From Octopus vulgaris (Eukaryota): a DNA stretch of 64,000 bases. The stretch's first letter is position 1; each line of letters starts with the position of its first letter. Location: positions 5,394,001-5,458,000 of the forward strand of contig OX597817.1 in the NCBI GenBank assembly GCA_951406725.2, in the 5' to 3' direction. The translations under genes were made by a program, and so were the position numbers. Positions 1 through 64,000 of the stretch are shown in pieces. The notes beneath the pieces are model-generated. The model ran no database searches, was not told where the DNA came from, and saw only the letters and a program-made list of their open reading frames with translations.

Positions 1-158
1 ACACACACACACGCACACACACACAAGAATGTGTACCCTAATACACACATGTCTGTGCGTAAATATCTATAATTATTATAATTTAGGCAAGGTGGGGGGG
101 TCTTAGAATGCGACCTGTTTCTGATTCCTTGATGGTGTCAGTTTAATTTCTTCTTCAC

Positions 159-329
159 AATAATGCTCTTAAAAGATGCATAAACGTCACAACTTGGCAT
201 TTTACTTCCCTTCTACCATAGTACGTATGTATTTGCTCAGAAGTATATTGGTGATGTAGAATATCCAATAATTATGTTTTTAGATTCGCATGACTCACTC
301 TCCAGGCAATACGTTCCGTTAAATCCATA
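159..329. repeat. ~170-bp dispersed direct repeat, copy 1 (copy 2 at 1939-2109)
   Basis: aaaagatgcataaacgtcacaacttgg...atacgttccgttaaat occurs at both places with scattered substitutions, offset 1780 bp. Confidence 0.9.
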
Positions 330-439
330 CGAGACTTGGAGAACGGAGCTATTTTTGCGAGTGGTTCGAGATCCTGTCTTGTTTGATTCCATGAAATTGT
401 TGTTTTTGCAGATCAATCCTATAACATAAATATTCTGTC

Positions 440-842
440 TTACTCTTTACTCTTTTTACTCTTTTACTTGTTTCAGTCATTTGACTGCGGCCATGCTGGA
501 GCACCACCTTTAGTCGAGCAAATCGAACCCGGGACTTATTCCTTGTAAGCCCAGTACTTATTCTATCGGTCTCTTTTTGCCGAACCGCTAAGTGACGGGG
601 ACGTAAACACACCAGCATCGGTTGTCAAGCGATGGTGGGGGGACAAACACAGACGGCTGTGTGGTAAGTAGCTTGCTTACCAACCACATGGTTCCGGGTT
701 CAGTCCCACTGCGTGGCAACTTGGGCAAGTGTCTTCTGCTATAGCCTCGGGCCGACCAATGCCTTGTTAGTGGATTTGGTAGACGGAAACTGAAAGAAGC
801 CTGTCGTATATATGTATATATATATCTATGTGTGTGTATATG
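440..842 (-). mobile_element. tRNA-derived SINE family 1 with inverted 5' half
   Basis: 440-654 is the reverse complement of the 3' half of the full SINE at 11517-11960; 655-842 is its 5' head in + orientation. Confidence 0.85.
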
Positions 843-1938
843 TCTTTTTATATACTTTGCATATCAAGGACTACATTTTTCACTACACTCTGGAAATCCT
901 AGTTTCCGAAAAGATTAGGCTTCTATATCTTTAGGGCATATGATGCAGGTTAGTGCAACATGTACAGAGCGTAGAAATAAAGCATGTAACAGCATAAATA
1001 ATTCATTCTGGAGTGGTATCTGTATAAATTCAGTAAACGATAGCTATTTCCAGCCAATTTTTTTGTAAAGGTTTGTACTTCGGATTCTTATTTGACTATC
1101 CATTGCCTTGAAGCTTGTGCGGATGTTTACAATGAAGAGAATTCTATTTTACATCTTACACATCGTCATTCTCCATGGATCATGTAAGGTGAGGCATGTA
1201 ACACCTCCCATAGTAATCAATTCTTCATACTTTGACCAACTCAAAAGGAGTCAGTATTTTCTCGCAATAAAGCGGCGATTGTTGCAAATTAGATGTTATT
1301 TCCAATCATTTGATACCACGATCTCCGATTCCCATCTTACGTAATTTCCGGTAGTTTCTGTAGCAATGATATTCGGAAGGTCTTAAATGTTATATTTTTA
1401 TTTCTCATCCTTTATAAGAGACTTTCCAGCCAATAAGGGAACTTCTATGCAGTCTCACGTACAGAAAAAAGAGTGTTTATTTACCTTTCTATTAACCTTG
1501 TATTGCATAATACTCTCTGTTTGAAAAGAGGTGATAGCCACGGCTACATATTTGTTTTTGCTCTCATGTCTCCTGTCTCAGAACAGATTTGGAGCTAAAC
1601 TAAAATAGCAGATTATAATACTATCGAAAAGTTTCCTTCGTGTGCATGGAGAATTTGACTGCTCAAAGTAAACTACTTTCAGTAATTATAACGATGACAA
1701 AAGCCTAAGTCAACAATTTCAGTTTCCCTACTACACTACTACGAATAAAAGCATCGTTTCATCTCCAACTACACCAACATCACAATTAACACTCACCGCT
1801 AACTATCATTGATATGTACAATGCCACAAGCAAATATCCGTGATCAAGTCGCCTTCTATCTTATTTTATTTTAGATAAGGCCTATATATTACATGTCCTC
1901 AACTATTCCAGAAAGGTTAAAATTTCGCAATAAATACA

Positions 1939-2109
1939 AATAACGCTTTTAAAAGATGCATAAACGTCACAACTTGGTATTTTATTTCCCTTCTACCATA
2001 GTACGTATGTGTTTGCTCTGAAGTATATTGGTGATGTGGAATATCCAATAATTATCTTTTTAGATTCGCTTGACTAACTCTCCAGATAATACGTTCCGTT
2101 AAATTCATA
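1939..2109. repeat. ~170-bp dispersed direct repeat, copy 2
   Basis: matches 159-329. Confidence 0.9.
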
Positions 2110-2699
2110 TTAAATTCAAGTTAACCCCTCCAGCTCACCCACCACACCCCCGGTTCTCAAGCACGCAAACGTTGTTTCTGTAAGGTAAGTGGTTTGCAAT
2201 TTATTTGTTGAAGTAGCAAAGAATTACTTCTTCAGTCAGGTCATTATTTTACAATTCTTATAATGTCAAGTAGTTCCTCAATGTAACAAGTAACACGTAA
2301 AGTAATACATTTTGTCACATGGCCAAGTGTTCAGTGACTAAAATGGTATTCCACGTAGCTTACTGGGTGAGGAGAATTGCATGAAAACGACCAGGACAAA
2401 AACAAGATGTGTTAAAAGGAAGTCATCGGTTGCCTATTATCACTGTAAAGGAAGAGAAATAACTGAGTTGATGAATGAGCACGTGGCAAGAAAACTGGAA
2501 ATATAACGGAGCCTTAGTTCTAGACAGGGCATCTATCAAAGATATGGAAAATTCTACAAAACAGTTTCACTTTCCTTTAAACGCTTAGGATAACTGAATT
2601 TTAACGGAAACAACCATGAGAAAAATATCAGAGTGAAGCGTCTCACACATTCTTACCAGCAAATCCTGCATGTAATCTTATCTCTAACCATCCAGACCA

Positions 2700-2977
2700 A
2701 GTAGTATTGTTGAATCAAGACATTTCATTGCGAGAGAATGTAGCTGTTGCTGAAGATCTCTCTACGTGAAATTATGACCCTCACAACCCATTAATTCGAG
2801 CGCACCAAACGCAATTGTCCTAGAACTGCATATAGACGGCGGATCTTTCATGTCAATGGTCTTGGTTCATATAGGACTGCGACAATGAAATACCACCACT
2901 TTTTTTACGAAGCCACAAACAAGAACATCATTAAAGCAAATGCTTCACTTTCTACATTTGGGACAACTGTAACATCC
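2700..2977 (+). pseudogene. possible decayed Helitron Rep N-terminal remnant, apparently continuing at ~3970-4080
   Basis: frame-jumping translation EIPPLF/YEATNKNIIKANASLSTFGTTV, then IIFMDSKME beyond the insertion, resembles the Helitron motifs PP..NIRxYN..TSFG..QIYFMD; weak and by eye. Confidence 0.35.
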
Positions 2978-3225
2978 AAGAAGAAGAAGAAGAAGAAGAA
3001 GAAGAAGAAGAAGAAGAAGAAGAAGAAGAAGAAGAAGAAGAAGAAGAAGAAGGAGAAGAAGTAGAAGAAGAAGAAGAAGAAGAAGAAGAAGAAGAAGAAG
3101 AAGGAGGAGAAGAAGAAGAAGATGATGATGATGATGATGATGATGAAGAAGAAGAAGAAGAAAAAGAAGAAGAAGAAGAAGAAGAAGAAGAAGAAGAAGA
3201 AGAAGAAGAAGAAGAAGAAGAAGAA
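2978..3225 (+). repeat. (GAA)n microsatellite with internal (GAT)8
   Basis: directly visible; abuts the 5' truncation point of an RLE retroelement. Confidence 0.98.
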
Positions 3226-3966
3226 TGAGACCATTGCTCATGTTGTCTTCATGTGCAGTTTTCTTGCGCCTACAGAGTATCTCAACAGGTATGATACAGC
3301 TTCACAATATATTCACTGGGTAATTTGCAAAAAAAAATGGACTTGCCCTATGATAAAACCTGGTGGGAACAAAAACCACATCCAATGCTTGAAACTGATC
3401 ACATCTCACGCCACTGGAACTTCACCATTCAAACTGAGAGAATGATAGATGCAAATAGCCCGGACATCATATTGAAAGACTTCAGACAAAAATCATGCCG
3501 CCTCGTTGATATGATTGTCCCAATCGATATAAACATATCTGTCAAGACCTACCAAAAACTGAGCAAGTATACAGATCTTGAAATAGAAATTAGCAAAATG
3601 TGGAACCTGAAAACTAAAACAATACCTGTTGTCATAGGTGCCCTGGGAATGATAGTAAAAGGGGCTGATTGCTACCTAGCTCAGATTTCAGGAAACACCA
3701 AAATAGCAGAAATTCAAAAGATAGTGCTCATGGGAAGTGCCCGTATCCTACGTATAATACTGTCTATGTAATCTCAAATTTTAAAACAAACACATAATTT
3801 TCTTAAGGTTTCGTAAACATTCTCTAGAACAACACTATGTACAGAATCAAATATATGACACCCTAGGCATAACACCAACATGAACTTCTAACTTGTTGTC
3901 CCTTGAAGTCTCTTGGTGGGACTTGTAGCCAACTTGTACAAATTTAAAGCAAAAGTCAAACATAAA
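3226..3966 (+). mobile_element. 5'-truncated R4/Dong-like non-LTR retrotransposon (RLE domain + 3' UTR)
   Basis: ETIAHVVFMC..LA..EYLNRYD (end of the CCHC knuckle and RHD), NSPDII..D...LVDMIVP..K..KY.DL..EI..MW...VVIGALG, i.e. a PD-(D/E)xK restriction-like endonuclease; frameshift in the A-run at ~3330. Confidence 0.9.
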
Positions 3967-5039
3967 TATGACTAGGTGGTTGCACGACCGTTTTATAGCA
4001 TAGCTAACTAAACCTCAGGTAAAAAGCTGGCATCCATAAAACAATTATTTTCATGGACTCCAAAATGGAAGGCAGTTACCATGAGACCGAAGACTTGGCC
4101 CCTATACTTGTAACAAATACATTTAAACTGCATTTTCCCTTGCGTGTTCTGAACGGGACATTGAATAAATTTACAAACCTGAAACAAAAACGATCCCTCC
4201 GTCGAACGACTGCGACATTTACTTCAGTGAAATCTCGCTCAAAAGGTTTTTCTTGCCCTAGGATTATGGTAAAAGGCATCAGCGTGTTGGGAAGTGAAAC
4301 GTGAGATGAATTAACAATTATAATTTTATCATGGTTAAATGGCTAAAATGAATCTCCACTGATGCACTACAACACAGTTTCCAAACAAATCATTTGCTAA
4401 ACAAGTACACCTCTGAGAAAAATAACATTACATTTAGAATCAGAAGAGTTAGATAATACGCAGAATTCGATGGTTTATGTTTGAAATGTTTTTAATGATT
4501 AATATAGTCAAGAAGAGGTGGTCAGGAGCTGAACGAAAGTTGACAGCTAACAATGCTGCAAGCATGAACATTCTTACGACCTATTTACATTTATATTTAC
4601 TCGCCTACACACTCAAGTTGATTATGAAATTCTGAATCAGTAAAATACAAATAAAATAAATATTTAATTAAATTCAGAAAATGTCAAAATTTAAAATTCA
4701 AAATAACAAGTGATTATGATGTTAAGGAAGAATAGAGAGAAATATCAACAAAATTAGTTATAATATAAATAAGAGTATGTTATGCATAGTATATATTCAT
4801 ATAAGCGTATAATATATATTTGTATATGTACTTGTATACGTGTGTATGCAGATATAGGTACAAGTGTTTGTGTGACTGTGCCTAGGTGTCAGTGCGTGTG
4901 CATGTGTGTGAGAGTTCAAGAAAGAATGGGTATGCAATTATGCAGGTAAACTGATAAAATTTACTAACGATCTTACTAATATATAACGCTATAGGCAAAC
5001 AATACTATGTTCACACATGAAATTATGATAACAGGAATT

Positions 5040-5235
5040 CTTTCTAGTATAAATACAAGGTCTGAAATTTGGGAGAGGCAGGGATTAGCCCATTCCATTG
5101 AGCCTAGCGTTCAACAAGTACTTACTTCATTGACTCCGAAAGGTTGAAAGTAAAGTCGATCTCGGCGAAATAACAATTGAGAAGGTAAAGGCGGACAGAA
5201 TGTCATTAATCATTTTGTGCAGTGTGCTAAATATT
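5040..5235 (-). mobile_element. SINE family 4, older decayed copy
   Basis: diverged match to 5252-5435 (gaaaggt.aagtcga.ct.ggcg.aat core). Confidence 0.65.
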
Positions 5236-5251
5236 CAAGAAGAAGAAGAAG

Positions 5252-5435
5252 AATCCTTTCTACTATAGGCACAAGGCTTGAAATTTTGGGGAAGTGTTAA
5301 GTCGATTACATCGACCCCAAGACTCAGCTGGTACTTAATTCATCGACCCCGAAATGCTGAAAGGTAAAGTCGCCCTTGGCGGAATTTGAATTCAGAACGT
5401 AGCGACGGGCGAAACACCGCCCGTCCAGCTCACAG
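5252..5435 (-). mobile_element. SINE family 4 (tRNA-like head with B-box-like gttctgaattcaaattcc)
   Basis: minus strand reads gagctgg..cgggcggtgtttcgcc..gttctgaattcaaattccgccaagg..ggggtcgat..aagtaccag; flanked by (GAA)n and (TAA)n. Confidence 0.75.
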
Positions 5436-7118
<1,683 letters not shown>

Positions 7119-7605
7119 GGTCACAGAAAACGAAAAAGTAACCATACTCTGGGATATGCCAATACACACAGATAGAGAAATTAAGACCAACAGACCAGAT
7201 ATAGTTGTCAGAGATCATGAAGAAAAAAATGCTTTCTAATTGATGTATCAATACCAGCAGATGAGAACGTGCCACTAAAAGAATTGGAGAAACTTTCAAA
7301 ACACAAAGACCTGGAAATAGAGGTAACTCGAATGTGGAATCTAAAAACAGAAGCAATTCCTATCATAGTAGGTACATTAGGCATGATAAAAAAATATTCA
7401 GACAAATACATAACAAAAACACCAGGACTTACAAACACATATAACATACAGAAAATTGCACTACTAGGCACTGCACACATCCTACGCAGAACACTTTCCA
7501 TACAATAACCATCAGAGCATCACAACAAATCAGAGCACATACCCAAGGCACAGAGAGCTGCGCTCGGTAGTGAAGTGAAAGCACGCTATAAAAACAAAAC
7601 TACTG
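7119..7605 (+). mobile_element. family A copy 4
   Basis: VTENEKVTILWDMPIHTDREIKTNRPDIVV..KELEKLSK..LGTAHILRRTLSIQ plus 3' UTR. Confidence 0.93.
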
Positions 7606-7640
7606 AATGATAATAAAAATAAAAAAATTTTAAAAATTAA

Positions 7641-7677
<37 letters not shown>

Positions 7678-7678
<1 letters not shown>

Positions 7679-7735
7679 ATGTACCAAGTAAAATCATGCA
7701 GGAGGATGGAAAAGTAACGATACTCTGGGACTATG
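7678..7735 (+). mobile_element. tiny diverged RLE-element fragment following (TAA)n at 7642-7677
   Basis: translates HVPSKIMQEDGKVTILWDY, cf. HTPEKVTENEKATIIWDM in copy 2. Confidence 0.7.
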
Positions 7736-7739
7736 CTAA

Positions 7740-8270
7740 GCCTTGAAGATATTTCACAATTGTTATCCAACTTACATAAAGAATGGAAAAAGATTATTGT
7801 GATGAATCTTATTTTGCTGTAGACGATAATGAAAATTATCATGTCAGTATTACTTAAACACATTCGGATGTGATGACAACAATGCTGACATAAGTGATTC
7901 TTTAGACCCTTCAATGATGCACGTAAAGTATTGCTCGAAGGATAAACCTGAAGCTGAAAGGACACAGGAAGAACATAATTGAAAGGACACAAGAAGAATT
8001 CCATCCTACAATGCTATCAACAGCCTGGGCCTTCACATTTTGCAAGTAGGTTTTGTGATTCAACTCTTTCATCATTTATACTGTTCATGAAACCAAATCT
8101 CTTGGAAATAATCCAAATATGGAAAAATGCCGAAGGAACTTGGGTCTATAAAGATAAGGGGATAGAAATGAATTCTGCTGAATTTAGAAAGTTTATTGGA
8201 TTGATTATTCTTATCGTAATTTACAAATGCAAGCATGAAAATGTTATTCAACTTTGGGGTTTTGGAGGCA
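7740..8270 (+). pseudogene. piggyBac (PGBD-like, DDE_Tnp_1_7 N-terminal) transposase remnant
   Basis: PGPSHFA..CDSTLSSFILFM..LLEIIQIWKNAEG..EFRKFIGLIILIVIYK..ENVIQLW. Confidence 0.8.
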
Positions 8271-8821
8271 GACGCCCTTTTTTCACACACACGCGCGCGC
8301 ACGAATTCATACATCCACATGCACATATATATTAATGAAGTACACAAATACATGACAGTACGCAAACCATATTGATTCCGTGTGTAGAAATCAATGGCTT
8401 CATAAAGTACAACTGTAAAGCCTAATGTGGAAGAAATACATACAGACAAACATATTAATATAACAATTTTTTTTTAAATAATAAAGACACACAAAACACT
8501 ATAGAAATCAATGAAGAGACAAAAGAAACATACCTTTATTTAGAAACCTACTATCAACAGATCATTTTACAGACGCTAAACTATAAATTTCACAAGGTAC
8601 AACCTTAAAGCTGACACCACTAAGATGACACCGATACAACGCAGAAATTTTCTGTTTCATTATTGGTTAAAATTACACAGGTTTTTTTTCGATTTTTAAA
8701 CGTTTGAAACTTTTTCGTCAAATTTTTTCTCCACAAGTTCATGGCATCACAGGAATAAGAGTCGAAAACTGCATCAATATAACCGATATTCAAATGTTTT
8801 TATTTCCTTTAAAAAAATTCA

Positions 8822-9400
8822 GATTCTGCGCCTGAGACAAGCTAGATACCGTGTCTGCGCATCAAAAGTCATGGCATGCCAAAGCCGCCACGCAGAGGGA
8901 GTTGGCAGCAAAGTGATCGCTCCAGCCAAATCAAGCAGTAACTCGGGCAAGGCACGGCGGTCAGGCGATAAATGATGACGGAGGTAATGTAGGCATTCGC
9001 TACCTCTACTCGACCTTTCAGTAACAACTTCCTCTCTGCTTATTTCTGGGTAAAATTCCCCACCCTCTTCATCACATCCTTCCAATTCTTCTCCACCTCG
9101 GAGCCATGACCGAACCAGCCCCCGAGCAGTTTAACTGGTCCCTCAGTCCAGCGTCGGACAATACGATCCGACGGAATCGATCTGCTTCCCCAAATTCCCA
9201 GTCGCAGTTCCACCAAAATTGTCGATGTTTTGACCCCTGCAACCGTCTCACATTCCTATACAATGGATCCGACCTGCATATGCCGACACTGCCCTCAAGC
9301 TCCCAGTTCGAAAGAGATGCTTCTTAACTGGACCAGCAAACGTTTCGACGATTACTATTCTGTTCGTTCGAGCATCGGGACAGCATTAAAGTACTTCATA
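8822..9400 (-). mobile_element. old decayed Tx1-like RT fragment related to the 15811-19144 element
   Basis: minus strand VSAYAG..GPVKLLGGWFGHGSEVEKNWKDV..AERKLLLKGRVEVANAYITSVIIYRLTAVPCP..RSLCCQLPLRGGFGMP aligns with the intact ORF; contains stops and deletions. Confidence 0.88.
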
Positions 9401-9599
9401 GATCTGTGTAGAACCAATGATACACTTTAAGAGTCAAAGCTGGTTATGTTAATAATAGGTAGAGAGTTCACTCTTCGGCCTTTCACACTGTTTGTTTCTA
9501 TTCAGTTTTACACAGGAATGTTGGGTCAAACTGGGGTCATAGAGATAGTACTATCAAATTCGGCATTTCTTATAAACCACTCAATCATAAATGCACAAA

Positions 9600-9943
9600 G
9601 GGTAAAGACCCCCTTCGGTCATGAGTGACCATGGGTTTGCACCTAGAGAGTTACCCTCTGAGGCACAAGTCTGGGCAAGGTTGTTTTTTTATGGAAGACC
9701 AGTAGTCGCCCATGCATACCGGCCTCCCCTCTCCACGCCACCAGTGTTATCCAAGGGAAAGACAAAGGTCGATACAGCTTGGCACCTGTGACGTCGCAAC
9801 TCATTTCTACAGCTGAGTGAACTGGAGCAACGTCAAATAAAGTGTCTTGCTCAAGAACACAACACGCAGCCCGGTCCGGGATTCGAGCTCACAACCTCAC
9901 GATCGTAAGCTCGACGCTCTAACCACTGAGCCATGCGCCTTCA
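9600..9943 (-). mobile_element. tRNA-derived SINE family 2, full length, 14-bp TSD
   Basis: head ggcgcatggctcagtggttagagcg..gctcgaatccc (A/B boxes); TSD cataaatgcacaaa at 9586-9599 and 9944-9957. Confidence 0.92.
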
Positions 9944-10168
9944 CATAAATGCACAAACATACATATATATGTATATATATTCCTTTATTCTTTTATACGC
10001 ATCAGTCATTATATATATATATGCAACTCAGCCGATATCAGAGGGGTATGCGTTCGAATCCCGTAGCCGTCTGCTGACAACATTTTACGTCTAATAAGGG
10101 TAAAATACCCCCAATATTTCTGCTATTTTGACGGCTATACTGCGTTTAAAATTATTTTCTTTTCTGTA

Positions 10169-10235
<67 letters not shown>

Positions 10236-10984
10236 TTCACGCGCATGCAGAGAAACAGAAACAGACAGATAGAATGACAATGGAATTGGGAATGACAGAG
10301 GAAGAGAGGAGAGAGAGAGAGAGTCGTGCTTAAACATAATTGCACATAAATATTCATAATTACGTTCACCTTGTAGCTATGCAGAAAATATTGCCGAGAT
10401 GACACAGAGGTGTTTGCTACTTTACATATTGTGTAGTTTGACATCTATTACAAAATCACTAACGCACTGAGAAATACAGAATGAAATTTAAAATGTCAGT
10501 ATTGTAAATTCTATCTTGTATATTTCAATTTCACATATAGTCTTGTTGTGAAATAATGTCAGTAGAAATACCCTATATTCTCAACAGCGCAGCGCCGATA
10601 TCGAATTTACTTCCAATTTGCATATTGTCGCTTGCTTGACAAGCGCTAAGAGATAATTTGCATATCGGCATTTGTTTGGGAATCGTTAAACATCTAATTT
10701 GCATATCGACATGTTTGGCGACTGTTAATCCTCACCTTGGATAAGCTGCTGAGCAGTTCTATTATAGCTGTGACATTTTTTCCAGCGTCTGGGGTTAAGC
10801 GACAGTTGCTTGAAAATGTCTAAAGCAGTTATGCATTCAATCACCACAGCATGCATTCTTAGCAGACCAAGATTATTTATATCATATGAATATACTGAAT
10901 TTTTTTTAATAGCCATGCAGTCGTGATATATGTTACCTGCGCGCGCAAGAACACACACGTAAATATATCCATAAATATACATAT

Positions 10985-11515
10985 ATAAAATGATAAAGTC
11001 AGGAGGTTTAAGAAGTGAATATATATTTATTTAACCATGTGATTTCCTTTTGACCTACGACTGTTTCACAGCTTTCTTCATATGTGAAAGAAAGTATGTA
11101 TACATCTTTGCATTAATATGTATGCACAACATTATGCATTATAATTGCATATTCACAAATTAATGCAAATAAAGGAAGCTAGCTCATCAGATATACAAAA
11201 CATTATTGTAACATCAAAGATTCAATTCTAAATATGCACACTAAATTTCCTCTTTATATATGTACAATGCATGGATAGCCGAATGGACAATAACAAGCTG
11301 ACTAAGTCAATAAAGTAGAAATATTGCTTCATATCAAATATGTTAAACTGCTAAATAGAAATTGAACGGATTGACATCGATTGGATCTTCTGGATTTTTT
11401 CAGTTGCATAAGCACTCTTCTTTGTAATGGATCACGGTGTGGGTTGTTAGTCGAGTCCGTGAAGAGAAGCTCATCTTAATGTCTGCACAATTCCCTGAAT
11501 CTACATCTTGTATTG
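10985..11515 (-). mobile_element. Penelope-like element 3' remnant
   Basis: PYNTRCRFRELCRH resembles the C-terminal PY..CxLC of Neptune-type GIY-YIG; followed by a hammerhead motif. Confidence 0.55.
11050..11195 (-). ncRNA. hammerhead-ribozyme motif with very long stem II
   Basis: minus strand CTGATGA (11190-11184) gc.tagctt..~115 nt..aagct.gt GAAAC agtc GTA; stem I poorly preserved. Confidence 0.55.
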
Positions 11516-11516
11516 T

Positions 11517-11688
11517 AGGAGTGGCTATGTGGTAAGTAGCTTGCTTACCAACCATATGGTTTCGGGTTCAGTCCCACTGCGTGGCACCTTGGGCAAGTGT
11601 CTTCTACTGTAGCCTCGGGCCGACCAAAGCCTTGTGAGTGGATTTGGTAGATGGAAACTGAAAGAAGCCCGCCGTATATATGTATATT

Positions 11689-11745
<57 letters not shown>

Positions 11746-11960
11746 TTGTGTGTCTGTGTTTGTCCCCCAGCATCGCTTGACAACCGATGCTGGTGTATTT
11801 ACATCCCCGTAACTTAGCGGTTCGGCAAAAAGAGACCGATAGAATAAGTACTAGATTTACAAAGAATAAGTCCTGGGATCGATTTGCTCGACTAAAGGCA
11901 GTGTTCCTGCATGGCCACAGTCAAATGACTGAAACAAGTAAAAGATTAAAAGAGAAAAAG
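11517..11960 (+). mobile_element. SINE family 1, full length, internal (TA)n(TG)n
   Basis: head gtggctatgtggtaag..gggttcagtccc, ccttgggcaagtg, tail cagtcaaatgactgaaacaagtaaaaga; further copies in the window. Confidence 0.92.
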
Positions 11961-12013
11961 AGCGTATACAGTCATACATACACACACACACATAAGTATA
12001 TATATGTGTATAT

Positions 12014-12065
<52 letters not shown>

Positions 12066-12706
12066 GTATGCATATACATATATAGATATGTGTGTGTGTG
12101 TGTGTGTGTGTAGTTGAAGAAAGATTAAAGATCTATACAAATCAAATTTTTATATATAAAAGATGAAGATAGAGACAACTCAGGAGTAAATCTAAGAAAT
12201 TTCAATTGAGAAAATAATTAATAAAATGATTTTAAAATTATATAAAGAAAGTATAAAATATTACTGGCTTCGATGATGAATTTCATCTTATCAAATATTA
12301 ATAAAAATTTTGAAAAATTTGTAGTGAAAACAGCTTGTCTTCTGTTTGGTGGTCAAAACATGTCTGGAGTTTAAATATAGTTTAGTATAGAGTTCAAGGT
12401 GCTAGAAAGAAGTATTGTCTAAAAAGTTCTCTGTGAGTTACTGCCGGGGGAGTGGCTTAAAAGTATTTATTAAATGGGTTTTATGTCTAGCTCCGCGTGT
12501 GTGTGTTCGTGTGTGCGTGTTTATTGCGTTGACTGACCTTTCAATATGTTTAGAATGTAACCAGCTACGTGTTAATGGGTTTGTAGGTTGTGATGAATGT
12601 CTTGTTAAGAAAGGAAGATTTTCTTTATTTTTGGTGTGTATGGGTTTAAACTGCGATGTTATCTTTTGTGAGTATGTGTGTGCGTTTTTGTGGGTATTTG
12701 TGTGCA

Positions 12707-12743
<37 letters not shown>

Positions 12744-13087
12744 AGAAAGATTTAAGGATTGGTGGGAAGTATTTTCCAAATCAATAGTATATATAATTTT
12801 TTTTTTAAATATCCGTTTTATTTATTTCTTGGTAGTGGTTGGGTCTATATTTAATTGTGGTTTATATTTGTTGATAAATTGTTTTGTTTTTTTTATTTAG
12901 TTTTTGTTTGTTGTTCCCGAGTGACGCATTACTGCACGATAGCGCGGAAATTCCATTTCCTTTTTCTCGTAAACACTACGGATACGGAGGAATTCTTGGA
13001 GTAAATCCAGTAGCATTTACATCCACGCTGTGAACGGGCTTTAAGCGTACACCACACGGTGTAAACACACCCAAATCTAAAATCATT

Positions 13088-13150
<63 letters not shown>

Positions 13151-13154
<4 letters not shown>

Positions 13155-14300
13155 GTGATTATGAATGAAACATCCGACTTTGAACTGAAAGTATATTTTA
13201 CTTTATCTCAACAAAAAGCAATTATCAACACAATTTTGCCATTTTATCGGTAGCTTATTTATGCCGGCAGCGAAGAATTCTGAAGAGCAAAAGGTGAGGA
13301 AATCACGAAAAGTTTGTTTTTCCACCTTCTTCAGATTTGGAGTTTTTTCTTTCTTTTTCACTGCAAAAGTTGTCTAATTCCTTGAAAGTGTGATAGTCTG
13401 TTGGTGCAAGGTCTGGTGAATATGATGGATGACAGAGTACTTCCAAGTTCACTTCCTGTAACTTAAGTAGCATTATTTGTGCAACATGTGGTCGAACTGT
13501 GACTTGCAAGAGAATTGGCCTGTCTCTGTTGACCAATCACGTTTGTTTAATTGCAAGTTCACTCATCATTTCATCCAGTTGGTTGATGTATACATCCGCT
13601 GTAATTGACTTACCGGGTCTCATGAAGTAGGGTAGGACACCAGCTCTGGACCACCAAACAGACGCCATTAACTTTTTTTGGTGAATATTCTTTTTGGGAT
13701 TGTGTTTTGACACTTCGTCCATATCCAACCACTGTACACAACGCTTGCTATTGTTGAAAAGAATCTATTTTTCATCACACGTAAGAATACGATGCAAAAT
13801 TCGTTCGCTTTTATGCTGTGACAGCAAACAACAGCAAGCTGAAAGATGACGTGTCATCTCATGCTCGTTCATTTCGTATGGTACCCACTTGTCCAGCTTC
13901 TTTACCTTCCCGATTTGTTTCAAATGGTCCAATACAGTTGGAAGCGAAACATTGAACCTTGCTGTTAATTCACATGTGGTTTGAGATGTATCCGCTTCAA
14001 CTACAGTTTTCAGCTCACCATTATCCACTTTGGTCTCAGGCCTACTGCGGGGCTGATTTCAAGAGTAAACTCACCAGACCGGAACTTCTCAAAGAGTCGA
14101 CTTCCTGCGCACTCATTCACCACACCTCATTGATGTTTCGAGCTGTCTGGGATGCACTGGTTCCACGACTGAACTCATCTTCATAAACAAAACGAGTTTT
14201 TGATCTATCAGTTGAGCAGATGAAATAAGTAACTTCGTGAACCGAATACCCAAACCATTAAGCTGCAAGCTTTCACATCTATTCATATAGACATACAAAT
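13151..14300 (-). mobile_element. mariner (D,D34D-type) transposon, decayed transposase
   Basis: KKLDKWVPYEM (WVPHEL), ILTCDEK, SVWWS..GV, HPSYSPDLAPTDYH; premature stops; abuts (TA)n at 13093-13150. Confidence 0.93.
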
Positions 14301-15217
14301 ATATTTACAAAACCTTACACTAGACTGAAGGATGACACTTACCAGAAAATTTACATACACCATTTGGTTTCGTTCAGAAACAAGGTTAAAAGATTTACAA
14401 CATCCTTATCCACCACGGTATGGAGCCTTAAGAAGGGGTGATAAGCCCCAGTTAAAGTGGAGTATTATAATTAAGGACAATAAATATAGAATACGCGGCT
14501 GCAAATGCGTCTGTGTATATATGTATATAAAAAGGTACTATCGGGCGCATTTTTTCTGATTGAAATACTAATACTTCATAAGCATTCGCAGTATTATAGA
14601 GGCAAGATATGCATGCTAACATATTCATGTCGTCAAACATTTCCGCAGTTTTATTAATGTTAAGTATTGGCGCATGTATTGAAAGCTATGTATACTTACC
14701 TTTACACAATTATAATGTATATTTACAATTATGATGTATATCTGTGATACAAAATAACAGTTAATTTTAAAACTGAATAAGTCTACGTCAAGATTCTATA
14801 AAAACGATGTTTACCGATATCTTTTGTAGTGTTTCTCTTCTTTGGATTAAAAGCTGCTTTTAAATTAATTTTACTTAAATTTATATCAGCCTACTCGTGT
14901 CGTCGAAAATTACGAGAGTTTTATCAATATAAGAAAATTTCAAACTTTCCTGATGATTTTGGAAAACACTGTTTCCACATTAATTTCTCATTAATTCATT
15001 TAATTCGACTTATAAAATTTAATGAAATTGAATTAAGTTTCACAATTATGTAATTATACTAATTATACGTTAAATGCCGTATATGTTAATGAAGCAGCTA
15101 TTGATCCTTACTAAAATGATGAACTTCTTATAAAATTTGTGCTTAGTTGTGTAATATATATATACATACATACATACATGCATATATATGCATATATATA
15201 TAAATACGCACACACAC

Positions 15218-15282
<65 letters not shown>

Positions 15283-15447
15283 GTGTGTGTGAGAGTGTGT
15301 GAAAGCATAGATTCATGCATAAGTACATTGATTCATATATAGAGAGAGAGATGAACAGATACACAGATATACAGACTGATTTATTGACAGATGCAAAGAC
15401 CCATACAAAATAGATATATAAATAAACAGACAGACAGACTGGTAGAA

Positions 15448-15490
<43 letters not shown>

Positions 15491-15810
15491 AAGGCTGGTA
15501 TGTAGGTAGGTATGTAGACAGGCGGACTGACTGGCCAACAGACAGGCAGAATGCGATTGTAAATCACAGTATAGCGGTGACACGAAGCCCGTATTCTGTA
15601 TAACAATACACCTAACTTGTAAACATGATTTATTCCACCAAAACCCTTCCCAGGTGTTCAGAAAGATATATCTTCTTTACATACATGTGTCTCCTTGATC
15701 GTTACTCTCAAAATCTACTACCATTGGCTCTGAAACACGCTTAGAAGCTAACAGTATGCATATACTCAATAACACGATCAAGACATAGATAGATAGTTAG
15801 ATAGATAGAT

Positions 15811-18800
15811 ATGTTTCTTTATTAGCCACACAGGGCTGCACACAGATAGAACAAATTACAAGGTAGAGCTTTTCTTTTGAAGGTTTAAAAAAAAAAAAAA
15901 AAAAAAAGGAAGGGGGAGTTTCGATCAAAAGGGATCGTAAAAGGAGAGAAAGAGGACAAAAAAAGGGGGCTTAAAAAAAGGTGGAGAGGGAAAAAAAAAA
16001 AAAATTGATCAATAGGGATCGTTATCACGGAAATGTCAATATGAAGTGTAAAGGGGAGGACAGGTGAGGTTTACCCGTGAAAAGAAAAGCCTACGGAAAA
16101 GACCACGGTAACCTCGGTCAATGGAGTCACATGTTATATTTCTTTTTTTTTTTTTTTGCGAATAAGCAACTCTCTGTTTTCAATTTCTGGGTTCATAGGA
16201 TCATGCTCAAGGTGGCTTCGTCATTCATACGTGCCATTCTTGCTGCATTCACCCATCTTTTTTTAAAACATTCGCTAGACAAAACTTGCCTCTCTACTCT
16301 CATTTTCCTTTTCAAGTGGTACTTGAAGAAGTTGATGAGAGATTGACCAGAGAGGAAAGTGTTTGTCTCCAATCCTTTCAGACGCGTCCACCAGATACAT
16401 TCTTTCGCCATAGCCACAAGGATGATGAAAATAGCTCTTCCTTCCCGTTTGAAGGAGGGAGGCGTGACAATATTGACGATAGACTCAGCTGATAAACCGA
16501 CTCGTCCCACACGTGACAGCAGTTGTTCGACACAAGCCCACAGGTCGGAAATTGATGGACACTGCACGAGTGCGTGCAGAACGGTTTCGTCGCTCTGACC
16601 GCATCTCGGGCAGGTCGGCCCCGTGTTTCTCGAGCCGTGTCTGTAGAGCTTATCCCGAACGGGTAGCGCTTCTCGGTAGCATTGCCAGGCCAGGGATCTC
16701 TGGAAGTTGTCCATGGGCCCTGGCCCGAAAGTCGTCCTGAACAGGCGGGTCAGGTACTCCTCGTCGACGTCCAGGTTCGCCCCGAGCTCGTCGTCGTACC
16801 TCCCCTCTACTAAACCCCTATAGAATGCTTTGGTTGTGTTGAAGTCACTCAAGGTCGACCCAGGACGGCAGAGTTGCTTGAGAGCAACGCGACACTCGCG
16901 GTGCCATTCGCCCTTCTTCGGCCTCTTTTTGATCCACGACTGCAGTTCGGTCATGGAGACGAGCTTCGGGAAAGCGTGCCTCACAAACGGCGACCACACC
17001 TGTTCACCGTCGTCTACATAGAGCCAGAGTTGTCGCAGTCTCAGCGCGTGTCTGCGCATCATCAACCACGGCATGCCCAGCCCTCCTTTTAACGGGTGTT
17101 GACAGCAAATGGATCGCCTGACCATCAGGACGCATCCTTTCCACAAGAAGCGAAAGAGAATGCGTTGTAGTTTGGTGATGGTAGGGTCGGGACAAGGTAC
17201 GACGGTCAGGCGGTAGTAGATGACGGACGCGATGTACGTGTTCGCCACCTCCGCCCGACCTTTTAGGGACAGTTGCCTCTCGGTCCATTGCCGGGCGAGA
17301 GTGACCACCCTACTCGTTATCTCGTTCCAGTTCTTCTCCACTTGGAGGTCCGGACCAAACCAGACCTCGAGCAACTCAACCGGGCCGTCGGTCCAGCGTC
17401 CCACGACGGAGGCGCTGGTGGACGGCATGGGCTTGCTTCTCCAGGTGCCTAGTCGCAAGCCCACTGACTTTTCCCGGTTGATTTTCGCTCCTGTCACCGC
17501 TTCGTAGTTTTTCAGTGTCTCGCCGACCTGCTCGATGTGCTCGTGGCTAGACACTATGACGGTGACGTCGTCCGCGTATGCAGACACGCTCGTCCCGCAT
17601 CCCAGTTCTCGCGGGATGCCTCTCAAGGTTGCCAGCTTCCGCAATAATGGCTCGAGAGTCAATACGTATAGAAGCGACGAGAGGGGGCATCCCTGACGGA
17701 CCGAACGTGCGATGTCGAAGGGTCTCGATAGATGTCCATTCACGCGAATTACCGAACGGATGCCTCTGTACAAAGCAGCTATCCAGCCGCGGAAGACGGG
17801 ACCGAAGCCAGCCGCTCCGAGGACCGCCTCCAAGTATCGATGGTCCACCCTATCGAAAGCTTTCGATTGATCCAAATTGATCAGCGCCCCACCCATGCCA
17901 GGTTCGTTAACTACCCTGTCTATGATGTAGCGCATCAGGTGGAGGTTGTCATGGATGGTCCGGCCTGGCACGGCGCATGTTTGCGCCCTGTCGACCAGTT
18001 TCTCGATGACAAGCGCCAACCTCTTGGCTAGCACCTTGGCCAAAATTTTCAAGTCTGCATTAAGCAGAGTGATGGGCCTAAAGTTATCTATTACATTTCC
18101 CTTGTTTAGATCTTTCTTCAGCAGTGTTACGGCTCCTCGGCTCACAAAACCAGGAATGCTCCCGTTTTGCTGCCAGTTGCAGTACACCGCCGCCAAGAGA
18201 TCTCCAAACAAGTCTGGCATACAATTGTAAAGCTCGTAGGGTAGACCATCCAAACCCGGTGATTTGTCCCCCGAGCATTCTGCCATCGCTTCCTGCACTT
18301 CCGCCGCCGTGATGGCACCTTCGCAGCACCCTGCCTTTCTTGTCGAGAGTCGTGGTAGGCTATGTAGGTAGGCACTGAAGTCCACCCTACGTTCTTGCCC
18401 TCCACTCGTTCCGAACAGTCGGGCAAAATGCTGCTGAAAGGCCTCACACATTTTACTTGGCTCGAGCAATTCGCGCCCCTGTTCATCTACCAGGGACCGA
18501 ATGGTGGCTTTGTTGCCCTGTTGCGCCTCTGCCACCCGGGCCTCTCTCGCGGCTCCAACACCTTCGTTCCTTAGAGCACGCATCCTAGCTCTGACAGCAC
18601 ATCCTTCGTGTTTGGCGTTGAAGTGTTGGTCGAGGGCCAACCTCGCCGCCAAAACGTCGGATGCGATGCCGCTTCTAATTGCCTCTTCTAGCTTCTTAAC
18701 TAGCTCACCCTCTACTCTATTTCTATCTATGGCTAGTGCTTTGCTGTACCTAATCGCTTCTGCTTTTACTGCTCTCTTGAGGGCAAACCACCATTTGTTG

Positions 18801-19143
18801 TTGATGATGGCTCCCGTCAAAGCCCTCTTTACTAGTGTGCTAATCCGGTCTCTGAAAACCTGTCTCGATGGGAAAGACGCCTTTAGTTTCCAGTATCCGG
18901 GACCCTGCCTAAGTGTCTTACCTAAGTCTAGCGTACATGTCACAAGTTTGTGATCCGTGTAGCTGACTATGTGGAATTGTGGACAGCCTATGCTATCTCT
19001 GTCTACTGTCCTACACAATATCCTATCTAGATACGATCTCGACGACCCGATGCGGTTGCTCCATGTCCACGTTGGCACATTCGGGTGGTCTAGTCGGAAC
19101 CTGTCAGACAGTTGAAAGCGTCTGAGCAGGTCTCTGAGGCATT

Positions 19144-19144
<1 letters not shown>
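15811..19144 (-). mobile_element. young 5'-truncated Tx1/L1-clade LINE embedded in (TATC)n
   Basis: uninterrupted ORF2, CpG-rich, 3' UTR 15811-16192 ending aataaaagaaacat+(ATCT)n; (GATA)n on both sides. Confidence 0.96.
16193..19144 (-). CDS. ORF2 (5'-truncated, ~983 aa): APE endonuclease C-terminus, reverse transcriptase, C-terminal zf-RVT
   Basis: TWTW..SYLDRI..TDHKLV (APE); KSPGLDGL, FRPITLLNADLKILAK, LDQSKAFDRV, SVRQGCPLS, YADDV (RT); CPRCGQSDETVLHALVQC; no native start codon. Confidence 0.95.

Positions 19145-19224
<80 letters not shown>
19145..19224 (+). repeat. (GATA)20 between two Tx1 copies
   Basis: directly visible. Confidence 0.98.
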
Positions 19225-19225
<1 letters not shown>

Positions 19226-19748
19226 TGTGTCTTTATTAGACACACAGGGCTGCACACAGATAGAACAAATTACAAGGTAGAGCTTTTCTTTTGGGGGTAA
19301 AAAAAAAAAAGAGAGTGGTGGTTTTCGATCAAAAGGGATCGTAAAAGGAAAGAAAAAGGACAAATAAAGGGAGGTGTTTTAAAAAAGGGGGGTGGGGAGA
19401 GAAAAAAAATGAATAATAGGGATCGTTATCACAGAAATGTCAATATGAAGTGTAAAGGGGAGGACAGGTGAGGTTTACCCGTGGAAAGAAAAGCCTACGG
19501 AAAAGACCACGGTAACCTCGGTCAATGAAGTCACATGTTATATTTGTTTTTGTTTTTTTTTGCAAATAACTCTGTATTAATTTTTATGGTTCATAGAATC
19601 ATAGTCAAGGTGGCTTCGTCATTCATACGTGCCATCCTTGCTACATTCACCCATCTTTTTTTAAAACATTCACTAGACAAAACTTGCCTCTCTACTCTCA
19701 CTTTCCTCTTCAAGTGATACTTGAAGAAGTTGATGAGAGATTGACCAG
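19225..19748 (-). mobile_element. second, ~520-bp 3' copy of the same Tx1 family
   Basis: matches 15811-16350 (GQSLINFFKYHLKRK..MNDEATLTMIL plus 3' UTR) with substitutions. Confidence 0.96.
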
Positions 19749-19929
<181 letters not shown>

Positions 19930-20143
19930 GCATTCACACACACATATATACATATACATACACACACATACAGACATATATAAATACGCACACACACTCA
20001 CATATATATAAATGTACATACTTATACATGAATATACATGCATATACAGACACTCGCTAGCATATATACATACACACACACATGTACATGCAAGCATCCA
20101 TCCATCAATCCATACATACATACCCATATATACACACACAGAC

Positions 20144-23100
20144 ATGTATGTATGTATGTATGTATGTATGTATGTATGTATGTATGTATGTATGTATGTA
20201 TGTATGTATGTATGTATGTATGTATGTACGTAGGTATGTATGTATGTATGTATGTATGTATGTATGTATGTATGTATGTATGTATGTATGTATGTATGTA
20301 TGTATGTATGTATGTATGTATGTATGTATGTATGTATGTACGTAGGTATGTATGTATGTATGTATGTATGTATGTATGTATGTGTGCGTGTGTGTATGTA
20401 TGTATGTATGTATGTATGTATGTATGTATGTATGTATGTATGTATGTATGTATGTATGTATGTATGTATGTATGTATGTATGTATGTATGTATGTATGTA
20501 TGTATGTATGTATGTATGTATGTATGTATGTATGTATGTATGTATGTATGTATGTATGTATGTGTGCGTGTGTATGTATGTATGTATGTATGTATGTATG
20601 TATGTATGTATGTATGTATGTATGTATGTATGTATGTATGTATGTATGTATGTATGTATGTATGTATGTATGTATGTATGTATGTATGTATGTATGTATG
20701 TATGTATGTATGTATGTATGTATGTATGTATGTATGTATGTATGTATGTATGTATGTATGTATGTATGTGTGCGTGTGTGTATGTATGTATGTATGTATG
20801 TATGTATGTATGTATGTATGTATGTATGTATGTATGTATGTATGTATGTATGTATGTATGTATGTATGTATGTATGTATGTATGTATGTATGTATGTATG
20901 TATGTATGTATGTATGTATGTATGTATGTATGTATGTATGTATGTATGTATGTATGTATGTATGTATGTATGTATGTATGTATGTATGTATGTATGTATG
21001 TACGTAGGTATGTATGTATGTATGTATGTATGTATGTATGTATGTATGTATGTATGTATGTATGTATGTATGTATGTATGTATGTATGTATGTATGTATG
21101 TACGTAGGTATGTATGTATGTATGTATGTATGTATGTATGTATGTGTGCGTGTGTGTATGTATGTATGTATGTATGTATGTATGTATGTATGTATGTATG
21201 TATGTATGTATGTATGTATGTATGTATGTATGTATGTATGTATGTATGTGTGTGTATGTATGTATGTATGTATGTATGTATGTATGTATGTATGTATGTA
21301 TGTATGTATGTATGTATGTATGTATGTATGTATGTATGTATGTATGTATGTATGTGTGCGTGTGTGTGTATGTATGTATGTATGTATGTATGTATGTATG
21401 TATGTATGTATGTATGTATGTATGTATGTATGTATGTATGTATGTATGTATGTATGTATGTATGTATGTATGTATGTATGTATGTGTGCGTGTGTGTATG
21501 TATGTATGTATGTATGTATGTATGTATGTATGTATGTATGTATGTATGTATGTATGTATGTGTGCGTGTGTGTATGTATGTATGTATGTATGTATGTATG
21601 TATGTATGTATGTATGTATGTATGTATGTATGTATGTATGTATGTATGTATGTATGTATGTATGTATGTATGTATGTATGGTATGTATGTATGTATGTAT
21701 GTATGTATGTATGTATGTATGTATGTATGTATGTATGTATGTATGTATGTATGTGTGTGTATGTATGTATGTATGTATGTATGTATGTATGTATGTATGT
21801 ATGTGTGTATGTATGTATGTATGTATGTATGTATGTATGTATGTATGTATGTATGTATGTATGTATGTGTGTATGTATGTATGTATGTATGTATGTATGT
21901 ATGTATGTATGTATGTATGTATGTATGTATGTATGTATGTATGTATGTATGTATGTGTGTATGTATGTATGTATGTATGTATGTATGTATGTATGTATGT
22001 ATGTATGTATGTGTGTATGTATGTATGTATGTATGTATGTGTGTATGTGTGTATGTATGTATGTGTGTATGTATGTATGTATGTATGTATGTATGTATGT
22101 ATGTATGTATGTATGTATGTATGTATGTATGTATGTATGTATGTATGTATGTATGTATGTATGTATGTGTGTATGTGTGTATGTATGTATGTATGTATGT
22201 ATGTATGTATGTATGTATGTATGTATGTATGTATGTATGTATGTATGTATGTATGTATGTATGTATGTATGTATGTATGTATGTATGTATGTATGTATGT
22301 ATGTATGTATGTATGTATGTATGTATGTATGTATGTATGTATGTATGTATGTATGTATGTATGTATGTATGTATGTATGTATGTATGTATGTATGTATGT
22401 ATGTATGTATGTATGTATGTATGTATGTATGTATGTATGTATGTATGTATGTATGTATGTATGTATGTATGTATGTATGTATGTATGTATGTATGTATGT
22501 ATGTATGTATGTATGTATGTATGTATGTATGTATGTATGTATGTATGTATGTATGTATGTATGTATGTATGTATGTATGTATGTATGTATGTATGTATGT
22601 ATGTATGTATGTATGTATGTATGTATGTATGTATGTATGTATGTATGTATGTATGTATGTATGTATGTATGTATGTATGTATGTATGTATGTATGTATGC
22701 ATGCATGTATGTATGTATGTATGTATGTATGTATGTATGTATGTATGTATGTATGTATGTATGTATGTATGTATGTATGTATGTATGTATGTATGTATGT
22801 ATGTATGTATGTATGTATGTATGTATGTATGTATGTATGTATGTATGTATGTATGTATGTATGTATGTATGTATGTATGTATGTATGTGTGTGTGTATGT
22901 ATGTGTGTGTGTATGTATGTATGTATGTATGTATGTATGTATGTATGTATGTATGTATGTATGTATGTATGTATGTATGTATGTATGTATGTATGTATGT
23001 ATGTATGTATGTATGTATGTATGTATGTATGTATGTATGTATGTATGTATGTATGTATGTATGTATGTATGTATGTATGTATGTATGTATGTATGTATGT

Positions 23101-23883
23101 ATGTATGTATGTGTATGTATGTATGTATGTATGTATGTATGTATGTATGTATGTATGTATGTATGTATGTATGTATGTATGTATGTATGCATGCATGTAT
23201 GTATGTATGTATGTATGTATGTATGTATGTATGTATGTATGTATGTATGTATGTATGTATGTATGTATGTATGTATGTATGTATGTATGTATGTATGTAT
23301 GTATGTATGTATGTATGTATGTATGTATGTATGTATGTATGTATGTATGTATGTATGTATGTATGTATGTATGTATGTATGTATGTATGTATGTATGTAT
23401 GTATGTATGTATGTATGTATGTATGTATGCGTGCGTGCGTGTATGTATGTATGTATGTATGTATGTATGTATGTATGTATGTATGTATGTATGTATGTAT
23501 GTATGTATGTATGTATGTATGTATGTATGTATGTATGTATGTATGTATGTATGTATGTATGTATGTATGTATGTATGTATGTATGTATGTGTGTATGTAT
23601 GTATGTATGTATGTATGTATGTATGTATGTATGTATGTATGTATGTATGTATGTATGTATGTATGTGTGCGTGTGTGTATGTATGTATGTATGTATGTAT
23701 GTATGTATGTATGTATGTACGTAGGTATGTATGTATGTATGTATGTATGTATGTATGTATGTGTGCGTGTGTGTATGTATGTATGTATGTATGTATGTAT
23801 GTATGTATGTATGTATGTATGTATGTATGTATGTATGTATGTATGTATGTATGTATGTATGTATGTATGTATGTATGTATGTA

Positions 23884-23914
<31 letters not shown>

Positions 23915-24343
23915 ATGTATGTATGTATGTATGTATGTATGTACGTAGGTATGTATGTATGTATGTATGTATGTATGTATGTATGTATGTGTGCGTGTGT
24001 GTATGTATGTATGTATGTATGTATGTATGTATGTATGTATGTATGTATGTATGTATGTATGTATGTATGTATGTATGTATGTATGTATGTATGTGTGCGT
24101 GTGTGTATGTATGTATGTATGTATGTATGTATGTATGTATGTATGTATGTATGTATGTATGTATGTATGTATGTATGTATGTATGTATGTATGTATGTAT
24201 GTATGTATGTATGTATGTGTGCGTGTGTGTATGTATGTATGTATGTATGTATGTATGTATGTATGTATGTATGTATGTATGTATGTATGTATGTATGTAT
24301 GTATGTATGTATGTATGTATGTATGTATGTATGTATGTATGTA

Positions 24344-24376
<33 letters not shown>

Positions 24377-26680
24377 ATGTATGTATGTATGTATGTATGT
24401 ATGTATGTATGTATGTATGTGTGCGTGTGTGTATGTATGTATGTATGTATGTATGTATGTATGTATGTATGTATGTATGTATGTATGTATGTATGTATGT
24501 ATGTATGTATGTATGTACGTAGGTATGTATGTATGTATGTATGTATGTATGTATGTATGTATGTATGTATGTATGTATGTATGTATGTATGTGTGTATGT
24601 ATGTATGTATGTATGTATGTATGTATGTATGTATGTATGTGTGTATGTATGTACGTATGTATGTATGTATGTATGTATGTATGTATGTATGTATGTATGT
24701 ATGTATGTATGTATGTATGTATGTATGTATGTATGTATGTATGTATGTATGTATGTATGTATGTATGTATGTATGTGTGTATGTATGTATGTATGTATGT
24801 ATGTATGTATGTATGTATGTATGTGTGTATGTATGTATGTATGTATGTATGTGTGTATGTGTGTATGTATGTATGTGTGTATGTATGTATGTATGTATGT
24901 ATGTATGTATGTATGTATGTATGTATGTATGTATGTATGTGTGTATGTGTGTATGTATGTATGTATGTATGTATGTATGTATGTATGTATGTATGTATGT
25001 ATGTATGTATGTATGTATGTATGTATGTATGTATGTATGTATGTATGTATGTATGTATGTATGTATGTATGTATGTATGTATGTATGTATGTATGTATGT
25101 ATGTATGTATGTATGTATGTATGTATGTATGTATGTATGTATGTGTGTGTGTATGTATGTATGTATGTATGTATGTATGTATGTATGTATGTATGTATGT
25201 ATGTATGTATGCATGCATGTATGTATGTATGTATGTATGTATGTATGTATGTATGTATGTATGTATGTATGTATGTATGTATGTATGTATGTATGTATGT
25301 ATGTATGTATGTATGTATGTATGTATGTATGTATGTATGTATGTATGTATGTATGTATGTATGTATGTATGTATGTATGTATGTATGTATGTATGTATGT
25401 ATGTATGTATGTATGTATGTATGTATGTATGTATGTATGTATGTATGTATGTATGTATGTATGTATGTATGTATGTATGTATGTATGTATGTATGTATGT
25501 ATGTATGTATGTATGTATGTATGTATGTATGTATGTATGTATGTATGTATGTATGTATGTATGTGTGTATGTATGTATGTGTGTATGTATGTATGTATGT
25601 ATGTATGTATGTATGTATGTATGTATGTATGTATGTATGTATGTATGTATGTATGTATGTATGTATGTATGTATGTATGTATGTATGTATGTATGTATGT
25701 ATGTATGTATGTGTGTATGTATGTATGTATGTATGTATGTATGTATGTATGTATGTATGTATGTATGTATGTATGTATGTATGTATGTATGTATGTATGT
25801 ATGTATGTATGTATGTATGTATGTATGTATGTATGTATGTATGTATGTATGTATGTATGTATGTATGTATGTATGTATGTATGTATGTATGTATGTATGT
25901 ATGTATGTATGTATGTATGTATGTATGTATGTATGTATGTATGTATGTATGTATGTATGTATGTATGTATGTATGTATGTATGTATGTATGTATGTATGT
26001 ATGTATGTATGTATGTATGTATGTATGTATGTATGTATGTATGTATGTATGTATGTATGTATGTATGTATGTATGTATGTATGTATGTATGTATGTATGT
26101 ATGTATGTATGTATGTATGTATGTATGTATGTATGTATGTATGTATGTATGTATGTATGTATGTATGTATGTATGTATGTATGTATGTATGTATGTATGT
26201 ATGTATGTATGTATGTATGTATGTATGTATGTATGTATGTATGTATGTATGTATGTATGTATGTATGTATGTATGTATGTATGTATGTATGTATGTATGT
26301 ATGTATGTATGTATGTATGTATGTATGTATGTATGTATGTATGTATGTATGTATGTATGTATGTATGTATGTATGTATGTATGTATGTATGTATGTGTAT
26401 GTATGTATGTATGTATGTATGTATGTATGTATGTATGTATGTATGTATGTATGTATGTATGTATGTATGTATGTATGTATGTATGTATGTATGTATGTAT
26501 GTATGTATGTATGTATGTATGTATGTATGTGTGTATGTATGTATGTATGTATGTATGTATGTATGTATGTATGTATGTATGTATGTATGTATGTATGTAT
26601 GTATGTATGTATGTATGTATGTATGTATGTATGTATGTATGTATGTATGTATGTATGTATGTATGTATGTATGTATGTAT
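20144..26680 (+). repeat. 6.5-kb (TATG)n array with recurrent variant units
   Basis: directly visible; variants tacgtagg, tgtgcgtgtg and gcatgcatg recur. Confidence 0.99.
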
Positions 26681-27254
26681 AGGCCCAGAGTGTGCTGGCC
26701 AAATATGACTCAGTAACTCATCCAAAATGAAAATTATTTAAAAAGGGAAGAAAAGATATCAACTAGATTATGGATGGGTGGTATCGTTCATAACTTCGCC
26801 CCAAGCATAGAAATCCATGGGATTACATTCGGAAGGAATTAGGAAGCCAGAAACTCGGGCTGGCGAAGAAATAGAAATGTTCCGTTAAACACTTGGTTGG
26901 CAGTTTCTCGTGTCTTTTGAACAACATAAGGCCGTGTTCAAAAGTATGGATTGATATGACGTCACCTTCGCAGGAGACATACCCAAAGATCATGACAGTT
27001 TGAGAGAAGTTGGTTTTCGTACGTGGGTCATCACACGGTTTGTAGGCAAACCATCTGTTCTATGTGTTGTCCAAATGGTCCCGACAGATGCTCTTTACAA
27101 CCACATTATCCTTGATTCAACAGTGTCCCTCAGCTTGTTCAAGAGCTTCTCTACCTTCATGAAGCAGTTCTCCTTGGCCTTGGCTTTCAGAATTTATTCA
27201 TTGCACCTCTTGTAGTGGTAGCAAAGGTCCTTTTCATGGTGACGTCTAAAATAC

Positions 27255-27340
<86 letters not shown>

Positions 27341-27720
27341 TGTCGGATCTTCTATCACCTTGTTGTTCTACAGTTGTCGGGTGAAATCCAGGGTACGGAC
27401 GTAGTCTGAACGCCTGCTGTGTCCCTTCCTGCTGGCTACTGCTTCGTACTTCCCCTTGCAGCTGTTCATGTTCACATCTTATAACTTCTGCAGCGTTCAC
27501 AGATCATTGAGCAGCTGTCATGATGCCGGTATTTTGATTGTCGGCACGAATCATCGTGGTAAAGTAACTCTGTTCCAGTATTCAGATGGCTTCAAGTCTT
27601 CCATGTAAACTAACTTTTTCTCAGTTACAATTTTAAAACGCCGTTGACTGTCCAGAAAAACATCAAGTTGTCCCTGAACAAGAGAGACACGAATTAATTG
27701 CCAAATTTATACCAAATACA
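26681..27720 (-). mobile_element. Tc1/mariner-superfamily (maT/DD37D-like) transposase remnant, interrupted by (CT)n at 27258-27337
   Basis: minus strand NRWFAYKPCDDPRTKTNFSQTVMIFGYVSCEGDVISIHTFEHGL and FWLPNS (cf. TKFP..VMV.GVVS.EGDVMPPH.F..GL and WPPNSPD). Confidence 0.8.
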
Positions 27721-27799
27721 TTGTACGTATATTTAATGTTTTTTTGGGGTTCTAATTAAATGTTATGTGCAGAACTTATAGCTGATTCCTAATAAAATG

Positions 27800-28179
27800 A
27801 CAAGGCTCATTTGTTTAAATCAAGACAACTTATGCAGTTTGCTGATGAGAGAATTGCTTACATGTATGTTTGAATATATGAGTGTTATCAAACTTTCATC
27901 CATGCCGTTTAATGAAACGGTTTGCATTGAGTATCCAGCCGTGTGTATATTCCATCTGTGCTTATAATCATGTGCATGTAATCAATCCAAGAAACCGAAA
28001 TGGACAATACTTAAGATGTTTGACAAATTTTCACTGTATCCCTGATCGATTGTGTTTGAAGGATGCGAATCAGTTTCCTGTGCACTTTCTTGGAGATTCC
28101 CAATATTTCTTGGTTTTTATGCAAATTTCTTCTTAGGCCCAGTGCACATCTAATTCGTACAAATGAAAACCTATTGCCT
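27800..28179 (-). mobile_element. RLE non-LTR family B 3' fragment (diverged)
   Basis: RFSFVRIRCALG..EILGISKK..RKLIRILQTQSIRDTVKICQT aligns with 28396-28668; (CATA)n on its 5' side. Confidence 0.7.
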
Positions 28180-28253
28180 GTATGTATGTATGTATATATG
28201 TATACACGCATGTATGTATGTATGTTTGTATGTATGTATGTATGTATGTATGT

Positions 28254-28685
28254 CATTATTCAGTTTTATTTCGAGATTTCTTGTCAATAGAGAGAGAAAC
28301 AGATTCTAACCTAGATCCAAGGCTCCTTCATTGGAATTTCAACATCAACAATAGTGTATTTCTGTATGTATATATGCAGATTTGCATGTTTTGCTTTATG
28401 TATGTATTCCCATGAATATAGCTGCATGTCTAGACAGCATGCTATTGAATACTTCAATGATAAACTTCTGGAAAGTTCTACAGATTTGTAACGTTCCACT
28501 GATGGCTTGGATCAATAGTCTTCGAATCATCCTTCTCTTTTCTGGTTTTGAGAAACCTAATAACTTAACATTGGTATTTAGGCAGTGTGTTACATCTTGC
28601 AGTGCCCCAATAATTACAGGTATAAACCAAAAGTTATAACCTGGATAGAGTATCTGTAGATTCCTCAATAGTTCAGCGTAGATGT
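28254..28685 (-). mobile_element. RLE non-LTR family B 3' fragment with 3' UTR
   Basis: YAELLRNLQILYPGYNFWFIPVIIGAL..LGFSKPEKRRMIRRLLIQAISGTLQICRTFQKF, typical of the R2/R4-group RLE C-terminus; (TATG)n at 28180-28253 and 28686-28852. Confidence 0.82.
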
Positions 28686-30182
28686 AAGTATGTATGTATG
28701 TATGTATCTATGTACGTATGTATGTATGTATGTATGTATGTATGTATGTATGTATGTATGTATGTATGTATGTATGTATGTATGTTTGTATGTATGTATG
28801 TGTGTATGTATGTATGTATGTATGTTTGTATGTTTGTATGTATGTATGTATACTCACGAGGAATATGCATAAACACCCACCAAGAAAATTATGAAAGCGA
28901 TCTTTCAGTTGACTGAGAAAATTCTTTTGGATTGAGGTTTTTATTTCTGATATGTTTGTCTTTTCGTTTTATACTTTACCAAATTCGCTATCGTTTCATT
29001 TTGAGGGTTCCGTGGTTTTGGGGTTTTCTTTTATAATTACAGATATATTGCTTTCTTAATATCATCCTTTTTTATGAATGTTTGCTTAAGACTTCGGACT
29101 GCTTTTCTCTTAGTGTTGGGTTTGAGTGGATTGGACCTTCTAGCAGCATCATAATGTGATGTAACCTACTATTCGTGAGTCGTAAAATTAGAAATGATTT
29201 GAAACACCTCAAATCTGCATTTTTTATACCTCGATGGGCCGTTTGTGTAACTATTTCTCATTGTTAGTGAGTGCTTCTCCCTTATAGCGTGGATTGCCAT
29301 TGATATTGAGTTTATTGGTTTGCAGATTAGCGCTTACGTTTACGGATACAAATCGATAATAGATATTCTGTTAAGTTATGTCTCTTCTAATAGATGGCTT
29401 GAACCTACGCTAGATCAAACCTACATCCGTATGGTTTGCTTGTTCCATTCTGAATGTGTCCTAGAAAAAAAACCGTATCAAATAAATAATGTAGAAGTTA
29501 CATCCAAAAGTATTAGACACTATTAGAGCGAAAGACAGTACTAGACATGTAAGGAGGAAATGGTTAATAAGAACCAACGATTATAACACTGTGATCTTAA
29601 TCGCATTGCAAGAGCTGCAAAATCTTCAATCTGTAAACAGATGACACAAATATCGTTGAGAAAAGAATAAGATAACACGTAAAATAAAGAATAGTGGAAT
29701 ATACCAGAATCATGCAAAAACAAATTAATTCCCATCATGGTGATGATTACTAAAAAAAATGATACGGATTTTATACTTTTGCTTCAAGTCCTGTGTCCTT
29801 GTAGTTTTGTATCATTTTGTTATCTTTCATTTATTATTAATCCATTTGCTTCGAGACTTGATTCTTCATATTAGTGCATTTCTTGACTCTGTGAAACAGC
29901 GTCAAGATACCGCATAAGTTTTCTTACAATGTAAATTTCGGCCTTGTTAATAATACAATTAGATTAGGAGCGCCTATCTGAACGTTAATATTTACAAGAT
30001 CCTTACTAATATCAATCAGATTTGATTTTGCTTAATTCATATAACTCATAAACACACACACGCACACACATACGAAAACACACAGAGAATACGAAGATAG
30101 GACACACATGGAGAGAGGAACAAAAAGGAAGAGAAAGGAAATTTGTCTAGAGAGAGATAAAGGGAGAAAAACCGAGCGACAC

Positions 30183-30588
<406 letters not shown>

Positions 30589-31616
30589 TGTAGGCGTTTG
30601 TGTACAGTTAGGTGCGTGCGTTAGCTGTGGTCTTAAATAAGCAGACAAAGTAGGGTTCTCCAATTGGGACGAATTTGTCTTATTTTCCAGATACTCCACT
30701 GCATTTCCTCTTGTTTTGTGATTGGTGGGTGGGATTTGAAGCGATTTCACAATTATTCATAATTTTTGTGAGACCAGAAACCATGTAGAAATGTGTCGTT
30801 GATTCGGTGCTTGTGTTAGCATGTTTACTAGCATGTATATTTGGATGTGTGTGAAAGCGTATGAAAGTGCGTTTGTGTGTATGCGAGTGTGAATGTGTAC
30901 ATGCATATACATGCACTTGCAAAGACGAGACTGCCGTGTCTAATTATAAACAGATATAGGTAAACGTCCATGTTTCAAATGCATTTGATCTGCCAGACCG
31001 TATTAGGAAAGTGTCGCTTTTATAGAGAACTTCCGAAAATAAAGACTATGGCGGATGGCATTTACTTTCACGGAAATCTTAGACGGATTTGACACTAAGT
31101 GGAATGAAAGGGAAGTAAGGCTTTGATAGAATGACTCTATAGACTCACATTTGTATACACACCCCCACACACAATCACCCAAGCATATAGTGATTTTAAT
31201 ATACATACATATATACATACACAGTCGTTTACACAAGCAAATACGAATTACACTTATACTTAAATACACACAAGGAGATATACACACAAACATGTATATA
31301 TACTGATATTTATAATTATTTATCTATTTATTTAACTACGCATCTATTTACATTTGTATGCATGCATACATACATACACAAATACACACATACACTCATA
31401 CATACATACATACATACATACATACATACATACATACATACATACATACATACATACATTCATACATGCATATTTATATAAACACACAAATACATATATA
31501 TATATTCATTTACATATATGCATATTTATATATGTATATATATGGTGCATGTATAGTTGTGTATATATGTTTACATGCATGTGTATGTATTATCATATTA
31601 CATAGATATATATATA

Positions 31617-31769
<153 letters not shown>

Positions 31770-32503
31770 GCATGTAGGAATGTATGTATGTGTGTATGTA
31801 TTTATGCAACCATATATTTATATATATATATATGTATATATGTATGTATATATGTACATATATACATATATATGTATGTATATATGTACATATATATTTA
31901 TGTATGTATGTATGTGCATAAATATATATAGTGTTAATTAATACATACGCACATGCGTGCACATACGCACATATGTGGGTGTGTCTGTGTGTGTTTATGC
32001 CTGAACGTGCATATATGTGAGTCGGTATTTCTATTTCTTCGTCATGCTTTTCATTTCGCTCGGTTCTATAGATTAATTGTAAAAGATTAAATTTCGATGT
32101 CTTGGATGATTCTTGCAGCAGATTTGAGTTCATGAAGAGAATACCATCTGGAACCGTCTAATTCCTAGGGAGACATTTACAAACGTAACTCTGTAAGCTT
32201 TCTTCATAATTTTGATATAGCAACATAAGAATGCGCTACTACACAACACAAGAATGCGCTACTACACAACACAAACATTGAATATAAACACATATGCACG
32301 CACTCACACACGAACTTATATATGTATGCACTCGCACACACATAGATACACACACTTTCTCTTTCTCGCTTGATTCTTTTCATTTCTGGTAATATTTATC
32401 ATACTATTTCTTCCCTTCTAATCGCTATTCTTCCTCCAGTTTCCTTTCGTATATATATACGTGTGTGTGTGTATTGAATCCTATAGATATATATATGTAG
32501 CGA

Positions 32504-32543
<40 letters not shown>

Positions 32544-33139
32544 CATGTGTGTGCGTGCATGCGTGTGTCTTAATATATATGTGTATGCATACGCGCATCT
32601 GTGTGCGTGTGCGCTCACTTTTGTATCATATAAAGTAGCGGTTCGACAAATTGTTCTCAGTAAAATAATTACCCGGATGAAAAATAAATTACAGGCTCTA
32701 GAAGATCGACTTAAATATTGCAAGCGGCGTCCCAGCTTGAATGCACTTCAAAGACGGTAACCAGTAACTGAATGCAATTGTATGTATGTATGTATGTATG
32801 TATGTATGTATGTATGTATGTATGTATGTATTATGTGTGTGTGTGTGTGGTAGCGCGATTTTAATGCACACATACTCATACACTCACAATCACACACGTA
32901 TACATGAACTCACACTCTTACACATACATACAAGGATTGGTGTGAAAGTGTAGTGTGTGCGGGTGAGTTTCACGCACGTGCGTTTATATAATTGTTTAAA
33001 CCTATCTGCGAATCTAAGGATAACATACTGAGTAGATTTATAACGCGGAAAATCATAGTCCTTTTACTTTTGAAATACATACACGCACGCGTAGCAATAC
33101 GTATACATTCATTCATCCATATGTGTGTGTGTGTGTGTA

Positions 33140-33190
<51 letters not shown>

Positions 33191-33242
33191 CTGTGTGTGT
33201 GTGTGTGTGTGTGTGCAGATATATGTACGTATGCGTGTACGT

Positions 33243-33462
33243 ATGTGCGAGGTGGGATACTAAAAAGATCGTGGCTCTGGGTAAAAGAAAATACTGATGG
33301 ATCAGTTAATTATAACTCTATTCAACGTATTAATGCTCCAGATTCATACACCTATTACAGTGGTCCTTCAGTTTTTCGAAAACCTGTAAAAGAAGGTTGG
33401 GTCTCCAACAAGGCTTTTCGCGACACCCTCAAAGCCAGATACTTTTCTGCAGCCCCTCATAT
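33243..33462. mobile_element. mariner-type MITE
   Basis: imperfect TIRs tgcgaggtgggatactaaaaagatcgtggctctggg / ccctcaaagccagatacttttctgcagcccctcata. Confidence 0.6.
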
Positions 33463-33839
33463 TTAAACACATGCACTTATTTTTACGTTACAGCCACCGG
33501 TCTGTGGCCATGCTACATACCAGTTTCAAGAGTTTAGTAGCAAGAATCGACACAAGTACTAACCTTACAGTTTTAAGCCTGGTACATATATTTATCTGTT
33601 TCTTTTGTCAAACAGCGTTTATTTAGACGTAAAAAAAGCATCACCGGATGTCAATCGGCGTTGTGAACAAACACAAAAACATACACACTCGCACACACAC
33701 CCATACGCATACTCGCACGCATTCACGTACACACTCACGCACGCACACATACACACACACACACACATACGCACGCACACACACACGCACACATGTATGC
33801 ATGTAGATGCAGGCAGACTACGAGAAAAGAATCTTGGTC

Positions 33840-33966
33840 CCTAACCATATGATCTTGCGTTCAATTCTACTACATGGCACCTTGGGCAAATACCTTCTAC
33901 TATAGCCTCGGGCCGACCAAGTCTTGTGAATGGAGTTGGCAGACGGAAACCGTAAGAAGCTCGTCG
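33840..33966 (+). mobile_element. SINE family 1 head fragment (another decayed head on minus at ~34325-34475)
   Basis: ggcaccttgggcaaataccttctactatagcctcgggccgaccaa. Confidence 0.8.
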
Positions 33967-34010
33967 TATATATATACATACATTCATATATATCTGGATA
34001 TATATATATA

Positions 34011-34208
34011 GACGCCATGATAGATCGTTAGCCACTACACACATTTTTTCTCTCCTTGTGTCTCTCCTTGTTTTCTGAGTCCCTTTCTGTAGAAGAGCGT
34101 AGGCTCGAAACGTAAAAGACTTTTTCTATTCCTGAGCGTTATACTAATACACCTGTTTGTTTTGTACACCACGCGTCTTCGTCTTTTGTTTTTTCCGTAA
34201 ACTCTCCC
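34011..34208 (+). mobile_element. short Penelope pLTR-like repeat in (TA)n with hammerhead-like motif (inverted copy at 38787-38965)
   Basis: ttt CTGTAGA a gagc gtag gctc GAAAC GTA aaagac; (TA)n on both sides; second copy present. Confidence 0.7.
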
Positions 34209-34250
34209 TATATATATAATGTATATATATAATGTATATATATATATATA

Positions 34251-34299
<49 letters not shown>

Positions 34300-34530
34300 C
34301 ATAAGTATCATATATCATATATATGATAGCCTTCTTTCAATTCGCGTCTCCCAAATCAACTCATAAGCCTTTAGTTGACCTAGGGCTATAGCAAAAACAC
34401 ATGTTCAAGCTCCCACGTTATGAGACTTAAAGTGGAACTGTGTTGTTAAGAGGCAAATTTCTTATCACATGGCTACGTACAATTACATATACACTTACGC
34501 AAACATAAATACATACATACATTTATATAT

Positions 34531-34574
<44 letters not shown>

Positions 34575-34648
34575 ATGTATATATACATTTATATATATAT
34601 ATATATACATATATACATATATATATATATATATGCATATATAAATAC

Positions 34649-34718
<70 letters not shown>

Positions 34719-35224
34719 GCCATTGTTTTTACTATATCCGACACTTGCGTAGATTTTATGATGAGATCTTTGTGAGGGAAATGTTGACTTAGATGAATGA
34801 TGAGTGAGTTCTGGCTAAAATAAGACATATGTGAGATTCTGAAACATATGGACACCATCTCTTCACACAGGCTCTAACCATGAGTTTCCCTTCATACCTG
34901 AAAGAATGTGATACGTAACGGGACTGTTCATGTAGCAACAGGAACTTAGAAAATTTAAGAGAAGTTGGTGTATTTCTAGGAATCACTCACAAACGCACAC
35001 ACAAAAGTACGCACGCGCACGCACACAAAAACATACGCACACACACACACACACAACATACAGGGAAAATGCGTTCCAGACGAAAAAGATGTTCCAGAAG
35101 AGCAGCGAAAAAACCTTTTAAATTTCTATTTATTACATATGTATGTGTGTGCTTGTGCGCGGATGTGTAAATAATTATATTTGTACGTTTGTATGTGTGC
35201 ATGCGTGCTTGCTCATGTATGTTC

Positions 35225-35255
<31 letters not shown>

Positions 35256-35289
35256 TGTGTTTGTGTGCATATATGTTTATGTGAGCGTG

Positions 35290-36390
35290 TGACTATCTGT
35301 TGGTTACCAATTAATAATTCTACTCTCTTTACTTTTACTTTGGGTTTGGTTACATTTAAGATGAATCCTAATTCCTCAGTCTGCTGATATTCAAGTGTTT
35401 TCCACGTTTGACTTTAAAGTTAGTTCAATCTTGCTTGCTGTTTTTTTTTTTTTTGTTTTTTGTCGGGATGGTGGGGATATGCCATATATTTTTATGAATT
35501 TCCACTCCCTTTCAAATTTTCCATTTGTAAGAGAGCTCACTCTTTAATTCTCCATGGAATGTATGATTGGAACTGGAGCAGGAAAAATTTCGATCCTGAC
35601 AGCCAAAGGAAATCAATTCTGACTTCTTGTTGAGGAGTACAGTGACTGCTGTACTCCTCTTGTGAATGGATAATTCTCCAGGTCACACCAAGGAAACTTT
35701 GTATCTGATCTCTGAAATTCTAAATGAAATGTATTAGGTAAGTAGACAGTCTCCTTATCCCTAGATTTTCAAAAAAGTACATCTCCACCGTGTCTATTGA
35801 AGTCCTTTAAAGTCAACCGCAGAGTGTTCTGGTATTATTTGTTACAATATGCGTTACTCTGTATACCACATTGGAGAGATATTGGTCTCCTAGCGGACAA
35901 ATGACCCGATATACTAACATACTATTTGGGTATAGGTGTCTAATAAACTTCCTATCGTCAATCCAGTATGTCACCAAACATTACATTTAATGTACAGGCA
36001 TTAAAATTCGATAAATTTCAAGCATTCAGTGGGGTAAATTTTGTACCAAAATGTCTGTCATATGTTGGCTACTGAAATCTACCTCTATTTACAGCGATGC
36101 TTGTCCCAACATTGATACGTTTAAATAAATTTTGGTGGTTTTAAATCTGTTTTTGATTTATATTTGTACTAATGACTTTTACACACTTTTATTATTAAGA
36201 TGTACTTGACAAATTATCTTCTTGCTTTTGTCTTTGTTATTTATTATATATATATATATTTCCCACCTTAAGATATTTTAGTGTGAAGACATTAATAGAC
36301 CGAGACAGATCTGTCTTTCCTTAATGATGTATACATATCTATAAACTTAAGGTGTACAACTTCACTTGTTATAAGATTCAGGAATATATC
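35290..36390 (+). mobile_element. decayed Penelope-like element (GIY-YIG remnant plus hammerhead relic)
   Basis: AECSGIICYNMRYSVYHIGE resembles VIYxIxC..YIGET; gtgaaga..gagac agatct gtc at ~36283-36315. Confidence 0.5.
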
Positions 36391-36394
36391 TACG

Positions 36395-36812
36395 TACTCT
36401 TACTCTTTCTCTTTTACTTTTTACTTATTTCAGTCATTTGATTGTGGCCATGCTGGAGCAACGCCTTTAGTCGAGCAACTCGACCCCGGGACTTATTCTT
36501 TGTAAGCCCAGTACTTATTCTATCGGTCTCTTTTGCCAAACCACTAAGTTATGGAGACATAAACACACCAGCATCGGTTGTCAAGCAATGCTAGGGGGAC
36601 AAGCACACACACACACAAACACACACATACACATATATATACATATATACGACGGGCTTCTTTCAGTTTCCGTCTACCAAATCCACTCACAAGGCATTGG
36701 TCGGCCCGGGGCTTATAGCAGAAGACACTTGCCCAAGATGTCATGCAGTGGGACTGAACCTGGAACCATGTGGTTGGTTAGCAAGCTACTTACCACACAG
36801 CCACTCCTGCGC
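36395..36812 (-). mobile_element. SINE family 1, full length
   Basis: reverse complement of 11517-11960. Confidence 0.92.
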
Positions 36813-37011
36813 CTATGTAATATATTTTATTTTTTATTTATGCGCCCTTTTCAAGCCTAGCCAGGTTTCCTGGTTTCTGTGGTGTATACACATATACATA
36901 CACATATGCGTTTGCTTCCCAACGACATACATCTGAACAACTAATAGCTTCATGCATTCAAGATGTAACTTTTCTTTTCAGTTAGGTTATGATCGTTGGT
37001 GTGATTTGTAA

Positions 37012-37063
37012 ATAGATAGATAGATAGATAGAAAGATAGATAGATAGATAGATAAACAGTTAT

Positions 37064-37139
<76 letters not shown>

Positions 37140-37140
37140 G

Positions 37141-37180
<40 letters not shown>

Positions 37181-37182
37181 GT

Positions 37183-37232
<50 letters not shown>

Positions 37233-37234
37233 GT

Positions 37235-37306
<72 letters not shown>

Positions 37307-37340
37307 TATAGATAGATAGATAAACAAATAGATAGGCAGT

Positions 37341-37396
<56 letters not shown>

Positions 37397-37410
37397 GAAG
37401 ATAGATAGAT
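37012..37410 (+). repeat. (GATA)n microsatellite
   Basis: directly visible. Confidence 0.97.
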
Positions 37411-37499
37411 GGATCGATCGCTCGATCGATCAATGGATATGTATATGTATGTATATATCTATCTATCTATGTATCTATCTATGTATGTATACGTGCATA

Positions 37500-37653
37500 C
37501 TTGCATGATTTGTTTTGTGCATGTGTCCTCATGTATATAGTTTCATTCATATCTAGAGATACTCATATATACATAAATGATAAACTTCTGGGAAGTTTTA
37601 CAGATTTTTACAGTTCCTGTGATGGCTTGGATTGTCAGTCTTCGAATCAGCTT
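37500..37653 (-). mobile_element. RLE family B 3' fragment
   Basis: KLIRRLTIQAITGTVKICKTSQKFII matches 28440-28530; degenerate (TATG)n at 37654-37871 on its 5' side. Confidence 0.82.
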
Positions 37654-37842
37654 GTATGTATGTATGCATTCATGTATGTATGTATGTATGTATGTATGCA
37701 TGTATGCATGTATGTATGTATATATGCATTCATGTATGTATGCATTCATGTATGTATGTATATGTATGTATGTATGTATGTATGCATTCATGCATGTATG
37801 TATATGCATGTATGTATGTATGTATGCATGCATGCATGCATT

Positions 37843-37871
<29 letters not shown>

Positions 37872-37874
<3 letters not shown>

Positions 37875-38529
37875 CACCATTTTAATAACTGTTATTTTTG
37901 CAAAGTAAATGTCACAAAATTTTCTATGAAGCATAAACACAAAATTGTTTATCCCAATTTGGATTCCGCAATGAGAACTGTGCCTCACAATGGAAGTCTG
38001 CCAATTCCAGTTCCACCAGTTGATGGTATTCAAACATTAGATGATGATGCTGACTGTCATGATAGTGCTGCTGAGGAAGATTACGTGGCTGATGATGATA
38101 GTTTTGAACCTCAGAAACTTTCCTAAGCTGAACTGAATGACCATGTCTGGAATGGCAGTATGCTGGCTGACTACTGCCGGACACTTTACCGTGATCAATC
38201 AGATCAGGAACATCGCAGGAAATCCAAGTCACGATGTTTCTAACTTTGTTTTGTCTGACCCATTTTTTTGGAGTGTATTCACTCTTTGTGGAATAAAAGT
38301 AATGATAAAGTAATGATCAACTCATTTACTTTCTAAAAATAATATTCCTTATTTATTACATTAATGATTTGATATATGAAAATATGTAAATATTTGGATA
38401 TATCTACTGAAACACTGTACGTACTGCATACAAATGGAGTGAAGTCTTGAAATCAGCATGAAAAATTAATCTAAAAAATTTGGTTTGCATTCATATTGAG
38501 TATAATACATTTAATTTTGTTGACCAGTG
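37872..38529 (+). mobile_element. Chapaev3-like DNA transposon, internally deleted, with right end
   Basis: HFNNCYFCKVNVTKFSMKHKHKIVYPNLDSAMRTVPHNGSLPIPVPP and WNGSMLADYCRTLYRD; terminus ttttgttgaccagtg (rc CACTGGTCAAC). Confidence 0.78.
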
Positions 38530-38715
38530 TTATAAAATATTATTATAATTAAGGGCTACAAGATATAACCAGCACCTGCACTAGAAGTAGATGTCAAATA
38601 CCTACAATTCACGCTAAAATTTGCTTTAATTATATTTTAATTTTATCTATACGGTTACTTTTATACGCTAGGCCACTGATATAATCATTTTTTGAAAATA
38701 CGCTTAGCTTATAGG

Positions 38716-38786
<71 letters not shown>

Positions 38787-38790
<4 letters not shown>

Positions 38791-38965
38791 AGAGTTTACG
38801 AAAAAAACAAAAGACGAAGACAGGTGGTGTACAAAACAAACAGATGTATTAGTATAACGCTCAGGATTAGAAAACGTCTTTAACGTTTCGAGCCTACGCT
38901 CTTCTACAGAAAGGGATAGAGAAAAAACAAGGAGAGAAAAAAAACGTGTGTAGGGGCTAACGTAG
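38787..38965 (-). mobile_element. second copy of the 34011-34208 pLTR-like repeat
   Basis: aacgtttcgagcctacgctcttctacagaaaggga; adjacent (TA)n. Confidence 0.75.
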
Positions 38966-39331
38966 GTATAAAACAATTACTAAAAGTACTAAAAGAAAGC
39001 ATTTATTAAAGGGTTGACCGTCTGGAAATATTTCTATAAATTCATGTTCTAAGAAATTTCCTATAATTTCAATTTCTCAAGTTTATTGACATTTTTTAAA
39101 CTCTAATTTTTCGCAAATTTAAATATTCACTACGTCCAATTCATCACAATGTTAAATATTCATTGCATTCACTGCGGAGTATTCCAGTTTCATTTGCAAA
39201 ATCTCTCACTTTCTCTTTTAAGTTTTGATTCGTTATTAATGTATTCTATTGTAAAAACATTATTTATTGAATTAAAATTTTGTTTTAATAACCGTATAAT
39301 TTTTAAATGCGGAATAGCTGTGAGAAGAGCA

Positions 39332-39496
39332 TAGGGCGGCGGTAAAGAATACATACACCACCCACTTTCGGCGTAACAAAAAATCCAACCCTAAGCTTTA
39401 ACCCTAACCCTAAACCCTAATCCTAACCCTAAACCCTAAACCCTAAACCTAACCCTGAACACTTGGCGTACGTATTCTTTATTTTCACCGAGCCTA
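39332..39496. mobile_element. MITE-like inverted-repeat element enclosing telomere-like (CCCTAA/CCCTAAA)n
   Basis: ta-gggcggcggtaaagaatacatacacca ... tggcgtacgtattctttattttcaccgagcc-ta around ~10 degenerate units at 39386-39456. Confidence 0.7.
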
Positions 39497-39704
39497 GAAA
39501 TTCGGGTAATTACTATTAGAAGATGAGGATAAAGAAAACGAAAAGTTACCGAAAAGTACTCGAAACTGGCCCCTTATTCACAGTTTCTAAACACAACTTC
39601 AACAGTGACATGCGCACATACACACACACACACACATACTTACACACCAATGCAAAATCGTGCACACATATAGATACACATACACACAAGTGAAAGGCAA
39701 TAAA

Positions 39705-40056
<352 letters not shown>

Positions 40057-40300
40057 CTGTTCACTGACAACACTTCGTGCTGCATCACTTTCGTGAAGTT
40101 TTGGCAGTGGACAGATGACGACGAAAATATTTTGACACAAATGAACCTTTAATGGTGAAGTGAAACTATCGGTATTTATATATCCTTGAATGGTTTACAA
40201 ATATCTTACACGCTGCAATTGTTTCAGTTGCAGCTCACAATCGCAGATCAAGGCACTCTCTATGCAAGTGCATCTCCATCACTTGTTTTAATCATTGTGG
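40057..40300 (+). mobile_element. dispersed repeat, same family as the 62925-63444 fragments (probable Penelope pLTR)
   Basis: cgacgaaaatattttgaca..tgaagtgaa..cacgctgcaattgttt..tatgcaagtgcatctcc shared. Confidence 0.65.
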
Positions 40301-41024
40301 ATAAATGCCAGCAATGACCTTCACAGGCTCACCAATATTTTAACTTCTAAACAGAAACAATCGGGGCCAGGGAGTAGGTTTGCAAACAATTCATAATTTT
40401 AAAAAATTTATTTTTTATAACATATAAATGTATTTATGGGGAAAATATTGAAAAACATTAATAGATGCGTGAGTAATAAAGAAACGAGGAGGCTTGTCTT
40501 CAGATGTGCTAGAAGCAACAACCATATCGCCCTTAAATCCCTTTTCCCTCTGAAAATATTAACAATTCTTTTCTTTTCACCGAAAAATTTCAAAACTTTT
40601 TCATACAAAGATGCCCCACCAACCCCATCATTTCGAAGGCTTTGGTTTAAAAATATGGTGAAAAATCCCTGAAAAAAAAGTCCCCACAAATTTCTTTATA
40701 ATCGTAATCTAAGCCGTATGAAAGGGATTTGTATATATTGTCATTAAAAGGTACCCAACTTCCTGAAAGTTATGAGGGAAAAATGTCAGATCATGTGAAA
40801 TTTCTGAAAATCCTCTCTCCACTGCTTTGCAAAAATCCTTTCCCATAAATCCCTTTATACTCTGAAGCCACAACATGTAAGCGGTATTTGTAGAAAATTT
40901 TGTTAAAAAAGTATCCATTTCTTAGGGTGTTATGAGGTAACAAAATCGGGTGCGTATACATCTGTAGCAATGTTATTTTATTCATACGATTTTTTCCTTT
41001 CATGTTTATTTCATGCATTGTTTG

Positions 41025-41111
<87 letters not shown>

Positions 41112-41929
41112 CACACATAGCGAAGCTTACAGATGGGCTGCAAAGCTGCAACAACTATGTTGCTTTGAAGTGAAGGTTAAAACTTGACAAACTACTTCTC
41201 CCTCTGTTGTTGGACTACAGTGATATTTGTTTAAAAGAGAGAGATTATGACTGTGATAAAATAATGAAAGCGATATTTACTAAGCAGGTGAGCACTATTA
41301 TATAAAGAAATAATTAGACGTAAAATATAAAAATTATTAGAAATGAGAATCAAATGTGAAAATGTTATCAAGGGGTTAACAGAAACCTGACCCCACCCCC
41401 GAAGGGCGGACTATCTGCTAGTATATACATACACACACACACGCACACATGCACGCACACACACACATTCACGCACACACACATACACATACACACACAT
41501 ACACACACACACACACACACATACACACATATATATATATATTATGCACAAACTTTTTAGGTTCTCATACTGAATTTCAAATTTTTGGCAAGCTGCGAGT
41601 ATGTATATCTTTGGTTGCTGATCTGCAAACATCTATGTTATTCCTATAGCAGTTTTACAACATAAGACGGACGGTGTCACCGGTGTTGTTTATTGATCAG
41701 AAATCAGGAAATTTCAGACTCACGGCTTGTCTGCAAAACTCGCAGATTTATTTGTGAACTTTCGGTGTTTATTTAATATGCTAAATATGTTATACAAACA
41801 AGGAAGTAGTCCTCGGTGATGCTGAAGTCTAGAGAGAGAGTAGGGAAACGGAGTGAGTGACATAAAGAAAGGGCTAAAGGGAGAAACTCTTAGCCTGTCT
41901 ACTCACGCTTCGACATATCGCTAGCAGAG

Positions 41930-43200
41930 CTTACCACACCATAACCGCAGTAGCACTCCTCCATTTAATAACAGCTGTACTGGTCCTCGAACAGAACGGA
42001 TTTGGCATATAATTCGGCAAACCAGCAATGATAGTTGCCTCGTCTGATGAGCAGCAGCGTACGCATTGACAGAATTTCCCCTTTAACTTTCTCTTACAGA
42101 ATATAGTGAAAAACAACACTAAAATGACTTAAACAATTTGGTCTGATCCAACAGATTTATATGAATAAACCACTGCAACATTAGTGTCTTTTGCAATCCA
42201 TGCACATGTAGATGATTATCATTAGCTCAAGAATCAACAGATTCTCTTCTTCAACTGGAAATTGTAAAATATTTGATGCGTTTTAGCTACATGTAAAACT
42301 CATTTACAGTATCTCATGGTTTTCCAGGTTCCTATAACAAGTTAACTTACTTCCACTTCTTTCTCACAGCAGCGTCATTATCCATTCAAACCAGTGTAAT
42401 ATTCATTCAAGGAAGAATTTTAATTCCCGATTACCGTGTATCATACAACGCATAAAGTACTTGGCTAACTTTCCAAACACATTTATGAAAGCTTTTTTTC
42501 TATTAACACTGTAATTTGAACCCTGTCATCTTTCAATACTCACATTAATGTCTATTTTCAAATCTATAAACCATTTCTTTTTCTTCGGCTGTAACGGCGT
42601 TACAAGGACTAGCAATTGCAATTTCAGCGTCTTTTTCCAAGCAACACATCAATTACACAGATAATTATGCTGACAAAGCTTCTCTATTGACTAACTTTAG
42701 CAACTATTCAAATCGTAATAGTGTGAGTCGCACAGTGTTTATCCAATAGTAACTTTTGTGGAATATAACAGCTTATGGGGACAGAAGCCATTGCAACTTC
42801 AGTAGCAGCACATTTTATGCTACATGTCCATTGATATATCACCATCCACATCACTTCAATCATGTACAACATGCTAAAACCCTTGCAGTTAGAGTGTCTC
42901 ACACGTTACACAATTTCAGACAGCATAACAGTATCATGGAAGCAAACAAAATGTCCTTTCACTACGGAATTCGTATCAACTAGTTTCCCTAATATCTCAT
43001 TTTGAGCTAGTTTTCCGTAGAAACATTGTGTTTATTTTTTCTTCACTTTTCTTTTTTCTCCACAGTGATATCATCCAGTGATTCTAACCTGAACATTAAT
43101 TCACAAACACTATTTATAGTACGTTTTCTACAACACACGAATTATTAAATCGATTTTTCAGATGTATTTATGTAAATCTGTTTTATTATTTGTAATTGGA
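41930..43200 (-). pseudogene. possible hAT-type transposase remnant
   Basis: PQKLLLDKHCATHTI resembles the hAT HCxxHxxxL motif; heavily decayed. Confidence 0.35.
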
Positions 43201-43407
43201 AAACTAATTTACTGTCCAATTTCAAACTTACACCTGTGAGTGTATATATATATATACACGTTTGCATGAGTGTACGTGTGTAGATGTTGTGAACGCAGGT
43301 TTAAATCTATGTATTGTGAGAATATGGTCACGTATATTTTTTATCTTTTTTCTTTCGCCTCCTATAAAAGCTACTTCCCTTTCATTTAAGGTTTCTTATA
43401 GCATCTA

Positions 43408-43483
43408 TTGCCATTAATAGCCGACGAGAATGTATAGTACCTCTTCGCTCCGACATTCGAAACTCCGAGTATTATAATGGCAA
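43408..43483 (+). ncRNA. type I hammerhead-ribozyme motif (one core substitution)
   Basis: ttgccattaatag CCGACGA gaatgt..acattc GAAAC tccga GTA ttataatggcaa. Confidence 0.7.
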
Positions 43484-43573
43484 CCTTTTACTGTTTGCTC
43501 TAAATTATAACATAAATAAAATAATCCTCAATTTCTCTAATATCGAGGTCTCATTCTTTTGTTGTTACATTTC

Positions 43574-43617
<44 letters not shown>

Positions 43618-44028
43618 CACATTTATATATGTATGTATGTATTTATATATATATATATATATATACATATAAGCAACGACAAGCAAACTAGGTACGTCTA
43701 TTTACATTTGAAATGGCCAACATTTCAAATACAAATACAAATTTTCCCCTGAAGAAGGAGACGAGGTTATCCAGTGACGGACCCTAATATCTGTCATATA
43801 TCAGGACCACCAAACCCACGAAAAGGCAGTAAGACTTTTAATACTTTACCTGTCTTATTTGTGATATAATTTATTCTGTAAGTTGAACTATATATTCTTA
43901 ATCATTCTTTTCGTTTAAATGCATCTTTATATATAAAGAGACGTTCCCATTTTGCTTATCGCTGCTTTATATATCTAACGGCTCAAGTTCTAATCTCTTG
44001 AGCACTTCGAAGTGTTTCTATAAATAGA

Positions 44029-44090
<62 letters not shown>

Positions 44091-44093
<3 letters not shown>

Positions 44094-44400
44094 GGCACAA
44101 TGGCCCAGTGGTTAGGGCAGCGGACTCATGGTCGTAGGATTGCGGTTTCGATTCCCAGACCAGGCGTTGTGAGTGTTTATTGAGCGAAAACACCTAAAGC
44201 TCCACGAGGCTCCGGCAGGGGGTGGTGGCGATCCCTGCTGTACTCTTTCACCACAACTTTCTCTCACTCTTTCTTCTGTTGGCCTGCTCGCTTAGCCAGC
44301 GGGGTGGCGTCATTTGAAGGCTAAAACAATGCGAAGCGCATTGTGACCAGCGATGTGTAACAACATCTGATGGCCTGGTCGTTCACGGTGATCACGGTGA
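44091..44400 (+). mobile_element. tRNA-derived SINE family 3 (3' half also on minus at 49712-49850)
   Basis: tggcccagtggttaggg (A box), ggtttcgattccc (B box); tail cacggtgatcacggtga+(TA)n. Confidence 0.88.
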
Positions 44401-45291
44401 TATATATATATATATATATATTGTGTGCCTCCATCTAGGAAGTGCCATTTTTATGTGATTGGGTGAGAATGTGAGTATGTAAGTGTACTCATAGTGTGTG
44501 CATTTGTGTATGTCGATGTGTGCGTGGCCTCGACGGGATTGTAAAAGTGAGGGATGGGTGAATTAAAAACGTAGACTTTCTTTGCGAATCCTATTTTATT
44601 GCTATTGTCACCACAAATGCCATTAATAGGCTGATGGTCATTCAACGCGTAACGTAATGCCTTGATCAATTAGAGAAATTCCAATTGGCTTCATTTTAAC
44701 TTCATTTTTACTTGCTTCTGAATGTTTTTATTAAGATTTATTAAAATTCATTATCTTAAAACCTACAATAGATATCAAATGGAAGTTAATAGCGTACAGT
44801 CAATTTGCATATTATGACACGCTCAAATGGAATAATCCTAAAATATTCATTTGATCCATGGTGCCTTCAAATCTTGACATCTAAGGAAGCGAATGGACTA
44901 TTGAATAATTACATATTTCCATATATTGTGGCATGCATTACACAACATTGTATAAATGCCATAAAATTGTATGTGATATGGAATAAAAATATTGTCCATC
45001 AACAGAAACAATGTTATTGTCGATGTGATTTCTCCTTTCGTCCCTTAAAATATTTCTTTTATCATTCATTTAGCAGGACTTGAGTTACTCCTACCGGATC
45101 TTACGTTGGAGCTGTGTAGTGCTATGGAAGTCTTAAGGATTTCCGTTTGCTGTTGGAATACTCTGCTAGCCAAGATCCGGGCACGATGTACTAATGAGGT
45201 GAGAACCAGGATTGTAATTGTCCCCTCAATCTCTTTTGTGTTCTCCCTCTATCTCTTTTTGTATACGCACACACACACACGCACACACATA

Positions 45292-45806
45292 TACGAGGTC
45301 TGATCAATAAGTATTCGGACTGTTGTCATGGTAACGAAGCTAGCGCACGCGGAGTAAAGCCGCTTGGTACAACTTGACCTTGGATTCTGCTATGCATGTG
45401 CACTAAGTTTTAACGTCTAGACTTGGCTATGAAACGCGTGTATGCCAATTTTGTGCCAAAATTGCTTTCACCTGACCAAAATGACACGAGTTCCAGATGC
45501 GCAAGCTCTTCTTGATTGTGTCAAGAACGATGAAAGCTCTTTGAAAACTTTGCGTGCGCTCCTGAGCAGGTATCGCCAAGCTTTTCGCAAAATTCGATGC
45601 AGATTCTCATCTCAATTTTCTCTGTCATGATCAATGAGACAATCACACGCTACACACGTTCCTTCGAGCAGAAGTGAATTAGAACGCTAGAAATTAGTCC
45701 TCATGCACAGCAGAGTTCATGTTAAATTTGTACCGAGCGACTTCATGCTGTGTGTTTTAGATTCGTTACTTTGGCAACAGTCCGGATACTTATTGATCAG
45801 ACCATA
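45292..45806 (-). mobile_element. non-autonomous mariner with both TIRs
   Basis: ta-cgaggtctgatcaataagtattcggactgttg / caacagtccggatacttattgatcagacca-ta; internal ICIEFCEKLG transposase N-terminus on minus. Confidence 0.85.
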
Positions 45807-46269
45807 TATATATATGCACACAGATACATACATATATATTTGTGTAAGCATGTGAATAGATTTATGTATGTATGTGTGAGCGTGTGTATGAGCGTAGATA
45901 TGACCATATTACATTCGTTATGTATACTCATTTTATTCTTAACTGCACAGTGTTGTTACGTTTATAAAGAATTACTGGCTGTCAAAATAATGAAAATACC
46001 TCTACGCCAGTTATAATTTGTTTACATTCTTCATGAAAAGGTATATTCTTTTTATCTTCAGCAGTTGAGAAGAAGGTAAACTATACCTAATAATTTGCAG
46101 GATAGATGAAATTAATTGGATGATACTAACTTTTAACAGCTAAAGTTCATGTCGTTTATCAAAGAGTCATATATGCACATAGGGATGCGTGATGCCAAAT
46201 GGTTAGAGTGTTACCATCAATGCCATAAAAACCTTACGTTCGAATCCTGTACCAAGAGTTGTATAATGT

Positions 46270-47400
46270 CATAGTTCATCGAGAACTGATACATCCGCCC
46301 GCAGTGATTTGATCTGTTATTGCATTCCTATTTTCTACTTAGGACGTCTATTAACAAGGTCGGTCCTTTACTCTGTCATCCTGATCCCTAGTTGAGCAGT
46401 TACAACTGTAGCAGTGGAATAGATGAGGATATTTAACGTTGTTAGGTCATTTTCTTTATTTCTTAAGACCTGTCTAAGAGCAACAATATATATCATGTAT
46501 CTGTTGGTATTTTTATGCTATTTGAAAGCTATGGTAGCGGTTCTCTATTGATCACGTCAGTAAATTCAGTCTTACTGAGTTCTCGCATAATATCTTCTTT
46601 TGCTTCTATGATCTTTCTATTATTCACCTGAATTTCTGTCATATCTATTCTTGAGGTGAATCTACTTTCTCATATATTTTCACCTATTTGTTCTTCGCTA
46701 TTCTTTCTTCAGCCTCTGCGTTGGGATGTACATCTCGTACACTGGAGTCTGTGCATCTGTTACCTATTTCATCTGCATTGTTACTGCTTTTATTTGGTCT
46801 ACCAAGAGATATTTGTGTCCTAAAATGGTTAATTTCAGCGTCAGTTCACCTTTTATTCTTAATGATGCCTCTACGTACATTACTTAATTTATCTGCGTCT
46901 ATATATCTTCGTACTTCGTTGCCTTCTAAGTTTCTCCATGAAGTGTATGTTTGTACAATGAGGTTATTGTTTGGATTTAGTAGGGCAGTATAGAACTCTT
47001 TCAACACATCTCTATAATCCTTTCTAGTCTATTTCATGCGTTTTGCTTTAGGTGGTGTTTTGGTGGTGCCACTACAGATCTAGGGTTAGCGATATCCTAG
47101 TTCTGGTTACCTGGTAGTTCGTGTTTTTCTTTATTTTATCTTTTGAGAGTTTGTTCCAGCAGCAGATTTTTCGGCCCCAGTCTGGATCTCCACTGGGTAA
47201 CGCGGTCCTTGTCATTGGCGATGACCGATCCGGCATGTTTTGGCTTGTCATTAGAGCATTGAAGGTGAGAATAGGAAGTAGGTTTGTTAGTTCATGGTTG
47301 CCTTTTTGATCTAACACCGCTTTCTTGTTCTTTGACTAAATATATTTATCACATCGTAGGCTGATAGATCGAGAATCACCTCTAGATTTTTTGGGTCGCT
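46270..47400 (-). mobile_element. 5' (N-terminal) fragment of an R4/Dong-like retrotransposon ORF
   Basis: KRMK*TRKDYRDVLKEFY..WRNLEG..DADKLSNVRRGIIKNKR*TDAEI..REPLP..LNILIYSTATVV..LG..QIKSLRADVSVL. Confidence 0.72.
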
Positions 47401-47504
47401 ATGTTTTAGAGCATAACTGTTAAGTGATGTTCTAAACTGTGTGACTAAATTGCTCCTTTTTTATATTCGTTTGTGGAAAGTTGCTCTGTTTTTGTTTGGT
47501 TCAA

Positions 47505-48150
47505 CCTGCACAATCCTGACTAGGTCCATACGCGACAACCTCCACCTTATGCGATACATCATAGAAAGGGTGGAGTATAAACCTGGCTTCGGTGGGGAGC
47601 TGATCAATTTAGATCGATCGAAAACATTCGATAAGGACATCCATCGATATTTACAGGCCGTCCTCAAAGCGTCTGGCTTTGGCCTCGTATGCACAGCGGC
47701 ATTTGCTTGGTGGTCAAGCTTAATGGCCATCTCCCGGAACCGTTTCAAATCTCCCGATCAGTCCGTCAAGGGTGCCCTCTCTCCTCGATTCTGTACGTAT
47801 TGACTCTTGAGCCTTTACTGCGAAAGCTGGAGCTGCAGCTGGGCATCCTGCTCAAACCGGGAGACAGAAGGGTTGTGTCGGCGTATGCGGGCATCACCGT
47901 GATGGTGTTGGACACCTCAGAAATCGAGGTAGGAATAGGAAAAGTTGACGAGAGCAAAACTTAACGCGGAAAGGTCAGTAGGCTTGCAAATCGGAAGCAG
48001 AAGAGGCAAGTCGATACCGTCCAACAGCGTCGTTGGGCGCTGGAGGGACGGATCGGTAAAATTGGTTGGGATATGGTTCGGACCAGACCTCCAGGAAGAT
48101 AAAAATTGGGAGGGGGGAGTAGTGTAGCTAGTCTCACCCAGAAATAGGTT
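47505..48150 (+). mobile_element. decayed Tx1-like RT fragment
   Basis: RSIRDNLHLMRYII..GGELINLDRSKTFD..SVRQGCPLSSILYVLTLEPLLRKL..VVGRWRDGSVKLVGIWFGPDLQ matches the intact ORF. Confidence 0.92.
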
Positions 48151-48275
48151 ACGAGAAATAGGTTACGAGGTTTTGCATGTCGCGACTCATTTAATATTTA
48201 GGTTCCAATCTCTCTTTCTCTTTCTCACTCTCTCTCTCCTTTTCTCTCTCTTTCTCTCTCTCTCTCTGTCTCTTG

Positions 48276-48533
<258 letters not shown>

Positions 48534-49377
48534 TAGATAGCTATATCCCCCTCTCTTTTTGTTGTACACGCTTCCTGTCCCTATTATTCTTCACTCTCGC
48601 ATGCTTTCTCTTTTTCTCTCCCTCTGCCTTTCCCCTACTCTCTCCCACTCCCTCTTTCTTCTCTACTCTCTCTCTCCCCCCTCTATCTCTCTCTCTCTAA
48701 TATTTAGGATACGCTTACACCATAAACATTTGTGACATTCACGCCTTTCAGACGATCATTACAGATACAAGTAAAGTTTTATGCTTTCAATTAGAAACTA
48801 AAACTGTGTTGTATTTCCGCTTACAAGAGGATTACCCGCTTTCTTTATTGTATAAGGCATACACATTATATTATATTGATACCTTAGAACTAGGTACTAG
48901 ACACAATTATCAAAGGGAATTATACAGTCAAACAAATTGATGTTAGTAAATTTATTGAGGCTGAAATGATGAAAGATATCCCGTTGGGATTTAGGCACAA
49001 AAGATAAAGGGACAGAGGCAATTATTTAGGGTAAAATAATACGGTTTCTGGAAATTCGCCTCCCTCAAGTAAACATTTGGTTGTGCAGTTTTGACAAAGA
49101 TGTGCAATATTTTGTTCCAAGAGGAGATTACATTTCCGTCGTGAATTCACAGCAGGAAGAAGCTAACTACAAAACGCTAAAAAGGATAAAATTGTAAGGA
49201 ACACACACACGCACACACATAAATACGCATGCGCGTTTTCTCCATAACATTGACTCCAAGATTATATATATAAACAGTATTGTCATAAAGATTCCACGAG
49301 TTGACTACTGTACTCTATATGGCTTAATCATAGTTCAATGGAATGGCCTGGAAACTACAAACACACCGAGGAAATAT

Positions 49378-49690
49378 ATGTCATGGGTCAGTGGTTAAAG
49401 TATCCGGCTTACAATCAATAAATAGAGGGTTCCAATCCCGGATCGAGCTGTGAGTTGTATTTTTGATAAAAGACACCTTATTTCACGTTGCTCCAGTTCA
49501 CTCAGCTGTAGAAATGAGTTGCGACGTCACTGGTACCAAGCTGTATCAGCCATTGCCTTTCTCTTGGACGAAATCAGTGAAGTAGAAAAGGAGGACCGAT
49601 AAGCATGAGCTGGTCTTACGTAATTAACTTTATTCAGACTGGTGCCTCAGAGGAGAATTGATGACCGAAGGGGTCTTTACCTTTTCCCCT
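49378..49690 (+). mobile_element. SINE family 2, decayed
   Basis: cacgttgctccagttcactcagctgtagaaatgagttgcgacgtcac..gaccgaaggggtctttacc matches rc of 9600-9943. Confidence 0.85.
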
Positions 49691-49964
49691 TTCCCCTTTA
49701 TATATATATATATCACCGTGATCACCGTGACCGACCAGGTTATCAGATATTGCTACACATCGCTGGTCACAATGCGCTTAGCATTGTTTTAGCCTTCAAA
49801 TGATGCCACCCCGCATGGCTAAGCGAGCAGGAGGCCAACAGAAGAAAGAGAGAGACAAGGGGATAGAGGGAGAGAGAGAGAGATAAAGGATATAGACATA
49901 TTCATATATGTATCATCATATATATATATATATATAAGTATATATCATTATATATATATATTTT

Positions 49965-50213
49965 TTGCTTGGTTCAGCTTAGAGCTGCGGCCATGCTGAT
50001 GCACCGCCGTTTTATGCTACACTGTTATTACGACGAACCTCGTCTAATATGTGGCACTTGGTGAAGAATGGACTTTGACATAGCTACTCTCATTTGCACC
50101 TCTTGCCGTGAGGTAGGTTCATCTGGGACTCTCGACAGGAAGATGTCCAGCTTTGATTTAAAAGCTGCTACATCTACTTTGTGCAAGTTCCTCAGACTCT
50201 TTGGGAGAATATT
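49965..50213 (-). mobile_element. CR1/L2-type LINE 3' end
   Basis: NILPKSLRNLHKVDVAAFKSKLDIFLSRVPDEP..SILHQV, a typical CR1-group ORF2 C-terminus, plus 3' stem-loop tail. Confidence 0.85.
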
Positions 50214-50372
50214 TGGGTTTTTTTGCACCTAACCTGTACCCTCCGGGTACAGTGGTGCGCCTAAGTATTAATTTCAGGTGTTAGCAGTCTTGCCCTCAGT
50301 AAACCCTCCTTGAGCAAGCTCCCAACCCCCTGCGAGGACGTATATATATATATATATACGCACACATACACG

Positions 50373-50408
<36 letters not shown>

Positions 50409-50869
50409 GTTTTTTTATGACCACATTACATGTATGGCCCACGCTACTAAAAGTTTCACGCACATGGAACACATGTACTTCTACCATCTCATGTTCGTAT
50501 TCTTGTTACTTTTTATTCTATTACATTTCAAATATTTTATATTTCAACATATATTTAATATTATTATCATATGTATATATTTTTCATATTCTCTTTTTAT
50601 TTACATTTTTAATATTTATAGTATTGTAAATTATATTTGCACATGCCCCTTTTTAAAATCTGTTCTATCATTCCTTACATCTTATAAAATTCTTTTTCTC
50701 TCATCAAAATTTTTCCGTTCGATTTTACACCATTCGATCATCGCATCTCGATATTTGCTGTCTGCGTAGTCTGACTATTGGTATCTTGCATATAATCTGT
50801 TCTAATATTGGGCTTCTTTCAACCCGTTTTTAAATTCGGGCCAGTATCTAAACTGCTTATGTCCGATGG

Positions 50870-50935
50870 TATGGCTGTCGCCTGAAGAACATACATGGAT
50901 TCCGTGTCGTGAAACTTTCAGTAGCGTAGGCCATA
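50870..50935 (+). ncRNA. type I hammerhead ribozyme, intact core
   Basis: tatggctgtcgc CTGAAGA ac.atacatgg att ccgtgtc.gt GAAAC tttca GTA gcgtaggccata. Confidence 0.8.
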
Positions 50936-51039
50936 CAGGTGAAGTGTTCATGTTCATGAAAATCAATATTTACTCTCGTTAGATGGAGTACTCTTTTTTG
51001 TTGATCCTAGACATACGGACCAATTTATCACACACACAC

Positions 51040-51072
<33 letters not shown>

Positions 51073-51079
51073 GATATAT

Positions 51080-51150
<71 letters not shown>

Positions 51151-51213
51151 TAGATAGATACATACATACATACATACATGCATACATACATAATCATACA
51201 TACATATATATAC

Positions 51214-51312
<99 letters not shown>

Positions 51313-51525
51313 GTCAATGTTTATTTCACTCCCCTACGACAAAACTACGAATCTTTTTTCGGCAGTACTATTTTGTGACTCACATTGTAAAAACGTTTGG
51401 AGGGAAATACGAATTCACTTGTCTGTATAAATGTGGATATGCTGATTAGCTTTTATATGTTCCGATGACGCTTAGTCGGAAATACAAGGGGTATGTTTTC
51501 CTAGCATTTCTAGATTTATCGGAAT

Positions 51526-51584
51526 ATTATGTTGATGAAGGAAATGAATCTTATGATTCTAATCCAGAAACGTACGTCCATAAT
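51526..51584 (+). ncRNA. minimal type I hammerhead motif with palindromic stem III
   Basis: attatg TTGATGA agga..gaatc ttat gattc..tcca GAAAC GTAC GTC cataat. Confidence 0.75.
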
Positions 51585-51763
51585 TAACTGAAGACTGTTT
51601 GATTTCATTATTTTTCGTCTTTTTTGCCATATGTGAGTTACAAATATTGTTGTCTGTGGAGACATATTTTTGTAGAAAAAGGAAATAGTAGTTCTTTGGC
51701 TGCTATTTCTAAAATTTTCGGTATGTGGTCAAGCAACTTGTTGCAAAACCCTTATTGTTATAA

Positions 51764-51846
<83 letters not shown>

Positions 51847-51849
51847 AGA

Positions 51850-53515
51850 AACAATTGAGATTCATTTGAATTAGGTACTTAAGTTGAAGCACCAAGTCAG
51901 TGCGATATTGTCCGAACAACTCAAAGTAAGATGAATAAAATTAAAATAAGCAACAGGATATAAGGAGGTGATGCAGCACGACCGTTTCAAGCGACTCCAT
52001 TTAAATGAACAATGCTATCATTACATCAATTTAAATGCAGATCTATCCTCAGCTACATAAATAAATAAAATTTTCATATTTTAGGCTCAAGCATAAGGCC
52101 AATTGCACGTCCTTATCTAGCAAGATTTGGGAACTGAAGGAAAGCGGTATCGAATTTAGCCTTAAATTGGATATTATAAGGAAAGCGCAGCCTTATAGAG
52201 ATAGTCGATACGGGTGCGAGCTGTGCTTTATCAAAACTTATGAAATTTTTAAATATAGGGCCAAGAGCAACCTGGTTAATAATAGATTAGACCTAAGGTA
52301 TCATGTGTACATAGGGTCACCCGAACATGTAAATATTTTCGAAATTAACGTTTATAGGTGCTGCAATGGAACCTGGATAAGGGAAATTAATATTAACGTT
52401 GTATATGATGCGAACTTACTCCCTAGTATTGTATACAATAAGTTATATATATTTTCTATAATTCCTTATTGTGTTTTCGTATGTTGATGCCTTTACCTAT
52501 CAACCTCTTATCTCTTATAAGTTATTAATGTTCCTCCAGAGAAATATAAACTTTCTAATTACTTAAGTCTAGAAGAGTTGATTATAACATACCCAAAATA
52601 AAGTACAAATATTTGTGTATATTTATGTGTGCACATGGTTAAATATGTGTATGTATCTGTGCAACTTATTGTTCCGATTTTTTTTCTGATTCTTAGCTTA
52701 TAACTAATATAAAGATAATATGATTTATCGCTCCAGTATTCCATAAGTAAAAACCCAGAGTGATCTATAGAAACCACCTTATAAGTAAATAATTAAGTAC
52801 AGGAATGAATATTAAACTAATTCTATATAATCTTCCCTTTCTAATGTTGAAAACTGGTATATATACACAGTTTGTCTATTCTGACTATAATATCATTTTT
52901 AGTAATCTTAAATTTTATCTTCGTACAACATAACAATACTGTTTATATACAATCATCCATTGTATCCCATGAAAATATCCTCTGTATTAACATCATATGC
53001 TTTATTTGCGTCTTGCCCCTTTAAGTGGTAATTAACATCTTGATTGAGGGTCTTCCCCTATCCAGCCTCCTTTATAGACATTTATGCATTTCCTAAAATC
53101 CTGACAATATTTAAGACCATACCCAACTATAAACTGTCAACTCACTCCGTCTATCCATTCTAAACAGACACTGTCCTCTAGCCTTAGATTTGGTAGTTGA
53201 TAAAAAAAGACTGATAATCTAAAAATGAACCACAATCTGTTACAAGCTACGACCCTAAGAAACTTCATACAGTTCTTAGAAGTGTAGTATATTTTGAGCT
53301 ACATTAGTAGCAACATGGATTTTCCCTCTTCTTGCTCAATTAGAAAATTACAGTAAAAATATATTAACGTGTCCAGCTGATTAAAAATTCTATTTATGCA
53401 GCTGAGGATAGCCCTGCATTTAAATTGGTGTAATGATTGCATTGTTCACTTAAATGGAGCAGCTTGAAACGGTCATGCTGTATCACCTCTTGAGATCCTT
53501 TTGCATATTTTGATA
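51850..53515 (+). mobile_element. 5'-truncated Penelope-like (Neptune-type) element with inverted pLTR copy at its 5' end
   Basis: KHKANCTSLSSKIWELKESGIEFSLKLDIIRKAQPY..GCELCFIK..LVNNR (GIY-YIG C-terminus); 51950-52070 is the rc of 53390-53510, both with CTGAGGA..GAAAC. Confidence 0.85.
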
Positions 53516-53539
53516 TATGTATATATATATATATATATA

Positions 53540-55500
53540 TAACAAGCAAACGCACCTATCGTCTTGATGGCTTAAGTTATTCTGGTGGTATTTTTTCACC
53601 AAATAATTGAACTACCGAGAAGGTTTTTGAGTTGCACAACAATCTTTGCTTCTGATTAACCTAGCAACAGAAAACCAAATTGAAGGCTGATTATTGTGGA
53701 AGTCGTTGCATTTTAATGATCATAGAACATATAAGTTTGCAAGTGATGCAAAGCAGAGCTGCTGAAGTGTTTTGGGAGTAGATTATGGATAATGACTACA
53801 AAATATAGTTGTTTCACATGAAAGCGAAATTTCTTGTTAGAAACAACCACATAAAAGGTGTAAGGAAATTGAAGGAAGATTTTGAAACTTCCCCTCTGCA
53901 ACTTTATTTTATTCAACAGCAAATGGAGCTATTTTTTCGGTGAGAAGTATGATTGGTACGTTCAAAAACGGCAATATAATACCTACTGGAAAAAGTAGAG
54001 TGAAAGGCATGTATTTGCTAATGTACGACCACTCTGAAATTTACTTCAGGTAATGAAGACATGAAGAGTTTGAGTTCACTTCAAGAATACTGCTTTGAAT
54101 GTTTACCAGTTCGCAGTGAAAAGCTGACAGATAATTGTGAAGTTGTAATGATGGTAAAAGTGAGCAGGATGCACGTATATACGTACTCAACATAACCAGC
54201 ATAAGTCTTATTCTGAACAGAGAGTTTACTTAGAGATGTCCCTCTGCGTATAACGACAGTCATTAATGAGCTATCATGAAAGACTGAAAAAGATCATGTC
54301 CACCGGTAACGCACAATGAAAATTGGAGAATGATTTCATTGTATTCGAGTTTTTAGCCATTCAGACCAAAGTCAGAATTTGTACAGTCTACACTTCCCGA
54401 AGTTCATTCAAAAGAGGCATTTTTTATTCTAGGCGCCACCTGAGCTCGGCGAGCCGTTTGCTCAGTGGTATCTCTCATGAAGTAAATTTGAAGGAATGGG
54501 TGTTCAGCGTTGTTGACAGGAAGAATAGAACCTATCCGATGATAAGTTTGGCCTTGAATTTTGAACGTTGACATAGGAGTCTTCATGAATGAGATTGTGA
54601 CCGAAACTTGCCATCTGGAAGGCAAAGTTATAAGCGAGAATTTTCTGTATAGATAGATAGATAAATAGATAGATAGATAGATAGACAGAGTATTAACCAA
54701 GGAGTAAAAAGAACAAAGGCTAGGGAATTTTTTACAGATCAAGTAAGCGAACCTTTCCGTTTGAACAGCATAGGCCACCGGATTCTCCAACCCACTTGAC
54801 GGTCCTGCAAAACTGACATATTACAGACATATCCCCCGTAACAGTATCTCGTTGGGTGGTTTAATCCTCGGCAGGCAGGATCATAGTTGAGCCACTTCGA
54901 TGTCCATCGACTACTCGATGGCTTTCAATAGCCATAGGCAAGAGCCTACCGGTGAATATTAGACAGGTCTAACGTCGCGGCAGAAGTGGATGCAGCGTTG
55001 CGTGCCCGAGGAATAATACTCTCTTCTGGGGTTTCTTCGACCTTCGCAGCAGAAGTGGATGCAGCGTAGCGTGCCCGGCAGATAGCATCTTTTGTGGGGT
55101 TTCTGCGGCCCTTGCGGCAGCAGCACGCACTTGATAGGTTACATGCTGCTTTGGAGTAGTTGCAGCTCTAGCAGCGGGAGATCTTTTCAACAGTCTACAG
55201 CACCTTTGGTCCTCAGTTTCCTTAGACTGCCAGCGCTGCTGCCTTGCCGCTGCAGAAGACTTTCTGCCAATGCGAGCTCTCTTTTTATTATCTGGATAGG
55301 AAAATAGGTTTTAGTGTACCTAGTGGTTATCAATTTTATTATAAGATAACAAAAGCCCCCCTTATTCTGTCTTCCCACGTAGCCTACGCATAAACTAACA
55401 TCAAATGCCGCATAAGGTTAAATTGGAGTGGAGCTTTCTGAAAGCTCTTATTTAAAGGTTGATTCTTTAGAATGAATCATATGTGATTGTTTAAAAAAGG
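53540..55500 (-). mobile_element. Helitron Rep N-terminal remnant
   Basis: CCSNGKVRL..AYNFAFQMASFG..MSTFKIQGQTYHRIGSILP..PFLQIYFM; N-terminal ~69-bp ETPEE-type coding repeats at 54975-55130. Confidence 0.88.
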
Positions 55501-55780
55501 CTAGAATGACAATGCTAAAACGTATTTGAAACAATGAACTGCAATCAAAATATCATAATTGATGGGTAAATAAGCATCCTTAAAGTAAAACAATAAAACA
55601 ACATATTGGTAGGTAAACAAAATTATCAACAAAAAGAAGAGAAGAAATGGAACATCACCTTTCAAGTAACTCAGAATAGTTAAAGGTAAGCTTGCCAAAG
55701 TTTAATGCTGTTTAAATATGGAGAATAAGATTGTTTGATATTGGATATTCCTAGTCAATTTAATCACTGCCGCAGGTAGA

Positions 55781-56213
55781 CAGTCGAAATAAATAGACAA
55801 ACTACTTTTATAATATATTCTCAAACCAAAACACTCAAACAATACACACCAATACATATATATAAATAATATAGTAAGTAATAATACACAATTTCAACAT
55901 ATAAATAAGTAATAAATAAAAAATGGGAAAACAGCAAAAAAATATTCTGTAATGCAAATGTACGACCATATAGATTTTTAAAATATGGAAAACAGTCGAA
56001 ATAAATAAATAGACAAAATCTTTTCACTTTTACAATAATCTCTATCCAAAACACTCAGATAATAAACACCAATACACATATAAAAGAATATAGAAGGTAA
56101 TAATGCATAATTACATCATATAAATAGATAATAGATTTTTTTAAATGTGAAAACCACTAAAAAAATATGAAAACCACAATATATGGCAATATAGATTTTA
56201 AAAGTATGGAAGA
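55781..56213. repeat. diverged ~212-bp tandem duplication
   Basis: cagtcgaaataaata..ccaaaacactca..atatagatttt..aatatggaa repeated from 55993. Confidence 0.8.
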
Positions 56214-56247
56214 CCCTACATTTAAAAAAAAACTATGTACATACAAC

Positions 56248-56448
56248 GAATTAGAGAAAACCCGTGTAAACCACCGCTTTACCCGGTTTGTCCATTTACG
56301 TGGGAGCTCTGAGCAAAATGTGATAGGGCATTACCATTTTGGGACATAAGTAATGTGTGAGTACATTTGGGTGAAAATTAATTGTGAATTGTGTGAAATA
56401 TATGCGTTGCTCAATATACACACACATACTGTGATTTATATATACTAG
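56248..56448 (+). mobile_element. possible non-autonomous Helentron/HINE-like element
   Basis: 5' subterminal IR aacccgtgtaaa..tttacccggtt; 3' cacacatactgtgatttatatatactag. Confidence 0.45.
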
Positions 56449-56984
56449 GTTATGTAGGCACAAACATTTTGAAATTGTGTATTGAGGTTATATATTAAGA
56501 AAAAAGTACTCAGGATCTGGATAGATACTATTTATTTAGCGCCTTCATTCTCTTCAGGGATTCATCATGGATTGGTTTTCTACAGAGAATTCATACATTT
56601 TCTATATATCTGAGTTAGGGGAAATTTGTCTTCTTAGGTTTTAAAAAAAAGGGAGTTTGAGATGTGTTCATTTGAGATATTGTTTGTCATTTTGAGTCAT
56701 ATATGTTGTAGTAATTTTTTAAACAAATCATACATGAAAGATTTGTGGTGACTTCGTCTGAGAGAAAAGAAATAACGAAAGAAAGGTAGAAAAACAAAGA
56801 AAGATTGAACAAAAGATAGACAAAGAAAGAATGAGATAGAGATGTGTTTTTCTCTGGGATGGTTGAAATTCATGACAGGTCAAAGGGGTCAGTTTTTATC
56901 AGTGGCAATAAATTTCTTTTGATCATTGAATAACTGGCAGGATTTTTTGTATGTTGTCACGTTGCCCAGCTATAGAAAATAGTG

Positions 56985-57362
56985 ATTGTGTGATAAGTAG
57001 CTTGCTCGCCAGTCACATGGCTCCGAGTTCAGTTTCACTGCGGGGCACCGTGGGCAAGTGTTTTCTACTATAGCCTCAGACCGACCAAAGCCTTGTGAGT
57101 AGATTTGGTAGACGGAAACTGAAAGAAGCCTGTCGTATATATGTGTGTGTGTGTTTGTTTGTTTGTGTGTCTGCGTTTGTCCCCCTCACCATCACTTGAC
57201 AACCGATGTTGGTGTGTTAACGTCCCCGTAAATTAGCGGTTCGGCAAAAGAGGCCGACAGAATCAGAACTATGCTACAAAGAATAAGTCCTGGGGTCGAT
57301 TTGTTCTACTAAAGGTGGTACTCCAGCTTGGTCCCAGTCAAATGACTGAAGAAATAAAAGAA
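56985..57362 (+). mobile_element. SINE family 1, older copy
   Basis: matches 11517-11960. Confidence 0.9.
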
Positions 57363-58431
57363 TGTGTGTGTGTGTGTGTGTGTGTATAAAACCCAAAAAT
57401 CGAGGTCTAAGAAGGAAATTAGCGTCAAGCTAAAATGAAATCTAAACTGCTTGCAAAACAATACTCCTGAAATTCATATATATTTTGTCGGTATTTCGTC
57501 TGTCTTTGCATTTTGAGTTCAAATTTCGCCGAGGTCGACTTTGACGTACAGATTATTTAATTATTATTTTTTTTAACTAAACACTTTCAAACTCCGGACA
57601 CTGGTACCATGTGTCACATAGAATGGGTTTTGCACTTAAAACGTTTTTGACAAAATTTTGTATTTTGGAAGTTATTTCGTCAGAAGTTACAGAGTGACAA
57701 TGGACATATTCGTGTTTGATAAGTGCCAATACACGAAACTCTCAGCTTTTGACTTACTCTCTAACTTCTGCCGTTGATATATATACATATTACATATATG
57801 TGTAAAAAAAATCTCATCAGGCAATCGAACCAATGGTTCTACCTGGTCGCTCGACATCCCTAAAAACACGGTTTGCTAAAGGCTGGAATGTCTTTGAAGG
57901 TAGGTTTGCAGTATCAGGGTTGATTTGAGGCTAAATAGCAACAATATTATGGTAAATTTCTATATTAACACCCGCATAATTTTCACTAAGGAAAAGAAAA
58001 ACAAAAAATTTGATTTTTGCGTCGAAACAAGTACCCTGACCTCCTAATATGCTGCAAATCCCTTATTTTGGTTCGGAATCATTGGAATTTTTTTTTCCGT
58101 TGAATGAATTCCTGTGACCTCCTAATATTGCAAAATTAGGTTACTTAAGGTGAGCCTGGTAATTGATGGTTTTGGTGTCATTGTTTGTAACTTTTGGTGA
58201 GCCATGGTGCAACCAACAAAATGGTAAAAATCCCTGCCATTAATTTGGTGTGCATGGCTAATATCAAATAATTCAATCACAACATAGATTTAAATTAAAC
58301 ATGAAAAAATTGAAATATTATCATCAATTACATGGAAAAATAAAAATATCTTTCAGTAAAAATCTTAATTTATTAATTGACACATTATTAATTATCTTTT
58401 AACAGCAATGCCTGAAAAAACCATGGATTAC

Positions 58432-58943
58432 ATGGAAAAATGCGAACATGAACAGTAATATTCTTAAGATTATAAACCTAGAAAAGTACAGGACAAGTTA
58501 CTACACCTGTAAAAGTACAGGACAAGTTATTACACCTGTAAAAGTTTAGGACAAGCTATTACTTCTAGTAAGGAATAAGAAACTATTTACTTAAAATATT
58601 GCAGCTAAAATTAAAATTTTAATATTAAAACTTACAAATAATACTATACTTATTTAAGTAGAATTTAGCTAATTTACTACCTTAAATACAGAAAAAAGGG
58701 ACTAATTAGACAAACTTACAAATTTTAAGTTTTGTACAATAAATTTTAAAGATGAGAACTGTAAAGAGTGATAAATTAGAAGAACTGGTATTCTTTGCCG
58801 CAGTATTCTAAGTAGAAAGTTTCTTATTCTTTACTTCACTAGAATAGCTAGTCCTATACTTTTACAGGTGTAATAACTTGTCCTGTACTTTTCCAGGTTT
58901 ATAATCTTAAGAATATTACTTTTCATGCTCGCATTTTTCCAGG
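58432..58943. repeat. long inverted repeat (150-180-bp arms, ~180-bp spacer), MITE/foldback-like
   Basis: agtaatattcttaagattataaacct..aaaagtacaggacaagttattacacctgtaaaagt is the rc of 58857-58921. Confidence 0.88.
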
Positions 58944-59577
58944 TAGTAATAATAATAACAATATTATATCACGGTCAATATAAATATACTATTTTTTCCT
59001 AACTAATCCGGCAATTTCAAATCTTCCCTGATTATAAAATATCTCCTCTATGATCTGTTACTATCATACCACAATCCTTGTTCTTCCTTGCATTTTAAAT
59101 ATATTTTCTTATCCTATTTCTAATGATAATTATAAATCTATTTTATCTCTATTATAACCCGGTATACTTATGCCTTTTCCATCTAGTATTAATAATTAAT
59201 ATTCTGGTTTTATCTATTTATATAACAATTCCATTATAATATTTTCTTTATTTTCATTTTATATTACCTTATTTCTTTTTTATATATCTTAATATAGCAT
59301 CTTTTATTGGCTTACTTCTATAAAAATATTTTTAATAATTTTTTGTTATGGCTTTTATTATAATTCTTCTCTCAGATATTTTCTTATATTTCCTCGGATA
59401 TTTTATAAATCTTATATCTTATATCCTTATATCTTAAGATTTCGTATATTCTTCATATATTTTTCATAATTTGGGATGTTTTATTAATACTTTCTCAATT
59501 TTAAATGTTTTTCATATAGTCCCACAGTGTACTGTGAACCTATAATTATAAAATTACCATATTTTTACACATTCTGT

Positions 59578-59620
<43 letters not shown>

Positions 59621-60434
59621 TTATATGCTTTATAGTTCATGCTTTAGCATATATATATATATATCTTTTATATTTTTTATATTTTAGTATATTATTTTTA
59701 TATTTATATTTGGTTGTGTTTTTATTTTTATTTTGTATTTCCTTATATTCTTAAAGTTTGTATAGCATAAAAATTTGGTGGAAATATATTATTTAAAATT
59801 TTTTCATAAAATTAGTTATATGATGCAACCTTATATTATTATATATTAAATTACACATAATCCCCGTATTTAGTTATATCTGAAATTTCTAAGGTTAGAA
59901 CTTACTTCTTCAATTCATATCCCACCCATAATCCTTTAAGAGGTATTCCTTTTAACAGTTCACTTTTCCTTCCCCTTTAAAATGACAATAAAAATAAGCT
60001 ATATTGGCTATCACTATCCCCTCTTCTCTTTCTATTATCACCACTCCCCCATCAGCCATTCTCGTTTACCACCCCACGACCTACCTTTTTTAGTGTTGAT
60101 ATAGCCGGATGTGAAGTCCCATTTTCTCAGATAGTAGAACAGTCTGTCATGATACTAATTAATTTATAACTCCTTAAAAATCTAATTTTAGATGTTTTGC
60201 AACTAACATTCCCCCCTGTTGTCTTCGGTGTATAGATAACGGTGTCACTGCTCTCATTCATCCCCCATCTCATACTCTTGCGTATGCTAATTTCTTGCTT
60301 GTCTTTCGCTGTACTGTCCTTTTTTCATTTTGCCAATACATTCAGCAGCGGAATCATTGTAAATATTTGCTTTCTATAGATAATATGAATATGTTTAACT
60401 ATCTAACTTGTCCTTTATGCTTGAGGTCTATGTG

Positions 60435-60520
60435 GTCATCTGATGAGAACGGTTTTCTTTGTAATGATGTAACATTTTCGTTGATAAGTTAAAGGAGTCG
60501 CTCAAAACGGTCGTAATGAA
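60435..60520 (+). ncRNA. hammerhead motif with long stem II inside a Penelope-like remnant (~59000-60815)
   Basis: tcat CTGATGA gaacggttttcttt..aaaggagtcgctc AAAAC ggtc GTA atga; 60770-60810 shares terminal sequence with 51852-51890. Confidence 0.65.
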
Positions 60521-61399
60521 TTGACACTTATACATCTTTGTTACTCATTTATATTTTACTCATTCACCTACCCTGGAATCTTTACTTGGGAAGTATATGG
60601 AAAATATCTTTATATAAAGTACATATCTAAACAATCAAGAGCAGATTTACTTACTAAATGCCATCTGTATACACTGCATGAATATTGAGTGTTAAAATTT
60701 CTAAGCAGAGTTTCATATTCACCTAATATTATTTGAGTGTGCAAATTAGTTCGTCCTAACAACGTGTCTCAATTTAAGTACCTAATTCAACTGAATCTAA
60801 ATTACAGTTTACATATATAGGATCTTTTTTTTTTTTTTTCATTCGCAAAATATACATTTTTTAAAAGACAGTAAAAACAATCTGAAAATTGCCTTTGATA
60901 GTAAAGTTTTCCAGTCTAATTGCTTTGAAGGTATAATGCTGTGGAGAAAAAAAATTGGAGGAAAAAGTTACAGTGGTTCAAAAATTTAAAATTGTGCAGT
61001 TTTAGCGAGACAGAAATTTTCTGCGCTTAGCTGAGCGGTGTCAACTGTAAGGCTGTACCCTGTGAAATTTATGGTTTAGCGTGTGTGAAATGACCTCATC
61101 ATTGTAGGTTTCTACATAAACAGAAATACCTAATAAAATCAACATGTATTATCTTACTGTTTCTTTTGTCTCTTCATTGATTGTATTTTTTTATTATTTT
61201 TATAAAATTTGTTATATTAATATATTTGTCTTTACGTGTATTTCAGTATTATATATACCTGTCATGTGCATCATTAATATATAAGTGCATGTGTGTGTAT
61301 GTGTGTGAGTGTGTGTGGGGGGAAGGGGACGTGTGTCTCCAAAACTTCAAAGTTGAGTATCATTTTCGTGTTTGGATTTGTAAACTAGGATGGGAATTA

Positions 61400-61500
61400 C
61401 ACTGGTCAACAATTTGTCCCAAGAAGAATACATGTATCATATGTTTTTGAGTGCACAATTCAAAAATAATGTAAAGTTATCTGTACTAAGTTCACATATT
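61400..61500 (+). mobile_element. Chapaev3-like left end
   Basis: cactggtcaacaa is the rc of the terminus at 38517-38529. Confidence 0.5.
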
Positions 61501-61620
61501 CCATTCACCTCCATAATGCAAAGAAACTGTATTAAAATCGCAAACAACATTTGCTATTTTTGAAATATATGTAAAATATTAAGAAAATCGACGAAAAATA
61601 TCTATAATAAAAGTCTAATT

Positions 61621-62127
61621 AATAGTTATCGCCATACTTATATGGCAGTCTCATAAATATAAGAATAAAGCTGTCGCTGATTAGCTCCAAGAGGCCACCG
61701 CCTCAAGCTAGCTATTTGACACACAACCTTTAGTCTTATATTTATAAGACTGCCATATAAGTATGGCGTAACTATTAATTTCCAGTAACGCTACCGTAAT
61801 CTCCTTTAGAGAGACTTAGTAATTTTAATATTTCTATTATTGAAAACAAGTGGATGTATTCCACTGAAACTAGGTAAATAGATTCTTCGAACAGGGACAG
61901 TCAGTAGCGACACCTGCTGGGTCTGACTACGCTGCATTGATAAAGGGCAAATACCCTGAAACATGTCTGCAGCTGTCTGACTGGCAAGATGAAGCGGCTG
62001 ACCTCCCCTGTTCGAAGGTTTATAATGGACGCAGGTTGTTTGTCAAATAGCTAGCTCTTGGAGCTAATCAGCGACAGCTTTAGTCTTATATTTATAAGAC
62101 TGCCATATAAGTATGGCGATAACTATT
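61621..62127 (+). mobile_element. ~500-bp element with ~100-bp terminal inverted repeats and a central hammerhead (Penelope pLTR-like)
   Basis: 61621-61729 is the rc of 62034-62127; 61730-61776 repeats the end; hammerhead motif at 61931-61973. Confidence 0.75.
61931..61973 (+). ncRNA. minimal type I hammerhead motif (two core substitutions)
   Basis: gctgca TTGATAA aggg caaata ccct GAAAC AT GTC tgcagc; palindromic ACATGT stem III. Confidence 0.75.
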
Positions 62128-62452
62128 TCTATCCCTAAATGTTGAGTAATGGATAGAAATTATTTTAGATAACTCTAACGATATGCTTCCAATGTAAAAT
62201 CGTACTTTATTACGAGTACTGATTATACACTGGTATATAGAATTTTTAATCTTAGAGTTACTTGACATAAACTTAATTCTATTGACTTCAGATACAATAA
62301 CCTTGTTATTAATATTTCTAGAGGGTTGGATGGTATTAGCTAAATTAATGTTAGTATTAGTAAATGTATTAATATTTAACAGTTTGTCATTATGTGAAGA
62401 GATAATTTATAAGAGATTTTTTTGTGTTTGAAAAATCGATCCTAACCGTATT

Positions 62453-62580
62453 AGCTAGAACGTTTAACTGAGTGCACATGCACATCGGAGTCCAAGGTCA
62501 ATCTGTACTAAGCGGCTTCCCCCTGCGTGCTATAGCTTTGTGGCTATGGCAGAAGTCCAAATAGTCATTGATCAGACCAT
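62453..62580 (-). mobile_element. mariner terminal fragment (family of 45292-45806)
   Basis: ends atagtcattgatcagacca-ta; inverted twin of 63657-63782. Confidence 0.85.
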
Positions 62581-62596
62581 ATATATATATATATAC

Positions 62597-62670
<74 letters not shown>

Positions 62671-62714
62671 CATATGCATATACATATACATATATGTATA
62701 TCTATATGTATATG

Positions 62715-62784
<70 letters not shown>

Positions 62785-62924
62785 TGTATATATACATAGA
62801 CACATATACATATATATGTATATATATATATATATATATACATATATATACATATGTATACATACATACATATATATACATATGTATATATATATATATA
62901 TACATATATATACATATATATATA

Positions 62925-63554
<630 letters not shown>

Positions 63555-63565
63555 TATATACGTAC

Positions 63566-63649
<84 letters not shown>

Positions 63650-63656
63650 ATACACA

Positions 63657-64000
63657 TGGTCTGATCAATGACTATTTCGACTGCTGCCATAGCCACAAAG
63701 CTCTAGCACGCAGAGTGAAGCCGCTTAGTGCAGATTTTGTGGACTCCGATGTGCATGTGCAATCAGTTTAACGTTCTAGCTCACTTACGTTGTTTACAGC
63801 AGTGCTTGGAAGGAAGGTGTGTAGCGTGTGATCGTCGCATTGACCATGACAGACAAAGATGAGATGAGATTGTGTTGTTCTCGACACAATCTAGATCTTG
63901 TGCAACTGAAACCAGAGTGTCTTTTTGGTCAGCTGAAAGCAGTTTTGGCAGACACGCATGTCATACCCAAATTTTCAGTACTAATGGACTGAACTGCACC
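63657..64000 (+). mobile_element. mariner element end, runs off the window
   Basis: tggtctgatcaatgactatttcgactg TIR similar to the one at 45295. Confidence 0.82.

Follow-up and report, generated by a model that had tools for sequence, protein, structure and literature searches.

The stretch of Octopus vulgaris DNA analysed here (the window, 64,000 nucleotides) lies in a genome of 2.8 Gb that is rich in microsatellites. Near its start, a long tract of GAA-type triplets adjoins the truncated 5' end of a LINE whose 3' end carries no repeat, which raises the question of whether the tract was in place when the element arrived, was made as it integrated, or arose later. The reading that we favour, with some reserve, is that of a microsatellite-targeting RLE LINE at whose 5' junction a GAA run was seeded during integration by re-priming and then lengthened by replication slippage.

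The GAA tract and the LINE at 2978-3966

The features of the locus are as follows.

2200-2977, no strand: left flank (2600-2977 single-copy in the genome)
2978-3225, forward strand: (GAA)n tract of 82 units, including a (GAT)8 block and five substituted units (TRF period-3 array, 82.7 copies)
3226-3966, forward strand: RLE LINE ("family X"), 5'-truncated, 741 bases, adjoining the GAA tract
3295-3771, forward strand: remnant frame with a PD..D..K.KY motif, seen by eye and without a Pfam match, which we take to mark a restriction-like endonuclease (RLE)
3967-4600, no strand: right flank (3967-4500 single-copy)

The tract comprises 69 GAA, eight GAT, three GGA, one GTA and one AAA unit, in agreement with the approximately 83 GAA/GAT triplets that the sequence-only reading had placed against the truncation point. 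The first base of the element falls within the zinc knuckle and its last is the family 3' end, without a TAA tail; since 3966 continues straight into unique sequence, the absence of a repeat tract on this side was also correctly described. The closest relatives of the copy are only 88-91% identical to it, and it is therefore old. The GAA tract is old as well, with its five substituted units and its presence in sequencing runs that are 96% identical, and has no TAA on either side. The family X sequence at the truncation point offers AA only and no GAA seed. An internal acidic linker, considered as a source of the tract, was rejected, family X having no such linker in the 520 bases upstream of this point. 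Blocks of (GAA)≥10 are common, the window and the repeat-enriched loci (about 2.06 Mb together) containing 67 of them, and a single GAA tract beside a LINE is therefore not in itself beyond chance. For the 82-unit tract taken alone, we regard the case for seeding at integration followed by lengthening as evenly balanced.

The flanks had been read as contiguous old coding sequence of a Helitron, a reading that comparison did not confirm. No Pfam family rose above noise in 12 frames, the best tblastn match, obtained against two relatives of the Helitron-like fragment in the window that have long ORFs and are presumably Helitrons, had an E value of 0.33, and similarity to the Helitron-like copies was not significantly greater than that of shuffled sequences (p 0.17-0.93); the faint motif resemblance of the flanks to a Helitron-like Rep protein gave no significant match. 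The left flank is preceded in the window by a 159-base direct repeat of 92% identity (159-317 and 1939-2097), its copies 1.8 kb apart.

No empty allele was found among paralogues, each flank matching itself alone in the genome search, or seen in the public sequencing runs X2, X5, X9, X10 and X11. Runs X5 and X10 (96% identical, sister-species-like) both pass through the left flank into GAA, their contigs stopping 13 letters past 2988, and so have the start of the tract in common; on the same side, the contigs of X9 and X11 end short of the tract. The junction between the tail-less LINE 3' end and the right flank is held by X2, another sample under the same species label. The right flank (3985-4600) has no cover in X5 and X9, sister-species-like runs that hold the left flank, and X11 covers 4093-4430, preceded by 68 unlike letters. 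A deletion or rearrangement beside the insertion is possible from the missing cover at 3985-4600, a gap in a contig set being no proof of absence.

Tract lengths and microsatellite targeting

The window holds further LINE copies beside microsatellites.

5436-5610, forward strand: 5' flank of a family A copy, made up of a (TAA)24 target and then (GAA)34 at the junction
5611-6396, forward strand: family A copy, 5'-truncated, of a young TAA-targeting RLE LINE, 98% identical to the reference copy
6397-7605, forward strand: two family A copies, each preceded by (TAA)39, with truncation point and tract interruption in common
15785-19926, reverse strand: two tandem Tx1-like copies (15812-19143 and 19226-19748) within (TATC)n
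28179-28851, reverse strand: RLE LINE fragment of family B (28254-28681), bordered by 75 bp of (ACAT)n at 3' and 170 bp at 5'
37476-37872, reverse strand: another fragment of family B (37476-37649), whose 5' side carries 220 bp of degenerate (ACAT)n

The elements at 15785-19926 we take to be Tx1, following the sequence-only reading; the window copy is truncated, and Pfam gave RVT_1 and zf-RVT only. The RLE-type look of the ACAT-flanked family B was judged by eye. At 6397-7605, the identical truncation point and interrupted (TAA)39 suggest that the two copies arose by tandem duplication and not as independent insertion events. A 6.5 kb (ATGT)n array (20144-26680, 1635 units, 97% match) lies immediately next to the Tx1-like copies. 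The window also contains a degenerate (AACCCT)11 at 39387-39460, presumably an interstitial telomeric repeat, and a frame at 52065-52487 that we take to resemble the C-terminus of Penelope-like elements.

From these neighbours the sequence-only reading had drawn a recurrent excess of repeat on the 5' side. The (GAA)34 wedged between (TAA)n and the 5' end of the second family A copy is indeed present, as (TAA)24(GAA)34. The Tx1 tracts of about 6, 20 and 45 units have the sizes claimed (6.8, 20.5 and 44.5 units of TATC) but do not form an asymmetry, as the 20-unit tract serves two neighbouring copies at once, the one as its 3' tail and the other as its 5' flank. Likewise, the (CATA)n tracts at family B 5' junctions exist (170 and 220 bp), but the first copy has 75 bp at its 3' end too. 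In genome samples, from which unresolved 5' ends were left out (5/58 in family X, 10/30 in family A, 14/29 in Tx1, 3/29 in family B), no family has a 5' excess. In family X the median 5' tract measures 59 bp and the median 3' tract 77 bp (53/58 copies resolved), the 5' tract being longer in 20 copies and the 3' tract in 32 (p 0.14). The corresponding family A values are 62 and 99.5 bp, with the 5' tract longer in 8/20 (p 0.18; 20/30 resolved), in a set that includes the window copy and six 5' junctions scored 0, some through an intervening duplication. The 5' tract was longer in 6 and the 3' tract in 9 Tx1-like copies (p 0.35; 15/29 resolved), and in 9 and 15 copies of family B (p 0.97; 26/29 resolved). 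Tract lengths are thus symmetric in all four families, and the broader claim that LINEs make long flanking tracts is not supported.

What the families do share is one unit on both sides, namely TAA in families X and A, TATC in the Tx1-like elements and ACAT in family B. A scored 3' triplet tract, mostly TAA, follows 28/29 other family X copies. In family A, TAA comes first in 186/196 of the 3' tracts and another unit in none; (TATC)n stands at 26/29 of the 3' ends and 12/15 of the resolved 5' ends of Tx1-like copies. Insertion into (TAA)n therefore holds family-wide, with TAA at 3' and mostly at 5', and the copy at 3226-3966 is the exception, an outlier within a TAA-targeting family. The bulk of the flanking repeats is pre-existing target, and microsatellite targeting is a known habit. 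Families A and X also insert into each other's TAA tails, giving mixed tandem chains (L096, L124, L162, L319, L320).

Reiterated 5' ends in family A

Family A is young, its copies mostly 97-99% identical and about 3.96 kb long, with 6064 exact 3'-end matches in the genome and 431 matches to the 5' UTR motif. The sample comprised the first 69 full-length 5' ends listed on contigs C1-C2. In 29 of them, the opening bases of the element are present one or more additional times, in tandem, between the TAA target and the element body; about 20/69 have two or more extra units, with a maximum of 16. Reiteration at the 5' junction of family A is real and frequent. The units measure about 17-80 bases (mostly 17-44, one of 78), and 88 of them comprise 55 distinct sequences, although some lengths recur (23, 28 and 19 bases). 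Every unit begins anew from the 5' head of the element, and the points at which units end cluster after G, AG or AGA, which matches the purine-rich character of that head. Units carry the variant of their own copy (for example a run of five G), lengths are mixed within arrays, and copy number has no trend with age (rho 0.06, p 0.61). In L335 a variant occupies alternate units, which suggests the copying of units already made. Target-like TAA pieces are interleaved in the arrays of L120 and L260, the shortest units lie closest to the target in L256, L263, L335, L357 and L369, and nearest-neighbour copies often also hold two or more units.

The reiteration extends to truncated copies. In a strict test of the last 1.5 kb, duplications were found at 4/103 truncated 5' junctions versus 0/166 3' junctions (p 0.02), and no internal duplication was found in 117 kb, in a control blind to any duplication by which an alignment is split. 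Random truncation points within the ORF are affected (L172, with about 8 units, L085 and L158), and similar duplications were seen at 5' ends of family X (L096, L293, L326) and of another RLE family (L307). The pattern-picked sets come from contigs C1-C2 and required an exact 3' motif, and the BLAST-picked sets favour copies resembling the query. We consider it likely that the arrays were made at integration.

Tandem units of 17-33 bases are likewise reiterated at the 5' junctions of a frequent TAA-flanked, non-coding element (L088, L089, L105, L160, L175, L331, L355), which is probably a passenger of the same machinery. Separately, an inverted piece of the element, read by eye, was noted at the 5' side of family A copies L117, L156 and L165.

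GAA and GGA runs at 5' junctions

Short-unit runs have the same polarity. GAA or GGA blocks stand at 11/206 of the 5' and 0/196 of the 3' junctions of family A, in a set enriched for full-length ends by sampling, and at 7/118 versus 1/122 in family X, where the seven include the copy at 3226-3966 and one duplicated pair. Tracts of mixed strand and cases of the internal linker were left out of these counts and of the count of family A 3' tracts given above; L047 and L264 were removed because they are duplicates. In genome-wide searches whose two patterns tolerated gaps (8 and 5 bases), a run of five variant triplets stood ahead of a full-length family A 5' end at 34 loci (30 GAA, 3 CAA, 1 GAT) and behind a family A 3' end at 38 (4 GAA, 14 CAA, 19 GAT, 1 CAT), so that GAA relates to other units as 30:4 at 5' and 4:34 at 3' (p 1e-11). 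At two loci such a run leads into an array, with (GGA)5 ahead of longer units beginning GGA in L357 and (GAA)10 ahead of 44-base units beginning with the same motif in L369. The suggestion that repeats are added at the 5' junction survives in a narrowed form for family A, on the strength of the reiterated 5' end and of GAA/GGA runs that are nearly absent at 3'; the asymmetry offered as its evidence fails, and it finds no support for Tx1 or family B, for which tract lengths alone were tested.

GAA-ended tracts make up 17/365 LINE 5' junctions and 13/471 other tract ends, which is not significant (p 0.19). The ratio of GAA to CAA/GAT blocks is nevertheless 17:5 at LINE 5' junctions against 13:48 at other ends (p 5e-6), and this near exclusion of CAA and GAT argues that GAA at LINE junctions is not a random piece of target. 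Furthermore, a GAA block is first in a TAA-containing tract in 0/47 cases and last in 29, with GAT and CAA found at both ends, and this suggests that another, or a general, polar process may act.

An element seed is present at 5/11 GAA junctions of truncated copies and at 28/170 TAA junctions (p 0.03). Neither GAA junction of the window has one. The window family A copy has no GAA seed at its truncation point and clusters with short-linker copies; its GAA may stem from the linker that lies some 150 bases further upstream, reached by a skip. The internal GAA/GAT run of family A is at most 36 bp in 32/35 copies and 150-159 bp in 3/35, from which it appears that seeds of up to 36 bp do not normally grow in copies this young. 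The in-frame GAA linker, which encodes poly-Glu, is about 50 codons long in one family A subgroup (L142, L144, L148; also L112 and L123) and 9-12 codons long in young copies.

A proposed model of re-priming at the 5' junction

Most probably, once the cDNA has been made, the target's free 3' end, in TAA, pairs with the cDNA end by one to three purines, is extended briefly, drops off and re-anneals at the cDNA end, and several such abortive priming rounds precede processive second-strand synthesis. In this model, cycles of 17-80 bases would yield a minisatellite of the element's 5' end, and cycles of three bases on the purine-rich head would yield (GAA)n or (GGA)n, which ordinary replication slippage would probably lengthen later. 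The polymerase could be the element RT or host polymerase theta. The old copy at 3226-3966 offers AA only at its truncation point, and its seed would therefore have to be untemplated. Priming from the target TAA is favoured by the target-like pieces in the L120 and L260 arrays and by the position of the shortest units nearest the target. A bolder version, which we put forward only tentatively, is that the Dong-like RT itself carries out telomerase-like reiterative synthesis at the 5' junction, routinely writing GAA, GGA and 17-80 base arrays, also for truncated copies and passengers, and that this is a main cause of GAA lying only at the 3' side of TAA tracts in this genome.

The closest rival differs only in the strand that is made. 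In first-strand reiteration, the RT would run off the RNA 5' end, add untemplated bases, jump back, landing on internal microhomology or on short 5' RNA fragments, and recopy the end several times in the manner of telomerase. The R2 RT is described as adding untemplated bases at run-off and jumping templates (PMC2718515, PMC11331408), the junction sequences predicted are identical, and the unit heads are heterogeneous. Nothing decisive speaks against it; we read the TAA pieces in L120 and L260 as a target-anchored primer, yet they fit either model, and we hold first-strand reiteration to be rather unlikely.

At 2978-3966 itself, similarly doubtful odds attach to the possibility that GAA pre-existed and the LINE entered at its edge, or that a later deletion took the 3' TAA tail and joined a new flank. 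Such a history would suit the 24/39 GAA-ended (GAA)≥10 tracts without a recognised LINE downstream, the two runs with the left flank and no cover of the right flank, the 68 unlike letters before 4093 in a third run, and the failure of the comparisons to tie both flanks to a single old gene. The contig gaps are a poor witness for deletion, as said, and a pre-existing tract sits badly with the near exclusion of CAA and GAT at LINE 5' junctions (5 versus 17 GAA), units commoner than GAA at other ends (48 versus 13).

Slippage after insertion, with no part for integration, is a little less probable still, and we think it unlikely. Here, a TAA tract would come to lie beside the A/G-rich element end and its junction units would later be converted and expanded. 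Variant blocks of GAT, CAA and GAA are common in TAA tracts, the 38 family A 3' ends mentioned above begin with one, the seed is enriched at GAA junctions, and the 82-unit tract is old and compound; moreover, the full-length family A head is itself GAA-like, so that later slippage could extend GAA from it. Left unexplained are arrays that always restart at the 5' end, with mixed unit lengths and no age trend, the absence of internal and 3' duplications, and an internal GAA run that is stable in young copies.

Finally, source elements might hold tandem 5' UTR monomers, as mouse L1 does, of which copies retain a variable number, and the recurring unit lengths and multi-unit nearest neighbours would agree with this, but unit length and sequence vary among near-identical copies and within arrays, and duplications also occur at random ORF truncation points of families A and X and in the non-coding passenger, which makes such inheritance very improbable.

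Significance

The original observation is largely known microsatellite targeting plus one odd copy, and it is the 5'-junction reiteration that rescues a narrower form of the idea behind it. In the literature searched, with subscription papers mostly outside it, we found no description of tandem reiteration of a LINE's own 5' end or of microsatellite birth on the 5' side, and Repbase reports and supplements could show it; the parts available of PMC13580325, bioRxiv 2024.12.14.628481 and PMC2881922 likewise make no mention of such 5' arrays. The joining of the 5' end and the priming of the second strand form the least understood step of non-LTR retrotransposition, and one that limits R2-based gene insertion (PMC13000458 section 25). 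Failed priming cycles recorded at about 40% of full-length insertions, in a family with hundreds of copies, would make this step readable from sequence and open to tests in vitro and, if the model is true, would mean that LINEs give rise to microsatellites in a new way, on the 5' side, in addition to the known way through the 3' tail.

Comparison with known systems

Families A and X most resemble Dong, a member of the R4 clade, in what looks like one long RT frame with a C-terminal knuckle and an RLE-like motif, and in TAA on both sides. TAA repeats are given as the target of Dong (PMC3812793, PMC2887409), and a Dong element has been reported in octopus (PMC9115989). The families here differ in their reiterated 5' ends, for which we found no mention in the literature searched on Dong. 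Family A copy L130 encodes 741 and 395 amino acids, one frame split by a stop, with RVT_1 and zf-RVT matches and the RLE motif seen by eye; no intact family A ORF longer than 1000 amino acids was found in the 100 loci scanned. Its RT region is closest to R2 among solved structures, the only ones that matched (E 1e-27 to 5e-20). The N-terminal region, where R2 has zinc fingers and a Myb domain, gave no Pfam match, and R2 structure matches start at residue 448, which is weak as a negative. Placement in the R2 clade is not supported by the target, as family A is flanked by TAA tracts at dispersed sites rather than by 28S rDNA.

For the other families, Kibi and Koshi (TC, TTC), Waldo (ACAY) and Togen (TG) are described as inserting into pre-existing microsatellites (PMC3812793, PMC4640811), a habit that fits the Tx1-like (TATC) and family B (ACAT) elements, although the units differ. 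Waldo is listed as APE-type, whereas the ACAT-flanked family B looks RLE-type by eye.

A precise 3' junction with a variable 5' junction, microhomology and template jumps are familiar from other systems (PMC2718515, PMC11331408, PMC13000458), and R2 protein is able to synthesise the second strand in vitro, where priming is imprecise, untemplated bases are added and the enzyme jumps between templates (PMC13000458). In these papers, target duplications, snap-backs or a second template appear as minor classes; by contrast, about 40% of full-length family A copies have reiterated 5' ends, with 2-16 tandem copies of the element's own 5' end. LINE 3' tails are reported to seed microsatellites (RTE in Lepidoptera; CR1-L3 and Rex in squamates), with RT slippage proposed as the cause (PMC2887409, PMC6050309). 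There the repeats lie at 3' and come from the RNA tail, whereas here the tract and arrays stand at 5' junctions and the unit is unlike the tail. Polymerase theta copies nearby sequence by repeated primer-template switching, and the octopus arrays would differ from its insertions in that their units appear to restart at one fixed end, in up to 16 copies.
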